Shown: piece after piece, positions 1 through 64,000 of the stretch
Numbering within the stretch: position 1 is the first letter of the stretch
Layout of the letters: each line of letters opens with the position of its first letter
Origin: Escherichia phage vB_EcoM_G2285
Sequence record: MK327933.1
Length of the DNA: 64,000 nucleotides
Reading direction: 5' to 3' (one strand)
The notes under the pieces: generated by a model
Seen by the model: the letters and a program-made list of their open reading frames with translations, nothing else
Told to the model about the DNA's origin: nothing
Databases searched by the model: none
Made by a program: the position numbers and the translations under genes

Positions 1-2
1 TG

Positions 3-671
3 AAACTTAATAAATGGACCTCTATAAACTCACAAGAAGATGTGGCTAAAGTCGAAACTATTCTACCACGTATAAATCTCCAAATGGTAGATTTCGTTTA
101 TAACCCAACGTTTAAAACGAATATATTGAATAACTCTCTTTTGAGTAAATCGACTAAGGATATTGTAGACCAATACAACCCATCACCAATTAAAATGATT
201 TTTGAACTGAGCATCTTTACTCGTTATGAAGATGATATGTTCCAAATCGTTGAGCAAATTATTCCATATTTTCAGCCGCATTTTAATACGACTATGATTG
301 AGCAATATGGGCAGGATATTCCATTTGAAAGGGATATTAAAGTCGTATGGATGGCAGCAGCAATGGATGAACAAATAGACGGTGATAATTTATCTCGTCG
401 ACGTTTAGAGTGGTCATTAACATTTGAAGTAAATGGATGGATGTATCCTCCGGTAGGCGCAGCAGAAGGCCTTATTAAAACGACTTATCTTGATTTTCAT
501 GCTAATGAACGAGACCTTCAATCAGCCGCCAGCGTTTTTGAATCAGTTGATACAGAAATTAAACCGAGAGACGTTGAAGCACAAGATTGGAATGGTGAAG
601 TTGAACAAACTTATACTCATGATATTCCAATCCCGACTCCACCAACCCCTCCTGGTCCTAGAAAACAATAA
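3..671 (+). CDS. 15: Tail sheath stabilizer/completion protein gp15, 5'-truncated by window edge
   Basis: Frame open from window start; lies immediately upstream of gene 16 as in T4; track ORF 42..671 begins at an internal GTG. Confidence 0.75.
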   Translation, partial: KLNKWTSINSQEDVAKVETILPRINLQMVDFVYNPTFKTNILNNSLLSKSTKDIVDQYNPSPIKMIFELSIFTRYEDDMFQIVEQIIPYFQPHFNTTMIEQYGQDIPFERDIKVVWMAAAMDEQIDGDNLSRRRLEWSLTFEVNGWMYPPVGAAEGLIKTTYLDFHANERDLQSAASVFESVDTEIKPRDVEAQDWNGEVEQTYTHDIPIPTPPTPPGPRKQ

Positions 672-2997
<2,326 letters not shown>

Positions 2998-3024
2998 AAA
3001 TAAAGCAAATTAAGAGGAATTAAA

Positions 3025-5007
3025 ATGGCACTTCTCTCTCCGGGCGTTGAGCTCAAAGAAACTACCGTACAGAGTACTGTAGTTAATAACTCCACTGGTA
3101 CTGCTGCCCTGGCTGGAAAATTCCAATGGGGACCTGCATTCCAGATTAAACAAATCACTGATGAAGTTGCATTAGTTGATATGTTTGGTACTCCTAATAC
3201 GGATACAGCAGATTATTTCATGTCTGCTATGAACTTCCTTCAATATGGTAATGACCTTCGTGTTGTACGTGCAGTTGATCGTGATACTGCTAAGAACTCA
3301 TCTCCTGTAGCAGGCAATATTGAATTCACAATCTCTGCCGCTGGTAGTAACTATGCGGTTGGTGATAAAATTATCGTTAAGTATTTGACCGAAACTGTTG
3401 AAGCAGATGGTTATGTCACTTCAGTTGATGTCGATGGTAAAATTCTTAACATTTATATCCCAACCGGTAAAATTATTGCTCGTGCAAAAGAAATTAATGA
3501 ATATCCGGCATTGGGTTCTAACTGGACCGCCGAAGTTGCCAGTTCTTCTTCTGGACTCTCTGGCGTTATTACAATTGGTTCTATCGTAACCGATTCTGGT
3601 ATTCTGTTAACTGAAGTTGAAACTTCTGAAGAAGCTATTACTTCTCTAACTTTCCAAGAATCTATTAAAAAATATGGTGTCCCAGGCGTAGTTGCTCTTT
3701 ATCCTGGTGAACTTGGCGACCAGCTCGAAATTGAAATCGTATCTAAAGCAGACTATGACAAAGGTGCTTCAGCCCAGTTAAAAATTTATCCTGATGGTGG
3801 TACTCGTGCATCTACGGCTAAAGCAATCTTTGGGTATGGCCCACAAACTGATGACCAATATGCAATTATCGTTCGTCGTAACGATGCTGTAGTCCAGAGT
3901 GTAGTTCTTTCTACTAAACGCGGTGAACGCGATATTTATGGTAGTAATATCTTTATTGATGATTTCTTTGCTAAAGGCGCAAGCAATTATATTTTCGCTA
4001 CTGCACAAGGTTGGCCAAAAGGTTTCTCTGGCGTAATCAAACTGGGTGGCGGCTTATCATCTAATGAAACGGTTGACGCCGGCGATTTAATGGAAGCTTG
4101 GGATTTGTTTGCTGACCGCGAATCTGTTAATGCGCAGTTGTTTATTGCTGGTTCTTGTGCAGGTGAATCTTTAGAAGTTGCTTCTACAGTTCAGAAACAT
4201 GTTGTAGCAATTGGTGATTCTCGCCAAGATTGCTTGGTTCTTTGCTCACCTCCACGTTCAACTATAGTCGGTATTCCTGTTAATCGTGCAGTTGATAATC
4301 TGGTTGATTGGCGTACTGCGTCAGGAACTTACACTGATAATAACTTTAATGTAAGTTCTACTTATGCCGCTATTGATGGTAACTATAAATATCAATATGA
4401 TAAATATAATGATGTGAATCGTTGGGTTCCATTAGCTGCTGATATTGCTGGTCTTTGTGCTCGCACAGACAATATTTCTCAGCCTTGGATGTCTCCTGCT
4501 GGTTATAACCGTGGACAAATTCTTAACGTTATTAAGCTTGCAATTGAAACTCGTCAACCACAGCGTGATCGTTTGTATCAGGAAGCTATTAACCCTGTTA
4601 CTGGTACCGGTGGTGATGGGTATGTTCTGTACGGTGATAAAACTGCCACTTCTGTTCCTTCACCATTTGACCGTATTAACGTTCGTCGTTTGTTCAATAT
4701 GGTTAAAACGAACATTGGTTCAGCATCTAAATATCGCCTGTTTGAATTGAACAACGCATTTACCCGTTCTTCTTTCCGTACAGAGACTTCTCAATATCTA
4801 CAGGGTATTAAAGCTCTCGGTGGTGTATATAACTTTAAAGTTGTTTGTGATACTACCAATAACACACCAGCAGTTATCGACCGTAATGAATTTGTAGCTA
4901 CTTTCTACTTACAACCTGCCCGCTCGATAAATTATATTACGTTGAACTTTGTAGCAACAGCAACTGGTGCCGATTTCGACGAACTGATTGGTGCTGTAGG
5001 TAGTTAA
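3025..5007 (+). CDS. 18: Tail sheath protein gp18
   Basis: 660 aa, T4 gp18 length and sequence pattern. Confidence 0.95.
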   Translation: MALLSPGVELKETTVQSTVVNNSTGTAALAGKFQWGPAFQIKQITDEVALVDMFGTPNTDTADYFMSAMNFLQYGNDLRVVRAVDRDTAKNSSPVAGNIEFTISAAGSNYAVGDKIIVKYLTETVEADGYVTSVDVDGKILNIYIPTGKIIARAKEINEYPALGSNWTAEVASSSSGLSGVITIGSIVTDSGILLTEVETSEEAITSLTFQESIKKYGVPGVVALYPGELGDQLEIEIVSKADYDKGASAQLKIYPDGGTRASTAKAIFGYGPQTDDQYAIIVRRNDAVVQSVVLSTKRGERDIYGSNIFIDDFFAKGASNYIFATAQGWPKGFSGVIKLGGGLSSNETVDAGDLMEAWDLFADRESVNAQLFIAGSCAGESLEVASTVQKHVVAIGDSRQDCLVLCSPPRSTIVGIPVNRAVDNLVDWRTASGTYTDNNFNVSSTYAAIDGNYKYQYDKYNDVNRWVPLAADIAGLCARTDNISQPWMSPAGYNRGQILNVIKLAIETRQPQRDRLYQEAINPVTGTGGDGYVLYGDKTATSVPSPFDRINVRRLFNMVKTNIGSASKYRLFELNNAFTRSSFRTETSQYLQGIKALGGVYNFKVVCDTTNNTPAVIDRNEFVATFYLQPARSINYITLNFVATATGADFDELIGAVGS

Positions 5008-5017
5008 TAAGACGCCT

Positions 5018-5039
5018 GATGGGCTATTTCGGTAGCCCA
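5018..5039 (+). terminator. Hairpin after gene 18 (ATGGGCTA-tttcgg-TAGCCCAT)
   Basis: 8-bp inverted repeat right after the gene 18 stop; no strong U-run. Confidence 0.3.
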
Positions 5040-5047
5040 TATAAATA
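5040..5047 (+). promoter_or_regulatory. Late promoter TATAAATA upstream of gene 19
   Basis: Exact TATAAATA in the 18-19 spacer. Confidence 0.5.
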
Positions 5048-5119
5048 TACTATATCGTTTAAAAATTAATTCTATGGGCCTCCGGTTAATCCTAAGCCCA
5101 TATTACTACAGAGGCTAAT

Positions 5120-5611
5120 ATGTTTGTAGATGACGTAACTCGCGCCTTCGAATCAGGTGATTTCGCTCGCCCTAACCTGTTCGAAGTAGAAATCTCTTAT
5201 CTTGGGCAAAACTTTAGCTTCCAGTGTCGTGCTACGGCTCTTCCAGCTGCAATCGTTGAAAAGGTTCCTGTTTCTTATATGAACCGTAAAATTAACGTGG
5301 CTGGTGATCGTACATTCGATGATTGGACTATTACAGTAATGAACGATGATGCTCATAGCATTCGTCAGAAATTTGTTGATTGGCAAGGTATTGCAGCAGG
5401 ACAAGGTAATGAAATTACCGGTGGTAAACCTGCTGAATATAAAAAGTCTGCTATCGTTCGTCAATTTGCCCGTGATGCTAAAACGGTCACTAAAGAAGTT
5501 GAAATTGTCGGCTTGTGGCCTACTAACGTTGGCGAAGTATCTCTTGACTGGGACAGCAATAACGAGATTGAAACGTTCGAAGTAACTCTTGCTCTTGATT
5601 GGTGGGAATAA
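5120..5611 (+). CDS. 19: Tail tube protein gp19
   Basis: 163 aa, T4 gp19-like. Confidence 0.9.
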   Translation: MFVDDVTRAFESGDFARPNLFEVEISYLGQNFSFQCRATALPAAIVEKVPVSYMNRKINVAGDRTFDDWTITVMNDDAHSIRQKFVDWQGIAAGQGNEITGGKPAEYKKSAIVRQFARDAKTVTKEVEIVGLWPTNVGEVSLDWDSNNEIETFEVTLALDWWE

Positions 5612-5659
5612 TCTGGTTGGGGAGAAATCCCCAGCTTCCCGTGATGACGGAGAAGTCCA

Positions 5660-5667
5660 TATAAATA
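5660..5667 (+). promoter_or_regulatory. Late promoter TATAAATA upstream of gene 20
   Basis: Exact TATAAATA 29 nt before the gene 20 ATG. Confidence 0.55.
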
Positions 5668-5695
5668 TAACTATAATTCCCATTCGGAGAATACA

Positions 5696-7319
<1,624 letters not shown>

Positions 7320-7321
7320 TA

Positions 7322-7549
7322 ATGGACGATTTAATTCAAGCTATTAAATCAAACGACCTCGTTGCTACTCGAAAGTTTTTTGAAAGTGCAATGGCAGAAA
7401 AAACGGTTCGTTTGATTGAAGCACGCAAAGCAGAAATCGCTTCTCAATTTTTGATTGAAGGCGAAGAACCTGAAGAAGAAGAGAAAGCTTCGGAAGACGA
7501 CGAAGATGATGACGATGAAGACGAATATGATGATGAGGACGATGAATAA
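7322..7549 (+). CDS. 67: Prohead core protein gp67
   Basis: 75 aa with acidic D/E tail; position between 20 and 68. Confidence 0.8.
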
Positions 7550-7974
7550 TGTATCTTATCCCTGAATCTTATGAATTGGTACTCGAAAATGTCGAAGCAC
7601 TTATTCCTGAAGCACAGGGCCGAATCGATGCATTGTCTTCTGCTCTCGATATTGACGATATAAATACTATTATCGAGAACATGCTTGAAACTGAAACGGA
7701 TTTAGCTGTTGCAATGGCTTCCATTATTAATGAAGAACAGTTAAATGAGTTTATCGTTAAACATGTTTCTTCTCGCGGTGAAGTCACTCGCACTAAAGAC
7801 CGTAAAACTCGTGAACGTAACGCGTTCCAAACCACTGGTCTTTCTAAAGCAAAACGTAGACAAATCGCTCGTAAGGTCGTTAAAGCTAAAAAAGCTAACC
7901 CTTCAGGCCAAGTTAAAGGCTTGCGTAAGCGTAAAAAAGCTCTTAAACGTCGTAAAGCATTAGGATTAAGCTAA
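7549..7974 (+). CDS. 68: Prohead core protein gp68
   Basis: 141 aa, basic C-terminus; T4 order. Confidence 0.8.
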
Positions 7975-8615
7975 TGAATAAACCCGAGTTACTTATTGAA
8001 ACTTGGGGTCAACCCGGTGAGATTATTGATGGCGTTCCAATGTTGGAATCTCATGATGGAAAAGATTCTGGCTTAAAACCAGGGCTTTATATAGAAGGTA
8101 TTTTTCTTCAGGCAGAGGTTGTTAACCGAAATAAGCGTTTATATCCTAAACGCGTTTTGGAAAAAGCAGTAAGTGACTATATTAAAGAACAAGTCGCAAC
8201 CAAACAAGCCCTTGGAGAATTAAACCATCCACCTCGTGCAAATGTTGACCCCATGCAAGCCGCTATCATTATTGAAGATATGTGGTGGAAAGGAAACGAT
8301 GTATATGGACGTGCTAGAATTATTGAAGGCGACCATGGTCCCGGCGATAAATTAGCTGCTAATATACGAGCTGGTTGGATTCCAGGTGTTTCCTCTCGTG
8401 GTCTTGGTTCTTTAACCGACACCAATAAAGGGTACCGTATCGTGAACGAAGGATTTAAATTAACCGTCGGCGTAGATGCCGTATGGGGACCTTCTGCTCC
8501 AGATGCTTGGGTTACTCCTAAACAAATATCAGAATCAGAGAATTCGGTGGAAATCACCAAAAACAGTGCTGATGAAGCATTTAAAGCTCTCGCAGAGAGT
8601 TTAAAAGCATTATAA
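7974..8615 (+). CDS. 21: Prohead core protease gp21
   Basis: 213 aa, T4 gp21-like. Confidence 0.9.
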   Translation: MNKPELLIETWGQPGEIIDGVPMLESHDGKDSGLKPGLYIEGIFLQAEVVNRNKRLYPKRVLEKAVSDYIKEQVATKQALGELNHPPRANVDPMQAAIIIEDMWWKGNDVYGRARIIEGDHGPGDKLAANIRAGWIPGVSSRGLGSLTDTNKGYRIVNEGFKLTVGVDAVWGPSAPDAWVTPKQISESENSVEITKNSADEAFKALAESLKAL

Positions 8616-8618
8616 ATA
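8611..8618 (+). promoter_or_regulatory. Late promoter TATAAATA upstream of gene 22
   Basis: Exact TATAAATA overlapping the gene 21 stop. Confidence 0.5.
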
Positions 8619-8648
8619 ATAATGTAATCTAAACCACAGGACACTAAA

Positions 8649-9461
8649 ATGATCAAAGAACAACTTTTGAAAGAAGCTCAGAACATCGAGACTTCAGTTG
8701 CTCTTAATAGTGTTTTCGAATCAGTAGAACTGTCTCCGGACGTTAAAGCTAATTTCAGCACTGTATTCGAAGCCACCGTTAAGCAGGAAGCAGTCAAACT
8801 GGCTGAATCTCATATCAAAGCCATCGCCGAAAAAGCCGAAGAAGAAGTTGAAAAGGCTAAAGAAGATGCTGAAGAGAAAGCTGATAAAAAATTGGCTGAA
8901 CAAGCTTCTAAATTCCTAGACCATCTTGCAAAAGAATGGCTCGCAGAAAACCAAATCGCAGTTGATAAAGGCATTAAAGCTGATTTGTTCGAATCCATGC
9001 TTGGTGGTCTGAAAGAACTGTTTGTTGAACATAACGTTGTTGTTCCAGAAGAATCTGTAGATGTTGTAGCAGAAATGGAAGAAGAGCTGGCCGAACATAA
9101 AGAAGAAACCGCTCGTTTGTTCGAAGAAGTTACCAAACGTGATGCATATATCAATTACGTTCAGCGTGAAACCGCTATTAATGAAAGCGTAAAAGACCTG
9201 ACTGAATCTCAGAAAGAAAAAGTTATTGGCCTGGTTGAAGGTATGGATTATTCTGACGCATTTGGTACTAAGTTAACTGCTATTGTAGAAATGGTTAAAG
9301 GTTCTACTAAAGAAGAAGCCGCTATTACCGAAAGTATAAATACAGTTGACAATGACGCTGCCGGTCTTAATTTTGTTGCCGAAGCAGTTGACACTACCAC
9401 AACTCAGGTAGAACAGAATTCTAATGTAAGTTTATATGCGAAAGTCGCATCTCGTTTCTAA
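8649..9461 (+). CDS. 22: Prohead core scaffold protein gp22
   Basis: 270 aa acidic coiled-coil-like protein, T4 gp22-like. Confidence 0.9.
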   Translation: MIKEQLLKEAQNIETSVALNSVFESVELSPDVKANFSTVFEATVKQEAVKLAESHIKAIAEKAEEEVEKAKEDAEEKADKKLAEQASKFLDHLAKEWLAENQIAVDKGIKADLFESMLGGLKELFVEHNVVVPEESVDVVAEMEEELAEHKEETARLFEEVTKRDAYINYVQRETAINESVKDLTESQKEKVIGLVEGMDYSDAFGTKLTAIVEMVKGSTKEEAAITESINTVDNDAAGLNFVAEAVDTTTTQVEQNSNVSLYAKVASRF

Positions 9462-9478
9462 TTTAAAGGTTAACACAA

Positions 9479-11047
9479 ATGACTACTATCAAAACTAAAG
9501 CTCAGCTCGTAGACAAATGGAAAGAACTGCTGGAAGGTGAAGGCCTGCCGGAAATCGCTAATAGCAAGCAGGCTATTATCGCTAAAATCTTCGAAAACCA
9601 GGAAAAAGATTTCGAAGTATCCCCTGAATATAAAGACGAGAAAATCGCTCAGGCATTTGGTTCTTTCTTGACCGAAGCTGAAATTGGTGGTGACCATGGT
9701 TATAATGCTCAGAACATCGCAGCGGGTCAAACCTCTGGTGCAGTAACCCAAATTGGGCCGGCAGTTATGGGTATGGTTCGTCGTGCTATTCCTAATCTGA
9801 TCGCTTTTGATATTTGTGGTGTTCAGCCTATGAACAGCCCTACCGGTCAGGTATTTGCTCTCCGTGCAGTATATGGTAAAGACCCTATCGCTGCCGGCGC
9901 TAAAGAAGCTTTCCATCCGATGTATGCTCCAGACGCGATGTTCTCTGGTCAGGGTGCTGCTAAGAAATTCCCAGCTCTGGCTGCTAGCACACAAACCACT
10001 GTAGGTGATATCTATACTCACTTCTTCCAGGAAACTGGTACTGTATATCTGCAAGCTTCTGTTCAAGTAACAATCGATGCTGGTGCGACTGATGCTGCTA
10101 AATTAGATGCCGAAGTTAAGAAACAAATGGAAGCTGGTGCACTGGTAGAAATCGCTGAAGGTATGGCTACTTCTATCGCTGAACTCCAGGAAGGTTTCAA
10201 CGGTTCTACCGATAACCCATGGAATGAAATGGGCTTCCGTATCGATAAACAAGTTATCGAAGCTAAATCTCGCCAGCTGAAAGCTGCTTACTCTATCGAA
10301 TTAGCACAAGACCTCCGTGCAGTACACGGTATGGATGCTGACGCTGAACTGAGCGGTATTCTGGCTACAGAAATTATGCTAGAAATCAACCGTGAAGTTG
10401 TTGATTGGATTAACTACTCGGCACAGGTTGGTAAATCTGGTATGACCCTGACTCCGGGTTCTAAAGCTGGTGTATTTGACTTCCAGGACCCGATTGATAT
10501 CCGTGGTGCTCGTTGGGCCGGTGAAAGCTTTAAATCTCTGTTGTTCCAGATTGATAAAGAAGCAGTTGAAATTGCTCGTCAAACCGGTCGTGGTGAAGGT
10601 AACTTCATTATCGCTTCCCGTAACGTAGTTAACGTACTGGCTTCAGTTGATACTGGTATTTCTTACGCTGCACAGGGTCTGGCTTCTGGTTTTAATACCG
10701 ACACTACTAAGTCTGTATTTGCCGGTGTACTTGGTGGTAAATACCGCGTATACATCGACCAGTATGCTAAACAGGATTACTTCACCGTTGGTTACAAAGG
10801 CGCTAACGAAATGGATGCAGGTATTTACTATGCTCCTTACGTTGCACTTACCCCACTGCGTGGTTCCGATCCTAAGAACTTCCAGCCGGTAATGGGCTTT
10901 AAAACTCGTTACGGTATCGGTGTTAACCCGTTTGCTGAAAGTTCCCTGCAGGCTCCAGGTGCTCGCATCCAGTCCGGTATGCCGTCTATCCTGAACAGCC
11001 TTGGTAAGAACGCTTACTTTAGACGTGTATATGTAAAAGGCATCTAA
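9479..11047 (+). CDS. 23: Major capsid protein gp23
   Basis: 522 aa, T4 gp23-like. Confidence 0.95.
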   Translation: MTTIKTKAQLVDKWKELLEGEGLPEIANSKQAIIAKIFENQEKDFEVSPEYKDEKIAQAFGSFLTEAEIGGDHGYNAQNIAAGQTSGAVTQIGPAVMGMVRRAIPNLIAFDICGVQPMNSPTGQVFALRAVYGKDPIAAGAKEAFHPMYAPDAMFSGQGAAKKFPALAASTQTTVGDIYTHFFQETGTVYLQASVQVTIDAGATDAAKLDAEVKKQMEAGALVEIAEGMATSIAELQEGFNGSTDNPWNEMGFRIDKQVIEAKSRQLKAAYSIELAQDLRAVHGMDADAELSGILATEIMLEINREVVDWINYSAQVGKSGMTLTPGSKAGVFDFQDPIDIRGARWAGESFKSLLFQIDKEAVEIARQTGRGEGNFIIASRNVVNVLASVDTGISYAAQGLASGFNTDTTKSVFAGVLGGKYRVYIDQYAKQDYFTVGYKGANEMDAGIYYAPYVALTPLRGSDPKNFQPVMGFKTRYGIGVNPFAESSLQAPGARIQSGMPSILNSLGKNAYFRRVYVKGI

Positions 11048-11071
11048 TCTTAATTGATTAAATCTTATTTT

Positions 11072-11097
11072 GGGAGACTTCGGTCTCCCATTTTTGG
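11072..11097. terminator. Bidirectional intrinsic terminator (GGGAGAC-ttcg-GTCTCCC plus T-run)
   Basis: Perfect 7-bp stem with UUCG tetraloop and T-run after the gene 23 stop; also closes the converging minus-strand ORF. Confidence 0.7.
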
Positions 11098-11099
11098 TT

Positions 11100-11369
11100 T
11101 TATTTCTGTGCAATTTCGATGTAAGTTTTCAAAATATTTTGCCAATTAGGCATACCTTCTTGGACATATGCTGGAGAACAGTCTTTGTTTTTGAATGATG
11201 CAAGTTTATCAGTGGCCCAATAACCTTTAGCTCGAGCTTCAGAATCAACTTTCATCCATACTTTGTTGAAGGCGTTACCATTAACTTTTGCACCATATTT
11301 TTCTACTAACTTAACCGCTTCAGCTTCCAGAACTTTTAAAGTATCTCTTAAGAAACGTGCTTTAGTCAT
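11100..11369 (-). CDS. Hypothetical early protein, antisense in the 23-24 spacer
   Basis: 89 aa ORF with GAGGAG Shine-Dalgarno and its own sigma70-like promoter; no recognised homolog. Confidence 0.55.
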   Translation of the reverse strand: MTKARFLRDTLKVLEAEAVKLVEKYGAKVNGNAFNKVWMKVDSEARAKGYWATDKLASFKNKDCSPAYVQEGMPNWQNILKTYIEIAQK

Positions 11370-11399
11370 TTTGTTTACTCCTCTGTAGTTGATAAGTCT

Positions 11400-11429
11400 A
11401 TAGTATCACATACCAAATACGTTGTAAAC
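11400..11429 (-). promoter_or_regulatory. Early sigma70-like promoter (TTTACA-N18-TACTAT)
   Basis: Promoter-like hexamers upstream of the 89-aa ORF; same motif recurs before other minus-strand early genes. Confidence 0.4.
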
Positions 11430-11435
11430 AATCTT

Positions 11436-11443
11436 TATAAATA
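11436..11443 (+). promoter_or_regulatory. Late promoter TATAAATA upstream of gene 24
   Basis: Exact TATAAATA 28 nt before the gene 24 start. Confidence 0.55.
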
Positions 11444-11470
11444 ATCTATATCACATAAGGAAAAAATGCA

Positions 11471-12754
11471 ATGAGTAAAATCCAAAAATTATTGCGTGAA
11501 TCTACAACGTCTACTAGCAACTCAATTGGTCGCCCAAATCTCGTTGCTTTGACTCGCGCTACGACTAAATTAATATATTCTGACATTGTAGCAACACAAA
11601 GAACTAATCAACCTGTTGCTGCTTTTTATGGTATCAAATATCTTAACCCAGACAATGAATTTACATTTAAAACTGGTGCTACTTATGCTGGCGAAGTTGG
11701 ATATGTAGACCGAGAAAAAATTACTGAACTCACAGAAGAATCAAAAGTCACACTAAATAAAGGTGATTTTTTCAAATATAATAATATCGTTTATAAGGTG
11801 TTAGAAGATACACCATTTGCAGATATTCGAGAAAGTGATCTAGAATTAGCTCTTCAGATTGCAGTCGTTCATTTAAAGGTACGGTTATTTTCAGATGCAG
11901 CGGTAACAAGCAAATTTGAAAGCTCTGATAGCGAAATTTCTGATGCAAGATTCCAGATTAATAAATGGCAAACTTCAGTCAAATCTCGTAAACTTAAAAC
12001 CGGCCTCACGGTTGAATTAGCGCAAGATTTGGAAGCGAATGGATTTGATGCCCCTAACTTCTTAGAGGATTTGCTTGCTACTGAAATGGCTGATGAAATT
12101 AATAAAGATATTCTTCAGTCTTTAATTACTGTATCGAAACGTTATAAAGTTACTGGAATTACTGACACCGGATTTATTGACTTGAGCTATGCATCCGCTC
12201 CAGAAGCAGGTCGTTCATTATATCGAATGGTGTGTGAAATGGTATCACACATTCAAAAAGAGACAACTTATACTGCAACGTTTTGTGTAGCCTCAGCTCG
12301 TGCAGCTGCTATTCTTGCTGCTTCTGGTTGGTTAAAACATAAGCCAGAAGATGACAAGTATCTTTCACAAAATGCTTATGGATTCTTGGCAAATGGATTA
12401 CCTCTTTACTGCGATACCAACAGTCCATTAGATTATGTTATTGTGGGTGTTGTAGAAAATATCGGCGAAAAAGAAATTGTAGGGTCCATCTTTTATGCTC
12501 CATACACTGAAGGAGTAGATTTAGATGACCCGGAACATGTCGGTGCTTTTAAAGTTGTAGTTGATCCAGAAAGCTTGCAACCGTCTATCGGATTATTGGT
12601 TAGATATGCTTTATCAGCAAATCCTTACACAGTAGCAAAAGATGAAAAAGAAGCGAGAATAATTGATGGCGGGGACATGGATAAAATGGCAGGACGTTCA
12701 GACTTGTCTGTTTTACTCGGTGTTAAGCTACCAAAAATTATCATTGATGAATAA
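11471..12754 (+). CDS. 24: Head vertex protein gp24
   Basis: 427 aa, gp23 paralog-like, T4 gp24 length. Confidence 0.9.
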   Translation: MSKIQKLLRESTTSTSNSIGRPNLVALTRATTKLIYSDIVATQRTNQPVAAFYGIKYLNPDNEFTFKTGATYAGEVGYVDREKITELTEESKVTLNKGDFFKYNNIVYKVLEDTPFADIRESDLELALQIAVVHLKVRLFSDAAVTSKFESSDSEISDARFQINKWQTSVKSRKLKTGLTVELAQDLEANGFDAPNFLEDLLATEMADEINKDILQSLITVSKRYKVTGITDTGFIDLSYASAPEAGRSLYRMVCEMVSHIQKETTYTATFCVASARAAAILAASGWLKHKPEDDKYLSQNAYGFLANGLPLYCDTNSPLDYVIVGVVENIGEKEIVGSIFYAPYTEGVDLDDPEHVGAFKVVVDPESLQPSIGLLVRYALSANPYTVAKDEKEARIIDGGDMDKMAGRSDLSVLLGVKLPKIIIDE

Positions 12755-12760
12755 AACAAA

Positions 12761-12782
12761 GGGACCTTACGGTCCCTTTTTC
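12761..12782. terminator. Bidirectional terminator (GGGACC-ttac-GGTCCC plus T-run)
   Basis: Hairpin between converging genes 24 and rnlB with flanking A/T runs. Confidence 0.6.
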
Positions 12783-12783
12783 G

Positions 12784-13782
12784 TTATGATACTAATTCAA
12801 TCCATGCAGGACGCAGAACATCTTGCACCATTCGGACTAATTCTTTCTTAACAAGATTCGGATTATCAGATGATGTTAATACAATACCTTCGCGAGAAGT
12901 TTCTTCCAGAATATCTTGAACAGTCAATCCCATCACTTTGCCAAAATCTTTTGGCGTTACATCCCCAATCTTAGAAATCACATTATTAACACGATTTAAT
13001 GTAACATAGCAAGCTAGAACATCAAGCAAGTTTTTGTCAATTTCGGTTAATGGAACCTGAGTTTTAATAGGCTTATCAGACTTTTTCTTTTCACTGAATT
13101 TAGAGTTCTTGCACTTAATAGCTACACGAGTACCGTTTGGCAGCCATTTAGGGAAACAAGGCTTCAGAACATAACCTTCTGCTGTATTATTGCCAATAAC
13201 ATTAGCATCAAATACGCAATTATTTGCTTCGACAAGGTCTTCTGACGCAGTAGCATTATAAGCGGCTAAGACGGAATCAAGGTCGTTTGGAATCGTGATA
13301 AGAGAATCAAATGTTCCACGTCCAAGCATTGGTGCCATTTTAAAACCGAATTCATTACAGAAATCTTGCATTTCGTAATCGGTCAAATACGTATTATCAC
13401 CACTTTCTGTATTGATAAGGATATCGAACACATAAAAATCTTTTTCACCGTAGTCAACACCTTTCTGGATTCCACCACCAGCGAATTCACCAAAGACCTG
13501 ATATGATACAGCTCGAGAACTACCCATTACTTCTTGAACGTTTTTAATAGCCTTATCATACTTCTTGAGTACAATTTCATAACCATAAAAATCTTCTGCT
13601 GGAAGAATAGGGCCTGTGCGCTTGGCGCATGTGACGTTGTCACGTTCAATTATTAACGAGAAGTTGGTCCCATGGATTTTCTCACGTGCTACCCAAACAC
13701 CAGTAGACAAACCATTAGTGTAGAGTTTTTCAATAAACTTAGAGTTATAGTGGTTTTCAAGACTGCTGTATTTCTTAAACAT
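12784..13782 (-). CDS. rnlB: RNA ligase 2 (RnlB)
   Basis: 332 aa; nucleotidyltransferase lysine motif EKIHG; matches remembered T4 Rnl2. Confidence 0.9.
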
Positions 13783-13873
13783 AAATCACCATTATAAATA
13801 ATAATATCAAAATAATTAGCAGAGACTCTATCTCTGGCCCAATGTTTAATTTGAATGGATAGAACCTAGATTC

Positions 13874-13900
13874 ATTATACCATCAAAAAATGTAAAGCAT
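13874..13900 (-). promoter_or_regulatory. Middle promoter (MotA box ATGCTTTA plus TATAAT)
   Basis: MotA-box-like element about 13 nt upstream of a TATAAT -10, upstream of rnlB. Confidence 0.4.
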
Positions 13901-13901
13901 A

Positions 13902-14153
13902 TTAGAACTTGATTTCTATCCAGCGCCCATCACGCTGGTCGTGATTAATTTTGTACTGAAAGCCATTATCACGTAACCACTGCCCGACTTGCTCGGTGAT
14001 AGTTAAATCATTCTTTGACGGGTAGTACGTGAATTGTGTCTGGCCTTTGTCAGCGGCTTTCTCTGCCATCGCAGAGAAGTTAGTAATAAAATCACTCAAC
14101 AAATTAGCTTTAGTGGCCAGAGCCCTTTCTCTTAATTCCTGTGCAAAACTCAT
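13902..14153 (-). CDS. Hypothetical protein (24.2/24.3-like position)
   Basis: 83 aa ORF in T4-like position. Confidence 0.5.
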   Translation of the reverse strand: MSFAQELRERALATKANLLSDFITNFSAMAEKAADKGQTQFTYYPSKNDLTITEQVGQWLRDNGFQYKINHDQRDGRWIEIKF

Positions 14154-14350
14154 TTCTTCACCTTTTTGTTAATCAAACGTTTACGGTATACAACTTTTTC
14201 TTTTGCTTTAAACTTTGACCGAGCTATCTCGGCTTTAGTCCATAGTAATCCAACTTCTTTAGGTTGTAAACCAATTTTTTGAGCAATTTCTACGAATGAA
14301 AATCCCGCCTCATGTAATGTATAAACTTCAACTTCAGCTCTCATAATCAA
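14150..14350 (-). CDS. Hypothetical small basic protein
   Basis: 66 aa ORF overlapping neighbour by ATGA. Confidence 0.5.
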   Translation of the reverse strand: MIMRAEVEVYTLHEAGFSFVEIAQKIGLQPKEVGLLWTKAEIARSKFKAKEKVVYRKRLINKKVKK

Positions 14351-14409
14351 TCCCGTACTATTTGGTTTGTGCCATTATATACATTAATCTCAAGTTGTGT
14401 TTTGTATGC

Positions 14410-14440
14410 TTTAAAAACGAAGAAAGGGGCCGAAGCCCCT
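14410..14440 (-). terminator. Intrinsic terminator after hoc (GGGGC-ttcg-GCCCC plus T-run)
   Basis: Hairpin with tetraloop followed by T-run on minus strand just past the hoc stop. Confidence 0.6.
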
Positions 14441-14445
14441 TACGA

Positions 14446-15576
14446 TTATGGATATGTATAGATGATACCAGTTTCCAAAGCAGTTTTATGGATGATGTAT
14501 CCATTACGTGATTCTTGAACATCAACTTCTGGATAGTCTTTCAACATCTTCTGAAGAGTGTAACGATGCAGGTAGTATTTACTATCCGGATCTTCAGTTT
14601 TCCAATCTTTACCTTCTTCAGTCATTTTTTGTATTTCATCCATAACCCACCAACCGCACCAGATGTAAGCTGAAGTACGATGTGGAAGAGGATGAACATA
14701 AGGTAATTCACCTTCTGGTTCTGGAGCAACTTTATCAGTTACCTGAACTTGACCTTCCGCTGTAATAGTTTTGCTATCATAATCAGTAGCAGTAACAGTA
14801 GCAGTAACTTCAATAGTTTGACTTCCAATAGATGAGGTATCAACGGTATATACATTAGTTGACCCTTCTACAGGAGAAGAATCTTTCTTCCATGAATACG
14901 TAATTTGCGCTTCTTCTGGAGCATCCGTAACATTAGCCGTAAATGTAGCTGAAGCATCTTGCTGAACGTTAATAGAAGGAGGAGTCAATGTAACCTGTGG
15001 ATTCATTGTCTTCTTATTAACCGTTAATGATACTTCATTCGAAGTAACTTCCTTTGCATCATAATCTGTCGCGGTTACTTGGGCTACACATTTAATTCTT
15101 TTTACTCCACTTGTAGTTGGAGTATAGCTAAATGTAGAGTTAGTTTCTCCACCAACCTGTGAATCATCTACATACCATTGATAAGTAGCGTTTGCGCCCG
15201 ATGGCTGCGAAGCTAAAGCGGCAGTAAATTCAATAGCTGTTCCGATTACTCCAGCTGAAGGGCTATTAGGAGTTACGGCTAAGGTAGTCGACTGTGTCTT
15301 ATTTTTAACTGTGATAGTTGTTGTCGCTTCAGCCGTTTCCGGGCCTCCTTCAGAAAGTGTATTTGTTGCAACAACTTTAATTGTTTTTGTTCCAGCAGGT
15401 CCTTTTAACACATAATCAAAAGTTTCTGCCGATCCTACTTGAGGAGCATCGTCTACACTCCATGCATAGGTAATAGTTCCGCCTCCAGTTTCACCACTGG
15501 GTGTAGCAGTAAACTGCTGAGTCTGATCTATAACTCCGGTAGGTGTTTTAGGAGTTATATCAACTGTAAAAGCCAT
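14446..15576 (-). CDS. hoc: Highly immunogenic outer capsid protein Hoc (Ig-like repeats)
   Basis: 376 aa, matches remembered T4 Hoc along its length. Confidence 0.9.
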   Translation of the reverse strand: MAFTVDITPKTPTGVIDQTQQFTATPSGETGGGTITYAWSVDDAPQVGSAETFDYVLKGPAGTKTIKVVATNTLSEGGPETAEATTTITVKNKTQSTTLAVTPNSPSAGVIGTAIEFTAALASQPSGANATYQWYVDDSQVGGETNSTFSYTPTTSGVKRIKCVAQVTATDYDAKEVTSNEVSLTVNKKTMNPQVTLTPPSINVQQDASATFTANVTDAPEEAQITYSWKKDSSPVEGSTNVYTVDTSSIGSQTIEVTATVTATDYDSKTITAEGQVQVTDKVAPEPEGELPYVHPLPHRTSAYIWCGWWVMDEIQKMTEEGKDWKTEDPDSKYYLHRYTLQKMLKDYPEVDVQESRNGYIIHKTALETGIIYTYP

Positions 15577-15585
15577 AAGTTATCC

Positions 15586-16254
15586 TTATTTTAATGTTAC
15601 GAAAGAAGAATTGCGTGTTTCACGAATTAAAACTGATCCATCGCGATTAATATAATAAATTAAGCTAAATAATGTTTGGTGAGCAGAAGCGTGCACAAAA
15701 CTAGTTGGGCGAGATTTCCAATCTGGGGTTTCGGCTATCCATTGATAAATCCACCAAGGAACAGTAACATATCCTGGGCCTTTGCCTAATTTAATGAGTG
15801 TAGGACTAAAATTTTCAGGCAGAACAAATTTTACTTCTTTATTTACCTCTGTCTCAGGCTCTTTTTCAGATTCAATAACCTGAGTAATTGCTTCTTCGAA
15901 TTTATCATGGTCGAATTCTTTTTCTTGTTCGACAACTTCTAATACTTCAACTTGTTCTGTTGGAGAATCAAACAACAGAATAGCTTCTTCTTTAACTTCT
16001 TCGTTGGTGAAATTAACACCGTCCACATCATCTGCGGCAGTAATTAAATCGGTGATAGATAATCCATCAGTTTCAGGTAATGGTTCATCAGCCAGTGCGT
16101 TAAGAGCTTCTTCGATATCAATAACAATATTATCGAATGATTTTGTTTTCTTAACACTAATGCCAAATTGTTTCGCATATTCGAACAGTTTAGCTTTGGC
16201 TTCCTTTTTATCAGAAAGAGCACGTAACTCTTCAATATAGTCTTTATCGATCAT
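15586..16254 (-). CDS. inh: Inh, inhibitor of prohead protease gp21
   Basis: 222 aa acidic protein between hoc and uvsW as in T4. Confidence 0.7.
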   Translation of the reverse strand: MIDKDYIEELRALSDKKEAKAKLFEYAKQFGISVKKTKSFDNIVIDIEEALNALADEPLPETDGLSITDLITAADDVDGVNFTNEEVKEEAILLFDSPTEQVEVLEVVEQEKEFDHDKFEEAITQVIESEKEPETEVNKEVKFVLPENFSPTLIKLGKGPGYVTVPWWIYQWIAETPDWKSRPTSFVHASAHQTLFSLIYYINRDGSVLIRETRNSSFVTLK

Positions 16255-16267
16255 GATATTTCCTCAT

Positions 16268-16275
16268 TATAAATA
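16268..16275 (+). promoter_or_regulatory. Late promoter TATAAATA upstream of uvsW
   Basis: Exact TATAAATA 30 nt before the uvsW ATG. Confidence 0.5.
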
Positions 16276-16304
16276 TAACTATATTTATTACATGGTAATT
16301 TGAC

Positions 16305-17819
16305 ATGACTGACATTAAAGTACATTTTTATGATTTTAGTCACGTGCGCATTGAATGCGACGAAAGTACGTTTTACGAACTTCGTGACTTTTTTAGCTTT
16401 GAAGCTGACGGGTATAAATTTAACCCAAAATATCGCTATGGGAACTGGGATGGTAGAATTCGACTTTTAGATTACAATCGTTTGTTACCATATGGACTTG
16501 TAGGACAAATAAAAAAGTTCTGTAACAATATGAGTTATTCTGTATGGATTGACCCTAAAATCTTTGAGACCGAAGACCTTACCAGGGAAGATTTTGACGC
16601 ATGGCTTTCTAAACAAGAAATTTATTCAGGCAACGCCAAAATCGAACCGCATTGGTATCAAAAAGATGCAGTATATGAAGGACTAGTTAATCGTCGTCGA
16701 ATTTTAAACCTTCCGACATCAGCAGGTAAATCACTAATCCAAGCACTTTTAGCTCGGTATTATCTAGAGAACTATGAAGGTAAAATTCTCATTATCGTCC
16801 CTACAACAGCATTGACAACCCAGATGGCTAATGATTTTGTTGATTATCGCTTGTTTAGTCATTCGATGATTAAGAAAATTGGCGGTGGTGCTGATAAAGC
16901 GGACAGAGCTAAAAACGACGCTCCAATTATTGTTGGCACATGGCAAACAGTAGTTAAGCAGCCTAAAGAATGGTTCTCTCAGTTCGGTATGATGATGAAC
17001 GATGAATGCCACTTAGCAACAGGCAAAAGTATTTCTTCAATCATCTCAGGATTAAATAATTGCATGTTTAAATTCGGTTTATCCGGCTCATTAAGAGACG
17101 GAAAAGCCAATGTAATGCAGTACGTAGGTATGTTCGGTGAAATCTTCCGTCCTGTTAGCACGTCTAAATTAATGGAAGATGGACAGGTAACTGAGCTTAA
17201 GATTAATAGTATTTTCCTTCGTTATCCGGACGAATTCACCATTAAATTAAAAGGTAAAACATACCAAGAAGAAGTTAAAATTATTACCGGACTAAAACGA
17301 CGTACAAAGTGGATTGCTCAACTTTCAGTCAAATTGGCTAAGAAAGACGAGAACGCCTTTGTAATGTTTAAACACGTTACACACGGTAAAGAAATATTTG
17401 AAGCTATTAAAGAGCTTGGATACGAAAAAGTTTATTACGTATCAGGTGAAGTTGATACCGAAACACGTAACGCGCTTAAAGTCATGGCAGAAAATGGTAA
17501 AGGCATTATTATTGTCGCATCATATGGAGTATTCTCTACTGGTATTTCAGTCAAGAATCTTCATCATGTTATTTTTGCCCATGGTGTTAAATCAAAAATT
17601 ATCGTACTTCAAACCGTAGGTCGCGTGCTTCGTAAGCATGGTTCTAAAGCTGTTGCTACAGTTTGGGATCTCATCGATGACGCAGGTGTAAAACCTAAAT
17701 CATTAAATACTAAAAAGAAGTATACTCATCTTAATTACTTGTTAAAACACGGTATTGATCGTATCCAACGTTACGCTGATGAGAAATTTAACTATGTAAT
17801 GAAAACAATTAATTTATAA
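16305..17819 (+). CDS. uvsW: UvsW DNA/RNA helicase (SF2)
   Basis: 504 aa; Walker A LPTSAGKS and DECH box. Confidence 0.9.
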   Translation: MTDIKVHFYDFSHVRIECDESTFYELRDFFSFEADGYKFNPKYRYGNWDGRIRLLDYNRLLPYGLVGQIKKFCNNMSYSVWIDPKIFETEDLTREDFDAWLSKQEIYSGNAKIEPHWYQKDAVYEGLVNRRRILNLPTSAGKSLIQALLARYYLENYEGKILIIVPTTALTTQMANDFVDYRLFSHSMIKKIGGGADKADRAKNDAPIIVGTWQTVVKQPKEWFSQFGMMMNDECHLATGKSISSIISGLNNCMFKFGLSGSLRDGKANVMQYVGMFGEIFRPVSTSKLMEDGQVTELKINSIFLRYPDEFTIKLKGKTYQEEVKIITGLKRRTKWIAQLSVKLAKKDENAFVMFKHVTHGKEIFEAIKELGYEKVYYVSGEVDTETRNALKVMAENGKGIIIVASYGVFSTGISVKNLHHVIFAHGVKSKIIVLQTVGRVLRKHGSKAVATVWDLIDDAGVKPKSLNTKKKYTHLNYLLKHGIDRIQRYADEKFNYVMKTINL

Positions 17820-17833
17820 GGGCTTCGGCCCTT
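17818..17833 (+). terminator. Hairpin after uvsW (AAGGGC-ttcg-GCCCTT)
   Basis: UUCG tetraloop hairpin; weak downstream U-run, may be a stability hairpin. Confidence 0.35.
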
Positions 17834-17844
17834 AGGAGATAAAA

Positions 17845-18075
17845 ATGGTACTTGAATTTAAACAATTTTTATACGAAGCATCTATTGACGAATTCATGGG
17901 TAAAATTGCTAGTTGTCATACCCTAGAAGGGCTTGAAGAATTGGAAGCTTATTATAAGAAACGTATAAAAGAAACGGAATTAAAAGATACAGATGATATT
18001 TCTGTCAGGGATGCCTTAGCAGGTAAGCGTGCCGAACTTGAAGGCGATGATGAGGATGAGGAAGAAGACTTCTAA
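17845..18075 (+). CDS. uvsW.1: UvsW.1
   Basis: 76 aa acidic-tailed ORF immediately after uvsW, as in T4. Confidence 0.7.
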   Translation: MVLEFKQFLYEASIDEFMGKIASCHTLEGLEELEAYYKKRIKETELKDTDDISVRDALAGKRAELEGDDEDEEEDF

Positions 18076-18077
18076 TT

Positions 18078-18107
18078 AAAAAAAGGCCCGACCTTTTTGG
18101 AAGGGCC
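18078..18107 (-). terminator. Intrinsic terminator for the uvsY operon (GGCCC...GGGCC plus T7 on minus strand)
   Basis: GC stem followed by a 7-nt T-run on the minus strand, downstream of the 55-aa ORF. Confidence 0.45.
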
Positions 18108-18132
18108 AAAAACCATAGGCAAAAAGGTAACA

Positions 18133-18300
18133 CTATAGTAAAAGTTGGGTTTCGTTCAATTGCTCTTCTGAACTTTCTGAAACCGGCAATTGTTGGACAT
18201 AATTATAACAAGGACCAGGATGTGCTGGGCCTTTGTCTGTTTCAACAACCAATGCAGAATCGATTGGAGTTTTACAGACAACACAAATCTTATCTGACAT
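18133..18300 (-). CDS. UvsY.-2-like small protein (55 aa, two CxxC motifs)
   Basis: Hand-translated ORF below the 60-aa track cutoff: MSDKICVVCK...PGPCYNY...; position as T4 uvsY.-2. Confidence 0.5.
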   Translation of the reverse strand: MSDKICVVCKTPIDSALVVETDKGPAHPGPCYNYVQQLPVSESSEEQLNETQLLL

Positions 18301-18332
18301 GATTGCCTCCTAAGTTGAAATTACATATCTAT

Positions 18333-18557
18333 TTATACAACTCTCATATGCATATCAATGCCCATATCTTTAGAATAAAAATATTCATCAAGATATCCGG
18401 CAAATTTTCCTTTAATATAAAGGACGTCTTCACCACACGGGTGGTTCGCCAGAATACGAATATCCTGACGACGTAGACGATACTTTTCCATTAAGAATTT
18501 AATTTCAGTTTCAAATTCTTCGTCATTATTAAAGGCATCTTCAATTGAATAACGCAT
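18333..18557 (-). CDS. UvsY.-1-like protein
   Basis: 74 aa ORF directly downstream of uvsY. Confidence 0.6.
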   Translation of the reverse strand: MRYSIEDAFNNDEEFETEIKFLMEKYRLRRQDIRILANHPCGEDVLYIKGKFAGYLDEYFYSKDMGIDMHMRVV

Positions 18558-18970
18558 TATTGCCCCGCTTCAAATTCTCGCATATCCTGGATATGTTTAA
18601 GTGCAAAACTACGAGACTTAACTGCGTCAAGTGCACCACTACAGAACTCAAGTAAAATTCCCCAGTATTGTAAAGTAGTCTCTATTTTAAGCACATCTTT
18701 ATCTGCAGCCAGGACAGTTTTCATTTCAGATTTCTCATATCGGTCCATACTGAATTCATCACCATCACCTCGTCCCGAGTAGTAGTCTAATCTTGCTTTT
18801 AGAGCAGTTTTCTTCTGAGTCTCTACACGCAACATTTCTTTACGAATAAATGAGTGCTTACGTAGCCATTTGCTGTATAACTTAACATTATTCGCCGTCT
18901 CATATTGCAACTTTGTCGTATCAATAGCTAAGTCTGCGTCTAACTCTTCCTGTAAATCTTCCAGCTTCAT
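18557..18970 (-). CDS. uvsY: UvsY recombination mediator
   Basis: 137 aa, matches remembered T4 UvsY. Confidence 0.9.
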   Translation of the reverse strand: MKLEDLQEELDADLAIDTTKLQYETANNVKLYSKWLRKHSFIRKEMLRVETQKKTALKARLDYYSGRGDGDEFSMDRYEKSEMKTVLAADKDVLKIETTLQYWGILLEFCSGALDAVKSRSFALKHIQDMREFEAGQ

Positions 18971-19024
18971 AATATTCTCTCTTTAACTAATAATCTCCCG
19001 GCTGTATCGGAAGGACCTAAAACC

Positions 19025-19050
19025 ATTATACATAGGTTGCCTTGAAGCAT
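19025..19050 (-). promoter_or_regulatory. Middle promoter for uvsY (MotA box TGCTTCA plus TATAAT)
   Basis: MotA-box-like element 12 nt upstream of a perfect TATAAT. Confidence 0.45.
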
Positions 19051-19448
19051 TACACTCTATTGCTTGACGCTAACTGAAGTTTAATTTGTTCAATATCGTC
19101 AGGGTTGTCTACGACTGAAAATCTAATCTCTACTATAACAGTATAGTCATCATATACTGGCGTTACACTTACAGAAAGTTTGTCGATGCGTGGCTCATAG
19201 TTACGAACAGCCGCCTGGATATTACGCTCAATCGTATCGGCTGTAAGTGGTGTCATGTTCTCGAAAAGTTCGTCGACCAAATCGCATCCAAATTCAGGGT
19301 CGAAGGGGCGTGAGCCTTTTCTAGTTGTCACTATACCAAGAAGACTATTTTTAATAGAACGAAGTCCTACAGAACGAGCAACGTCCTTGTTCCAATCCAT
19401 ACGCATTTCTGGGTCGATATCTGAATAAAGTTTATTGATATTAGACAT
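19050..19448 (-). CDS. 25: Baseplate wedge protein gp25
   Basis: 132 aa, T4 gp25-like. Confidence 0.9.
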   Translation of the reverse strand: MSNINKLYSDIDPEMRMDWNKDVARSVGLRSIKNSLLGIVTTRKGSRPFDPEFGCDLVDELFENMTPLTADTIERNIQAAVRNYEPRIDKLSVSVTPVYDDYTVIVEIRFSVVDNPDDIEQIKLQLASSNRV

Positions 19449-20074
19449 TATAGTAACTCAAAGAATTCTTTGAGGCCTCGTATTGTGTGAACGTGTGACG
19501 CCCCACATTTGGGACATTTAATAGGGGTTGCTAGATAAATTGATGGTGATACTAAAAGATTTTTAATATTGATCATGTCATCTTCTGTTATAAGGCCGTA
19601 AAGGTCGTTTATTTCTGCTTCAGTTAAATCTTCAACAGGGATGGACTCTCCATTGACAAAAACGGCCTCAATACATGAAGCAATCATTAATGCGATATTT
19701 TTATCGTCAAATAATTTAGGTTGTCGGAACTTAATTTTAATACCGCTGAACGAATACCAGGGATCGGCCTGTTCATCTAATTGAGTGTGCAATAAATTCA
19801 TATAGACTTGAAATGAATGCCCACAGGAACAATTCCAGGTGTGTTCTTGATTCACTTCACCTAATGAATGTGCCCACAGATTTACCAACAATAGCTCTGC
19901 TTCTTGTTTAGTCAAGTTTTTAGCATTAGAGCAATTAGTGATAATATTGTTCACTGCGGATTCAATAGTACCGGTAGCCCGCGCACCTATGAGTCCTAAA
20001 TATTCTTTTAAAGTAAAGGCTCTACAATTCACTTCTTTATCGCCTAAACGTACGGTAAACGTATATTTGTACAT
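19448..20074 (-). CDS. 26: Baseplate hub protein gp26
   Basis: 208 aa, position and size as T4 gp26. Confidence 0.85.
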   Translation of the reverse strand: MYKYTFTVRLGDKEVNCRAFTLKEYLGLIGARATGTIESAVNNIITNCSNAKNLTKQEAELLLVNLWAHSLGEVNQEHTWNCSCGHSFQVYMNLLHTQLDEQADPWYSFSGIKIKFRQPKLFDDKNIALMIASCIEAVFVNGESIPVEDLTEAEINDLYGLITEDDMINIKNLLVSPSIYLATPIKCPKCGASHVHTIRGLKEFFELL

Positions 20075-20092
20075 GTTAACTCCTTTATTGTG

Positions 20093-20104
20093 TATTTATA
20101 AATA
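20093..20104. promoter_or_regulatory. Divergent late promoter palindrome TATTTATAAATA (gene 26 leftward, gene 51 rightward)
   Basis: TATAAATA reads on both strands in a 12-bp palindrome between divergent genes 26 and 51. Confidence 0.55.
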
Positions 20105-20121
20105 ATAGAAAAGGAGTAATT

Positions 20122-20874
20122 ATGGCTAATATAATTCGTTGTAAATTACCGGATGGTGTTCATCGTTTTAAGCCGTTCACCGTGGCGGATTATAGAGACT
20201 TTTTACTAGTTAGAAATGATATCGAACATCGTTCGCCACAAGAACAAAAAGAAATAATTGCCGATCTGATTGATGATTATTTTAACGAATACCCTAAAAC
20301 ATGGCAACCATTTATATTCCTGCAAGTTTTTGCAGGCTCTATAGGCAAAACAAAAGTTCCCGTTATTTTCACTTGCCCTAAATGCTCTAAAGAAAAAACT
20401 GCACCATTTGAGATATATCAAAAAGAACTAGTCGAACCTGAACTTGATGTTGCTGGTATAAAAATACGTTTTTCTTTCCCTGAAAAGTTTTATGACAACA
20501 AAGCATTAATGATAAGTGAAAACATAAAAGAAATATATTATAATGATGAATGGTATCCATGGAATGATTTGACTGAAGAGAACCAAATCCAAGTAATAGA
20601 AGCAATAGACATTGACTCGCTCGAGAAGGTTATTGCTTCTATGAACCCTATTAATTTGACCCTTAGATTAGGTTGTTGTGAACATCATGTTAAAACATAT
20701 ACTGACATCTTAGAGGTTTTTAAATTGTTAGTTAACCCTGATGAGATTTTTACATTCTATCAGATAAACCATTCACTAGTAAAGAGTCAATACACATTGG
20801 ATTCTATTATGCAAATGATTCCTGTTGAACGTGGTATTGCTTTAACATTAGTAGAAAAGGACCATAAAAAATGA
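20122..20874 (+). CDS. 51: Baseplate hub assembly catalyst gp51
   Basis: 250 aa, T4 order. Confidence 0.85.
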
Positions 20875-22043
20875 CAGTATTCCAACGTCCAGGATATCCT
20901 AACTTAAGCGTTAAATTATACCAAGATTATTCGGCTTGGCAAGAAAATAGATACGTTGAACTCGCGGCAACAATAACAACTTTAACCATGCGAGATTCAC
21001 TATATGGAAGAAATGAAGGGATTCTTCAATTTTATGACACTAAAAACATCCACACTAAAATGGATGGTAGACAGATAGTTCAAATCTCTGTTTCAAATTC
21101 AAACACGCCTCTCCAAGTTAGAACTCGAATTTATGGATGTAGACATTATTCTGTGTCTGTGGACTCAAAAGGCGACAATATTATTGCAATTGAGCTTGGA
21201 ACAATACATTCTATAGAGAACCTTAAATTTGGGCGTCCATTCTTCCCAGACGCAGGCGAATCTATACGTGAAATGTTAGGTGTCATATACAAAGATCGTG
21301 CGTTAATTACTCCGCCAATAAACACTATTAATGCTTATGTTCCTGATATCCCTTGGACAAGCACATTTGATGATTATTTGGCATATGTCAGAGAATTAGG
21401 ACTTGCTACAGCGAGTGATAAGTTCGTATTCGTATGGCAAGATATTTTAGGCGTAAACATGATTGACTACGATACTCTTATTGGTCAGGAAGGCATTAAG
21501 ATGGTTGTAGGTGAGCCAAATACCGTAGGTCAGTATATTCAAGAGCTTGAGTATCCATTAGTATGGGATTTCACCTGGATGACTAAAGCCAACCAATTTA
21601 CAAGAGACCCTATTAAAAACGCCACAATATTTGCCCATTCATTTTTAGATACATCTATTCCGGTTATTGTTACAGGCGATGGTGATAATGCTATTCTTGT
21701 GTCAAGATCCGGTGGATATTCCGAAATGACCTATCGTAATGGATTTGAAGAAGCAAGTCGTCTTCAGACAATGGCTCAATATGACGGATATGCTAAATGC
21801 ACTACTACAGGTAATTTTAACATAACGCCTGCTACTAAAATTATATTTGTTGACCAAAAGAACCAATTCAAATCCGAATTTTACGTCGATGAAGTTATTC
21901 ATGAGTTATCAAATAACAACTCACAAACTCATCTGTACATGTTTACCAACTCAATGGTGTTAGAACCTGTTAACCCAGTTAAGGTTAAAAATGAACTTAA
22001 ATCTGATTCTACCTCTAAAGAAAATAATTCTACCACAGTCTAA
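20871..22043 (+). CDS. 27: Baseplate hub protein gp27
   Basis: 390 aa, T4 gp27-like. Confidence 0.9.
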
Positions 22044-22524
22044 TAAAAAGGTAATGATTCCCAAATTAGGGCTCAAACATTATAATCTTTTAAAGGACGT
22101 TAAAGGCCCTGATGAAAACATGAAAATCTTAGCTGATTCTATTTGTAAAAATATGAGTCCCGCCGATTTTGATTTTGCATGTCTACACATATTGGAATTT
22201 AATAACAAACTTAAGTCTGAAGTTGAAAAAGATGGATTCACTTATAAACTAGATGACGTCTATGTATGCCAACGAACAGAATTCCAATTCCAAGGTAATA
22301 CTTTTTATTTTAGACCCCCAGGCAAATTTGAACAATTCGCTACAATCAGTGAAATGCTATCAAATTGCTTAATAAAAGTTAATGACGAAGAGAAAGAAAT
22401 TTCTTTCCTTGAGATGCCTGCTTTTGTAATCAAATGGGCAGAAGACCTTTCGACAACTATTGCTATTCCAGGCCCTAATGGCCCTATTAAGGGTATAGCA
22501 GAAATTATTGGATTGCTTGAATGA
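21991..22524 (+). CDS. 28: Baseplate hub distal subunit gp28
   Basis: 177 aa, overlaps gene 27 end as in T4. Confidence 0.85.
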
Positions 22525-24293
22525 AACCTGAAGAAATGAAATCCATGCGTAGAAATAAGGTCATTGCCGATAATAAACCACAAAAAGTAGCTGCAACAGC
22601 AGCTACCGATTCATTAGAAGCATTGAATGACATTTCATCAAAACTAGACGATGTCCAAGCCGCGTCTGAACTCACATCACAAAGTGTAGAAGATAAAGGC
22701 AATGGAATTATTGAATCAATTGGAGACTTAAAGAATTCGACAGATAATACTGCTGAAGGCACAGAGCTTATCGCAGAAGTTATTGAAAAACAAACTGAAG
22801 TCACTAAAAGTATAAACGAAGTTTCTAGTGCAATAAGCTCTAAGTTAGACCGATTAGCTACATTATTAGAGCAAAAATTACAAACATCTACCGCTATTCA
22901 AAATACAGGAGGCACCTCTCTTGAAGTAATTGAGAACGCAATACCTGTTAAAGTGGTTGAGAATGAAACTTCTGATGAGCTGTTTAAAGCATTCCCTACA
23001 CCTGAAAAGATTGATAATAAGCCAGACGAAGATTTCTTCCCGGCCCCGGTTCAAGAAAGTGCTAATTCTACTTCCGATTCTAAAGGCGGAATTAGCTTTA
23101 AATTGAGCGATAAAATTGCAATGCTCACCAAAACAGTTCAAGCAGGGTTTAATAAATCAATATCAATTTCAGACAGAATTGCTGGAATGCTTTTCAAATA
23201 CACTATAACGGCTGCTATTGAAGCAGCAAAAATGGCCGCACTTATTCTTGGTATTGTTATCGGTATTGATTTATTGATAGTCCATTTCAAATATTGGACA
23301 GACAAGTTCACTTCTGCCTGGGATTTATTTGATGAAAACTTTACTAAATTCTCCGATGAAGCTAAAGAGTGGGGTAAATTCTTAAGTGATATATTCACTT
23401 CTATTGACTCGATAAAACAATTGTGGGAAGCTGGGGACTGGAGTGGTTTAACCGTTGCTATTGTCAAAGGTGTAGGAACAGCATTAATGAACTTAGGTGA
23501 ACTAATTCAATTAGGAATGGCTAAACTCTCTGCGTCTATATTGCGTGCTATAGGTTTTGGCGATACAGCGGACGAAATAGAAGGACGCGCTTTGGAAGGA
23601 TTCCAAGAAACTACTGGGAACACATTAAAGAAAGAAGACCAAGAGAAAGTCGCTAAATATCAAATGAAGCGTGACGATGGGGAATTAGGAACCGTTTCTA
23701 AAGGTCTTGATATGTTACAACGCGGCAAAACATTCGTTACTAACTGGGTTCGTGGTAATGACAATAAAGAAGAGTTTAGTACAAGCGATGAGCGTGCTGC
23801 GGAATCGGCAAAATTAAAAGAGTTACCTGAAGAGGAGCGTAAAGAGGCGTATATAAAAGCTAATGAAACTCGTGCGGCACTAGTTAGATTTGAGGATTAT
23901 ATCGATAAAATCGATATGACTAATCCGGAAAATGCTAAAAACGTCGAGAAGTCTTATGCTGATTTAAGTAAACTTATTAAAGACCCTGAACTTAATAAAA
24001 CTCCTGTTGTTAAAAAGGAATTAGATGCTAGATTTGAAAAGCTAAATAATAAAATGGCTGAAGCCAAAAAGGCTCAGACAACAGTTAAGCCTGAATCTTC
24101 GTCTAAATCTCCGGAAGCAAAACAAGTTCAGTCAATAGAGAAAGGACGTGCTTCTGAATCTAAACAACAGCAACCGGTAGCGGCTATTAGTAACACAAAT
24201 AATGTCGTCAAAAAGAATACCGTAGTCCAGAATATGACCCCTGTAACAAGTACAACGGCTCCTGGAATTTTCCATGCCACCGGTGTTAATTAA
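22521..24293 (+). CDS. 29: Baseplate hub / tail length determinator gp29
   Basis: 590 aa with internal hydrophobic segment, T4 gp29 size. Confidence 0.9.
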   Translation: MKPEEMKSMRRNKVIADNKPQKVAATAATDSLEALNDISSKLDDVQAASELTSQSVEDKGNGIIESIGDLKNSTDNTAEGTELIAEVIEKQTEVTKSINEVSSAISSKLDRLATLLEQKLQTSTAIQNTGGTSLEVIENAIPVKVVENETSDELFKAFPTPEKIDNKPDEDFFPAPVQESANSTSDSKGGISFKLSDKIAMLTKTVQAGFNKSISISDRIAGMLFKYTITAAIEAAKMAALILGIVIGIDLLIVHFKYWTDKFTSAWDLFDENFTKFSDEAKEWGKFLSDIFTSIDSIKQLWEAGDWSGLTVAIVKGVGTALMNLGELIQLGMAKLSASILRAIGFGDTADEIEGRALEGFQETTGNTLKKEDQEKVAKYQMKRDDGELGTVSKGLDMLQRGKTFVTNWVRGNDNKEEFSTSDERAAESAKLKELPEEERKEAYIKANETRAALVRFEDYIDKIDMTNPENAKNVEKSYADLSKLIKDPELNKTPVVKKELDARFEKLNNKMAEAKKAQTTVKPESSSKSPEAKQVQSIEKGRASESKQQQPVAAISNTNNVVKKNTVVQNMTPVTSTTAPGIFHATGVN

Positions 24294-24301
24294 GGATTAT
24301 T

Positions 24302-25411
24302 ATGATTAGTGTAAAAGAAATAGTAGTAGATGCAAAGGATTTAAATAAAGCAATCCCAGTCTCAGAAAGTGCTGGGCAAAGCACTAAAACCGAAACAACT
24401 ACTAAAACTTATGTTGCTCAATTTCCTACAGGAAGAGCAGCCGGAAATGACTCCACAGGAGACTTCCAGGTAACAGACCTTTATAAGAATGGATTATTAT
24501 TTACCGCGTACAATATGTCTGCACGCGATTCAGGATCCCTCAGGAATTTACGTCCGGCATATGCCGGTACTTCATCTAATGGTATCATATCAGATTTAAC
24601 TGATAATGTGAAAGATGCAGTGACTAAATTCTCAAATGGCTTGCTTCCTGCCGGAGCTAATAAGTCTACTATAAACAAAACTCCTGTTGCTAATATACTT
24701 TTGCCACGTTCCAAATCTGATGTTGATACAACTTCACATCGTTTTAATGATATCGGTGATAGCCTTATTACTAAAGGTGGAGGTACTGCTACAGGTGTTT
24801 TAAGTAACATTGCTTCTACTGCAGTTTTTGGTGCATTAGATTCTATTACTCAAGGGCTTATGGCTGATAATAACGAGCAGATTTATACGACTTCTCGTAG
24901 TATGTATGGCGGTGCTGAGAACCGTACTAAAGTCTTTACATGGGATTTAACTCCTCGTTCAACTGAAGACCTTATGGCTATTATAAACATTTACCAGTAT
25001 TTTAACTATTTCTCATATGGTGAGACCGGTAAATCACAGTACGCCCAAGAGATTAAAAGTTATTTAGACGAATGGTACCGTTCAACGTTTATTGAGCCTA
25101 TGACACCAGAAGATGCAGTAAAAAATAAGACATTGTTTGAAAAGATTACTGCGTCATTAACAAATGTATTAGTTGTAAGCAACCCTACAATTTGGATGGT
25201 TAAAAACTTTGGACACACGTCTAAATTTGACGGGTTAACCGATGTATTTGGCCCATGTCAAATTCAAAGCGTACGTTTTGATAAAACTCCAAATGGACAA
25301 TTTAATGGTCTTGCTGTTGCTCCTAACTTACCATCAACATTTACGTTAGAGATAACAATGCGAGAAATTATTACATTAAACCGTTCTTCACTTTATGCGG
25401 GGACTTTCTAA
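24302..25411 (+). CDS. 48: Baseplate tail-tube junction protein gp48
   Basis: 369 aa, T4 order. Confidence 0.9.
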   Translation: MISVKEIVVDAKDLNKAIPVSESAGQSTKTETTTKTYVAQFPTGRAAGNDSTGDFQVTDLYKNGLLFTAYNMSARDSGSLRNLRPAYAGTSSNGIISDLTDNVKDAVTKFSNGLLPAGANKSTINKTPVANILLPRSKSDVDTTSHRFNDIGDSLITKGGGTATGVLSNIASTAVFGALDSITQGLMADNNEQIYTTSRSMYGGAENRTKVFTWDLTPRSTEDLMAIINIYQYFNYFSYGETGKSQYAQEIKSYLDEWYRSTFIEPMTPEDAVKNKTLFEKITASLTNVLVVSNPTIWMVKNFGHTSKFDGLTDVFGPCQIQSVRFDKTPNGQFNGLAVAPNLPSTFTLEITMREIITLNRSSLYAGTF

Positions 25412-26373
25412 TGTACTCTTTAGAAGAATTTAATAACCAAGCTATAAATGCAGATTTCCAACGAAACAATATGTTTAGTTGTGTATTTGCTACTACACCA
25501 TCAACCAAATCGTCTTCACTAATTTCGTCAATTGGTAGTTTTGCTTATAATAACTTAGGGTTGGATTCCGATTGGCTAGGATTGACTCAAGGTGATATCA
25601 ATCAGGGCGTAACAACCCTGATTACAGCAGGAACACAGAAATTAATTCGAAAATCAGGTATAAGTAAATATTTGATTGGAGCAATGAGTCAACGTACGGT
25701 ACAAAGCTTGTTAGGTGAGTTCACAGTAGGATCTTATCTGATAGACTTCTTCAATATGGCATATAATAATACAGGTTTAATGATTTATTCTGTAAAAATG
25801 CCTGAGAACCGATTATCTTATGAAACGGATTTCAACTATAACTCACCGAACATCCGAATTACCGGCCGTGAAATGGACCCATTAGTAATAAGCTTTAGAA
25901 TGGATTCCGAAGCATCTAACTTTAGAGCAATGCAAGACTGGGTAAACTCGGTCCAAGACCCTGTAACAGGTCTTCGTGCTTTACCACAAGACGTCGAAGC
26001 AGATATTCAGGTTAATTTACATGCACGAAATGGTTTACCACATACCGCTGTCATGTTCACCGGATGTATTCCTGTTAGTGTCTCTTCTCCTGAGTTAACG
26101 TATGATGGTGATAATCAGATAACAGTTTTTGATGTAACATTTGCTTATCGCGTTATGCAATCAGGTGCTGTAAATAGACAGGCTGCTTTAGAATGGCTTG
26201 AATCAGGACTTATTAGTAGTGTTTCAGGAATGTTTGGAAATAATCAGAATGATTCTGGTCTAGGAAGTGCAGTATCAAGACTTTCTAGATTAGGTGGGAC
26301 TGCTGGAGGTGTGTCTAATATAAACACATTGACAGGTGTGGTGAATTCTGCGTCAAGAGTTTTAGGACTATAA
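25411..26373 (+). CDS. 54: Baseplate tail-tube initiator gp54
   Basis: 320 aa, T4 gp54 size. Confidence 0.9.
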   Translation: MYSLEEFNNQAINADFQRNNMFSCVFATTPSTKSSSLISSIGSFAYNNLGLDSDWLGLTQGDINQGVTTLITAGTQKLIRKSGISKYLIGAMSQRTVQSLLGEFTVGSYLIDFFNMAYNNTGLMIYSVKMPENRLSYETDFNYNSPNIRITGREMDPLVISFRMDSEASNFRAMQDWVNSVQDPVTGLRALPQDVEADIQVNLHARNGLPHTAVMFTGCIPVSVSSPELTYDGDNQITVFDVTFAYRVMQSGAVNRQAALEWLESGLISSVSGMFGNNQNDSGLGSAVSRLSRLGGTAGGVSNINTLTGVVNSASRVLGL

Positions 26374-26379
26374 GAAAAA

Positions 26380-26396
26380 GGGAGACAACGTCTCCC
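26380..26396. terminator. Bidirectional terminator hairpin (GGGAGAC-aac-GTCTCCC)
   Basis: 7-bp GC stem between converging gene 54 and the minus-strand early genes. Confidence 0.55.
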
Positions 26397-26405
26397 TTTA
26401 GGGGT

Positions 26406-26699
26406 TTATTTACGGAATGAAAGGAATGCTGGTGCTCGGAATGGAGTATCATCTTTAGAGTATTTAACTAATACGACCATTGGTACCTCTGTTTCTAAAT
26501 GACCCGTCACTACACCCATAAAAATTTGATCGGTGTGTTCAGGGTCACGAAAGTTTTTAAGAGGTTCCATAGCAATATGGAATGCACCTGGGAATACTCG
26601 ATTCAATTCGTCAATCACAGCTTCGTTAAAAACATCATCCGCTGGGATAGCATCTTCAACTACTAGTTCTTGACCATTAAAGCGAAGCATAGATTTCAT
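26406..26699 (-). CDS. Hypothetical protein (alt.-1-like), start reassigned to an internal ATG
   Basis: Track ORF 26406..26771 would contain its own promoter; ATG at 26699 has a GAGGA Shine-Dalgarno, giving 98 aa. Confidence 0.5.
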   Translation of the reverse strand: MKSMLRFNGQELVVEDAIPADDVFNEAVIDELNRVFPGAFHIAMEPLKNFRDPEHTDQIFMGVVTGHLETEVPMVVLVKYSKDDTPFRAPAFLSFRK

Positions 26700-26728
26700 A
26701 ACGTTTTCCTCATGTTGTTGATGGGATG

Positions 26729-26757
26729 ATAGTATCACACATCCATGTGTTTGTAAA
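26729..26757 (-). promoter_or_regulatory. Early sigma70-like promoter (TTTACA-N17-TACTAT)
   Basis: Promoter-like hexamers just downstream of the alt stop. Confidence 0.4.
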
Positions 26758-28845
26758 CTATCCTTGGACAAATTTAAACGGAACCGATTCTAAATCCATT
26801 AAAGATGCTAACAGTTTCAATCCTTTAGGTGCACTAGTTTTTTCTATAAATGAGGAGAACGATACCGGCTCATCTGATTCGATTTCACCCGTCATAGCAA
26901 CTACCTCGCCTGTTTCCATGAGAACATCACCATCGTAAATGACAGCTTCGTCCAACTGGTCCGAGGACATGACTTCAGCTTGAATAAATTTAAGGTTGGA
27001 TTCTAAACCTGCACCAGTGTCAGATGACGCATCTGTAATTTTATTTATCTGCAAGAGAATGCCTCTAGGCAAAATAATTTCTTGCTCATTAGGGTGATTA
27101 CTCAACTGTCCTGGATAAATCACGTTAACTTTATGGGCGCCATCAATAGCCCATCCAACATTAACACGAATTTGTTCTGGCGCATGCATAGCGGTACGCA
27201 CCAGACTAGGAGAAATAGTAACACCTTCGTCATTATTGTCAATGTTAAGCTCTTTGCGAACTTCTTCAGGAGCAAGTCCAAGGGCAACGTTCTCTTTAAA
27301 CCCACCGAAAATAATAGGAGCTAGTGAAGTGGAAACATAGTTTCTGAAATAGAATACCTTATTTTTAACCATTGCTTCATAAATAGGCATTCTGATAGAC
27401 TGAGCTCTATATAACGTTAGTCCTTCAGGTAAACGGTCTCCATTTAAAAACGCCGAATCAAGACCATCAATAGCGCGTTTAACTTCATCTTCATCTGCAA
27501 CATCGTAAAAATCTGGTTTATAACGACCTAACAACATATTATTGATATCGGTATACGCGGAAGAGGCATATTCGCGAATAGCTCGTTTTTCAGCAACAGA
27601 GTATTGTTTAGGGTCCCGATTCATTGTTATATTAAAGGTGCCTCTAGCCGATTCTCGTGCATAAGTATACATCACATTAGACAAGAACGCTGATTTACGT
27701 TGTTTCCAAGTTTTTTCAGATACTTCAGCTAAAACATCGTCGGCCAGTTGGAAATTATCCCGTCTAAAATCTTCAAACCATTCGTCTTTAATAGAGTCTG
27801 CAATTTCATTTGCAGCTTCAACAAAAGCAGTTAATGCTTTAACAGATGTTGTTTTTCCAGTTTTAATTTTCTTAGCAAACTTTTCTAAAGTTGGCTTAAT
27901 AACACTACCATAAGAAACTTCATCAGCAAATCTAAAGGATTCATCAATATGATTATAAATCTTATTTTCGATATCAGCAACTAAAGTGCCTTTTGCTGTG
28001 GATGATGCTTGGGCTAGTACGATTTCATATGCTTCAGGAAGTAATTCGGCTGTAGCCGGGCCACTAACTTCTTTAGCAGAATTTTCGTATTTCTGGAATA
28101 ACTCACCTTCTTGGCGGTCAGCTTCTAAAGATTGGCTTGCGGCAATAGCGCGCCGAGAAATTTTAGTACGAGCAATAACAGGCTTATCTTTACGTTTTTC
28201 TTCTACAGCAGCAATAGAACCAGCGATAGCCGTTTCTTTGGTGACCTTTTCACCAGTCTTTTTACTCACATAAACTTCGCCAACATCAGAATCTACTTTC
28301 GTGTATAACTCTGTGTTAATGTTAGGGATGCCTTTAATATCTTCAATGTTGGCATTTTTACGAACCATCATCACATAGGTGTGTTTACCTGTGAATTGAT
28401 ACATTGCCGACAATACTTTAAAACGACCACCGGTTTTAGTAGAAACTAAACGAGCAAGAAGAGTTTGAAGCTGTTGTCCACGTCCTTTCAATTTCTTGGT
28501 AGGGAATCGGAACAGAACTGCATCCATACGAAGAGCTTTAACTTGTTCATATACTGTATTGAAAATGGTGTTGATTGCATCAATAGGAGCAGGACCAAGG
28601 CCATTTTTCAATTCGGCGAGATTACCCTTTTCAGACAGACTCATAATAACAACATGAGCGTATTTGTCGCCAAGTTTAACTTGTTTTACAGCGTCGCCTT
28701 CGGAAAGGTAAGAGAATAAACGAACTACAATATTTGTATCGATATCACCAATTTTCCAGACTTGTGGAACTTTAGCTTTAGGGTTCAAATTGACGACAGG
28801 AAGACTGCCTTCAGATTCAAACACTTCATTTAATTGTTCAGACAT
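26758..28845 (-). CDS. alt: Alt ADP-ribosyltransferase (packaged into the head)
   Basis: 695 aa; position between 54 and 30; conserved segments (NYVSTS, PNEQEI, LPRG) recalled from T4 Alt. Confidence 0.8.
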   Translation of the reverse strand: MSEQLNEVFESEGSLPVVNLNPKAKVPQVWKIGDIDTNIVVRLFSYLSEGDAVKQVKLGDKYAHVVIMSLSEKGNLAELKNGLGPAPIDAINTIFNTVYEQVKALRMDAVLFRFPTKKLKGRGQQLQTLLARLVSTKTGGRFKVLSAMYQFTGKHTYVMMVRKNANIEDIKGIPNINTELYTKVDSDVGEVYVSKKTGEKVTKETAIAGSIAAVEEKRKDKPVIARTKISRRAIAASQSLEADRQEGELFQKYENSAKEVSGPATAELLPEAYEIVLAQASSTAKGTLVADIENKIYNHIDESFRFADEVSYGSVIKPTLEKFAKKIKTGKTTSVKALTAFVEAANEIADSIKDEWFEDFRRDNFQLADDVLAEVSEKTWKQRKSAFLSNVMYTYARESARGTFNITMNRDPKQYSVAEKRAIREYASSAYTDINNMLLGRYKPDFYDVADEDEVKRAIDGLDSAFLNGDRLPEGLTLYRAQSIRMPIYEAMVKNKVFYFRNYVSTSLAPIIFGGFKENVALGLAPEEVRKELNIDNNDEGVTISPSLVRTAMHAPEQIRVNVGWAIDGAHKVNVIYPGQLSNHPNEQEIILPRGILLQINKITDASSDTGAGLESNLKFIQAEVMSSDQLDEAVIYDGDVLMETGEVVAMTGEIESDEPVSFSSFIEKTSAPKGLKLLASLMDLESVPFKFVQG

Positions 28846-28879
28846 AGTGTTTTCCTTTTAGTAATAATTTATATTTATG

Positions 28880-28901
28880 CCAAAAAGAGCCCGAAGGCTC
28901 T
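28880..28901 (-). terminator. Intrinsic terminator (GAGCC-ttcg-GGCTC plus T-run)
   Basis: UUCG tetraloop hairpin and T-run on minus strand, upstream of alt. Confidence 0.55.
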
Positions 28902-29110
28902 TAATCCACAATCGGAAGCAAAGTACGATAAACTTCAAAATTAGGGCCTTTTTCGTACCCATTAACGTTATCTACGAAAACCCGATACGAATTTTCATTA
29001 GGAAAATCTAATATAATCTGAGAGCAAGAGGTGGAAACATCTCCACCATCCTTCTTAGCTACAATAACTGTTTCTAAATAAGCTTTCATTATAAACCTGT
29101 CTGGGACCAC
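28901..29110 (-). CDS. Hypothetical protein (alt.1-like)
   Basis: 69 aa ORF between gene 30 and alt. Confidence 0.45.
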   Translation of the reverse strand: MVPDRFIMKAYLETVIVAKKDGGDVSTSCSQIILDFPNENSYRVFVDNVNGYEKGPNFEVYRTLLPIVD

Positions 29111-30582
29111 GGTCCAAATACGTCTTCAAACGAATCCGCTTCTGTTTTATCAAAACGGAACCCTTTAATAATTGGAAGGAAAATACCTACAGTACCTTCA
29201 CGGCCTTTAGAATGAACCCAACCATTACATTCACAATCAGCGATACGTCCAATTAATTTACCTTCACGAGCTTCGGTCATTAATCGTTCACGGTCTAAAT
29301 CATGACGCTCGTCTAAAGGAATAAGAACCTTTACACCGTCAACTGTTTTATGAGTTGTATCTTTAAAACCTGAACCACAATCGGTTGTAATACGACGACA
29401 ACGTGATACGAGTTCGACACCACCTAATTTGTTAGGGTCTTTAGAGTGTTCATAGTATCCTACAACTTCTAAAGCGATATCAATAACTTCTTTAAATTTA
29501 ATTAGGTTCTTAGAGCGTTTGTTTTCCCAGTATGAATCACGGTTTTTAAGGATAATACCTTCAAGACCTTGGTCAACATATTTTTTATAAACCACTTTAG
29601 CTTCATCAAGATTACGAACTAACTGGTTTTCGATAGGTTCAATTCGTTTAAAGCCTTCAGCCATATTTTCAAGAGCAGCAAAACGAACATCGTATTTCTG
29701 ACCTTTAATTTTGCCATCAGAATAGACTTCATCTAAAGGAACATAGTCCCAGGCTTGAAGAACCATACCTTCCGCTTCTTTAGGAGAAATAGTCCCTTGA
29801 AGAGATTTATTTGCTAAACCATTTGAAGTGCTACGGTCTGCAACTTGCACTTCTTCGGATTCTTCATTATCACCAAATAAGAACGACAGGTCATTTCCTG
29901 AGCTCACAGCCTTTTTAATATCGAATGAATGATAAACTAATTCACCGTCGATTAAAACCCCATTAGGGTGTCTTTCACGAGCTTCTTTAGTCATTTCCAT
30001 TAGTTCATCCGCTAATAGAGTAAGACCATGATATTCGTTGCCGGCACGAGAAAAGAATTGAACACCATCATCGCGAACTTCAGCGAAACAACGAGCACCA
30101 TCTGCTTTTAATTGGGCAAATGCAGGCCATTTAATATTTTTAGTAATCAATTTCTCATCATATGCAGATGCTAACATCTGTGGTTGCAATTGAATAAGTC
30201 CAGGCCACACCTTATTCGCTATAGACACTGAAGCACCTACTTCAAGGTCGCGCATCATTACACGACGAAGGACTTCTACATCATCAGGTTTACCATCAGC
30301 GATATAACCCATGAGCTCTTTAATTGCAGCATTACCAGTGAGTTTACGAGTGGCTAATGTGAACTCAATAAAATCCAACATGGCATCTAATTCAAGAAGA
30401 CCATACGCTTGAGACCTTTCACCTGGTCCTGGCCATTTCTTAATATAATACTGGATACCACGTGCATATGTTAAACGATACACACGTTCAAGTAATTTGT
30501 TGTCCTTATTTTTCTTAAGGATTTCCTGTTTTGTTTTAGTAGAACCGATCGCAGCTATTTGGTTTAAAATATCTAAAATCAT
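29089..30582 (-). CDS. 30: ATP-dependent DNA ligase gp30
   Basis: 497 aa; adenylation lysine motif KADGAR; matches remembered T4 ligase. Confidence 0.95.
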   Translation of the reverse strand: MILDILNQIAAIGSTKTKQEILKKNKDNKLLERVYRLTYARGIQYYIKKWPGPGERSQAYGLLELDAMLDFIEFTLATRKLTGNAAIKELMGYIADGKPDDVEVLRRVMMRDLEVGASVSIANKVWPGLIQLQPQMLASAYDEKLITKNIKWPAFAQLKADGARCFAEVRDDGVQFFSRAGNEYHGLTLLADELMEMTKEARERHPNGVLIDGELVYHSFDIKKAVSSGNDLSFLFGDNEESEEVQVADRSTSNGLANKSLQGTISPKEAEGMVLQAWDYVPLDEVYSDGKIKGQKYDVRFAALENMAEGFKRIEPIENQLVRNLDEAKVVYKKYVDQGLEGIILKNRDSYWENKRSKNLIKFKEVIDIALEVVGYYEHSKDPNKLGGVELVSRCRRITTDCGSGFKDTTHKTVDGVKVLIPLDERHDLDRERLMTEAREGKLIGRIADCECNGWVHSKGREGTVGIFLPIIKGFRFDKTEADSFEDVFGPWSQTGL

Positions 30583-30848
30583 TTGATGTCCTCGATTTTG
30601 GTTACGGTTCTATTATAAGCCACTTCATCTAGAAGCGATTTCAGCGTTTTCTGATAAGTGGTAATCCATTTACCGAGACCTTCAACATAGTATTCTGAAA
30701 TGTAGATGAACCCTTGTTCAACACACTCTTTAAATATTTCTGCGTCTTTTACTGAACGAAACAATGGCCGGTCTCGAAAGAACATGTTAACGTGACCGTA
30801 GTCACGCGTTGTGTTTTTGCCATCTGTAATATCATGAACTACAAACAT
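30579..30848 (-). CDS. Hypothetical protein (30.1-like)
   Basis: 89 aa ORF overlapping the gene 30 start. Confidence 0.5.
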   Translation of the reverse strand: MFVVHDITDGKNTTRDYGHVNMFFRDRPLFRSVKDAEIFKECVEQGFIYISEYYVEGLGKWITTYQKTLKSLLDEVAYNRTVTKIEDIK

Positions 30849-30857
30849 AATTAACCC

Positions 30858-31046
30858 TTAACAATTTATAGACCAAGTCCATTTAGACGAATCTAAAGGA
30901 AAGTTTTGAATCGTCCACCACGGCTGCATATCAGTTGGTCCTGGGGTTCGCCAGGTATATGGAGTACGTGTTGTCGAGGGGCCACCAATTTGATTAGGCC
31001 ATGCACCTGGACTTGTTGCACCAGATTCTTTAAGCAAATCCGCCAA
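30858..31046 (-). CDS. Putative 62-codon Trp/Pro-rich ORF in frame with the upstream HAD-like gene across a single UGA (doubtful)
   Basis: TTG-initiated track ORF; first codon directly abuts the UGA stop of the upstream ORF in the same frame; GC-rich and compositionally atypical. Confidence 0.25.
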   Translation of the reverse strand: MADLLKESGATSPGAWPNQIGGPSTTRTPYTWRTPGPTDMQPWWTIQNFPLDSSKWTWSINC

Positions 31047-31682
31047 TCATTTTAAAAGGTCTTCACGATCTGAATCTGAATTATGCTCAGGTGGAACCAA
31101 ACGAGATTCAATATCATCCCACGTGTGTACACGTTGTGCAGTACGAGGAATGGCATCACGTTCACCACGGGCCAACCAATAAATCGGTACATTGAGAATT
31201 TCTGCCGCATGGTCACAGTGATGAGCTAAATCGTCAACGTAACAAATTACGTTATATTTTGTTTTAGCTAGTTCGAATAATTGTTCCTTTGACGAATCAT
31301 GACCACACATCATTACTTCAGAAAAGGCACCTGGGAACAAAGCATTCAAATTAAATTGTCTATTCAATCGAGCATCAATTGAATCACCTAGCGCCGTCAC
31401 GGCTACAAAATTATAGTCTTCTTTTAGTTTATTGATAACTCGAAGAGCATCTGAATAAGGCGCTAAGTAACGAATAAAATCAGAGCGATTATATTTTTCT
31501 ATTAATTGTTTACCAAGGTTATCGTCGGTATTGAATAGTTTACCAGGAGAAATAAATTTTTCATCCTGAATCATTTTTAAAATATGTTCTAATGGAAGAT
31601 TATATTTTTGGGCAAAATAAGGAAGTCCAGATTGCCAGCTTAAACATACACCATCAATATCAGTCAAAATAGTAGGCTTCAT
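31047..31682 (-). CDS. HAD-superfamily hydrolase-like protein (30.2 position; possible nucleotidase)
   Basis: 211 aa; N-terminal DIDGV motif and later YVDDL acidic motif. Confidence 0.6.
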   Translation of the reverse strand: MKPTILTDIDGVCLSWQSGLPYFAQKYNLPLEHILKMIQDEKFISPGKLFNTDDNLGKQLIEKYNRSDFIRYLAPYSDALRVINKLKEDYNFVAVTALGDSIDARLNRQFNLNALFPGAFSEVMMCGHDSSKEQLFELAKTKYNVICYVDDLAHHCDHAAEILNVPIYWLARGERDAIPRTAQRVHTWDDIESRLVPPEHNSDSDREDLLK

Positions 31683-32146
31683 AAAGAGTCTCTTAATAGG
31701 TTTAACACATCAATAAATTCAGCTTCGGTTAGTATTGTATCATCTTTTGTTAGACCACTGGCCATGCTGTGCTTCAAAATTTTTCCTTTAGAGGCTTGTA
31801 AGGCATCACGAAACCCCTTGTTTTGGATCGCGGCTTCAAAATACGCATTTGTGTATAATTCTTTCCACGCTTCGGAGTATCTTGAAAACGGAACTCCTAA
31901 CCAGAAGAGAGTCCCACGGTCCTGAGCTCTTGCATAAGACCTTCCAGCTTGCTGTGCGGCCAGTCCTGACAGCCCAAATATACGTCTTTGTTGTTCAACA
32001 TTTTTCACCTTACATCCTTGGAGAAATCCTTCAAGACCTCCGAATTGAATACCATCCATAACAAAAGGCCATTGAGCAAAGTTACTTAATGCACACGACG
32101 GCCACTTGAAATTACTTCTTATTTCTAATTCAGACATCTTTAACAC
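31679..32146 (-). CDS. NADAR/YbiA-like domain protein (30.3 position)
   Basis: 155 aa; LSNFAQWPFVMDG...EGFLQGCK resembles the E. coli YbiA N-terminal signature FSNFAAWPIKVDG...EHYFQAQK. Confidence 0.55.
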   Translation of the reverse strand: MLKMSELEIRSNFKWPSCALSNFAQWPFVMDGIQFGGLEGFLQGCKVKNVEQQRRIFGLSGLAAQQAGRSYARAQDRGTLFWLGVPFSRYSEAWKELYTNAYFEAAIQNKGFRDALQASKGKILKHSMASGLTKDDTILTEAEFIDVLNLLRDSL

Positions 32147-32348
32147 TTATAATTTCAACATCAGCCCAATGACCGTATCCAGGTATACGGTCTTCGATAG
32201 ATAAATTTCTGACATTTTTAGGCATTTTAATTGACGTAACGTATGGTTCTAAACGGTTTTCCGCGTAATATGGAAAAACGTCGGTTACACGATAAGTAAC
32301 TTCAATCATTTCCGTACCAAACAATTTCTGGATTAATTTATTCAACAT
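32130..32348 (-). CDS. Hypothetical protein
   Basis: 72 aa ORF; start overlaps the end of the upstream -1 frame. Confidence 0.45.
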   Translation of the reverse strand: MLNKLIQKLFGTEMIEVTYRVTDVFPYYAENRLEPYVTSIKMPKNVRNLSIEDRIPGYGHWADVEIISVKDV

Positions 32349-32351
32349 GTT

Positions 32352-32576
32352 TCAACCCTTTAATAGGAGATAACTCTTTACCCATACGTATGTCAGAAGT
32401 CCCATCAACCCATTGAACAGCATACGCTTCATTGACAATTCCAGCGGCGGTTTTAAATTCATATACTGCTCAATTTCACATACTGAACCATTTTTATGTT
32501 TCCATAAGCAAATCGTATCAATAGAACCTGCGATACCGTTAGAAACATATTTGCGTTCGAAGTTGGTGTAGTTCAT
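32352..32576 (-). CDS. Hypothetical protein; possible -1 frameshift at the U_UUA_AAA heptamer 32451-32457
   Basis: 74 aa zero-frame ORF with a hydrophobic tail; the -1 frame opens at the heptamer and runs 37 codons into a TAATG overlap with the next gene. Confidence 0.4.
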   Translation of the reverse strand: MNYTNFERKYVSNGIAGSIDTICLWKHKNGSVCEIEQYMNLKPPLELSMKRMLFNGLMGLLTYVWVKSYLLLKG

Positions 32577-32675
32577 TTTATTCTCCAGTTGTTTTATTGA
32601 TTAGGTGGTACAAGTCTATAGTAACACATCCTACAGGAGAGTAAACATCTTTTTTAAACTTTTTCTGCCCTAAAC

Positions 32676-32701
32676 GCACAAAAGGGAGACCGAAGTCTCC
32701 C
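32676..32701 (-). terminator. Intrinsic terminator (GGGAGAC-ttcg-GTCTCCC plus T-run)
   Basis: Perfect hairpin and T-run on minus strand just past the 59-aa ORF stop. Confidence 0.65.
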
Positions 32702-32706
32702 TAAAA

Positions 32707-32886
32707 TTATGCAACAACCTTTCCAAAACGAGAAGCATCATCTCGAAGAACTGCACGTGCTCTGCGCATGATCTTCTCAACTGTTTGATTAATACGATAG
32801 TTCGACCCACGCTTGTATCCAGCGCGTTTAGAGGTACCATCAACTTTCTTTTCAACTGCTTTCTTTGCTTTAGCTTGTTTTGCCAT
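32707..32886 (-). CDS. Small Lys/Arg-rich protein (59 aa)
   Basis: Hand-translated MAKQAKAKKAVEKKVDGTSKRAGYKRG...; below track cutoff; Shine-Dalgarno AAAGAG, ends at the terminator. Confidence 0.45.
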   Translation of the reverse strand: MAKQAKAKKAVEKKVDGTSKRAGYKRGSNYRINQTVEKIMRRARAVLRDDASRFGKVVA

Positions 32887-33148
32887 TATAAATTCTCTTT
32901 AAATGAAAATGCAGGACTTATTGACATTGCCTGCGCAAGCCCTCAAGGGGAACATAGGTTTTGGATATTTAACGACAGGATAACCATAAACCTGTCATCA
33001 TACCAACCACGACTTAGACAGATAACCTTTTCTGACGCGTGATAGTACAAAATACATTCAAGAGGTACACCGTAAAACTGCCGTGGTCTTAAAACTATAA
33101 TGATTCGCAAATCATTAATCAGACAGTTCGACGGCTCCTCGATTTAAC

Positions 33149-33397
33149 TTACTTCAGGGTAATAACAAAATGACGTACTGCTTTACGAGCTGCAGAAGCC
33201 AAAGGCTTAGCATATTTCAGTTCATCTTTTGCTTCCAGTTCAGAGGCCAAAGCTGCCTGTACCGGGTTCAGATGTTTGAAATAACGCAGGATTTCCAGTG
33301 CTTCGGCTTCAACATCAATCGACGCGCCGTAGTTTTCGTGACCGTTATTCCATGCGTTTCGTTGCAGTTCAAGAGCGTGTTGTAATTGTTTAATCAT
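33149..33397 (-). CDS. rIII: rIII lysis inhibition accessory protein
   Basis: 82 aa, near-identical to remembered T4 rIII. Confidence 0.9.
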   Translation of the reverse strand: MIKQLQHALELQRNAWNNGHENYGASIDVEAEALEILRYFKHLNPVQAALASELEAKDELKYAKPLASAARKAVRHFVITLK

Positions 33398-33521
33398 TTT
33401 AAATTCTCAATTCGAGATAATATTTAGTAGCCACGTTCGTCTGAATTTCACCTTCTTTCGACAAGTCTCTCAGTTGTAGGCTACCGCTTAGAAGAGTGTT
33501 CTCTTCATATAGTTATTTATA

Positions 33522-33854
33522 TCACTTATAAAGACACGGAATAGCTTTATAGTGGCATGTTACGAATTTCTGTTTAATTTCTTTAGGTTGTTTAAGTCCC
33601 AAAGCCACAAATGGATGTGGAACATTTCGAATTTGTCCAACTGGTAGTGGAGTCAAATCACCGACTTCAACAAAACCTTCAGGAACATCAGGACCCACAG
33701 AATGAACTACACATAGTTCAGGAACTTCACCTTGAACACGTTTACCAATCACAAGTCCTGATTCGGTAACTTCTTCATCACCTGCTTGAGCGGGTTCAGA
33801 AACCAGAATGACATATTCACCAACAGCACGAATTGGGAGTTGTACTTCAGACAT
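33522..33854 (-). CDS. 31: Co-chaperonin gp31 (GroES analogue)
   Basis: 110 aa, matches remembered T4 gp31. Confidence 0.9.
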
Positions 33855-33884
33855 CTTATTTCCTTGTTGTTTGACGATAGATTA

Positions 33885-33910
33885 ATAATACCATACTATT
33901 CGTAAAGCAT
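33885..33910 (-). promoter_or_regulatory. Middle promoter for gene 31 (MotA box ATGCTTTAC plus TATTAT)
   Basis: MotA-box-like element about 11 nt upstream of the -10. Confidence 0.4.
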
Positions 33911-33911
33911 A

Positions 33912-34220
33912 TTACATAAGAAGCAAACGTTCTACCGGAGTACCATCAACCGAAATTACTTTATCAAGGCGGAAAGAACGCCACTGACCTAACTTGGTAT
34001 CGAATGCTCGAACTGATTCACGAGGTTCAGAACGAACTTCTGTTGCCGGATTGTTATTTTCATATTTGACTTCAAGTTCATCGCGGGAGGCAAACATCGT
34101 ACGAACATCACCGTTAGCCTTTTCAAATACAACACAATGAACGCCTACAGACAGAATAGTTTTAATACGTTCACGAAGAACCATAGTTTCTTGTTCAGTT
34201 AAAATCATATTATTCACCAC
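33912..34220 (-). CDS. Hypothetical protein (31.1-like)
   Basis: 102 aa ORF. Confidence 0.5.
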   Translation of the reverse strand: MVNNMILTEQETMVLRERIKTILSVGVHCVVFEKANGDVRTMFASRDELEVKYENNNPATEVRSEPRESVRAFDTKLGQWRSFRLDKVISVDGTPVERLLLM

Positions 34221-34791
34221 AAAAGTTTCGAATTTGTTCCCAATTCAGAGAACGAAGATTATTACGAGAGTACTGAATTACTTCAATACCAGCTTGTTTA
34301 AGAATGTCTGCCCAATTTTCAGGAGACCGGTCATATAATTCTGCATATACAACCTTTTTAATGCCTGACTGTGTGATAGCTTTAGTGCAATCAGGACATG
34401 GAGAAAGTGTCGTATACAACGTAGCACCTTCAATAGAATTACCTTTACGAGCTGCAAACAAAATTGCATTCAATTCAGCATGGATTTCGTTATTAGCAGA
34501 CCATACACTATGAGCAGCCCGATGTTCTTTAGCCAAAACAAAATTATCTGCCCGTCCAAATGCTGTAGTGCCTTCTTTATGTCCAGCAACGATGTCCGGG
34601 CTTGGTTTATTCTTCAACCAGCCGTTTTCGGATGCATGTTCGCAACAGTTTGTACCACCTGAAGGAGAGCCATTATAACCTGTAGAAATAATGCGTCCAT
34701 CTTTTTCAATGACGGCACCAACTTTCCATGAACAACATTTTGATTCTTGAGAAATCAAATAAGCAATTTGAAGATATGTGCTAGCTTTCAT
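34210..34791 (-). CDS. cd: dCMP deaminase (Cd)
   Basis: 193 aa; zinc-binding HAE and PCxxC motifs; T4 Cd-like. Confidence 0.9.
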   Translation of the reverse strand: MKASTYLQIAYLISQESKCCSWKVGAVIEKDGRIISTGYNGSPSGGTNCCEHASENGWLKNKPSPDIVAGHKEGTTAFGRADNFVLAKEHRAAHSVWSANNEIHAELNAILFAARKGNSIEGATLYTTLSPCPDCTKAITQSGIKKVVYAELYDRSPENWADILKQAGIEVIQYSRNNLRSLNWEQIRNFCGE

Positions 34792-35783
34792 TATTGAACC
34801 TTATTAATATAAGTTAACAGCTCTTTAGTTTGTTCCCAACTGATGCACGCATCGGTAACGGAAACGCCATAGGACATATTATCAGAAATTTTTTGATTTC
34901 CTTCATGTAGGAATGATTCTATCATAATTCCTTTGACCAAATCATTAGCTGCTAAATTTTTACCAATACCAATTTGATTGCTATAATGCCCAGCAGCGTT
35001 TGCATGGCTACAGTCAACCATTACATAATGATTCAGACCTACTGCACTTGCTTTGTTAGAAGCTTCTTGAATATCAGAAGAATGATAGTTCGGGCCGTTG
35101 GTCCCGCCACGCAATACGATATGCGTATTCTGATTACCTTCAGCTTCAACAATGCCTACAGTACCATCGACGTCCATACCCATATACCGATGAGGCCGGG
35201 CGGCACTATACATCGCGTCTGTAGCTACTTTAATAGAACCATTGGTCGCGTTCTTGAAGCCTACGCACATCGGTAGACCTGAAGCAATTTCACGATGTGT
35301 CTGACTTTCAGTCGTACGGGCGCCAATAGCAACCCATGAGAAAATACCAGAAAGATACTTAATCGTGAATGGGTCTAATACTTCAGTTGCTAACGGAAGT
35401 CCCATACGTAGAAGTTTACGACACAATGTTCGTGCAACTATAAGACCGTGGTTCATATCAAAACTTCCGTCAAGATATGGATCATTTACAAGACCTTTCC
35501 AACCTACGGTAGTTCGAGGCTTTTCAAAATAAACGCGCATCACTAACAGAACATTAGGAAGACGAGTTTGAAGTTCAGCCAGACGTTTGCCGTATTCAAC
35601 AGCAGCAATAGGGTCATGAATTGAACAAGGACCTACAACAATAAGTTTGCGTGGGTCTTCACCGTTCATAATCGAATTAACTTGTTCGCGATGAGAAGCC
35701 ACTTGTGATGCGTAAGCTTCCGACAAAGGAATAATCTCAGCCAGTTCTTTTGGAGAAATAAGTTTTCTGACGACAGGTAACAT
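34791..35783 (-). CDS. 3-deoxy-D-arabino-heptulosonate-7-phosphate (DAHP) synthase, class I (AroG/AroF-like)
   Basis: 330 aa; GPCSIHD, MRVYFEKPRTTVGWKGL, IGARTTESQ, GFKN, LRGG, CSHAN, EGNQ, TDACISWE motifs; stop overlaps the cd start (TAATG). Confidence 0.85.
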   Translation of the reverse strand: MLPVVRKLISPKELAEIIPLSEAYASQVASHREQVNSIMNGEDPRKLIVVGPCSIHDPIAAVEYGKRLAELQTRLPNVLLVMRVYFEKPRTTVGWKGLVNDPYLDGSFDMNHGLIVARTLCRKLLRMGLPLATEVLDPFTIKYLSGIFSWVAIGARTTESQTHREIASGLPMCVGFKNATNGSIKVATDAMYSAARPHRYMGMDVDGTVGIVEAEGNQNTHIVLRGGTNGPNYHSSDIQEASNKASAVGLNHYVMVDCSHANAAGHYSNQIGIGKNLAANDLVKGIMIESFLHEGNQKISDNMSYGVSVTDACISWEQTKELLTYINKVQ

Positions 35784-35791
35784 AACAATCC

Positions 35792-35980
35792 TTAGTAGAT
35801 ATAAACAGATTCTGATTCAACAATACCTTTAACCGGATTAGACAGGCTAAGTTGGTAGTACTCAGATTTATGACCATTCTCGATAGTAATGAGATAGCTC
35901 TCATTATAGTGTTCCGTATACTCGAGTTGCTTCAACAAGACCATCACTGCATAATTTAAGATTAGTAATTTGGTCACCAT
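35792..35980 (-). CDS. Hypothetical protein; overlaps previous ORF by 77 nt in the +1 frame
   Basis: 62 aa ORF; may be a separate gene or the frameshifted continuation of 35904..36140. Confidence 0.3.
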   Translation of the reverse strand: MVTKLLILNYAVMVLLKQLEYTEHYNESYLITIENGHKSEYYQLSLSNPVKGIVESESVYIY

Positions 35981-36140
35981 CTTTAGGATTAACGATTATG
36001 AGAAAAGAACGTGGAGATTCTTGAATAACTCGTAATGTTGCATCTTGGAAACGTTCAGACACTTTATTGATGAGTGCTTGAGCAAATTCTTTTACTTTAA
36101 TCTGAAATTCGTGTACTGTAATTGGGTTTTCACTTAGCAT
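35904..36140 (-). CDS. Hypothetical protein
   Basis: 78 aa ORF with early promoter upstream. Confidence 0.4.
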   Translation of the reverse strand: MLSENPITVHEFQIKVKEFAQALINKVSERFQDATLRVIQESPRSFLIIVNPKDGDQITNLKLCSDGLVEATRVYGTL

Positions 36141-36200
36141 TTCTATTTCCTCATTTGTTGGTAGAGTTATAGTATCACAACTCCACCATGTTGTAAACCA

Positions 36201-36482
36201 TTAAATTGCTTTGCATTCAATTTTTTGTGTACCGAAATTGATATCACATTGGATAACTAAATCGCCGTCAAGATCAAATACCACGATGACGTGTGCAGAC
36301 CCAGGGAGAAGAGTAATAGCAATAGAATCTACTTGGTCTGGGAGCAAAGCATTGAGTACATGAGTTAGTTGAGCATGAACTCTGAGTTCGGCCGCATTAT
36401 CAAGCACTTCAAACATATTATTAGCAATAATCTGACTGAAGACTACCTTTACAATTTCAGAATAAGTAGGGAACAGTTTCAT
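36201..36482 (-). CDS. Hypothetical protein (cd.x-like)
   Basis: 93 aa ORF. Confidence 0.45.
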   Translation of the reverse strand: MKLFPTYSEIVKVVFSQIIANNMFEVLDNAAELRVHAQLTHVLNALLPDQVDSIAITLLPGSAHVIVVFDLDGDLVIQCDINFGTQKIECKAI

Positions 36483-36489
36483 AATTACC

Positions 36490-36714
36490 TCAGTGTACAG
36501 TATTTACTTTAACTCGAACAACAAATCGCTCGGTTGGTTCACCTACAGGAACAAACTCTACATGATATTCGCCTTTGTAACGAGTATTCAGGTCGTTACG
36601 AATTTCGGTAAGCTTGTTGATTAATGTAGAACTCATATTAAGTCCCACTAGTTTACGAAGCATTTTGTATGCTTCATCTTCGATTTCATGATGTTTATCG
36701 TACATAGTTTTCAT
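36490..36714 (-). CDS. Hypothetical protein (cd.x-like)
   Basis: 74 aa ORF. Confidence 0.45.
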   Translation of the reverse strand: MKTMYDKHHEIEDEAYKMLRKLVGLNMSSTLINKLTEIRNDLNTRYKGEYHVEFVPVGEPTERFVVRVKVNTVH

Positions 36715-36886
36715 TTAACCATTCAATTGCCTGGTCGACGTTATCAAATATACCGCCGTCCAAACGTTCTTCATGCTCATAGTCCAGCACATCAATACCG
36801 AACTGTCCATTTACTAAAGGCCAGGCAACAAACAAATATTCTTTATGCTGTTCGATGGCCTCAATCACTTCATATAATCGTTTCAT
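36695..36886 (-). CDS. Hypothetical protein (cd.x-like)
   Basis: 63 aa ORF, ends adjacent to the pseT start. Confidence 0.45.
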   Translation of the reverse strand: MKRLYEVIEAIEQHKEYLFVAWPLVNGQFGIDVLDYEHEERLDGGIFDNVDQAIEWLNENYVR

Positions 36887-37973
<1,087 letters not shown>

Positions 37974-37974
<1 letters not shown>

Positions 37975-38273
37975 TATTTTATTCCTAAGAAAGTTTCAAG
38001 AATACGAATGTTATGCTCGCGCCGGTCTTTATTAATTTCAGCAACGTTTTTATTAATTGACGTACTTCTAACGTTTGAAGAAATAAATTTAATCATATGA
38101 CTTTTGAGTTGTTGCAAATCCAACCCTTTTTCTTTAGCAGCTTTACGAAGAGCTTTACCTGCTTCATCTAGTGCCTTTGCTGCATCTTTGTCATAATTGA
38201 CAAGTGACATTCCACGGCAGATATCAATATACTCATCAGACCGTTTGATGTAATTCTCTAGTAATGTTTTCAT
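37974..38273 (-). CDS. Hypothetical protein
   Basis: 99 aa ORF. Confidence 0.45.
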
Positions 38274-38300
38274 TTAGATTTCCTCAATTATCCATAGGAG

Positions 38301-38329
38301 CATTATACTCTGCTCCCGAGAGTTTGTAA
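38301..38329 (-). promoter_or_regulatory. Early sigma70-like promoter (TTTACA-N17-TATAAT)
   Basis: Consensus-like -35 and perfect -10 upstream of the 99-aa ORF. Confidence 0.45.
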
Positions 38330-38330
38330 A

Positions 38331-38555
38331 CTATTTTACTAAAGATTCAATATACTCATGAAGAGCTTTAGTCGCTACTGCCCACTTATTCTGATATTCA
38401 TTTTTCAGATTAGCACGAGACTGAACTAACAAGCGGTCATTAGTCGGAGGCAAAGATTCTAATCGTTGAATCTGTCGCCCATAAATCATAGCCGCCATTT
38501 CAGATTCATAGATAAGCCCTTTAACGTGTTCAAGCTGTTCTTTAGTCATTGGCAT
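38331..38555 (-). CDS. Hypothetical protein
   Basis: 74 aa ORF. Confidence 0.4.
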   Translation of the reverse strand: MPMTKEQLEHVKGLIYESEMAAMIYGRQIQRLESLPPTNDRLLVQSRANLKNEYQNKWAVATKALHEYIESLVK

Positions 38556-38836
38556 TTTTCCTCTTTTAAACCACTACGATAATAACATAACATAGTCTTC
38601 TGGTCATGTACATATCTTTTTACGTCGTTTAACCAGATACGAAATTCTTGAGAGTCTTCAAATGGCATTCCAACCCACGGATTACCATCAATAACCTTTA
38701 CTTGCCATTTCTGGTTGTATTCGGAAATAGGCGTAGGCCATGAAGGATGTAAAGTTTCTTTAGGGCTTACTGGCACATCCTGAGTACATCCAACTAGGAG
38801 ACCAATAGATAATACAACTGCGGTTAATTTAATCAT
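38546..38836 (-). CDS. Putative o-spanin (outer-membrane lipoprotein; pseT.2 position)
   Basis: 96 aa; signal peptide with lipobox LLVGC; adjacent to i-spanin-like ORF. Confidence 0.6.
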   Translation of the reverse strand: MIKLTAVVLSIGLLVGCTQDVPVSPKETLHPSWPTPISEYNQKWQVKVIDGNPWVGMPFEDSQEFRIWLNDVKRYVHDQKTMLCYYRSGLKEEKCQ

Positions 38837-39189
38837 TCTGAGAGCTTCCTGAGGTCTTCTGCAAAGGAATCGAAGGACCTGTTGATTTGTTTTTCAACCA
38901 ATCCTGGTTTACTTGCCACCACGTTCTTCTTCTTCGAATCCTTACGGAGCTTTTCATTTTCGGCCTTAAGTTGGTCAACTAAAACACGGTTCTTATAAGT
39001 CATTTCTTCGATTGACTGATATTGAACCTTGAAGTCGTCTAATACTTTAGCATTGTTTTTAGCAGTCTCTTTAACAGAAGCCAATTCAGTATTCAGCGAA
39101 TCGACTTTATGGTTCAGAAATGCTATTGTTACAGTAGCAACAACCGCAAAAGCTGCCACTACAATATATGATGCATTTACTTTAAGCAT
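38833..39189 (-). CDS. Putative i-spanin (N-terminal transmembrane helix plus coiled coil; pseT.3 position)
   Basis: 118 aa; hydrophobic N-terminal helix followed by charged coiled-coil-like region. Confidence 0.6.
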   Translation of the reverse strand: MLKVNASYIVVAAFAVVATVTIAFLNHKVDSLNTELASVKETAKNNAKVLDDFKVQYQSIEEMTYKNRVLVDQLKAENEKLRKDSKKKNVVASKPGLVEKQINRSFDSFAEDLRKLSE

Positions 39190-39677
39190 GTTTGAATAAT
39201 CTCAATGATTTCGTCTCGGGATAATCCATTGATAAGAACGGTTTTCAAACCATCACACTGGATTTTGTACGATTCAAACAATACACACAACTCTTCTGCT
39301 GTATGATACGGACTTGAAATTCCGAGGCGGTTGAATTTGTCGGTAAGAGGGTCGCAAATAATGTAGAATTTTATACCTGCGATATGTACGTTTGGTTGAC
39401 TAATATTAATGAACACATTAGCGTCATATTTAGTCAAATTGTTTTGAAGAAATTCTACCATGGCATTAACTGCTTCCGGCATAGCTTCGCGTTTCTCTTC
39501 AGCGTATCGGGTGGAATACTCTTTTTGTTTTACTTTCTTTTTAAGATTTTTGGCCAGTGTAACACGTAGGTCAGTAAGATAACCAACTGCACGTCCTTTC
39601 TTAAAGACCCGGATTCCGTCAGTTGTGTCTCCAAAAGCGGTTACGACCATATCGTTAGTAATCAATTGCATATTCAT
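39177..39677 (-). CDS. alc: Alc-like protein (start placed at internal MNMQL)
   Basis: Position between the spanin pair and rnlA as in T4; internal start gives about 166 aa. Confidence 0.5.
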   Translation of the reverse strand: MNMQLITNDMVVTAFGDTTDGIRVFKKGRAVGYLTDLRVTLAKNLKKKVKQKEYSTRYAEEKREAMPEAVNAMVEFLQNNLTKYDANVFINISQPNVHIAGIKFYIICDPLTDKFNRLGISSPYHTAEELCVLFESYKIQCDGLKTVLINGLSRDEIIEIIQTCLK

Positions 39678-39739
39678 AATTTTCTCCTCGTGTTGTTGAT
39701 AAAAGCCATAGTAACACCATCCTTGGTGTTTGTAAACCA

Positions 39740-40873
<1,134 letters not shown>

Positions 40874-40891
40874 TCAGTTAGTTTTTTTTAA

Positions 40892-40920
40892 ATTGTACCA
40901 CAATCCTTGTGGTATGTAAA
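40892..40920 (-). promoter_or_regulatory. Early sigma70-like promoter (TTTACA-N17-TACAAT) upstream of rnlA
   Basis: Promoter-like hexamers before the rnlA start. Confidence 0.4.
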
Positions 40921-41331
40921 CTACTTTTTCTTATGTTGGATATTCCAAGGCGGGTTGAACTTTTTGATAAAAAGCGGTTCTTCAAGGTCCATTGTTGCGA
41001 TGGTCATTGAACCAAGTTCGTTGGTGACTGAAAGGTCAAAACATTGGCGGGCCCAGAATTCAACCTTTTTGCCTTGCATTAAGGCATCCAAAATCATAAG
41101 TGATTTTCTTGAATCTGAAGTCTGGTCTTTTCGATTTATGGCTGTTCGATAATAGTTAATGCGTTTCTTTAAATTCTTGGTTTTACCAATATACACAAGT
41201 TCGTCATCTATAGCAATAGCATATATGACATTTTTCTTATTAGGGACATCGACTGTTTTAATTGTTGCATCTTCTAATAGCTCCAATTCCGTATATTTAA
41301 TAAAGGAATATTCGGCGGCGATATCTTTCAT
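40921..41331 (-). CDS. denA: Endonuclease II (DenA), GIY-YIG family
   Basis: 136 aa; GIY-YIG-like IYAIAIDDELVYIGKT. Confidence 0.85.
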   Translation of the reverse strand: MKDIAAEYSFIKYTELELLEDATIKTVDVPNKKNVIYAIAIDDELVYIGKTKNLKKRINYYRTAINRKDQTSDSRKSLMILDALMQGKKVEFWARQCFDLSVTNELGSMTIATMDLEEPLFIKKFNPPWNIQHKKK

Positions 41332-41339
41332 AATAAAGT

Positions 41340-41353
41340 GGGACCGAAGTCCC
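41340..41353 (-). terminator. Hairpin GGGAC-ttcg-GTCCC downstream of nrdB exon 2
   Basis: UUCG tetraloop hairpin between the nrdB stop and denA start. Confidence 0.45.
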
Positions 41354-41357
41354 GTCC

Positions 41358-41860
41358 TTAGAAATATTTTTTGTACGAATTGATTACATTTTGGTCTACA
41401 TCATTATCAATTTGTGCGACAAGATAAGAACTGATTTCAACTTCTTGTGGGGCTGCTTGAACCAAATCAGAGTTCAAATACTCACGAATCCATGGAATAG
41501 GATGACGAGTTGATACGTCTTTAAGAGGACATGGCAGACCACAACTACGCATACGAGACACGGTAAGATAATCCACAAATTCACTTAGGATTTTAACATT
41601 TAGACCTGGAAGAGCACCATCTTTAAACAAGTGTTCAGCCCATTCTTTTTCTTGAGCGTTAACTTCCATGAAAATATCAACTGCTTCTTGTTCACACTCT
41701 TGAGCAATTTTGACCCATTCATCACCGTCTTCGCCATCTTGTAAAGCACGAATAATATATTGAGTGCCCTTGAGGTGGAGCTGTTCATCACGAGCAATGA
41801 ACTTCATAATCTTGGCATTACCTTCCATGATTTCCATATTCTTGTGGAAGTTAAAGGTAC
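41358..41860 (-). CDS. nrdB: Ribonucleotide reductase small subunit NrdB, exon 2
   Basis: Continuation ...TFNFHKNMEIMEGNAKIMKFIARDE...; 3' splice site after an omega G; exon lengths sum to 393 codons. Confidence 0.7.
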
Positions 41861-42949
41861 CGTATGTTCGATTGAGCTCGCTAATTCTCAACCCGTTCTC
41901 TTATGAACTGCTGCATGTTACCATGCAGTCCAGACTATATCACAATCCCGGAGGGATTCTCCCCATTTCGAGTCGCTTGACCCTACGTCCGAAGACTAGT
42001 CGTTGAACCTTGTTTTGCAATTGTCGCCGTGCCATCGTTTATATGTTGATGGTGATAAATCTTTCTTATCACAATATGGACAATTCAATTGAATTCTATT
42101 TGGATTTAATTTACATCTGTCATTATGTTTTAGATAAAATCCAGGACCTTTACCAATGTGACCACAGAAATCACATGTGATTTCTTTTTGTGCAGGATGG
42201 GTCCCGTTCTTAACCATTTCTAATGTTTTTGCTGATGTTCTTTTCTTATGGTCTTCTGATAAGAAATGATGTGAACCGTCATTTACCCGTTTTGATTGAG
42301 TTTCTGACTGCATTTTACCACCGCAAAATACATGAGTACCTTCTTTTATAGCTGCAATATTGCGTTCTTTAACTTTTGCAATATGCTCAGCTTGTTGAAA
42401 ATTATGTATACCTAATGCAACTCTATTTAAATTAGATTTACGCTGTATTTCACCATCTAAAAGATGAAATGTACCATTTTCTATCTTAGATTTAATAGAG
42501 GCAATATTTTTAGCTCGTACTTCAGGGATATTAAAAATCTGGATTTCTCTAGATTTTGCGGCTTTAGAAGCTAATTCAGAAATTTCTTCAGGAGAATATT
42601 TCATTCTAAGCTTTATAGCATGACAAGCCTGGTAATCTTTTTGAGCTAAATGTATATCATAATGTTCCTGTATAGAAAGGCACATCAAATTATCTAAATC
42701 ATTATTTTCACGGTTACCGTCTTTATGATGCATTTCGTATGTTCTTCCATCAGAATCTTTAGGTATAGGTCCGTTAGCATCTATCCAAATTTTTCTATAG
42801 TTCAATTGTGCATCCTCTTAAAAGTATAATCATATTTATATTATACTAATTAAAGGTGCAAGCAAAACCTTGGCTGCTAGTTTTCCATAAAGGACTTTCC
42901 AGCAATTAAAGGAGTTTTCGATAAACGTTACCGTTTAAAGGCGCATTTT
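41861..42949 (-). mobile_element. Group I self-splicing intron in nrdB, carrying I-TevIII (1089 nt)
   Basis: Interrupts the conserved NrdB motif FYVSFA|C; 5' exon ends in U, intron begins UAA and ends in G; boundaries inferred by hand. Confidence 0.7.
41996..42805 (-). CDS. I-TevIII HNH homing endonuclease (intact, 269 aa)
   Basis: HNH motif HHKDGNRENNDLDNL plus C-terminal Cys-rich zinc-finger-like region; within the nrdB intron. Confidence 0.85.
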   Translation of the reverse strand: MNYRKIWIDANGPIPKDSDGRTYEMHHKDGNRENNDLDNLMCLSIQEHYDIHLAQKDYQACHAIKLRMKYSPEEISELASKAAKSREIQIFNIPEVRAKNIASIKSKIENGTFHLLDGEIQRKSNLNRVALGIHNFQQAEHIAKVKERNIAAIKEGTHVFCGGKMQSETQSKRVNDGSHHFLSEDHKKRTSAKTLEMVKNGTHPAQKEITCDFCGHIGKGPGFYLKHNDRCKLNPNRIQLNCPYCDKKDLSPSTYKRWHGDNCKTRFND

Positions 42950-43625
42950 ACGCAAAAGATACATAAAAACGAATAGCTTCCAATGCGTTGATTACATGGA
43001 GGCAAAGGTAAAGAGATTTCATTAAAGCACGTTTAGCTTCGGCTTCTTGTTTAATAGCTCGGTTTAAACGAAAGACGGCATCAGGAGATTCTTTAGCTAG
43101 TTCTACAAATTCTTTAGCGTTTTCCCAATAACGAGCTTTAACCAGAACATCATCATAATATCGTCCGATAGATTCGGCACGCTTCATAATAGCTTCATCT
43201 AATACAATCTCATCAAACACCTTCGATGGATCTGTATAAAGATTTCGCATAATATGAGTATATGAACGAGAGTGAATAGTTTCACTGAAAGTCCATGTAG
43301 CAACCCATGTATCTAATGAAGGGTCTGAAAGCAATGACATAAGTACCGCAGATGGTGCTCTACCTTGGATAGAATCTAATAATGATTGATACTTAAGGTT
43401 GTTGGTAAAGATGTCCTGTTGGAACTGTGGAAGCTTATTAAACTGGGCCGAATCCAACATCAAGTTTACTTCCTCGGGACGCCAAAAGAACGAGAGCTGC
43501 CGCTCAATGAGTTCTTCAAATACTCGATGTCGTTGAATATCATATCGAGCTAAACCTAATCCAGAACCAAAGAACATCGGTTCATTCAAAACATTGACTT
43601 GTTGTGTGTTAAAAACTGTACTCAT
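42950..43625 (-). CDS. nrdB: Ribonucleotide reductase small subunit NrdB, exon 1
   Basis: 225 codons ending ...ALEAIRFYVSFA; the apparent stop is the UAA that begins the intron. Confidence 0.75.
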
Positions 43626-43678
43626 TATATTTTCTCACTTAGTTTAACTCATCCATGAGTAAATTATAATCAAAAGTC

Positions 43679-45934
43679 TTAAAGCTTACAAGCAGAACAA
43701 TCTTCTGCTTTAGGTGTTTCTAATTCATAGTCGTCTGTACCAGACCCATCACGAGTGTTATGATAGTAGAGGTTTTTTCCGCCAAAGTACCAGAAGTAAA
43801 GCAGATCGTCAAGCATTACTGACATTGGCACTTTACCTTTCTCAAATACTGCAGGGTCATAGTAAGTATTAGCAGAAGCAGATTGACACACCCATTTCAA
43901 CATGATAGCAACTTGGGTCAAATAAGGTTTATTACCTTTCTTAGCAAGTTTCCACGCATAGTCGTAAAGACTCATGTTATGTTCGATATTAGGAACAACC
44001 TGACGGAAGTTGCCTTCTTTAGATTCTTTAATACTTACTGGACCACGTGGTGGCTCAATCCCATTTGTAGAGTTAGATACTTGACTGCTTGACTCACAAG
44101 GCATGAGTGCAGACAACGTTGAGTTACGAATTCCATGTTCTTTGAGTTCAGCTCGAAGTTCTTCCCAATCACATACGTAGTTCGGGGCTGCGATTTGGTC
44201 AATCTTTTTATTGTACCAGTCGATAGGTAATTCGCCTCTAGACCATTTAGTGTCTGAATAATACTCGCAACATCCTTTTTCTTTGGCGAGTTTGATTGAT
44301 GCTTTGATAAGGCCATATTGCAATCTCTCAAACAATTCATGAGTCAAATCGTTAGCGTCTTCATATGAAGCAAAGTTAGAAGCTAACCATGCAGCATAGT
44401 TCGTAACACCAACACCAAGATTACGACGCTTTTTGGCTTTTAAAGCTTCTGGAACCGGATAATCTTGATAGTCTAACAGGTTATCAAGTGCACGTACTTG
44501 TACTTCAGCAAGTTCATTAATTTTATCTTGGTCTTGCCAATCAAATTTATCTAATACAAAGGCAGAAAGAGTACAGAGGCCCACTTCAGCATCAGGACCA
44601 TTCACATCATTAGTTGGAATAGCGATTTCACAACATAAGTTACTCTGTCGAATTGGAGCTTTTTCACGAATAAATGGAGTGTAGTTATTCGTGTTATCAA
44701 CAAACTGTGGATAAATTCGAGCAGTACCAGAACGTTCAGTCATGAACAATTCAAAGAGTTCTAGTGCTTTGATTCTTTTCTTTCTGATTGTTGGGTCTTT
44801 TTCAGCTTTCTCATAAAGCTCACGGAATTTATCTTGATCTTCAAAGAATGAGTAATATAGTTCGCCTGACATTTCGTGAGGGCTAAATAAAGTAATATAA
44901 TCATTTTTACCAAGGCGTTCCATCATGAGGTCATTAATCTGAATTCCGTAGTCCATATGTCGAATACGGTTTTCATCCACGCCTTTGTTATTTTTCAGAA
45001 CTAATAGGTTCTCTACTTCTAAGTGCCACATCGGATAATACGCTGTAGCAGCACCACCACGAATACCACCTTGAGAACAAGATTTTACTGCAGTTTGGAA
45101 ATGTTTCCAGAATGGAATAACACCCGTATGTCGAACTTCACCCATACCGATCTTAGAACCTTCTGCACGAAGCATACCAACGTTGATACCAATACCAGCT
45201 CGTTTAGAAATATATTCAATAATTGATGCTGAAGTTTTGTTAATAGATTTTAACGAATCACCGGCTTCAATAACTACACAACTAGAGAACTGGCGAGTCG
45301 GAGTACGAGCACCTGCCATAATTGGGGTTGGCAATGAAACTTGATGAGTAGAAACGGCATCATAAAAACGAATAATATGTTTCAAACGGTCATGAGTTTC
45401 GTCTTGGTGTAAGGCCATGCCAATAGCCATGATAGCAAACTGTGGAGTTTCATAAATCTTCCCAGTTGTTTTATCTTTAACTAGATATTTTTCTTTAAGC
45501 TGCATAGCACCAGCATAAGTCAGGTCAAAGTCTCGTTCATGTTTAATCTGTGAATCGAGATAAATGATTTCTTCTGCAGAATATCTAGACAACAACTCAG
45601 GATCGTATTTGCCTTCATTAACACAATACGAGATATGGTCGATAAAAGCAGGCGGTTCAAACTGCCCATATACATCTTTACGAAGTGCAAACATTAGCCC
45701 TTTGGCGGCGACATACTGATAATCAGGTTCTTCGACAGAAATCGAGTTAGCTGCAACTTTAATACAAATCTTCTGGATATCTTTGGTGCTCATCCCGTCG
45801 ACAAGATGGGTCTTAATTTCTTCGTACAATTCATATGGGTCAATTTGTGTTCCTTCACATTGCCAAGTTAAGACTTGAATAATTTTCTGTGCATCAAAAT
45901 TTTGGGATACACCACTGCTCTTAGTTACTTGCAT
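43679..45934 (-). CDS. nrdA: Ribonucleotide reductase large subunit NrdA
   Basis: 751 aa class Ia RNR alpha subunit, T4 NrdA-like. Confidence 0.95.
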   Translation of the reverse strand: MQVTKSSGVSQNFDAQKIIQVLTWQCEGTQIDPYELYEEIKTHLVDGMSTKDIQKICIKVAANSISVEEPDYQYVAAKGLMFALRKDVYGQFEPPAFIDHISYCVNEGKYDPELLSRYSAEEIIYLDSQIKHERDFDLTYAGAMQLKEKYLVKDKTTGKIYETPQFAIMAIGMALHQDETHDRLKHIIRFYDAVSTHQVSLPTPIMAGARTPTRQFSSCVVIEAGDSLKSINKTSASIIEYISKRAGIGINVGMLRAEGSKIGMGEVRHTGVIPFWKHFQTAVKSCSQGGIRGGAATAYYPMWHLEVENLLVLKNNKGVDENRIRHMDYGIQINDLMMERLGKNDYITLFSPHEMSGELYYSFFEDQDKFRELYEKAEKDPTIRKKRIKALELFELFMTERSGTARIYPQFVDNTNNYTPFIREKAPIRQSNLCCEIAIPTNDVNGPDAEVGLCTLSAFVLDKFDWQDQDKINELAEVQVRALDNLLDYQDYPVPEALKAKKRRNLGVGVTNYAAWLASNFASYEDANDLTHELFERLQYGLIKASIKLAKEKGCCEYYSDTKWSRGELPIDWYNKKIDQIAAPNYVCDWEELRAELKEHGIRNSTLSALMPCESSSQVSNSTNGIEPPRGPVSIKESKEGNFRQVVPNIEHNMSLYDYAWKLAKKGNKPYLTQVAIMLKWVCQSASANTYYDPAVFEKGKVPMSVMLDDLLYFWYFGGKNLYYHNTRDGSGTDDYELETPKAEDCSACKL

Positions 45935-46021
45935 ATATTCCTCAGTATAGGTTGATAGACATTACTCCAAACGGGATAGTATTTATCCCGTTAATTTATT
46001 ATACACTTTTAAACTGAAGCG

Positions 46022-46276
46022 TTAATTATCCACAGCAATAATTTCTTCATATTCTTTAGGTGTCAAGACTGTGATATCAAAATAAACCAACGGTTCTTTT
46101 TCTATACCGAATCCACCACAGAATTCACGATATTCGTAAATTCGTTCATGTGAATAACAAATGAATCGTTCACCTTTAACTGTGATTTCACTATTTGGTG
46201 AAGGGATATCTAGTTCGGTAGGATTTTTCATTTCAAAAATTGTGGTGCCATATGAATTAATAAAACGTAAAATCAT
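46022..46276 (-). CDS. Hypothetical protein (nrdA.1-like)
   Basis: 84 aa ORF between td and nrdA. Confidence 0.45.
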   Translation of the reverse strand: MILRFINSYGTTIFEMKNPTELDIPSPNSEITVKGERFICYSHERIYEYREFCGGFGIEKEPLVYFDITVLTPKEYEEIIAVDN

Positions 46277-46588
46277 TTATACCGCCATTTTAGCTTTGAT
46301 AGTTGGATGAGATTCGTAATTTTTAAGAACGAAATCAGAATGTGTCATCGTTCCAGTAACCCAGTCCATTTGGATTTTTGTAGGCCAATTCTCAAAATTA
46401 CTAGGCCAATTAATTTCAAGAGAACATAACTCTTTAGGTTCACGACGAAGAACTTCTTTGCATTGTTCTACATGATTGCTGTAGATATGCGTATTGCCGC
46501 CTGAGAACACTAAATCACCTGGGATAAGGTTACACATCTTCGCTACAATATGAACTAACGTAGCATATGATGCAATATTAAATGGAAG
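46277..46588 (-). CDS. td: Thymidylate synthase Td, exon 2
   Basis: Starts LPFNIASYATLVHIVAKM...; track ORF start ATG is the intron-terminal AUG. Confidence 0.85.
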   Translation of the reverse strand, partial: LPFNIASYATLVHIVAKMCNLIPGDLVFSGGNTHIYSNHVEQCKEVLRREPKELCSLEINWPSNFENWPTKIQMDWVTGTMTHSDFVLKNYESHPTIKAKMAV

Positions 46589-47604
46589 CATTATGTTCAG
46601 ATAAGGTCGTTAATCTTACCCCGGAATTATATCCAGCTGCATGTCACCATGCAGATCAGACTATATCTCCAACTTGTTAAAGCAAGTTGTCTATCGTTTC
46701 GAGTCACTTGACCCTACTCCCCAAAGGGATAGTCGTTAGGCATTTATGTAGAACCAATTCCATTTATCAGATTTTACACGATAAGTAACTAATCCAGACG
46801 AAATTTTAAAATGTCTAGCTGCATCTGCTGCACAATCAAAAATAACCCCATCACATGAAATCTTTTTAATATTACTAGGCTTTTTACCTTTCATCTTTTC
46901 TGATATTTTAGATTTAGTTATGTCTGAATGCTTATGATTAAAGAATGAATTATTTTCACCTGAACGATTTCTGCATTTACTACAAGTATAAGCAGAAGTT
47001 TGTATGCGAACACCGCACTTACAAAACTTATGGGTTTCTGGATTCCAACGCCCGTTTTTACTTCCGGGTTTACTGTAAAGAGCTTTCCGACCATCAGGTC
47101 CAAGTTTAAGCATCTTAGCTTTAACAGTTTCAGAACGTTTCTTAATAATTTCTTCTTTTAATGGATGCGTAGAACATGTATCACCAAACGTTGCATCAGC
47201 AATATTGTATCCATTAATTTTAGAATTAAGCTCTTTAATCCAAAAATTTTCTCGTTCAATAATCAAATCTTTCTCATATGGAATTTCTTCCAAAATAGAA
47301 CATTCAAACACATTACCATGTTTGTTAAAAGACCTCTGAAGCTTTATAGAAGAATGGCATCCTTTTTCTAAATCTTTAAAATGCCTCTTCCATCTCTTTT
47401 CAAAATCTTTAGCACTTCCTACATATACTTTATTGTTTAAAGTATTTTTAATCTGATAAATTCCGCTTTTCATAAATACCTCTTTAAATATAGAAGTATT
47501 TATTAAAGGGCAGTCCTACAATTTAGCACGGGATTGTCTACTAGAGAGGTTCCCCGTTTAGATAGATTACAAGTATAAGTCACCTTATACTCAGGCCTCA
47601 ATTA
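46589..47604 (-). mobile_element. Group I self-splicing intron in td, carrying I-TevI (1016 nt)
   Basis: Intron begins UAAUUGAGGCCUGAGUAUAAGG and ends ...CAUAAUG as in the T4 td intron; exons join in frame (GGU|CUU). Confidence 0.9.
46736..47473 (-). CDS. I-TevI GIY-YIG homing endonuclease
   Basis: 245 aa; GIY-YIG start (GIYQIKNTLNNKVYVGS); matches remembered T4 I-TevI. Confidence 0.95.
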   Translation of the reverse strand: MKSGIYQIKNTLNNKVYVGSAKDFEKRWKRHFKDLEKGCHSSIKLQRSFNKHGNVFECSILEEIPYEKDLIIERENFWIKELNSKINGYNIADATFGDTCSTHPLKEEIIKKRSETVKAKMLKLGPDGRKALYSKPGSKNGRWNPETHKFCKCGVRIQTSAYTCSKCRNRSGENNSFFNHKHSDITKSKISEKMKGKKPSNIKKISCDGVIFDCAADAARHFKISSGLVTYRVKSDKWNWFYINA

Positions 47605-49003
<1,399 letters not shown>

Positions 49004-49049
49004 TTTTATTTGATAGGGCTACTATAACATAACCCTATCTGATTGTACA

Positions 49050-49442
49050 CTACTTTTTAAAAGTTTTTTGCAAAAGTTTGATGATTTCGTCGACGTTGGT
49101 TTCATCTACAATACAATGGATTTTTGTTACACCTAAAGTTATACCTTCGTTAGTAGGTTGAGGCTTTACTAAATCTACCTCAGTAAAGTATTTGAACTCG
49201 TCAGGATAAATCTCAAAATAAGTTTCAATTTCACCACCGGCAGAACATACCGTACCATCTTCCATAGTTACACTTACTACGTTTGACGTATCGCTATCAT
49301 AATCAGGTTCCATTCCGTTTACAACAAAACTAGGCCCGTGGAGTTCAATCAATTTTAACATCTTAGCGTTATTATGTGGTGCTTCTTGAACAAAGTCGTC
49401 TTTAAATATAAGATTTTCCGATTTCCATTTTGATTTCCTCAT
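49050..49442 (-). CDS. Hypothetical protein (frd.2/frd.3-like)
   Basis: 130 aa ORF. Confidence 0.45.
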   Translation of the reverse strand: MRKSKWKSENLIFKDDFVQEAPHNNAKMLKLIELHGPSFVVNGMEPDYDSDTSNVVSVTMEDGTVCSAGGEIETYFEIYPDEFKYFTEVDLVKPQPTNEGITLGVTKIHCIVDETNVDEIIKLLQKTFKK

Positions 49443-49517
49443 GTTGTTGATAGGTCTATACTAACACATCTAGGGAAGAAGTAAACAACTTTTTCGGCAA
49501 TTTACAGATACTCAAAA

Positions 49518-49535
49518 GGGAGACCGAAGTCTCCC
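49518..49535 (-). terminator. Intrinsic terminator after gene 32 (GGGAGAC-ttcg-GTCTCCC plus T-run)
   Basis: Hairpin identical to those at 32684 and 57840, followed by a T-run on minus strand. Confidence 0.65.
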
Positions 49536-49541
49536 AATTTA

Positions 49542-50441
49542 TTATAGACCAGCTAACAGGTCATCGAGGTCGCCATCGTCAGAAGACGAGGAACTCATGA
49601 AGTCATCTTCAGTTTTTGCAGAACCAAAGGCTTCCATGTCTTTATCAAAATCGTCAAGGTCAGAAGCAACTTTATCTGCAACAGAAGCTGCGGCAGCTGC
49701 TGCACCACCAAGAGCGGCAGTACCAAGAACTTGATTAAATTTAGTATTCAATTCTTCAAACGATTTGAACTTATCTTTAGAAGTCATTTCAGAAAGGTCA
49801 ACCATTTGTTCGAACAATTCTTTCTGGAAAGATTCATCATCAATGTTTGGAATTGCAGATTGATTCAGGAATTTAGATTCGTCGTAGTTACTGAAACCAG
49901 AAACCTGTTTAACTTTCAGCACGAAGTTAGCACCTTCCCATGGGCAAGTTACATCAACAGGAGTTTCACCCATTTCAGTATCGACTGCAATCATTGCATT
50001 GATTTTGTCCCAAATCTTTTTACCGAAACGATATTTAAATACTTTACCTTCATTATCTGGAGCTTGTGGGTCTTTAACAACCAGGATATTAGCCCAATAA
50101 GAAGTTTTACGTTTCAGTTGAGAATATTCAGTTTTGTTGGTATTGTACAGGTCATTTTTACTAATGTACTGACATACAGGACAAGAGTCATAATCACCGT
50201 GTGTAGATGAACAGGTTTCAATATACCATTTACCATTTTTCTTGAACCCGTGGTTAACAAGAATTGTAAACGGAAGTGCGTCATCTGTTTTCGCCGGCAG
50301 GAAACGAATTACCGCTTGACCATTACCGGATGCATCGAGTTTCAGCTTCCATTCACCTTTATCTTCTGAAGAGAAACCTTTGTTACCATTCAGTTTAGCC
50401 ATCTGAGCTGCGAGGTCTGCGGTACTTTTACGTTTAAACAT
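49542..50441 (-). CDS. 32: Single-stranded DNA-binding protein gp32
   Basis: 299 aa; matches remembered T4 gp32 (MFKRKSTA...) with acidic C-terminus. Confidence 0.95.
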
Positions 50442-50558
50442 TTTATTTGCCTTTATTTAGATTATTAATTAAATTTTACAGTTGGTTGCTACGACACTTA
50501 TACCTCGTAGCTGGTATGTTTTATTTATACGGTAATTCTAACACAGATAAAATAAAGC

Positions 50559-51212
50559 TTAATACTTACATGATTTTATTGTTTCTATGAACAATTTCTT
50601 AGCAGCATTTCTATCGATTTGAAGTATTTTTCGATATGCCTTTAATTTGGTAGAATAATTTTGCCAGACTAAGTTATCGGTGAGTTCGTCGTGCTTATCT
50701 ATAATATTCAAAAATGAGTCCAACAATAAGAAAGTCTCAAATGAAATTATATTGCTTTGTAGCAATTTGAATATGTAGCTCGACTGAACGTTGTTATTAT
50801 AATCAAATATCTCTTGAAGCGCACTAACTTCAACTTTCTTACTAAAATAGTAGATGTTACGTACGTCTTCAGCAAACGTCTCCTTGGCTTGTTTGAGACG
50901 TCCAATATATTCCCTATAGAAAACTAATGCATCAGCGTCTGATATCTCACCAATCCATGCGTCTTGGTTAGCAACTAAGTTGCTTATGAATATCAAGGTG
51001 AGTTCCTTCAATTTATATTTCTCTGCTAGTTTTTCAAAGAAATATTTATCTCGGCGTTTTTGATACGCGTTATCCGAAACACGCATGCACCAGTTATATT
51101 TGATTACGTCATACCGACCACCAAAATGGTTTTTGCACATCAAGTATAGTTTATATACCGATTTTCCATTAATATAACGTTCTCCATCAGGAGGCATGCG
51201 TATTTTAATCAT
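50559..51212 (-). CDS. 59: Helicase loader gp59
   Basis: 217 aa, T4 gp59-like. Confidence 0.9.
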   Translation of the reverse strand: MIKIRMPPDGERYINGKSVYKLYLMCKNHFGGRYDVIKYNWCMRVSDNAYQKRRDKYFFEKLAEKYKLKELTLIFISNLVANQDAWIGEISDADALVFYREYIGRLKQAKETFAEDVRNIYYFSKKVEVSALQEIFDYNNNVQSSYIFKLLQSNIISFETFLLLDSFLNIIDKHDELTDNLVWQNYSTKLKAYRKILQIDRNAAKKLFIETIKSCKY

Positions 51213-51547
51213 AATAAGAAATCTAACGTATTAGTTTTTTCGCCACGAGCAACTGATGGGCGAAGCATGTTTTCGTCAATTGCTTCGCTTGTAATTTTTT
51301 CAACAATTCCTGTAGGAATAAATTTAGCAAATTGTGTTTCTGGAATAGAATTTTCTTCCAAGAAAGCAGTTGTTGCTTCTAAATAAGACATACCAAATTG
51401 TTCAACCATGGATTCGATAATGAATCCGTTTTCTTGCCGGTCAAGCAATTTAGCGATATCATCTTTATCGTGTTTTACTGCTAATTCTTGTTCAGATAAA
51501 CCGGCCTCATCAACCGGTTTAATATCACTTAGTGAAAACTGTGTCAT
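51209..51547 (-). CDS. 33: Late transcription co-activator gp33
   Basis: 112 aa, T4 order and size. Confidence 0.8.
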   Translation of the reverse strand: MTQFSLSDIKPVDEAGLSEQELAVKHDKDDIAKLLDRQENGFIIESMVEQFGMSYLEATTAFLEENSIPETQFAKFIPTGIVEKITSEAIDENMLRPSVARGEKTNTLDFLL

Positions 51548-51794
51548 AAAGCTCGACTACCTCTTCGTTTTCAGCTTCAAATTGATCACGAGCGTCTTTA
51601 TGATAAAGAGCTAACAAACGATTAAACATTTTTCCATCGACACCAAGCTCTTCTTTAGCACGAGTACGAATGTCTTTAATCAGTTCATTATAACCAGAAA
51701 TTTTAAGTTTGTTATCGGAAGCTTCCTTGACTAGTTTAGCCAGTTCTTCACCATGCACATCTTGATTAAATTCAACTGCTTCTTTCTTAGCCAT
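51525..51794 (-). CDS. dsbA: DsbA double-stranded DNA-binding protein (start at internal MAKKE)
   Basis: 89 aa from the internal ATG; position between rnh and 33. Confidence 0.65.
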   Translation of the reverse strand: MAKKEAVEFNQDVHGEELAKLVKEASDNKLKISGYNELIKDIRTRAKEELGVDGKMFNRLLALYHKDARDQFEAENEEVVELYDTVFTK

Positions 51795-51801
51795 GTTTAC
51801 C

Positions 51802-52719
51802 TCAGAATTCATTAATTACACTTGTTAATTTAGAAAGACCAGATTTTACAAAGTATGAATAAATCTTGCCTTTAGGTTGTTGTTTATATGAGTTATAATA
51901 CTCTATAATGGTTGAAGCAATATTATCAGGGATATAATCAAAATCAATGAGAACCAAATTTTCTTGATACCGTTTATATTCTTCTGCACTTAATAATACT
52001 TCAGCTTGAGAACGGTCATTGGCAATTGCTTCAATAATCGATGTTTTCATACTCGGGGTTCGTTCACCATCAACTCTGGTAAACCAGAAGTCTCCACGAA
52101 CTCGAACAGATGCAACACCATCCTTACGGTCACCTTTAAGAATTTTAGTCATGCAATCAATTTCAGCAGAACCATTCTTAATTTTAACCCATTTTTTCTG
52201 TGGTGGCGACCACTGTTTAACGTTAGGATATTTGTGTAATTGCGTAAAGTCACCATCTGATGCAACAATACATACCTTATGACCAGCTAATGACAAATAT
52301 TTAGTTAATACACCGATATGGTCGTCCGCTTCATACTTGTCAATATCCATTACAACGTATGGCATGTATTTCTTAATCTCATCAACAACTTGATGGAGTG
52401 CAGTAAAATATCCTTCCCAATCCCACTTTGAAGCTTCACGATCGGTTTTACGATTTTTCTTGTAATAGTAAGCAAAGTCACGACGCCAATAACCTGAAGT
52501 AGCATTATCCATACACAATACAAATTTTGTATAGCCTTGCTTACGGAACATCACTACGTTTTTACGAATTGAATTCAAGATTACATGTCGAACCATTGGA
52601 ACAGTAATTTTATCGCCGTCTTCAAAGTTGTTTAATGCGGCCGCCAATGCAATGTTACTAAAGTCGGCAAGTGCAATACCTTCTTTGTAATCTTCATCCA
52701 ACATCATTTCTAAATCCAT
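51802..52719 (-). CDS. rnh: RNase H (5'-3' exonuclease, FEN-like)
   Basis: 305 aa, matches remembered T4 RNase H. Confidence 0.9.
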   Translation of the reverse strand: MDLEMMLDEDYKEGIALADFSNIALAAALNNFEDGDKITVPMVRHVILNSIRKNVVMFRKQGYTKFVLCMDNATSGYWRRDFAYYYKKNRKTDREASKWDWEGYFTALHQVVDEIKKYMPYVVMDIDKYEADDHIGVLTKYLSLAGHKVCIVASDGDFTQLHKYPNVKQWSPPQKKWVKIKNGSAEIDCMTKILKGDRKDGVASVRVRGDFWFTRVDGERTPSMKTSIIEAIANDRSQAEVLLSAEEYKRYQENLVLIDFDYIPDNIASTIIEYYNSYKQQPKGKIYSYFVKSGLSKLTSVINEF

Positions 52720-52751
52720 ATGAACCTCTTGTTCAGTTAGTCAACTTGTCT

Positions 52752-52780
52752 ATAGTAACACACTCATTTGAAAGCGTAAA
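52752..52780 (-). promoter_or_regulatory. Early sigma70-like promoter (TTTACG-N17-TACTAT) upstream of rnh
   Basis: Promoter-like hexamers in the rnh-34 divergent spacer. Confidence 0.4.
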
Positions 52781-52784
52781 CTGG

Positions 52785-52792
52785 TATAAATA
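52785..52792 (+). promoter_or_regulatory. Late promoter TATAAATA upstream of gene 34
   Basis: Exact TATAAATA about 31 nt before the gene 34 ATG. Confidence 0.55.
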
Positions 52793-52822
52793 AGTATTAT
52801 TGAAACAATAAAGGAAAAACGA

Positions 52823-55800
52823 ATGGCCGACATCAAACGTAAGTTCAGAGCCGAAGACGGTCTGGACGCCGGTGGCGACAAGATTGTTAACGTAGCATTA
52901 GCCGACCGTACAGTAGGTACTGATGGCGTAAACGTTGACTTCCTGGTACAAGAAAACACCGTTCAAGTATATGATTCTACGCGTGGATATAACAAAGGAT
53001 TTGTTGTTCTTTATGACAACCGATTATATCAAGCAATAAATGATATCGTGTCTCCTTCCGGGGCATTTAACCTTTTACAATGGCGTGCAGTTCGTACCGA
53101 TGCACAATGGATAACTGTCGCTTCTGGGACTTATCAACTTTCTTCAGGTGAATCGATTTCGGTTAACACTGGTGCCGGTAATGATATGGTTTTCACATTA
53201 CCAAATGCGCCGGTTGATGGTGATACTGTTGTTTTGGCTGATATTGGTGGAAGAACCGGGACAGTTAAAGTACAGATTAACGCGTCTGTGCAGAGTATTT
53301 TAAACTTTAGAGGTGAACAAGTTCGTACAGTTTTAATGACGCGCCCACGTTCACAACTATTGTTTGTGTTTAGTAATCGTTTGTGGCAGATGTATATTAC
53401 CGATTATGGTAAAGAATCAATCACTGTTACACCTGCTGCACCATATCAAGCACAAGCAAATGATTTTATCGTTCGTCGTTTTACTAGTGCAGCACCAATC
53501 AACATTACACTTCCACGTAATGCTAACAATGGTGATATAATCAGCCTAGTCGATTTAGATAAATTAAACCCACTGTATCATACAATTGTTAAAACATTTG
53601 ACGATACAACGTCTATTGGTGAAGTCGGGACTCATACTGCCGAAGGCAGAAATGACTCCGACGCGTTTTTTGTTTTTGATGCTGCAAATAGTTTATGGCG
53701 TATATGGGAAGGCGACCAGAAATCGCGTCTTCGTATTATCCGTGCGGATTCAAATATTCGTCCAAATGAAGAAGTTCTTATTTTTGGCACAAATAACGCT
53801 ACAGCCGGAACTATTAATCTTACGCTGCCTTCCGGAATTTTGAGTGGTGACACTGTTAAAATTTCAATGAACTACATGCGTAAAGGCCAAACAGTAAAAA
53901 TTAAAGCTGCCGAAGGTGATACAATTGCTTCTTCTGTTGCATTGCTTCAGTTCCCTAAACGTTCTGAATATCCACCTGATGCTCAATGGGTCTCTGTTAC
54001 TGAACTAGAATTCAATGGCACTACTTCATATGTTCCTGTATTAGAATTATCGTATATCGAAGACACCGTTGCTGGTACACGTTATTGGGTTGTTCAACAA
54101 AACGTCCCTACGGTAGAACGTGTTGATGCTGGAACTGATACAACTAGAGCTCGTGTAGGTGTTATTGCTCTTGCTACTCAAGCGCAAGCAAATGTTGATT
54201 TAGAGAATACTCCAGCTAAAGAAGTGGCTATTACTCCTGAAACGTTGGCAAATCGTACAGCAACTGAAGCTCGACGTGGTATCGCTAAAATTGCTACAAC
54301 AGCACAAGTTAATCAGAATTCCACAGCATCATTTGTGGACGATACTATTGTTACGCCTAAAAAACTAAATGAGCGTACAGCAACTGAAACTCGTCGCGGT
54401 CTTGCTGAAATTGCTACTCAGGCTGAAACCGATGCTGGTCTTGATGACACAACGATTATTACACCTAAGAAACTGCAGGCACGTCAGGGTTCAGAAACAC
54501 TATCTGGTATAGTTAAATATGTATCAACTACTTCTGCTACTCCTGCTGAAACTCGTGGGGCCGCAGGCACTAACGTTTATAATAAAACCGTAAATAATTT
54601 AACTATTTCTCCTAAAGCCCTTGACCAATATAAAGCAACTTATGCTCAACAAGGTGCAGTAATTTTAGCTGTTGATAGTGAAGTAATTGCTGGTCAATCC
54701 CAAGCAGGTTATTCTCACGCTGTAGTAACTCCTGAAACACTACATAAGAAAACTTCTACTGATGGACGTATTGGTTTAATTGAAATTGCTACGCAAGCAG
54801 AAACTAATGCTGGGACTGATTATACACGTGCAGTAACGCCTAAGACGTTAAATGATAGGAAAGCTACGGAAGGATTATCCGGCATAGCCGAACTTGCTAC
54901 GCAAGTTGAATTTGATACTGGAACTGACGATACTCGTATCTCAACTCCACTGAAAATTAAAACTCATTTTGATTCTTCTGACCGTACCAGTGTTAATTCT
55001 GATTCCGGACTTATTGAAGAAGGAACCTTGTGGAACCATTATACTCTTGATATTTCTAAAGCAAATGAAACACAACGTGGTACACTTCGCGTAGCGACCC
55101 AGGCAGAATCTAATGCAGGAACTTTAGATGATGTTCTTATTACTCCTAAAAAGCTTTTAGGGACTAAGTCCACTGAAACGTCTGAAGGCGTAATTAAGGT
55201 TGCTACTCAGGCTGAAACTATAACAGGAACTTCTGCTAATACTGCTGTATCTCCTAAGAATTTAAAATGGATTGTCCAGAATGAACCAACATGGGCTGCT
55301 ACTACAGCAATTCGTGGATTTGTTAAAACTTCATCTGGTTCAATTACATTCGTTGGTAATGATACAGTTGGTTCAACACAACCTTTAGAATCATATGAAA
55401 AAAATAGCTATGCTATATCTCCATATGAATTAAACCGTGTACTTGCTAACTACTTGCCATTAAAAGCAAAAGCTGCTGACGCAAATTTATTAGATGGTCT
55501 AGATTCATCTCAGTTCATTCGTAGGGACATTGCACAGACGGTTAATGGTTCACTAACCTTAACCCGACAAACGAATCTGAGTGCCCCTCTTGTATCATCT
55601 AGTACGGCTACGTTTGGTGGTTCGGTATCTGCTAATAGTACATTAACTATTTCTAATACAGGTGCTTCAACTCGCTTAATATTTGAAAAAGGTCCACAAA
55701 CTGGAAACAACCCTGCTCAGGCGATGAATATCCGTGTATGGGGTAACCAATTCGCCGGCGGTTCTGATACATCTCGTGCTACGATATTTGAAGTTGGTGA

Positions 55801-56698
55801 TGAAACATCTAACCACTTTTATTCACAACGGGATAACCTTGGTAATATTACTTTCAGCATCAACGGTACAGTTCGGCCGATTAATGTTAATGCATCCGGA
55901 ACATTGAATGCTAATGGTGCGGCAACATTTGGACGTTCGGTGACAGCACAGGGTGAATTTATAACCTATAGCGCAAACGCATTCAGAGCAATTAGTGGTA
56001 ATTACGGATTCTTTATTCGTAATGATGGCGGCAGCACATATTTTATGCTTACTGCATCTGGTGATCAGACTGGCGGATTTAATGGATTACGTCCTTTAGC
56101 TATTAATAATGCATCCGGCCAAGTAACGATTGGTGAAAGCTTAATCATTGCCAAAGGTGCTACTATAAATTCAGGTGGTTTAACTGTTAACTCGAGAATT
56201 CGTTCTCATGGCACTAAAACCGCTGATTTATACACCCGTGCACCGACATCTGATACTGTAGGATTCTGGTCAATTGACATTAATGATTCAGCTACTTATA
56301 ACCAATTCCCGGGTTATTTTAAAATGGTTGAAAAAACTAATGAAGTGACTGGGCTTCCATACTTAGAACGTGGCGAAGAAGTTAAATCTCCTGGTACATT
56401 GACTCAGTTTGGTAATACACTTGATTCACTTTACCAAGATTGGATTACTTATCCAACAACTCCAGACGCACGTACCACTCGCTGGACACGTACATGGCAG
56501 AAAACTAAAAATTCTTGGTCAAGTTTTGTTCAGGTATTTGATGGTGGAAACCCTCCTCAACCTTCTGATATTGGAGCTTTACCTTCTGATAATGCAACAA
56601 TCGGAAACTTGACAATAAGGGATTTCTTAAGGATTGGTAATGTCCGCATTATTCCAGACCCTGTGAATAAATCTGTTAAATTCGAGTGGATTGAATAA
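52823..56698 (+). CDS. 34: Long tail fibre proximal subunit gp34
   Basis: 1291 aa with internal repeats, T4 gp34 size. Confidence 0.95.
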   Translation: MADIKRKFRAEDGLDAGGDKIVNVALADRTVGTDGVNVDFLVQENTVQVYDSTRGYNKGFVVLYDNRLYQAINDIVSPSGAFNLLQWRAVRTDAQWITVASGTYQLSSGESISVNTGAGNDMVFTLPNAPVDGDTVVLADIGGRTGTVKVQINASVQSILNFRGEQVRTVLMTRPRSQLLFVFSNRLWQMYITDYGKESITVTPAAPYQAQANDFIVRRFTSAAPINITLPRNANNGDIISLVDLDKLNPLYHTIVKTFDDTTSIGEVGTHTAEGRNDSDAFFVFDAANSLWRIWEGDQKSRLRIIRADSNIRPNEEVLIFGTNNATAGTINLTLPSGILSGDTVKISMNYMRKGQTVKIKAAEGDTIASSVALLQFPKRSEYPPDAQWVSVTELEFNGTTSYVPVLELSYIEDTVAGTRYWVVQQNVPTVERVDAGTDTTRARVGVIALATQAQANVDLENTPAKEVAITPETLANRTATEARRGIAKIATTAQVNQNSTASFVDDTIVTPKKLNERTATETRRGLAEIATQAETDAGLDDTTIITPKKLQARQGSETLSGIVKYVSTTSATPAETRGAAGTNVYNKTVNNLTISPKALDQYKATYAQQGAVILAVDSEVIAGQSQAGYSHAVVTPETLHKKTSTDGRIGLIEIATQAETNAGTDYTRAVTPKTLNDRKATEGLSGIAELATQVEFDTGTDDTRISTPLKIKTHFDSSDRTSVNSDSGLIEEGTLWNHYTLDISKANETQRGTLRVATQAESNAGTLDDVLITPKKLLGTKSTETSEGVIKVATQAETITGTSANTAVSPKNLKWIVQNEPTWAATTAIRGFVKTSSGSITFVGNDTVGSTQPLESYEKNSYAISPYELNRVLANYLPLKAKAADANLLDGLDSSQFIRRDIAQTVNGSLTLTRQTNLSAPLVSSSTATFGGSVSANSTLTISNTGASTRLIFEKGPQTGNNPAQAMNIRVWGNQFAGGSDTSRATIFEVGDETSNHFYSQRDNLGNITFSINGTVRPINVNASGTLNANGAATFGRSVTAQGEFITYSANAFRAISGNYGFFIRNDGGSTYFMLTASGDQTGGFNGLRPLAINNASGQVTIGESLIIAKGATINSGGLTVNSRIRSHGTKTADLYTRAPTSDTVGFWSIDINDSATYNQFPGYFKMVEKTNEVTGLPYLERGEEVKSPGTLTQFGNTLDSLYQDWITYPTTPDARTTRWTRTWQKTKNSWSSFVQVFDGGNPPQPSDIGALPSDNATIGNLTIRDFLRIGNVRIIPDPVNKSVKFEWIE

Positions 56699-56706
56699 GA
56701 GGTATT

Positions 56707-57834
56707 ATGGAAAAATTTATGGCTAAGTTTGGACAAGGATACGTCCAAACGCCATTTTTATCGGAAAGCAATTCAGTACGATTTAAATTAAGCATAGCGG
56801 GATCTTGCCCGCTATCAACATCTCCTGCTTATATTAAGTTTCAAGATAATCCACTTGGGTCCCAGGTTTTTTCCGTTGGATTAAACGTTCGTGTAATAAA
56901 TCCTACAACAGGTGCAGTAGTTGAATCTAAGTCATATAATTTCTCTACTGAAAACGACGCAACGTCAAGTGCATTTGTTACTTTCATGGACACATATGCT
57001 TCAAATTTTATATTTGCTCTTGTTACTAACGCTAAAACAAACTTTCCACCCGAAGTTCTTGCATGGTTTACTAAAGCTGGGAGTTCTGTTATTCCATTAG
57101 CTCAACAAGTTTTAAATATAGTGGACATTTCTTATTCGGCATTTTATATTTCTGGTAAGAATGCTATAGCACTAGAACATATTAAGTATAGTAATAAGAA
57201 AACTTCAACCGACTATAGTACACCACTTGATGTTGTGTACGACATGATCGATGATATTGGTGCTACCGGCTTCCCTAGACGTACGTATGAATCGTCAGAC
57301 ACATTTTTATCTGCTGTTGGAGGTACTAATAATGAAATTAAAAGGATGCCTACAACGTCCCTTATTACACCTCTCGCTGGGTATAAATTGAAGCCTGGAG
57401 ATTTCCTTTATATGAAATTCCAACTAATGGCCGATGCTGATTTGTTAGCACAAGGGACGACACGACTTTCTATTCGTTTCTTTAAATCTCCTTCTACTTC
57501 ACCTATTTCATTTAAGGATACAAACTTTGATGGGGTTGCAGGTGAATGGAAGATATATGAAGACTACATAGAAATTCCTGCTGGTGCTGACGGGTTCACG
57601 ATTTATTGTTATCGTACAGCTCCAGTTGGGCAAGGTGGATTAAGAAACGTTATATTCACCGAAGTATCATGTAATGGAAGCGTTTCAAAACCTGCTGAGT
57701 TTGGTATAAATGGTATTCGTGTAAATTATGTTTCAGAATCTTTAAGTGCTCCAGACATAATGACATTACCTACTCAATCTTCAACTGATACTGGTAAGGT
57801 ATTTGGACAAGAATTTAAAGAAGCATCAGAATAA
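56707..57834 (+). CDS. 35: Long tail fibre hinge connector gp35
   Basis: 375 aa, T4 order. Confidence 0.9.
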   Translation: MEKFMAKFGQGYVQTPFLSESNSVRFKLSIAGSCPLSTSPAYIKFQDNPLGSQVFSVGLNVRVINPTTGAVVESKSYNFSTENDATSSAFVTFMDTYASNFIFALVTNAKTNFPPEVLAWFTKAGSSVIPLAQQVLNIVDISYSAFYISGKNAIALEHIKYSNKKTSTDYSTPLDVVYDMIDDIGATGFPRRTYESSDTFLSAVGGTNNEIKRMPTTSLITPLAGYKLKPGDFLYMKFQLMADADLLAQGTTRLSIRFFKSPSTSPISFKDTNFDGVAGEWKIYEDYIEIPAGADGFTIYCYRTAPVGQGGLRNVIFTEVSCNGSVSKPAEFGINGIRVNYVSESLSAPDIMTLPTQSSTDTGKVFGQEFKEASE

Positions 57835-57839
57835 ATTTA

Positions 57840-57864
57840 GGGAGACCGAAGTCTCCCATTTTTG
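57840..57864 (+). terminator. Intrinsic terminator after gene 35 (GGGAGAC-cgaa-GTCTCCC plus T-run)
   Basis: Perfect hairpin plus ATTTTTG right after the gene 35 stop. Confidence 0.65.
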
Positions 57865-57872
57865 TATAAATA
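57865..57872 (+). promoter_or_regulatory. Late promoter TATAAATA upstream of gene 36
   Basis: Exact TATAAATA immediately after the terminator, 25 nt before the gene 36 ATG. Confidence 0.55.
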
Positions 57873-57896
57873 TGGTATACATATAAGGAGACAACT

Positions 57897-58559
57897 ATGG
57901 CCGATTTAAAAGCTGGTAGTACAACTGGCGGTGCCGTTATATGGCATCAAGGTAATTTCCCTTTAATGCCAGCAGGTGATGACGTCCTGTATAAAACGTT
58001 TAAACTCTATTCAGAATATAATAAACCACAAGCTGCTGATAACGATTTCGTTTCTAAAGCTAATGGTGGTACTTACGCCGTGACCGTTCGATTTAATGGA
58101 GGCGTACATGTTCCTACTGTAGGTAGTAGTCAACAGTGTGGTGTTTATCCAGGTAACGGTGATGCAGCTACTTTTGCTATGGCAAATATAGATATTGTTT
58201 CGTGGAATGGTATTGGTTTTAAATCATCGCAAGGTTCAGCAGCTCGAACTGTTGTAATTAATGCACGTAATGGTGATATTAATACAAAAGGCGTTGTGTC
58301 GGCAGCTGGTCAAGTAAGAAGCGATATGACTGCTCCGGTTGCAGCAAATGATCTCACAAGAAAAGATTATGTTGATGGACGAATAAATATTGTTACGGAT
58401 AACGCAAATTCCCGTGTATTGCGTAAAGGCGATACCATGACTGGTACTTTAACAGCACCAAACTTTTTCTCACAGAATCCGGCGTCTGAGGCTAATCATG
58501 TTCCTCGTTTCGACCAGATTGTAATTAAAGATTCTGTTCAAGATTTCGGCTATTATTAA
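57897..58559 (+). CDS. 36: Long tail fibre distal subunit gp36
   Basis: 220 aa, T4 gp36 size. Confidence 0.9.
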
Positions 58560-58567
58560 GAGGACTT

Positions 58568-61500
58568 ATGGCTACATTAAAACAGATACAATTTAAAAGA
58601 AGCAAAGTGGCAGGTGCACGTCCTGCTGCTTCAGTATTAGCCGAAGGTGAATTGGCTATAAACTTAAAAGATAGAACACTTTTTACTAAAGATGACCTCG
58701 GTAATATTATTAGCCTAGGCTTTGCTAAGGGCGGGGATATTAACGGTAATGTAACCCAAAATGGTGGTTATTTACAGAACGGTACATATAATCTCAATGG
58801 AAATCAGTTTGTTTATGCAGGAAAATATATTGAATTTTTACCTAAAATAGCTGGTAATGGCGCTTGGGTAAATCAACACCTAAATAAAGCTCCTATCTTT
58901 ACAGATTTAAGTTCAACTACTGCTGTTTCAGAATACCATCCGCTGATTAAACAACGCTATAAAGATGGAACTTTTTCTGCTGGCACATTAGTAAACGAAG
59001 GTAGTTTTAAATTCCATTATATTGATGAAACCGGGACTTCAAAATACTGGACTTTTAATAGAAATGGTAATTTCATCGTAGATTCTGGCAATATTGAAGT
59101 TCGTACCGGTAATATTTCTGCTTCAGGCAATATTAACTCCGCTAATGGTATTATCACCGGGCCTGAAATTGTTACCAAAAATATTAATTTCAGTACAAAA
59201 ACATTTGTCGCTAACGCCAACATCGGGTATGATTGGGTTTCTTTACCTACCTGGGTTTATAATCCGCCAGCTGATGGTTCTGATAATACTACTAACGGTT
59301 TAAACTATTTGCGTAAATTGCGTGCATCAAGTGCATCAAGTATTTTCCATGAAATTGCTGATTGTCGAAAAGGCAAGCCGCAAGAAATTTCTTGGTGGAC
59401 TGGTGTAGGTCCTTCGTCTTTCCAATGGGCGTTTGATACCTCTGGGCGTATTACCGCAGGTAAATCTATTTCAGTAGGTCTTCCTGATAACGGGGCAAAT
59501 GGACGTTATCCTTTAGATTCTGCCATTTCTATTGGTATTGCAATTGGTGATAATGACACCGGTATTAAATGGGTCCGCGACGGTGTTATTGATTTCATGG
59601 CTAACGGTATTTCATCCGCTACCATTTTGAATAACGGTATTAACAGCACTAAGAAATTGATGGTCGGTTATAGCCGCGATTCTGGTACTACTTGGGATTT
59701 TCCTAATAATAATCAGGCAATGTTTACAGCAAGAACTGATGTTGATGGAAATAATAACGGTGATGGACAAACTCATATCGGTTATAGCAGCAATGCCAAG
59801 ATGTATCACTATTTCCGTGGTACAGGTCGTATGGCTGTTGGTATGGCAGAAGGTTTAATTGTTGAGCCAGGTATTTTAGATATTAAAACTGGTTCAAATT
59901 CATTAAATTTACGTGCTGATGGAACTATTTCTTCTATTCAAAGAATTAAATTTGATAACGGGGTACTTCTTACCGGGGCTAGAGCTGACGGTATTCAACT
60001 TGATGCGCCTACATCAGTAGATGGCACTAAAACTATACTGTGGGGTGCTGGTACTCGCGCAGGTCAGAATAAAAACTATATATCTATTAAAGCGTGGGGT
60101 AATTCATTTAATGCCACTGGTGATAAATCTCGTGAAACCGTTTTTGAAGTATCAGATTCACAAGGTTACCATTTTTATTCTCAGCGAGTTGCTCCTGGTG
60201 CAGGTTCTACTGTCGGACCTATTCAATTCCGAGTTAATGGCGGTTTATTAACTTCAGGTAGTATTGTTGCTTCCGGTTCTATTACAACTGAATCTTCTTT
60301 GAGTGTTAATAATGGCATGTCAGTAAACGGCCAAGCTAAATTCGGCGGAACAGCAAACGCATTGAGAATTTGGAACGCTGAATATGGCGCTATTTTCCGT
60401 CGTTCAGAAACAGCATTGCACATTATTCCTACCCTTAAAGACCAAGGAGAAAATGGTGAAATAGGTAATCTTCGTCCATTGAGCATCGCACTTCATAACG
60501 GTATGGTACAAATGCGTCATTCTGTCACGTTAGGCGATGATGGTAGAGGTGGCAATATGATTACTGTGGACAACGATAACAAACGTGTTGTTGTTGCTAG
60601 TAATAGTCGTATTTCTCCTAATTACCGTATGCAGATAGGACATTCCGCTTATATTGATGCTGAATGTACTAATACTGTTCGACCGGCTGGTGCAGGTTCA
60701 TTTGCTTCCCAGAATAATGAAGACGTTCGTGCCCCGTTCTATATGAATATTGATAGAACAGATACAAGCGCTTATGTTCCTATTGTGAAACAAAGATACG
60801 TTCAAAATAATAGTTGTTATTCTATTGGTACTTTAATTAATGGTGGTAACTTTAGAGTTCATTATCATGAAGGTGGAGACGGTGGTTCGACTGGTGCTGT
60901 TATAAAGGATCATGGATGGGAATTTAATAAAAACGGTGATTTTTATTCTCCTGGTAAATTAGGCGCTGGTAATGTTCGTATTGGTACTGATGGTAACATC
61001 ACTGGCGGCACTGGTAATTTTGCTAACTTGAATACCACAATAAATAACCTTAAGACGGATATTGTGTCGAGTTACCCAATTGGTGCTCCGATTCCTTGGC
61101 CTACTGATACACCTCCTGACGGTTACGCTATTATGGAAGGTCAGACCTTTGATAAGTCTGCATATCCAAAGTTAGCTGTTGCATATCCTAGCGGTGTTAT
61201 TCCAGATATGCGCGGGCAAACTATCAAGGGTAAACCTAGTGGACGAGCCGTGTTAAGTGCAGAAGCTGATGGTATTAAGTCTCATAGCCATAGTGCATCT
61301 GCTTCAAGTACTGACTTAGGCACTAAAACCACATCGTCGTTTGATTACGGCACTAAAACCACGAATAACACCGGGGCGCATACGCACAGTGTGAGCGGTA
61401 CAGCCGCAAGTGCCGGAAACCATACTCATAGTGTCACAGGCGCATCAGCAGAAAGACGGTACACACCAAATGGGTCAACACATGAGGTAGTGGCTGCGGT

Positions 61501-61714
61501 CAGGGTGAATACAAGTGCTGCAGGAGCGCACACTCATAGTGTCAGCGGCACAGCTGCATCTGCAGGTGCTCACGCACATACTGTCGGTATTGGTGCTCAT
61601 ACGCACTCTGTTGCGATTGGCTCACATGGACACACCATCACCGTTAACGCTGCTGGTAACGCGGAAAACACGGTTAAAAACATTGCTTTTAACTATATCG
61701 TTCGTTTAGCATAA
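58568..61714 (+). CDS. 37: Long tail fibre distal subunit / receptor-binding protein gp37
   Basis: 1048 aa; C-terminal His-box repeats ([15 protein letters not shown]) and conserved end ...[18 protein letters not shown]. Confidence 0.95.
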
Positions 61715-61719
61715 GGAGA

Positions 61720-61739
61720 GGGGCTTCGGCCCCTTTTTA
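61720..61739 (+). terminator. Intrinsic terminator after gene 37 (GGGGC-ttcg-GCCCC plus T5)
   Basis: UUCG tetraloop hairpin and T-run directly after the gene 37 stop. Confidence 0.65.
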
Positions 61740-61743
61740 TAAT

Positions 61744-62295
61744 ATGAAACTCTATCACTATTATTTTGACACTAAAGAATTTTACAAAGAAGAAAATTAT
61801 AAACCATTAAAAGGCGTAGGATTTCCGGCTCATTCGACACCAAAAAAACCTTTAGACCCTAAAGAAGGCTATGCTGTTTTATTTGATGAACGCGAACAAG
61901 AATGGGTATATGTTGAAGACCATCGTGGAAAAACAGTATGGACTTATGATAAGCAAAAAATTGTTATTGACACTCCGGGTGCTCTTCAAAATGTTACTAC
62001 GGAAGAACCTGGTGAATTTGACATTTGGACCGACGACGGGTGGAAGGAAGATGAAGCATATAAACGCGTAGTTCAACGTGATAAGAAAATTCATGAACTC
62101 TATAAATTATTCAGTGTTTTAAGTTCTCTTATTGACGCAGAGGTTGCTAATAGAGAAGAAAAGCGAAAATTTAAAGAGCTCAAAAAATTCTTTGCCCTTT
62201 TAGAAAAACACGAACATCTTGGCGGTGAATTCCCTAAATTCCCTGACCTTGAAAACAAATCTATTGTCAAAACGATTATAAATATCTTTAAGTAA
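61744..62295 (+). CDS. 38: Tail fibre assembly chaperone gp38 (T4-type)
   Basis: 183 aa; matches remembered T4 gp38 (MKLYHYYFDTKEFYKEENYKP...). Confidence 0.85.
   Translation: MKLYHYYFDTKEFYKEENYKPLKGVGFPAHSTPKKPLDPKEGYAVLFDEREQEWVYVEDHRGKTVWTYDKQKIVIDTPGALQNVTTEEPGEFDIWTDDGWKEDEAYKRVVQRDKKIHELYKLFSVLSSLIDAEVANREEKRKFKELKKFFALLEKHEHLGGEFPKFPDLENKSIVKTIINIFK
62277..62284 (+). promoter_or_regulatory. Late promoter TATAAATA upstream of holin gene t
   Basis: Exact TATAAATA inside the gene 38 3' end, 21 nt before the t ATG. Confidence 0.5.
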
Positions 62296-62304
62296 GGAGG
62301 TATT

Positions 62305-62964
62305 ATGGCAACACCAAAAGTATCATTTTCGCCTAGTGATATTCTATTTGGGTTGCTAGATCGTATTTTCAAAGATAACGCTACTGGAAAGGTTTTAATG
62401 TCCCGAGTAGCGGTAATTATTCTTTTGTTCCTAATGGCACTAATATGGTACAAAGGAAGTATTTTGCTGGATTATTATGTAAGAGCTAAGTATGATACTT
62501 ATACTGAAATAATCCAAAAAGAACGAGCTTTACGTTTTGAATCTGCGGCTCTAGAACAACTGCAAATAGTTCATATCTCATCTGGTGCAGATTTTAGTGC
62601 TGTGTATTCTTTCAGACCTAAAAACTTAAATTATTTTGTCGACCTTATAGCTTATGAAGGCAAACTACCTAGCACAATTTCTGAAAAGTCCCTTGGCGGA
62701 TTCCCAGTGGATAAAACGGCCAATGAATATATAATTCATTTAAGTGGCCGTCATTTCTCATCTAAATCTGAATTTGCATTTTTGCCTACAAAATCTAAGA
62801 CTGCCGAACTTTCTTATATGTATAGTTGTCCATACTTTAATTTGGATAACATCTATGCCGGAACTGTGACGATGTATTGGTATAAGGGGAGTAATATACT
62901 TGAGGAAGATCGCTTAGCGGCTATATGCAACCAAGCGATCCGAATACTAGGAAGGGCTAAATAA
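62305..62964 (+). CDS. t: Holin T
   Basis: 219 aa; single transmembrane segment and large periplasmic domain; matches remembered T4 T holin. Confidence 0.9.
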   Translation: MATPKVSFSPSDILFGLLDRIFKDNATGKVLMSRVAVIILLFLMALIWYKGSILLDYYVRAKYDTYTEIIQKERALRFESAALEQLQIVHISSGADFSAVYSFRPKNLNYFVDLIAYEGKLPSTISEKSLGGFPVDKTANEYIIHLSGRHFSSKSEFAFLPTKSKTAELSYMYSCPYFNLDNIYAGTVTMYWYKGSNILEEDRLAAICNQAIRILGRAK

Positions 62965-63237
62965 TTAGTTGTTAGAATACATCGCTAAATGACGATAAAT
63001 ATTTTCAAAACCTTCATTGAATTCACTAATCAGTGTTTTCTTTTCTTCGGCAGTTAAATTTGTAATTAGTTTTCTGAACGAATTCTGATTTAGCTGCCGA
63101 CCATCTTTTTTAATTCCAATCTCATTCAAGAATCCGATGAAACTTGCTCGGTCTTCAACAATATCTTCCCTAGAGAATTTAATCAAAATAGAAGCAATAG
63201 TAATAATTTCACGTACGATTTCAATATCTTTATTCAT
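62965..63237 (-). CDS. asiA: Anti-sigma70 protein AsiA
   Basis: 90 aa, matches remembered T4 AsiA. Confidence 0.9.
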   Translation of the reverse strand: MNKDIEIVREIITIASILIKFSREDIVEDRASFIGFLNEIGIKKDGRQLNQNSFRKLITNLTAEEKKTLISEFNEGFENIYRHLAMYSNN

Positions 63238-63283
63238 AACGTTTTATTCATTCCACTTAGTTGATATGGATATAGTACCATTA

Positions 63284-63445
63284 TCAGTGTTGATTGTAAA
63301 CAGCTTTTTCTACGCTTTTAACGTAATTGGTATAGTCTTCCTGTTCGTACGAGTGTAAGGCTAAGAACAGAGCTAATAGTTCATTATAGACTAAAGCCTC
63401 ACGCTCACGTTCGGCCTCTACTACGTTCTGAAGATTATGGCTCAT
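63284..63445 (-). CDS. Hypothetical small protein (start placed at internal MSHNL)
   Basis: Track ORF 63284..63499 overlaps the upstream gene; the internal ATG gives 53 aa. Confidence 0.35.
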   Translation of the reverse strand: MSHNLQNVVEAEREREALVYNELLALFLALHSYEQEDYTNYVKSVEKAVYNQH

Positions 63446-63734
63446 ATTGTTCCTTATAACTATCAATGTAGTCCTGTATGTCAAAGAATGATATTTCATA
63501 TTCTAGGACATTAAGAGCCCGTTCTTCAGTATAGTCAGAACCAAAGACGATAGTGATTTCACCGGGTTTAGAATGACTGAAATCAACACTAAACTCAAGT
63601 CGAGAGCAGACTTCATCTTCCATATCTATGATAACACTACGATACACTTCTCGGTTAATCTGATAAAGCTCTGCAAGTTCTTCACAACGAATAACAAGTT
63701 CAGTGGCAGGATTTTCTTTGATTTTAGTAAGCAT
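63435..63734 (-). CDS. arn: Arn-like acidic protein (anti-restriction nuclease), start at MLTKIKENPAT
   Basis: 99 aa acidic protein adjacent to asiA as in T4; the track ORF N-terminal extension is judged spurious. Confidence 0.5.
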   Translation of the reverse strand: MLTKIKENPATELVIRCEELAELYQINREVYRSVIIDMEDEVCSRLEFSVDFSHSKPGEITIVFGSDYTEERALNVLEYEISFFDIQDYIDSYKEQYEP

Positions 63735-63817
63735 AGTCTTTACCCTTATGTTTTTGTTTACGTTTAGATTGAAGTTCTGATTTCTTCTTGTCCTTATGGA
63801 CGGAAGCCTTATTGAAA

Positions 63818-64000
63818 TCATGTTTTGCTACAAGATTGTTCATAATGCTTTATAACCTCGTTTAAACATTTACTAGTGAAAGAAAACTTTTTAGCCACAG
63901 AACATTCGATAATGTGCTCTTTCAAATCTTTAGAGTCGGTATATCCCATCTCAGTAATAAAGTGGCGAATTAAAGCTTTATTCTTATCATTAACAGAATT
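63818..64000 (-). CDS. Hypothetical protein, C-terminal 60 codons only (gene starts beyond window end)
   Basis: Frame open from the window edge to a TGA at 63818-63820; the other two frames are closed. Confidence 0.4.
   Translation of the reverse strand, partial: NSVNDKNKALIRHFITEMGYTDSKDLKEHIIECSVAKKFSFTSKCLNEVIKHYEQSCSKT

Follow-up and report, generated by a model that had tools for sequence, protein, structure and literature searches.

A predicted DAHP synthase with a remodelled inhibitor site encoded next to cd in a Mosigvirus-type T4-like phage

The locus and its accessory cassette

The window, a stretch of 64,000 nucleotides of Escherichia phage vB_EcoM_G2285 (MK327933.1), carries on its minus strand a gene for a DAHP synthase within a leftward block ordered pseT, cd.5 to cd.2, DAHP synthase, cd and 31 (Table 1). 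The nucleotide-metabolism genes frd, td and nrdAB share this block, and cd is the immediate neighbour. An earlier note on this DNA had placed the gene at a cd-pseT junction; cd does adjoin it, but the upstream neighbour is a cd.2 homologue, and pseT lies 1.1 kb further on, behind four small ORFs. All motifs listed in that note (GPCSIHD, MRVYFEKPRTTVGWKGL, IGARTTESQ, GFKN, LRGG, CSHAN, EGNQ and TDACISWE) were found in the translation. No in-frame start was found between the ATG and the preceding stop, and the short N-terminus of the product is therefore real. The GC3 of the gene (0.30, against 0.51 in E. coli aroF) resembled that of neighbouring phage genes, in agreement with the phage-like codon composition noted before.

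Table 1. Features at the DAHP synthase locus, in window positions, with the evidence for each.
Feature	Position	Strand	Evidence or remark
DAHP synthase CDS, 330 aa	34791..35783	-	ATG start, TAA stop; Pfam, NCBIfam and PHROG matches
cd, dCMP deaminase	34210..34791	-	Pfam PF00383, E 1.7e-26; start overlaps DAHP synthase stop
Native cd.2 homologue (DUF7320)	35904..36140	-	Pfam E 7.1e-35; aligned with T4 and RB69 cd.2; directly upstream of cassette
Accessory cassette, 1,113 bp (cd.2 fragment and DAHP synthase)	34794..35906	-	Missing from RB69
Small ORF, 62 aa maximal; 50 aa from 35944 as annotated in JK45	35792..35980	-	
Left copy of imperfect direct repeat, TAATGAGAGCTA	35895..35906	-	cd.2 stop/junction; junction sequences
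Right copy of repeat, TAATGAAAGCTA	34782..34793	-	DAHP synthase stop overlapping cd start
Shine-Dalgarno-like AAGGA	35789..35793	-	5 bases before DAHP synthase ATG; read from sequence
Promoter-like TTTACA-17-TACTAT (TG-extended), between cd.3 and cd.2	36169..36197	-	Same position as T4 early promoter Pe133295
Shortened N-terminal segment, 10 residues preceding conserved Pro (AroG Pro19)	35754..35783	-	Alignment; 16-58 residues in bacterial homologues
Cys53 codon (AroG Cys61, first of four metal ligands)	35625..35627	-	Alignment and codon read
Ile141-Lys142 codons (AroG Pro150-Gln151, inhibitor pocket)	35358..35363	-	Divergence scan
Pro171 codon (AroG Ser180)	35271..35273	-	Divergence scan
Further clade-specific residues, phage numbering: Gly146, Ile147, Tyr200, Ala214		-	Divergence scan

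The stop of the DAHP synthase gene overlaps the ATG of cd (TAATG, read as caaTAATGaaa). The overlap had been taken as translational coupling; the overlap is real, and coupling may accompany it. The cd gene has an AAGG of its own upstream, and cd.2 and cd of RB69 show the same overlap. Sigma-70-type sites were not more numerous in the window than in shuffled sequence, so that for the promoter-like site between cd.3 and cd.2 only position is informative; this site is likely the source of a transcript over the DAHP synthase gene. No minus-strand terminator-like site was found between it and cd. MotA-box-type sites were strongly enriched on the minus strand (12 against 1.7 expected). The DAHP synthase would thus probably be made soon after infection, alongside the nucleotide-metabolism enzymes.

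The flanks of the cassette aligned with RB69 at about 95% identity on both sides, and the RB69 junction consists of the left flank joined to the right repeat copy. The small ORF matched phrog_15876 (E 1.5e-28) and, weakly, DUF7320; its C-terminal 35 residues correspond to the 3' half of a cd.2 (DUF7320) of foreign type, and it was closer to Kanagawavirus cd.2 (25/60 identities) than to the cd.2 of its own phage (13/55). It is read from these matches as a putative recombination footprint that arrived with the cassette. Phage T4 has no DAHP synthase gene and carries cd.1 upstream of cd instead, which bears out the expectation that the canonical T4 gene set lacks this shikimate-pathway enzyme. 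Descent of the DAHP synthase gene from a diverged T4 cd.1 was considered and rejected, the two having no similarity. A cd.1 homologue adjoins the DAHP synthase gene in Proteus phage phiP4-3 (E 6e-7); no convincing cd.1 match was found within the window (one match of 13 residues, E 0.45).

Family assignment, distribution and selection

The DAHP synthase ORF exceeded the curated cutoffs of NCBIfam TIGR00034 (aroFGH equivalog; 428.8 bits, cutoff 173.2), NCBIfam NF009395 (457.1, cutoff 343) and Pfam PF00793 (DAHP_synth_1; E 2.2e-75; 253.5, cutoff 25.5), and matched the structure of E. coli AroF (6AGM) with an E of 4.8e-105. Positions 8-337 of the 341 of the phrog_5045 profile matched residues 1-330 (E 3.2e-181). 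Isozyme-specific cutoffs were missed, both for the AroG model NF006723 (365.6 bits against 568) and for the AroH model NF009396 (385.6 against 463). Family similarity was thus significant and far beyond chance, and the class I-alpha identity proposed for the ORF was upheld by the curated cutoffs and by conservation of the metal, phosphoenolpyruvate (PEP) and erythrose-4-phosphate (E4P) residues. The metal ligands Cys53, His260, Glu289 and Asp311 aligned with AroG Cys61, His268, Glu302 and Asp326, as had been stated from the motifs, and the residues contacting PEP and E4P were identical (AroG Arg92, Lys97, Pro98-Arg99-Thr100, Gly163-Ala164-Arg165, Lys186 and Arg234). All 14 metal and substrate residues were therefore intact in the phage enzyme, and the same 14 were identical in 24 of 24 full-length sequences of the phage clade. 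The fold of the enzyme is beyond question because of its 51% identity to solved structures. The gene product is probably a working class I-alpha DAHP synthase (EC 2.5.1.54) that would convert PEP and E4P to DAHP, as judged from these residues.

The Pfam family PF00793 is broadly defined as 'DAHP synthetase I family' and presumably also covers KDO8P synthases (KdsA). A KDO8P-synthase-like specificity would use a pentose phosphate, perhaps for an unusual sugar such as that of the arabinosyl-hydroxymethylcytosine DNA of Mosigvirus. The type Mosigvirus RB69 is described in PMC6024577 as arabinosylating its hydroxymethylcytosine DNA; RB69 has the modification yet lacks the DAHP synthase gene, and a link between the two was rejected. 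The gene also occurs in several genera, the best curated models were all of the aroFGH type, no KdsA model appeared among the NCBIfam matches, and the KPRT motif that binds E4P and the metal-binding Cys are intact. A KDO8P-like specificity is largely refuted by these observations and is very improbable.

The DAHP synthase was present at at least 95% identity in 139 phage records, under that name in most among the matches listed, and the protein of NicPhage (OY726582) was 100% identical. The family phrog_5045, annotated as 'phospho-2-dehydro-3-deoxyheptonate aldolase', belongs to Mosigvirus and other T4-like phages and includes for example the genes of NicPhage (OY726582), JK45 (NC_054940), PEi26, Entb_45, P545 and phiP4-3; the present gene showed no substantive difference from these members, the allosteric signature described below being clade-wide. 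The slot between cd.2 and cd was the same in Kanagawavirus, Marfavirus, Bragavirus and a metagenomic T4-like contig. An uninterrupted cd.2-cd junction was found in 11 phage records, against the 139 with the full-length gene, and the gene was not found in the records of RB69, JK36, JK42, moha, ECO111 5-P and mar005P1. As RB69 and these relatives do without the gene, it is dispensable, and any benefit from it must be conditional. Matches in 'Acinetobacter phage MD-2021a' were rejected as phage copies, since they look bacterial and are located among cobS and cobT genes.

The phage copies were monophyletic in 200 of 200 neighbour-joining (NJ) bootstraps, with identities down to 53% among members and of at most 55% to any bacterial homologue. 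Two bacterial homologues (P0109 and P0110) grouped beside the phage clade in the NJ tree, and both share S180P (AroG numbering). As the gene neighbourhood of P0110 is that of an ordinary bacterial chromosome, no donor lineage can be named. Values of dN/dS between phage copies were 0.07-0.18, indicating purifying selection. An inert passenger or decaying pseudo-enzyme, gained by recombination and useless to the phage, would agree with the normal growth of some close relatives without the gene and with the footprint carried by the cassette. It is contradicted by the low dN/dS and by the retention of all catalytic residues down to 53% identity, as well as by a base composition fully adapted to the phage, a position conserved across genera, and the excess of records with the full-length gene over those with the cd.2-cd junction without it; such a passenger is scarcely credible.

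The inhibitor pocket and the N-terminus

The 329 aligned columns were scanned, without bias towards any site, for columns conserved both in the phage clade and in bacteria but differing between the two, the bacterial set being limited to the 98 closest homologues of the phage protein and not representing the whole family. Only seven of the 329 columns were fixed differently (AroG positions 150, 151, 155, 156, 180, 209 and 223). Five of them are changes at the inhibitor site (P150I, Q151K, D155G, S180P and F209Y in AroG numbering) and the other two (L156I and T223A) flank inhibitor-site residues, so that all seven clade-defining substitutions lie in or beside the allosteric pocket. Overlap of five of the seven with a 15-residue allosteric-site set, compiled for the present analysis from the AroG literature, had a hypergeometric P of 1.9e-6. 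The AroG residues Pro150, Gln151, Asp155, Ser180 and Phe209 were 91-98% conserved in the 98 bacterial homologues, and the seven clade-specific residues were 96-100% conserved in the phage clade, against 74% for the average column. The alignment with AroG that the earlier note had suggested for the feedback-site residues thus showed a clade-wide replacement of the pocket's Pro, Gln, Asp, Ser and Phe by Ile, Lys, Gly, Pro and Tyr. No mention of this phage-clade signature was found in the literature searched.

As had been claimed, the N-terminus was shorter than in the host enzymes; the difference was 8-9 residues, the conserved Pro being preceded by 10 residues where AroG, AroF and AroH have 17-19. 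All members of the phage clade had 8-12 residues before this Pro, and 97 of the 98 bacterial homologues had 16-53; the one exception (P0119) had 11. The AroF substitution N8K and a 7-residue N-terminal deletion, work attributed to Jossek et al. in 2001, reportedly give a Tyr-insensitive enzyme. In AroG, P150L and S180F are feedback-resistant, Gln151 and Ser180 contact the main chain of the inhibitor, and Asp155 stabilises the site (PMC9529685). In yeast, the ARO4 allele Q166K confers feedback resistance (PMC5879953, PMC7513737); judged by the numbering offset, it replaces Gln by Lys at the equivalent of AroG 151, just as in the phage clade. The phage DAHP synthase is most likely insensitive to feedback by aromatic amino acids, because its N-terminus is 8-9 residues shorter and the residues that hold the inhibitor are substituted.

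The pocket residues were near-invariant in a clade with identities down to 53%, and the hairpin region was retained. Such a pattern would be expected equally if the pocket served a different function and if regulation had simply been lost; a carboxylate could still be bound by a Lys at AroG 151.

An active and still regulated enzyme, its pocket retuned to another effector such as chorismate, prephenate or a metabolite of the nucleotide pool, would make DAHP synthesis follow the state of the infection and not the levels of aromatic amino acids. The conservation of the seven residues well above the average column suggests constraint and not decay, the pocket-forming hairpin segment was kept free of gaps, and the change from Gln to Lys retains a polar, ligand-capable side chain. 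That conservation could equally reflect the position of the pocket at the dimer interface, and the phage enzyme lacks the N-terminal stretch with which, in AroG and AroF, the adjacent subunit closes the pocket. Three of the changes are at positions where published substitutions abolish inhibitor binding (AroG P150L and S180F; ARO4 Q166K). Retuning to another effector is on this evidence unlikely. The phage DAHP synthases as a group, with somewhat better than even chances, would form a naturally deregulated or re-regulated branch of AroF/G/H, in which selection, after capture by an ancestral T4-like phage, may have rebuilt the allosteric pocket only and left the catalytic core alone, the N-terminal lid having been lost.

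Proposed role and comparison with known systems

The best explanation of the locus, with a probability of about 0.6, is an early-expressed and probably feedback-insensitive DAHP synthase, encoded by an accessory (auxiliary metabolic) gene of a Mosigvirus-type T4-like phage, which would push carbon into the host shikimate pathway to some benefit of the phage. The auxiliary metabolic gene reading of the earlier note was supported. Purifying selection and presence/absence polymorphism of the gene are shown by the sequences. DAHP synthesis commits carbon to the shikimate pathway and controls its flux, and the host isozymes are shut off by their end products, AroF by Tyr, AroG by Phe and AroH by Trp. 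The phage enzyme would be made early from the leftward early/middle transcription block and would condense PEP with E4P to DAHP, the later steps being run by pre-existing host enzymes. A feedback-blind enzyme could then sustain the flow of carbon to chorismate, from which aromatic amino acids, folate and quinone precursors derive. This flow might persist where aromatics are plentiful in the surroundings and once the host's genes are no longer expressed. The literature searched contained annotation-level mentions of phage DAHP synthases only, and no enzyme assay, expression data or phenotype for any of them.

The same unregulated enzyme might instead serve as a substrate sink, using up E4P and thereby pulling transketolase and transaldolase toward pentose phosphates for nucleotides, and/or draining PEP. 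This logic resembles proposals made for cyanophage pentose-phosphate genes. Only the first step of the pathway is encoded, the JK45 annotation listing no further shikimate gene over most of the stretch that matches the window, and the gene is embedded in the nucleotide-metabolism block (frd, td, nrdAB) and overlaps cd. That step is however the recognised flux-controlling one, so that a single gene is equally predicted by product supply, and a PEP drain costs energy. A sink is considered quite improbable as the main role; this reading and the best explanation overlap and are compatible.

The gene itself is not new, and both databases and literature already name it correctly. The caveat on novelty attached to the first description applies: the gene is annotated in T4 relatives, has its own PHROG family (phrog_5045) and is named in the literature. 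In a 2020 paper DAHP synthase is listed among the auxiliary metabolic genes of Mosigvirus, its function being given as unknown, and the enzyme has also been noted in a Klebsiella Kanagawavirus. Added here are the single phage clade, the conserved slot, the purifying selection, the absence of the cassette from RB69 and a few relatives, the remodelled inhibitor site and the shorter N-terminus. The sequence evidence leads to a sharp hypothesis, that of a feedback-blind DAHP synthase, with RB69, JK36, JK42 and moha, which lack the cassette, as natural controls. If it is true, it would reveal how the one control valve on the shikimate pathway, the main point at which the host controls aromatic and chorismate metabolism, is overridden by a lytic phage, and the system would tell which chorismate-derived product limits the growth of T4-like phages. 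It would also be a clear example of how a metabolic gene in a phage can evolve out of feedback control by the host, and would offer a compact, natural feedback-resistant enzyme ready-made for metabolic engineering.

The phage enzyme was 51%, 47% and 44% identical, over essentially the full length, to E. coli AroF (6AGM), AroG (1KFL) and AroH, respectively. The description of the protein as AroG-like was right as to class, but AroF is slightly closer than AroG. The phage enzyme shares with AroF the Gly at AroG-211 and the Pro at AroG-147, and with all three isozymes the metal ligands, the PEP/E4P residues and the KPRT motif. Of the two regulatory additions of type I-alpha enzymes, the hairpin insert (beta6a/beta6b) appears to be present, AroG 209-223 aligning without gaps, and the N-terminal extension is cut short. 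Compared with the E. coli isozymes, the phage enzyme also has short deletions of 5 and of 3 residues, ends about 10-19 residues earlier at the C-terminus, and is encoded by a phage in phage codon composition. By identity and by the Gly at AroG-211 the phage enzyme is closest to AroF, yet it is the orthologue of no host isozyme.

Engineered feedback-resistant alleles (AroG P150L, S180F, D146N and F209S; yeast ARO4 Q166K and K229L) coincide with the phage changes at AroG 150, 151 (ARO4 166), 180 and 209. Ile at 150, Pro at 180 and Tyr at 209 are not the residues of the engineered alleles. The phage changes also arose naturally, occur together, are fixed in the clade and are accompanied by N-terminal truncation. 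Auxiliary genes of this type supply one rate-controlling enzyme of host type that is expressed in infection, host enzymes doing the remainder, and cyanophage psbA and talC and T4 frd, td and nrd are likewise genes for just one enzyme at the bottleneck of a host pathway. The phage DAHP synthase differs from them in that the pathway is the shikimate pathway, and an evolved loss of allosteric control, if confirmed, would be unusual among such genes.

Enzyme identity and records in other phages

The translated DAHP synthase ORF contained every motif quoted in the earlier note, and its TAA shares bases with the cd ATG (caaTAATGaaa), the stop-start overlap described there. An AAGGA lies 5 bases 5' of the DAHP synthase ATG. 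No earlier in-frame start was present between the preceding stop and this ATG; the N-terminus is therefore truly short rather than misannotated.

The database searches returned the expected family (Pfam DAHP_synth_1, E 2.2e-75; NCBIfam TIGR00034, the aroFGH equivalog, 428.8 bits vs a cutoff of 173.2), and the protein scored below the cut-offs of the AroG- and AroH-specific NCBIfam models. The closest solved structure was E. coli AroF (6AGM; E 4.8e-105). Identity to the E. coli enzymes was 47% for AroG, 51% for AroF and 44% for AroH; the label AroG-like thus holds for the family, with the protein slightly nearer AroF. The metal ligands (C61, H268, E302 and D326 in AroG numbering, used throughout) and ten residues binding PEP or erythrose 4-phosphate (E4P) (R92, K97, P98, R99, T100, G163, A164, R165, K186 and R234) were the same as in E. 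coli. The family matches, the identity to AroF, AroG and AroH and the conserved active-site residues together support the functional assignment as DAHP synthase.

The gene is not new, as the earlier note had allowed: it is an already annotated phage auxiliary metabolic gene. It matched phrog_5045, 'phospho-2-dehydro-3-deoxyheptonate aldolase' (E 3.2e-181). Megablast found it in 145 phage records, 139 of them full-length at ≥95% identity, chiefly from Mosigvirus-type phages of Escherichia and Shigella; among the matches listed, the majority carried the annotation DAHP synthase, aroF or AroG. With tblastn it was found in 212 records, including T4-like phages of Klebsiella, Enterobacter, Edwardsiella, Erwinia, Serratia and Proteus at 58-77% identity. 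Olsen et al. mention the gene, and further genome papers name it in passing; no functional study was found in the literature searched.

Two records are labelled unexpectedly. Shigella phage JK45 (L005, NC_054940.1) bears the RefSeq genus label Tequatrovirus; its DAHP synthase gene is ~99.5% identical to that of the window and it shares the pseT-cd gene layout, as in Mosigvirus phages, so that its filing is probably a taxonomy label issue. The record 'Acinetobacter phage MD-2021a' (L020, CAKLQH020000056.1), with aroF amid cobS, cobT and ribazole-phosphatase genes and a canonical allosteric site, looks like bacterial DNA filed under phage.

Genomic slot and accessory cassette

The gene lies in the T4 early/middle leftward block, in the order pseT, four small cd.x ORFs, DAHP synthase, cd, a 31.1/31.2-type small ORF, 31 and rIII, which agrees with the early nucleotide-metabolism location proposed from the sequence. 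T4 has no such gene, again as proposed; there, cd.1 is directly upstream of cd. No convincing cd.1 homologue was found in the window (best, one 13-residue hit, E 0.45). The same slot (cd.2-DAHPS-cd) is occupied in the Kanagawavirus phages Entb_45 and PEi26, and it is also present in a compact metagenomic T4-like contig. In Marfavirus P545 an HNH/NUMOD3 endonuclease-like ORF separates DAHP synthase from cd. In Bragavirus phiP4-3 the ORF downstream of DAHP synthase resembles cd.1 and is followed by one more small ORF, and the order is therefore DAHPS-cd.1-x-cd.

Coordinates of features in the window and in compared loci
Feature	Coordinates	Strand	Remarks
DAHP synthase ORF	34791..35783	-	330 aa, ATG start, TAA stop
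dCMP deaminase ORF (cd), next after DAHP synthase	34210..34791	-	PF00383, E 1.7e-26
Cassette, 1,113 bp	34794..35906		absent from RB69; imperfect direct repeat at ends
Repeat copy TAATGAGAGCTA	35906..35895		cassette boundary
Repeat copy TAATGAAAGCTA	34793..34782		cassette boundary
Small ORF in cassette	35792..35980	-	phrog_15876; overlaps cd.2 3' end in another frame
Promoter-like site between cd.3 and cd.2	36197..36169	-	position matches T4 early promoter Pe133295
MotA-box-type site inside pseT	37170..37194	-	nearest one upstream of cd.x/DAHP synthase block
MotA-box-type site upstream of gene 31	33885..33909	-	
Homing-endonuclease-like ORF, 189 aa, Klebsiella phage vB_Kpn_P545	L009 3480..4049		weak HNH and NUMOD3 matches
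Distant T4 cd.1 homologue, Proteus phage phiP4-3	L010 3457..3795		27% identity, E 6e-7; directly downstream of DAHP synthase
RB69 cd	L006 7743..8252		
Bacterial DAHP synthase P0110	L013 8001..9083		
DAHP synthase, Aeromonas phage HJ05	L018 3899..5062		non-T4-like phage
DAHP synthase, MT837466	L019 2914..4023		unverified faecal phage scaffold

No minus-strand terminator-like site was found between the promoter-like site and cd. The MotA-box-type middle-promoter pattern TGCTTYA-N11-13-TANNNT occurred 12 times in the window, always on the minus strand (1.7 expected from shuffling). The position in an early/middle block, the promoter-like site with no terminator after it and the MotA-box enrichment make early or middle expression of the gene likely.

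The gene is absent from RB69, the type Mosigvirus, in which the cd.2 stop and the cd start overlap; the RB69 flanks are ~95% identical to the window on either side of the missing segment. The imperfect direct repeat bounding the cassette is 12 nt long (TAATGA(A/G)AGCTA). It is present precisely once in RB69 and in ten other cassette-less records, a pattern compatible with acquisition or loss of the cassette through recombination at this microhomology. The cd.2-cd junction was uninterrupted in 11 records (RB69 x2, ECO111 5-P, mar005P1 x5, JK36, JK42 and moha), and given the 139 full-length records the gene is common yet dispensable. RB69 cd is annotated with 169 aa vs 193 aa in the window and T4, although its DNA aligns at ~95% across the region; the gene might have a frameshift or a premature stop, or the old record might contain a sequencing error.

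The C-terminal 35 residues of the small ORF in the cassette (ESYLITIENGHKSEYYQLSLSNPVKGIVESESVYIY) match the latter half of a cd.2 protein of the Kanagawavirus/Marfavirus type, to which the ORF is identical at 25/60 positions vs 13/55 for the cd.2 of the window phage itself. In Kanagawavirus and Marfavirus, cd.2 directly precedes DAHP synthase. The small ORF is retained as phrog_15876 and annotated in relatives, but has the look of a remnant from the recombination event by which DAHP synthase arrived. The sequence is most simply read as import of the cassette by recombination from another T4-like phage, with the left crossover within the foreign cd.2 and the right one at the cd start.

A different sugar-phosphate specificity, tied to arabinosyl-hmC, is essentially excluded as the role of the enzyme because RB69 has this modification without the gene.

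Conservation and the feedback site

The 24 full-length phage-clade proteins formed one group in 200/200 NJ bootstraps, with identities down to 53% among members and ≤55% to any bacterial homologue. Between phage copies dN/dS was 0.07-0.18. The AT-rich, phage-like codon usage previously noted was borne out (GC3 0.30 vs 0.16-0.33 in neighbouring phage genes and 0.51 in E. coli aroF). These comparisons point to an old, maintained phage gene, neither recently picked up nor decaying; the conservation data contradict the idea of an inert passenger.

No donor lineage could be named; the clade's neighbours in the NJ tree, the bacterial DAHP synthases P0109 and P0110, look like ordinary chromosomal genes, P0110 being in an ordinary bacterial chromosomal context. 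Their pocket residues are non-canonical (A-G at 150-151, Pro at 180, His at 209), and their placement may reflect shared ancestry or long-branch attraction.

Divergence was scanned, blind to structure, in an alignment of the 120 best database homologues with AroG, AroF and AroH, for columns conserved at ≥95% in the phage clade and ≥85% in the bacterial set with differing residues. Among 329 columns, 98 were conserved and identical and only 7 conserved and different: P150I, Q151K, D155G, L156I, S180P, F209Y and T223A (bacterial to phage residue). Five of the 7 fell within a 15-residue allosteric-site set compiled by the authors from AroG literature (P = 1.9e-6), and the remaining two lie directly next to allosteric-site residues in the sequence. 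AroG is made feedback-resistant by P150L, S180F and F209A/S; Q151 and S180 (AroF Q152 and S181) hold the inhibitor main chain, and D155 stabilises the inhibitor site (PMC9529685).

The shorter N-terminus pointed out in the earlier note is a trait of the whole clade: 8-12 residues precede the conserved Pro (AroG Pro19) in every member, compared to 16-53 in 97 of 98 bacterial sequences and 11 in the bacterial homologue P0119. In the AroG-Phe structure the inhibitor site of one subunit is completed by the N-terminal stretch of its partner. Jossek et al., in 2001, reportedly abolished Tyr inhibition of AroF by removing this stretch.

The remodelled feedback site predicts a naturally feedback-insensitive DAHP synthase. 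Alternatively, the pocket may have come to bind a different effector; its residues hardly vary across the clade, a pattern as compatible with constraint as with loss.

The distant DAHP synthases of HJ05 and MT837466 (35-38% identity) keep all catalytic residues and lack the canonical Pro-Gln/Ser inhibitor-site residues (A, H, P and H, R, E, respectively). This departure may be convergence or a trait of their own subfamily; the two are too divergent for a strong case of convergence.

Proposed role and comparison with known alleles

The phage enzyme, probably made early, would convert PEP and E4P to DAHP whatever the concentration of aromatic amino acids, and the host enzymes from AroB to AroC would pass the flux on to chorismate. 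The effect would be greatest in aromatic-rich surroundings, with the host isozymes under inhibition and repression, and after host gene expression has ceased. Candidates for the limiting product are quinones, aromatic amino acids needed in virion protein, and pABA/folate, on which thymidylate and hydroxymethyl-dCMP synthesis by the phage makes a heavy demand. Alternatively, the phage may benefit from the consumption of E4P itself, which would shift the non-oxidative branch of the pentose-phosphate pathway towards making nucleotide precursors; this is compatible with the place of the gene in the nucleotide block and with the absence of other shikimate genes, as judged from the annotation of JK45 over most of the part that matches the window.

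The observation in the earlier note is confirmed and its interpretation supported. As read from the alignment, the feedback-site remodelling shared by the whole clade is the new point on an otherwise known gene and the part worth pursuing, and natural phage pairs with and without the cassette exist. By numbering offset, the phage Q151K corresponds in position to Q166K of yeast ARO4, a published feedback-resistant allele with the identical Gln-to-Lys substitution (PMC5879953, PMC7513737).

Follow-up and report, generated by a model that had tools for sequence, protein, structure and literature searches.

The group I intron of nrdB in T4-like phages is a known element, described between 1986 and 2007. 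The intron itself, its full-length form in phage RB3, the deletion carried by T4, the domains of the encoded enzyme, the cleavage site, and the mobility have all been published. The RB3 nrdB intron and its endonuclease, I-TevIII, were reportedly the subject of work by Eddy and Gold in 1991.

The T4 nrdB intron is described as self-splicing (PMC2988022). Its own open reading frame (ORF) is dead, and mobE, which lies next to it, mobilises it in trans (PMC2790892). Homing of the RB3 intron depends on I-TevIII and reaches 4.3%, versus <0.1% with the T4 intron (Robbins et al. 2007, PMC1865063). RB3 I-TevIII binds across the insertion site as a dimer and cuts 14 and 16 bp upstream so that the ends carry 2-nt 3′ overhangs, and the purified enzyme is weak and labile (PMC1865063). 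Alanine substitution of H26, H27, N39 or H48 each abolished cleavage by the RB3 enzyme, and mutating C211, C214, C242 and C245 reduced zinc and DNA binding (PMC1865063). I-HmuI of SPO1, likewise encoded in a group I intron, has the same general plan of an N-terminal HNH (beta-beta-alpha-Me) module and an extended DNA-binding region. In contrast to I-HmuI, I-TevIII dimerises for the double-strand break and uses zinc fingers (PMC1865063). Middle and late promoters drive three intron endonucleases, I-TevIII included; an arrangement in which a hairpin sequesters the ribosome-binding site has been described for I-TevIII, and a putative I-TevIII operator has been proposed (PMC2988022).

Here we describe the nrdB locus in a 64,000-nt stretch of DNA (the window) from a T4-like phage (Tequatrovirus). 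The minus-strand nrdB gene is interrupted by a 1089-nt insert at 41861..42949, and the region is almost certainly a T4-type self-splicing nrdB group I intron with an intact gene for the HNH homing endonuclease I-TevIII in its P6 loop. The analysis directly establishes the anatomy of the locus, where its junctions fall, how the RNA pairs, that the ORF is intact and conserved, and the identity to the T4 and RB3 elements; coordinates are given in Table 1.

As a discovery the element matters little, since virtually the same one is found in dozens of sequenced phages. The full-length intron occurs in at least 84 public phage records (at least 80% of the intron covered). The nrdB region is matched by 879 records, only 84 to 87 of which have the full-length intron or ORF. 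The closest introns, such as those in TadeuszReichstein (MZ501106), vB_ECOLIGBLB0003, SHFML-11/26, a20 and NRG-P0074, are 99.6-99.8% identical over 1089 nt.

Over a 24-kb stretch around the intron, some 97% is matched by E. coli phages, vB_EcoM_G2469, JM17 and JK45 among them. The minus-strand gene order is nrdA (45934..43679), nrdB, denA (41331..40921, GIY-YIG) and rnlA (40864..39740). Between nrdA and nrdB in the window mobE is absent, the intergenic gap being only 53 nt, so any mobility of the intron must come from I-TevIII itself. A plausible terminator-like hairpin lies downstream of nrdB at 41353..41340.

Table 1. Features of the interrupted nrdB gene, in window coordinates
Feature	Coordinates	Strand	Details and basis
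nrdB exon 1	42950..43625	-	676 nt; Pfam Ribonuc_red_sm model positions 9-141; splice reconstruction
Group I intron	41861..42949	-	1089 nt; 5′ AAAAUGCGCC ... AACAUACG 3′; A42949 to G41861
nrdB exon 2	41358..41860	-	503 nt including stop; Pfam match; boundary backed by intron-less alleles
P1	42941..42953	-	exon GCGU 42953..42950 with intron guide GCGC 42944..42941
5′ half of ribozyme core	42862..42936	-	hand-drawn structure; same helices in Rfam alignment of ortholog CJY920
P2	42936..42923	-	
P3, 5′ strand	42914..42909	-	
P4/P5	42904..42875	-	
P6/P6a, 5′ strands	to 42862	-	
3′ half of ribozyme core	41861..42024	-	P6a/P6 3′ strands, P7, P7.1, P7.2, P3 3′ strand, P8, P9, P9.1, P9.2
P7	42001..41997 with 41937..41933	-	
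P3, 3′ strand	41964..41959	-	
P8	41958..41944	-	
P9	41928..41911	-	
I-TevIII ORF	41996..42805	-	269 aa; UUG start 42805; UAG stop 41998..41996
Segment deleted in T4	42247..42737	-	491 nt; endpoints ambiguous by 4-nt CATA repeat
T4 late-promoter consensus	42833..42840	-	TATAAATA; upstream of I-TevIII ORF; sequence
Hairpin sequestering the ribosome-binding site	42809..42860	-	UGCACCUUU (42860..42852) pairs with AGAGG-A-UGCA (42818..42809)
Homing-site mimic, putative I-TevIII operator	42847..42867	-	TTTTGCTTGCACCTTTAATTA
Recombination patch, outer bounds	41844..43136	-	segment-wise difference counts and crossover positions

Splice junctions and the ribozyme core

In the ORF list nrdB appears as two minus-strand ORFs, 43625..42948 and 41891..41358, which match the N-terminal and the C-terminal half of the Pfam Ribonuc_red_sm model, respectively. 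Exon 1 ends ...TTT TAT GTA TCT TTT GCG T at 42950, encoding FYVSFA plus the U of a Cys codon. Exon 2 begins at 41860 with GT ACC TTT AAC, where GU-ACC gives (C)ys-Thr. The predicted ligated junction is ...UAUCUUUUGCGU/GUACCUUUAAC... (...UUUGCGU/GUACC..., the slash marking the point of ligation). It cannot be shifted, because the flanking bases differ at each boundary (T/A at the 5′ end, G/G..T at the 3′ end). The spliced gene is 1179 nt long (392 aa plus stop). Across the junction the protein contains ...EAIRFYVSFACTFNFHKNMEIMEGN..., and the joined NrdB reads ...EAIRFYVSFA-C-TFNFHKNMEIMEGN..., with FYVSFA-C-TFNFHK as the junction motif.

Intron-less nrdB alleles, which are common in public phage records, agree with this reconstruction. 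The nrdB gene of phage ESCO47 runs unbroken through the same place, ...TTTTACGTGTCTTTTGCT TGT ACT TTC AAC TTC CAT..., or FA-C-TFN. A 400-nt query made of the spliced junction found one unbroken match in many phage nrdB genes; 20 of the 25 best records listed are among them. The first-pass annotation had split NrdB into two ORFs and joined them by hand into FYVSFA-C-TFNF and a frame of 393 codons, which is what the splice reconstruction gives once the stop is counted, and its placement of the intron turned out to be exact to the base on the minus strand. It had also proposed the P1 pairing of exon GCGU with intron GCGC and a terminal intron G, and both are found. The U.G wobble at the 5′ splice site is U42950.G42944, and P1 is invariant in the seven intron variants compared. 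The 3′-terminal guanosine (omega-G) is G41861, directly before exon 2 GUACC.

The remaining helices were drawn by hand and scored on seven distinct intron variants with the ORF removed. The full set comprises P1, P2, P3, P4, P5, P6, P6a, the ribosome-binding-site hairpin, P7, P7.1, P7.2, P8, P9, P9.1 and P9.2, with P7 pseudoknotted with P3. Each of the 77 proposed base pairs is kept in every one of the seven variants (539/539 cells paired, 100%), versus only 34-47% in a control in which the 3′ partner was slid by 1-3 columns. Three pairs show compensatory two-sided changes, two in P2 and one in P9 (G-C to A-U), and four pairs vary on one side only with pairing kept. Most pairs never vary and the covariation rests on three of them, which makes this conservation a confirmation and not strong independent proof.

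What argues strongly for a group I intron here is the identity to the self-splicing T4 intron, rather than the pairing counts. The complete 598-nt T4 intron is contained in the window at 100% identity, split into a 5′ block of 212 nt and a 3′ block of 390 nt that share a 4-nt CATA repeat; the two introns have the splice junctions annotated in AF158101 in common, and their RNAs differ only by the extra ORF segment, which lies in a peripheral loop. The 491 nt that T4 lacks encode I-TevIII residues ~23-186, including the HNH motif, and in T4 the reading frame is shifted. AF158101 labels the remnant 'I-TevIII homing endonuclease (defective) ... deletion in proximal half', which bears out the first annotator's statement that the T4 reference has a truncated enzyme. 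In T4 the I-TevIII ORF is defective and mobE is at hand; in the window the ORF is intact and mobE is absent.

The RB3 element sits in the same host gene at the same insertion site, with the same 269-aa, UUG-initiated ORF in the P6 loop. Its intron aligns with that of the window from one end to the other and is 1091 nt long versus 1089 nt here, owing to an extra A in the P5 loop and another near the 3′ end. Over the 3′ core segment (41995..41861) it shows six differences from the window, counting the 3′ extra A; these fall in the P8 loop, in two P9 pairs (one of them the compensatory G-C to A-U), and at one position just 5′ of P9. RB3 carries mobE between nrdA and nrdB, whereas the window does not.

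A covariance-model scan had been suggested as a check on the group I assignment, and it gave a divided answer. By default, the scan of the whole window returned 0 matches at the gathering score. In permissive E-value mode RF00028 reached 35.6 bits (E = 4.5e-7) against a gathering score of 50, with the 3′ core only. This shortfall arises because the 810-nt ORF occupies the P6 loop. Natural derivatives without the ORF, whose intron cores are near-identical to that of the window, pass RF00028: CJY920 (309 nt) scores 71.7 bits and SG1 (420 nt) 57.9 bits. The empty default Rfam scan is explained by the ORFs in the loops of introns, and is not evidence against an intron. The RF00028 alignment of the window was not used for P1-P6, as its 5′ half is mis-placed inside the ORF. 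Other sub-threshold Rfam matches (rseX, snoRNAs, HIV_GSL3; E > 4) were dismissed as chance.

That negative default scan is one of two observations that would suit a quite different reading, in which nrdB is a disrupted pseudogene holding a free-standing HNH endonuclease cassette and there is no splicing intron. The other is that several GenBank records give two separate 'NrdB' CDSs and a 'hypothetical protein'. Yet the insert shows all the hallmarks of a group I intron, it shares its sequence with the T4 intron described as self-splicing, its excision restores a frame exactly co-linear with intron-less homologs, and both exons are conserved at the protein level (Pfam). On the restored frame, the T4 identity and the conserved exons we rejected this reading, which is extremely improbable. 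For annotation, nrdB belongs in one joined CDS, rather than in two fragments and a 'hypothetical protein' as in several GenBank records.

The I-TevIII gene and its expression signals

The intron ORF had been taken for a 269-aa HNH enzyme with a Cys-rich zinc-finger region, and for the full-length form of I-TevIII. Both identifications hold. Pfam HNH_3 matches residues 4-48 (E = 1.2e-11), and phrog_12324, 'intron-like DNA endonuclease', matches over the full length (269/269) at 6.6e-193. The protein is identical to RB3 I-TevIII at 266 of 269 residues and shares with it the HNH residues and both zinc fingers. Catalytic H26, H27, N39 and H48 are all intact, as are both C-terminal CX2CX12-13HX3C fingers: C211, C214, H227 and C231 in the first (CDFCGHIGKGPGFYLKHNDRC, from residue 211), and C242, C245, H259 and C263 in the second (CPYCDKKDLSPSTYKRWHGDNC, from residue 242). 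The UUG start is the one used in the RB3 GenBank annotation, is conserved in phage S16, and sits 7 nt after the sequence AAGAGGA. A Pfam FlgM match in the linker (residues 74-114; 26.2 bits versus a cut-off of 25) was judged spurious. A PDB sequence search with I-TevIII found no meaningful relative, the best match (E = 0.28) being an unrelated deaminase.

Comparison with the 88%-identical S16 ortholog, in which all twelve key residues are conserved, gives dN/dS = 0.12, and this value shows long-term purifying selection on the ORF. The three differences from the RB3 enzyme are Y23 for D, M25 for I and T265 for A. The last ~8 codons of the gene overlap the P6a/P6 3′ strands and the P7 5′ strand, and the T265/A265 polymorphism is also an alternation of U-A and U.G in P6a. 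The substitution I25M is private to the window: nt 42731 is G here and C in 6/6 other full-length introns examined. It is one of just two nucleotides that separate this intron from the 99.8% identical intron of TadeuszReichstein.

The late promoter, the Shine-Dalgarno hairpin and the homing-site mimic are positioned as in the literature (PMC2988022). The hairpin buries the Shine-Dalgarno sequence AAGAGGA (42819..42813) and has the late promoter in its loop. Its minimum-free-energy fold is -18 kcal/mol (z = -2.4), and 9/9 pairs are invariant in the seven variants. The mimic matches the spliced homing site, read across the insertion point (TTTTGCGT/GTACCTTTAACTT), at 17/21 positions, a score reached by 0/2000 shuffles. 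A general scan for sigma-70 promoters and terminators found no excess over shuffles (8 versus 9.8), and such a scan is uninformative for T4 middle and late promoters.

If splicing chemistry, late expression, cleavage and homing are as the T4 and RB3 literature describes them, the element would work as follows. First, nrdB would be transcribed through the intron and the RNA would fold into the P1-P9.2 core. Guanosine would attack after the U of the P1 U.G pair, between 42950 and 42949, and the exons would be ligated after the terminal G (41861), restoring the Cys codon UGU and the 392-aa NrdB. Second, in read-through nrdB transcripts the ribosome-binding site of I-TevIII would be locked in the hairpin. 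Because the internal promoter TATAAATA lies in the hairpin loop, late transcripts from it would lack the hairpin 5′ arm, and the UUG-initiated 269-aa protein could be made from them. Third, an I-TevIII dimer would bind intron-less nrdB through its two C-terminal zinc fingers; the positions in exon 1 of the window equivalent to the RB3 cuts are about 42963 and 42965. Finally, repair templated by the intron-containing allele would copy in the intron and some of the flanking exon. Mobility in the real world may be low, the RB3 enzyme being weak and labile.

It is also conceivable that the intron splices but that the I-TevIII encoded here cuts too weakly to matter, or not at all, leaving a stagnant passenger kept only because its imprecise loss would destroy nrdB. 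The residue that I25M changes abuts catalytic His26, and no other of the seven sequences compared has the change. Loss of the endonuclease is also frequent, as indicated by at least five independent forms of ORF decay: T4 (598 nt), AV115 (592 nt), ESh36 (587 nt), SG1 (420 nt) and CJY920 (309 nt). On the other hand, Ile to Met is a conservative change, and position 25 is not among the residues shown to be essential. The gene has kept its frame, its catalytic residues and zinc ligands, its Shine-Dalgarno sequence, start codon and promoter, and the dN/dS of 0.12 speaks for long-term purifying selection. We consider an inactive passenger unlikely.

A recombination patch around the intron

The nrdB gene of the window is a mosaic. 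From 43499 to 43076, and over the whole of exon 2, it differs from JK45 at 0-2 positions and from TadeuszReichstein at 62-101. From about 43135 to 41861 the relationship is reversed, with 4 differences from TadeuszReichstein in ~1.27 kb versus 24 from JK45. The TadeuszReichstein-like patch takes in the intron together with ~125-185 nt of exon on its upstream side and at most 17 nt on the other side. The downstream crossover thus lies no more than 17 nt from the intron, and the tract is skewed upstream. A separate T4-like patch occurs in nrdB at 43594..43497.

The asymmetry of the patch is compatible with co-conversion after a cut on the upstream side of the insertion site. The suggestion in the first-pass annotation that the element may still be mobile appears reasonable in the light of RB3 homing (PMC1865063), the dN/dS of 0.12 and this conversion-tract-like mosaic. 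We tentatively go further and suggest that the allele may be the exact undeleted progenitor of the T4 laboratory intron, and the patch the footprint of recent natural homing by I-TevIII, a proposal that we place close to the middle of the scale and slightly on the doubtful side. It rests on the 598/598 nt identity to T4, the 491-nt deletion flanked by CATA, and the TadeuszReichstein-like patch in a JK45-like nrdB. If it is true, active spread of the intron among wild Tequatroviruses is under way and needs no help from mobE.

Alternatively, two intron-containing T4-like phages could have exchanged the patch by ordinary homologous recombination in a co-infection, with no homing by I-TevIII. JK45, the closest phage for the surrounding exons, itself has an RB3-type intron (1091 nt, with two single-A indels and a handful of substitutions relative to the window), and an intron-plus recipient is plausible on that account. 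Intron-plus alleles are not targets of I-TevIII. T-even genomes are also highly mosaic, as the second, T4-like patch in the same gene illustrates. What tells against general recombination is the lopsided form of the patch, which has limits at about 43136/43075 and 41864/41844 and extends no more than 17 nt downstream versus 125-185 nt upstream. We regard this origin as a real contender, but a somewhat doubtful one.

The locus adds a small data point of natural history: a core identical to that of T4 combined with an endonuclease gene that is intact, the absence of mobE, and a mosaic resembling a conversion tract. These fit the cycle in which homing endonuclease genes home, decay and are lost, and the series of 1089-, 598-, 592-, 587-, 420- and 309-nt introns illustrates the same cycle. 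In CJY920, the shortest of the series, the ORF has been cleanly removed between two ACAATTG repeats.

Mosaic structure of nrdB and the nrdA-nrdB junction

The nrdB gene of the window is a mosaic drawn from three sources. The background is JK45-like, and two patches stand out within it. The larger (41844..43136) is TadeuszReichstein-like and takes in the intron together with 125-185 nt of the upstream exon. The second, separate from the first, is a stretch of about 100 nt toward the nrdB 5′ end (43497..43594) that is identical to T4 and differs from JK45 at 19 positions.

Between the nrdA stop (43679) and the nrdB ATG (43625) lie 53 nt (43626..43678), where neither mobE nor nrdB.1 was found. 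This differs from T4, in which both sit between nrdA and nrdB, and from RB3, which has mobE at this position, while JK45 and TadeuszReichstein resemble the window in lacking mobE and nrdB.1 from the gap. At the other end of the gene, directly past the nrdB stop codon and ahead of denA, lies GGGACTTCGGTCCC, a terminator-like hairpin with a T-rich tail after it (Table).

Decay and variation of the nrdB intron

Shortened forms of the same nrdB intron were found in public phages at five loci, each a deletion derivative (Table). In CJY920, the entire ORF is gone between two ACAATTG repeats, and the remaining core scores 71.7 bits on the Rfam group I intron model RF00028. The deletions in the five introns are independent of one another, and taken together these introns show, in series, how a homing endonuclease gene decays in nature.

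The full-length intron of the window carries a private substitution, a G at nt 42731 where all six other full-length introns examined (including RB3, JK45, TadeuszReichstein, BCPEco_001 and S16) have C. It changes Ile25 of I-TevIII to Met, just ahead of the catalytic His26, and also gives rise to an in-frame AUG.

In many genomes deposited in GenBank (MK962757, PV295200, HQ331142 and others), nrdB is entered as two separate CDSs instead of one joined CDS, and the intron ORF is labelled "hypothetical protein" or given a shortened start, not named I-TevIII.

The td intron and an auxiliary metabolic gene

A second split gene, td (thymidylate synthase), is interrupted by a group I intron bearing an intact I-TevI. 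RF00028 matches within this intron at 46867..46637 with 42.5 bits, under the gathering score. The td intron with I-TevI is an already known feature of T4.

To our knowledge, T4 has no DAHP synthase (phospho-2-dehydro-3-deoxyheptonate aldolase) gene. The window encodes one as an auxiliary metabolic gene; its ORF matches Pfam DAHP_synth_1 (2e-75) and phrog_5045, and the gene is also annotated in the closest relatives.

Table. Window features and shortened nrdB introns of public phages
Feature	Coordinates	Strand	Length	Remarks
DAHP synthase	34791..35783	-	330 aa	
Terminator-like hairpin	41340..41353	-		
td	46277..48153	-		split gene
td exon 1 ORF	48153..47602	-		
I-TevI ORF	47473..46736	-	245 aa	GIY-YIG, I-TevI zinc-finger, DNA-binding domains
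td exon 2 ORF	46591..46277	-		
T4 nrdB intron (L003)			598 nt	deletion derivative
CJY920 nrdB intron (L006)			309 nt	deletion derivative
AV115 nrdB intron (L008)			592 nt	deletion derivative
ESh36 nrdB intron (L009)			587 nt	deletion derivative
SG1 nrdB intron (L010)			420 nt	deletion derivative

Follow-up and report, generated by a model that had tools for sequence, protein, structure and literature searches.

The exchangeability of the gp37 and Stf tips has been known since about 1989–1992, and it is now used for re-targeting phages and phage-derived delivery particles. Laboratory hybrids of T4 and lambda fibres were reportedly made by Montag, Schwarz and Henning in 1989. The 'T4- and lambda-based RBP family' has been described as one in which the distal ~215 aa form an exchangeable module that serves the long fibres of T-even phages and the side fibres of lambdoid phages, with variation centred on a specificity region defined as T4 residues 932–965 (Magaziner and Salmond, 2022; PMC9659904). 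Mutations affecting the contact of T4 with OmpC and LPS map to residues 938–955 (PMC5221442), and the seven di-histidine motifs of T4 gp37 coordinate Fe (PMC12609058). For Escherichia phage vB_EcoM_G2285, a Mosigvirus isolated from manure (PMC11657129), a gp37 with 7–9 HxH motifs and a 2XGF-like needle has already been published (Korf et al., 2019; PMC6563267).

The window analysed here is a 64-kb (64,000 nucleotides) stretch of the G2285 record (MK327933.1), and all features discussed below lie on its plus strand. Gene 37, whose product forms the distal half of the long tail fibre, is found at 58568–61714 as an ORF of 1048 aa; the protein is 100% identical to G2285 protein P0121 and matches phrog_1699, 'long tail fiber protein distal subunit' (E = 5e-259). 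The gene order at the locus is gp34-gp35-gp36-gp37-gp38-t, with asiA also nearby, i.e., the standard T-even set. Residues 809–1048 of gp37 match 2XGF, the solved tip of T4 gp37, over its full length (chain positions 2–242 of 2xgf_A, E = 6.4e-104). The Collar domain (residues 839–886; 61082–61225), which aligns to the 2XGF collar and precedes the needle, scores 43.7 bits (Pfam PF07484, E = 2.6e-11; cut-off 24 bits), and Phage_fiber (PF03335) is matched as well. To judge by this homology, which is not a matter of chance, residues ~809–1048 are a T4-type receptor-binding tip, in agreement with the preliminary description, which had recognized a metal-coordinating tip here. Such a tip would be a trimer made of a collar, a six-stranded needle presumably binding metal at seven HxH sites and a small apical head contacting the receptor, and its folding would be assisted by the gp38 chaperone encoded downstream. 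A monomer AlphaFold2 model of the last 240 aa, built on a 41-sequence alignment, was too poor to interpret (pLDDT 53.7, pTM 0.19); T4-type tips are intertwined trimers and require multimer prediction.

The C-terminal motif strings quoted in the preliminary description were all recovered in the last residues of the ORF, although its starting position for the last 210 residues, 61080, is out of frame, as codons begin at 61079 and 61082 and these residues occupy 61082–61711. Over these 210 aa the identity to T4 gp37 is ~72%, and T4 gp37 was correctly described as the shorter protein (1026 aa versus 1048 aa). The last 240 aa of gp37 align to 241 aa of T4 gp37, i.e., the aligned tip is one residue shorter in G2285, and the 22 extra residues must therefore sit upstream of the tip. 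There are seven HxH motifs in gp37, at residues 906 (61283–61291), 938 (H938-T-H940; 61379–61387), 952 (61421–61429), 988 (61529–61537), 1002 (61571–61579), 1011 (61598–61606) and 1020 (61625–61633). Every one aligns one to one with an HxH motif of T4, and both the count and the order are the same in T4, in G2285 gp37 and in lambdoid Stf. The four His-box repeats described previously are present, but the total is seven, and a repeat block unlike that of T4 is found only with respect to the sequence between the His boxes, the number being equal. A 15-residue His-box repeat occurs twice (residues 936–950 and 986–1000) and is followed by a 24-residue His-box stretch (residues 1000–1023) and the conserved C-terminal end (residues 1031–1048), and in the DNA the His-box units are spaced by 42 and 27 nt. 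The GTKTT motif (residues 918–936; 61319–61375) is built on a 30-nt direct repeat unit, seen in the DNA as copies at 61312–61332 and 61342–61362; the gp37s of Mosigvirus have one additional 30-nt unit at this motif.

The origin of the 3' end of gene 37 was mapped by best match in 40-nt sliding windows together with base-level alignments. Along the sequence the best match switches from HX01/a20 to F26/T4/N2, then to prophage stf (98–100%) and finally to a T4-type sequence. These switches indicate nested mosaicism of the 3' end, in the order Mosigvirus, Tequatrovirus, stf, Tequatrovirus and Mosigvirus gp38. The segment 60955–61119, upstream of and into the collar, is of Mosigvirus type (95–100% nucleotide identity to HX01 and a20), and the crossover to Tequatrovirus type lies within 61112–61119. 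The Tequatrovirus-type segment, 61120–61324, takes in the bulk of the collar together with HxH motif 1 and the beginning of the GTKTT motif, and is 95–100% identical to F26, T4, and N2, compared with 70–88% to Mosigvirus and 57–75% to stf. Next follows a 347-nt patch, 61325–61671, of the type of the lambdoid prophage side-tail-fibre gene (stf). It encodes the needle on its way up, the head and the greater part of the needle on its way down, with HxH motifs 2–7. Its left crossover interval, 61325–61335 (11 nt), is inside the first GTKTT copy, and its right crossover interval is 61664–61671 (8 nt). From 61672 to 61740, the gene 37 3' end and the intergenic hairpin are again of Tequatrovirus type, 100% identical to T4, F26, and N2, while differing from stf at 61672, 61675, 61684, 61687 and further on, and from Mosigvirus at 61672, 61682 and within the hairpin. 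The return to Mosigvirus type takes place at about 61736–61741. The hairpin itself (61715–61738), which separates the stop codon of gene 37 from the ATG of gene 38, is GC-rich with a UUCG loop (−16 kcal/mol, z = −2.9), and it pairs with the GGAG sequence.

The patch differs at 15 of 347 nt from the stf gene of an E. coli prophage (L010) and of phage 2H10, whereas its identity to T-even phages is ~50–80% in 40-nt windows. An allele matching the patch is present in ~750 of 5,426 complete E. coli genomes (~14%); with the apex included, the nucleotide match is 94% to the ~750 genomes and 93% to lambdoid phages (362–375 nt). At the protein level, the last 210 aa of gp37 are 88–89% identical to lambdoid Stf of PhiR29_1/2, 2H10, and SPF_0923, and at most 76% identical to any T-even phage in the phage collection. 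The stfR gene of the K-12 Rac prophage was rejected as donor, as it has many synonymous differences in the needle as well as a different, longer head; it follows that the donor was one particular stf allele and that the similarity does not reflect generic conservation. When the gp37 3' ends of two other T-even phages, GiZh and BYEP01, were compared with the same 5,426 E. coli genomes, no megablast match was found. At 53.3% GC, the patch sits in the region where GC content peaks within the window; only one 347-nt segment, itself overlapping the patch (start 61326, 53.6%), reaches this value. The GC3 of the patch, 42%, equals that of stf, compared with 24% for the remainder of gp37. However, the equivalent region of T4 is already GC-enriched (46.8% GC, GC3 37%), so that GC content, once considered as proof of host origin, is a weak argument by itself.

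The head, or apex, is encoded at 61430–61528 (residues 955–987) between HxH motifs 3 and 4. Its position corresponds to the T4 specificity region and its length is similar (33 aa versus 34 aa in T4), but it has no sequence similarity to the T4 head. Across the family, entropy is 2.46 bits in this segment and 0.57–0.88 elsewhere. As G2285 and T4 have dissimilar sequences at the position that determines specificity, it is fair to infer that receptor specificity likely differs from that of T4, too. The substitutions that separate the three known alleles are located in a hypervariable block of residues 957–980 (61436–61507), which is 14 nt off prophage stf and 7 nt off the second T-even allele (see below), all of the changes being nonsynonymous. 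The prophage counterpart of these residues is found in the sequence context VSQWSQNGSVHKVVSAASV; 8 of 19 apex residues are kept from prophage stf and 11 are replaced. Of the 15 differences between patch and stf, 14 fall within 53 nt (61452–61504; binomial p = 5e-11), and all 14 alter the amino acid. At the apex, pN is 0.316 and pS 0.035 (Fisher p = 0.01), and the alleles of the window, the second T-even carrier and the prophage are together separated by 21 substitutions, none of them synonymous (P about 0.0009 for only three alleles under a simple equal-rates model). An apex that changes by nonsynonymous substitutions only is what one would expect from selection for a different contact with the receptor, the more so as the block sits where the host-range mutations of T4 map, and the changes presumably alter specificity. 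The proposed receptor, by analogy with T4 and with Ur-lambda Stf, is an outer-membrane porin and/or the LPS core. Ur-lambda Stf binds OmpC, and literature searches on the receptor of PhiR29/2H10-type Stf returned none. A diversity-generating retroelement was considered as the source of variation and rejected, as adenine is present at 3 of the 14 differing sites in stf and at 6 in the window; a second copy of the apex was sought in 61050–61720 and none was found.

Taken as a whole, these observations are best explained by a T4-type tip with a recent transfer of needle and head from stf and an apex changed by amino-acid-altering substitutions, a reading that we regard as probable. The needle and head (61325–61671) would have been acquired recently from the stf gene of a lambdoid E. 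coli prophage. Two crossovers at short conserved motifs would have brought them in, one within the GTKTT repeat (left) and the other within the NAENTVKN box (right). The phage would have retained its gp38 as well as the T-even 3' end, and the apex (residues 957–980) would have changed after or around the transfer through amino-acid-altering substitutions only. It is conceivable that the patch may have entered a Tequatrovirus first and then a Mosigvirus.

The apex type of G2285, here called ERRY, was seen in one other T-even contig, P0162 (JAJNDP010000004.1 in assembly GCA_021650345.1, L015). It was found with the full-length gp37 as query, while a query with the last 149 aa gave proteins of ≤261 aa only. 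Like G2285, P0162 combines an stf-type core with an ERRY-type apex; the two differ at 7 of 225 nt and at six apex residues. In P0162 the stf-like stretch is narrower (61376–61601 in window coordinates versus 61325–61671) with HX01-like flanks and, unlike that of G2285, its gp37 carries an additional His box and a GTKTT motif of three units. The different boundaries of the two patches could mean that a rare prophage stf allele, not yet sampled, already had the ERRY apex and passed it on, perhaps in two independent events, and the search with the short query could have missed a full-length Stf of this kind. However, no such allele is present in the 5,426 complete E. coli genomes, where the best match is 89.3% over 121 nt. 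The exact 37-nt apex DNA was absent from viral contigs, and neither the back-translated pattern of 14 apex residues nor a 24-nt word common to both ERRY alleles occurred in the viral, genome and metagenome contig collections. Furthermore, the narrow, HX01-flanked patch of P0162 is simply explained by later recombination between T-even phages. A ready-made import is therefore considered unlikely, though it is the alternative that survives best. If it were true, the apex would have existed in the prophage allele beforehand and the substitutions would not have been made in the T-even lineage; the transfer and the signal of positive selection would stand, and only the place where selection acted would move.

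A transfer in the opposite direction, with the module arising in T-even phages and then spreading to lambdoid prophages, deserves consideration because identity of sequences carries no direction and the gp37/Stf tip family is common to many phage types (PMC9659904). Against this, stf-specific flanks are found on both sides of the module in the ~750 E. coli genomes and in five lambdoid phages, the T-even carriers are just two, each with T-even flanks and with junctions that differ from one another, and the GC3 of the patch is that of stf and not that of the rest of gp37. Taken together this makes the opposite direction very improbable. It is hardly credible that the patch is an assembly artefact, with stf reads from a prophage of the propagation host built into the contig of the phage: host DNA does occur in phage lysates and the flank homology would suffice to mislead an assembler, but the apex is 14 nt off every prophage allele in the 5,426 genomes, it recurs in the independent assembly of P0162 with other junctions, and the reading frame is unbroken, returning to T-even sequence ahead of the stop codon. 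Equally incredible is a merely diverged T-even tip with a His-box block differing from T4 in both number and sequence, which would account for the longer gp37 and for the altered sequence between the His boxes, since the 2XGF alignment and the HxH positions refute an altered repeat number, the extra length is upstream, and the needle DNA is close to identical to prophage stf and not to T-even phages.

Gene 38 (61744–62295) encodes a Mosigvirus-type protein of 183 aa, a putative T4-type chaperone for tail-fibre assembly, which is 98.4% identical to gp38 of a20 and phi25-307, 65.6% identical to T4 gp38, with homology across the full 183 aa, and 34–35% identical to Tfa of PhiR29_2, 2H10, and an E. 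coli prophage. It matches PF02413 and phrog_105 'tail fiber assembly'. The preliminary description was right in calling gp38 a T4-type chaperone and not a T2-type adhesin, and a distal fibre of T2 type is rejected both by this homology and by the fact that gp37 has an HxH needle and head of its own. These identities suggest that gp38 was not co-transferred with the patch, and a needle of Stf type is presumably within the folding capacity of a Mosigvirus gp38. Stf/Tfa and gp37/gp38 are reportedly able to cross-function (Montag, 1989, as cited in PMC9659904).

The tip of G2285 is a clear case of host-range module swapping, which is a kind of event already known, and it reveals neither a new mechanism nor a new fold. 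What it contributes is that the case is natural, that the allele of the donor remains common today (in ~14% of complete E. coli genomes), that the crossovers can be narrowed to 8–11 nt inside conserved motifs and that later changes are confined to ~24 apex residues. For engineering, the crossovers point out splice points that are tolerated by a T-even fibre, and the apex points out the residues to vary for specificity. It is tempting to speculate that needle and head passed straight into a lytic T-even phage from a lambdoid prophage resident in its host, that the phage kept its chaperone and that purely nonsynonymous changes then accumulated rapidly in the apex; in this specific form the scenario is an open possibility, slightly short of probable. 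If true, G2285 and its one known relative would constitute a natural, datable 'before and after' pair, the speed at which an acquired tip adapts to a different receptor would become measurable, and the prophage pool of E. coli would be seen to supply lytic phages with host-range modules to this day.

Compared with T4 (2XGF, residues 785–1026), G2285 has the same layout of collar, needle and head, the same seven HxH motifs and the same gene order; the C-terminal 16-residue end is conserved and a 183-aa chaperone gp38 is encoded downstream in both. On the other hand the two heads, which lie between the third and fourth HxH motifs, do not align, the needle DNA of G2285 is of stf type, and the residues with which T4 contacts OmpC and LPS (938–955) have no counterparts in G2285 gp37. 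Lambdoid Stf (2H10, PhiR29_1/2, and SPF_0923; stfR-like) has the same His boxes and the same head length as the patch, but upstream of 61325 the G2285 sequence is all T-even gp37 and its last 43 nt are T-even type. The N-terminal tail-fibre domain of lambdoid Stf has no Pfam match in G2285 gp37. Similarly, the stf locus is arranged as J-lom-stf-tfa and Stf is paired with Tfa, while the neighbours of G2285 gp37 are gp36 and gp38 and its partner is gp38. That G2285 was engineered or bred can be set aside, given its recovery from manure (PMC11657129) and that the breeding paper (PMC8614997) covers other phages. Relative to the laboratory hybrids between T4 and lambda, G2285 is a natural isolate; its junctions are mapped to 8–11 nt, it has kept its own chaperone, and its flanks are virtually the same as in prophages existing today.

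The 1048-aa ORF encoding gp37 (58568-61714, + strand; PHROGs 'long tail fiber protein distal subunit', E=5e-259) is preceded by the gp34, gp35, and gp36 ORFs, the last assigned by Pfam PF03903, and followed by gp38 (61744-62295, 183 aa; Pfam PF02413 tail-fibre assembly; PHROGs 'tail fiber assembly') and the T holin (62305-62964; Pfam PF11031), in a backbone about 98% identical to Mosigvirus genomes. All motifs quoted in the preliminary description are found in the gp37 sequence, and the His-box and GTKTT repeats are detectable as repeats in the DNA too; the start given there, 61080, is one or two bases off the reading frame, in which the last 210 codons span 61082-61711. Residues 488-653 in the middle of gp37 (about 60029-60526) match the solved gp34 proximal fibre structures 4UXE and 5NXF (E about 4e-14), which indicates a rod module common to gp34 and gp37.

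Residues 809-1048 align to the solved T4 gp37 receptor-binding tip (2XGF, T4 residues 785-1026; E=6e-104). T4 gp37 is indeed shorter, as the preliminary description has it (1026 aa against 1048 aa here). The aligned tip has almost the same length in both proteins (240 aa here, 241 aa in T4), which places the 22 additional residues upstream of it. Seven HxH motifs start at residues 906, 938, 952, 988, 1002, 1011, and 1020 and pair one to one with the seven of T4, so the earlier view that the repeat block differs from T4 in number was mistaken; overall its observation holds and its interpretation is right only in part. In T4 the seven di-histidine motifs coordinate Fe along the needle (PMC12609058). 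What differs is the head between HxH motifs 3 and 4, residues 955-987 here and 932-965 in T4, which cannot be aligned between the two proteins. This is the 'receptor specificity' region of T4 (PMC9659904), within which mutations abolishing OmpC or LPS recognition fall at residues 938-955 (PMC5221442).

By tblastn the last 210 aa match best the lambdoid side tail fibre protein Stf (PhiR29_1/2, 2H10, SPF_0923) at 88–89% identity, while the top T-even phage reaches 75.8% and T4 71.6%. With a 149-aa query, a word-indexed protein search listed no protein longer than 261 aa and missed the full-length gp37. A full-length query recovered it as a 1048-aa, 100% identical protein (P0121) annotated in Escherichia phage vB_EcoM_G2285; negatives from short queries in that search therefore need caution. 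Sliding-window identity and base-level alignments resolved five segments: A, up to 61119, Mosigvirus-like (HX01, a20; 95–100%); B, 61120-61324, Tequatrovirus-like (F26, T4, N2; 95–100%); C, 61325-61671, stf-like; D, from 61672 to about 61740, identical to T4/F26/N2 and including the intergenic hairpin; and E, from about 61741, Mosigvirus-like and including gp38, which is 98.4% identical to a20 and phi25-307, 65.6% to T4, and 34% to the prophage assembly protein Tfa. Informative sites bound the left stf crossover to 61325-61335, inside the first GTKTT repeat unit, and the right one to 61664-61671, inside the conserved NAENTVKN coding box. The repeat that holds the left crossover has one additional 30-nt unit, inserted at 61330, in the Mosigvirus gp37 genes of HX01, a20, phi25-307, and P0162 (see below), so that repeat copy number varies between alleles. 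The collar DNA of the Tequatrovirus Escherichia phage N2 (ON645936.1; L002 1466-4668) is 95–100% identical to that of the window; its gene 37 is annotated only as misc_feature 'similar to tail fiber protein', and stop codons that interrupt its translation close to the 3' end point to a frameshifted gene or a sequencing error.

The stretch from the gene 37 stop codon to the gene 38 ATG holds a stable hairpin, GGAGAGGGGC-UUCG-GCCCCUUUUU (61715-61738, -16 kcal/mol, z=-2.9). Its stem is Tequatrovirus-type and the bases 3' of the stem are Mosigvirus-type. Gene 38 has a single GGAG sequence upstream of it, and this is paired in the hairpin. In T4, a hairpin brings the distant Shine-Dalgarno sequence of gene 38 near the start codon.

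Over its 347 nt, segment C has only 15 differences from stf of E. coli 2014C-3061 and of phage 2H10. Of 5,426 complete E. coli genomes, about 750 carry this allele, always in the context J-lom-stf-tfa. In the K-12 Rac gene stfR the head is longer and unrelated, and the same needle shows many synonymous differences; the match is thus allele-specific. The gp37 3' ends of the T-evens GiZh and BYEP01, used as controls, had no megablast match in the 5,426 genomes, and the stf patch was found in no T-even of the phage collection searched. At 53.3% GC (mean 38.1, sd 3.2) segment C lies within the most GC-rich part of the window, only an overlapping 347-nt window at 61326 (53.6%) reaching its value, and its GC3 equals that of stf; as the equivalent region of T4 is already 46.8% GC, this is supporting evidence only. 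Along about 290 nt of needle flanks there is a single difference from stf, a nonsynonymous change at 61358 (Ser to Thr) that produces a second exact 'GTKTT'. From these comparisons we infer a recent transfer of segment C out of a prophage stf into gene 37 of a T-even phage, through either a double crossover or gene conversion. The patch may have entered a Tequatrovirus-type gene 37 first and later reached Mosigvirus within segment B-D. Downstream of tfa, 2H10, two E. coli prophages, and K-12 Rac carry an opposite-strand pin-type invertase/recombinase gene (pinR/pinQ), followed in both loci reaching that far (L010, 2014C-3061; L012, an E. coli locus) by a ydfK/ynaE cold-shock-like gene. In Salmonella phage SPF_0923 (ON032529.1; L005 4933-7633) stf-tfa runs straight into the sitABCD manganese/iron transporter genes, and the record probably includes chromosomal DNA beside a prophage.

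Fourteen of the 15 differences from stf fall within 61452-61504 (binomial p=5e-11), changing 11 of 19 apex residues relative to the prophage, where the sequence is VSQWSQNGSVHKVVSAASV. None of the 14 is synonymous (pN 0.316 versus pS 0.035, Fisher p=0.01). The substitutions at the apex are not confined to adenine positions, which speaks against mutagenesis of the DGR type there. Among 41 family members, the head has a column entropy of 2.46 bits, compared with 0.57–0.88 elsewhere. The same rare apex type (ERRY) occurs in one other gene, P0162, the gp37 of a 168.8-kb T-even contig (L015, JAJNDP010000004.1) within an E. coli assembly (GCA_021650345.1). This contig is filed under E. coli yet looks like a complete Mosigvirus-like T-even genome, and its gp37 is labelled 'phage tail protein [Escherichia coli]'. 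P0162 has a narrower stf-like stretch (61376-61601 in window coordinates), HX01-like flanks, and one additional His box. Compared with the window, 7 of 225 nt are changed, all at the apex and all nonsynonymous. Together the two comparisons give 21 substitutions in 61436-61507, none synonymous, with identical flanks; under a simple equal-rates model the probability of this is about 0.0009. The ERRY apex is absent from the 5,426 E. coli genomes (best match 89.3%) and, beyond the window and P0162, was not found in viral, genome, or metagenome contig collections. It is conceivable, with a minor share of the probability, that it came ready-made from an unsampled prophage allele instead of evolving in T-evens; this would relocate the selection signal, not remove it. 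Transfer in the reverse direction, from T-even to prophage, is unlikely given the context and distribution of the carriers. An assembly chimera is likewise unlikely, since no prophage allele has an apex like this one, which reappears, with other junctions, in an independent assembly.

By homology to 2XGF and the T4 literature, three chains would form the collar, ascend the needle through HxH motifs 1–3, fold into the head, and descend through motifs 4–7; each HxH layer would hold one metal ion, and the head would make receptor contact. The foreign needle would presumably be folded by the phage's own gp38. Such folding is plausible, given that lambda Tfa and T4 gp38, as well as Stf and gp37 tips, are reported to replace one another in function (Montag 1989, as cited in PMC9659904), and it fits with the extreme gp37 C-terminus being conserved across every family member. 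As Ur-lambda Stf and T4 gp37 both use OmpC (PMC12617516), the default guess for a candidate receptor is a porin and/or the LPS core; a literature search found no experimental receptor data for the prophage stf allele.

For G2285 and seven other isolates, the gp37 C-terminus has been reported to carry seven to nine HxH motifs, with a 2XGF-like needle predicted by HHpred (Korf et al., 2019; PMC6563267), so the observation in the preliminary description was already in print. The relevant passages of that paper make no mention of the mosaic, the prophage donor, or the apex changes. The gp37 tip belongs to the gp37/Stf family of receptor-binding tips, which has been well known since about 1989–1992 and is surveyed in PMC9659904. 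The kind of system is not new; the new detail appears to be a precisely mapped, recent patch from prophage to virulent phage with an apex seemingly under strong diversifying selection, which lets the locus guide engineering and serve as a natural example of this family.
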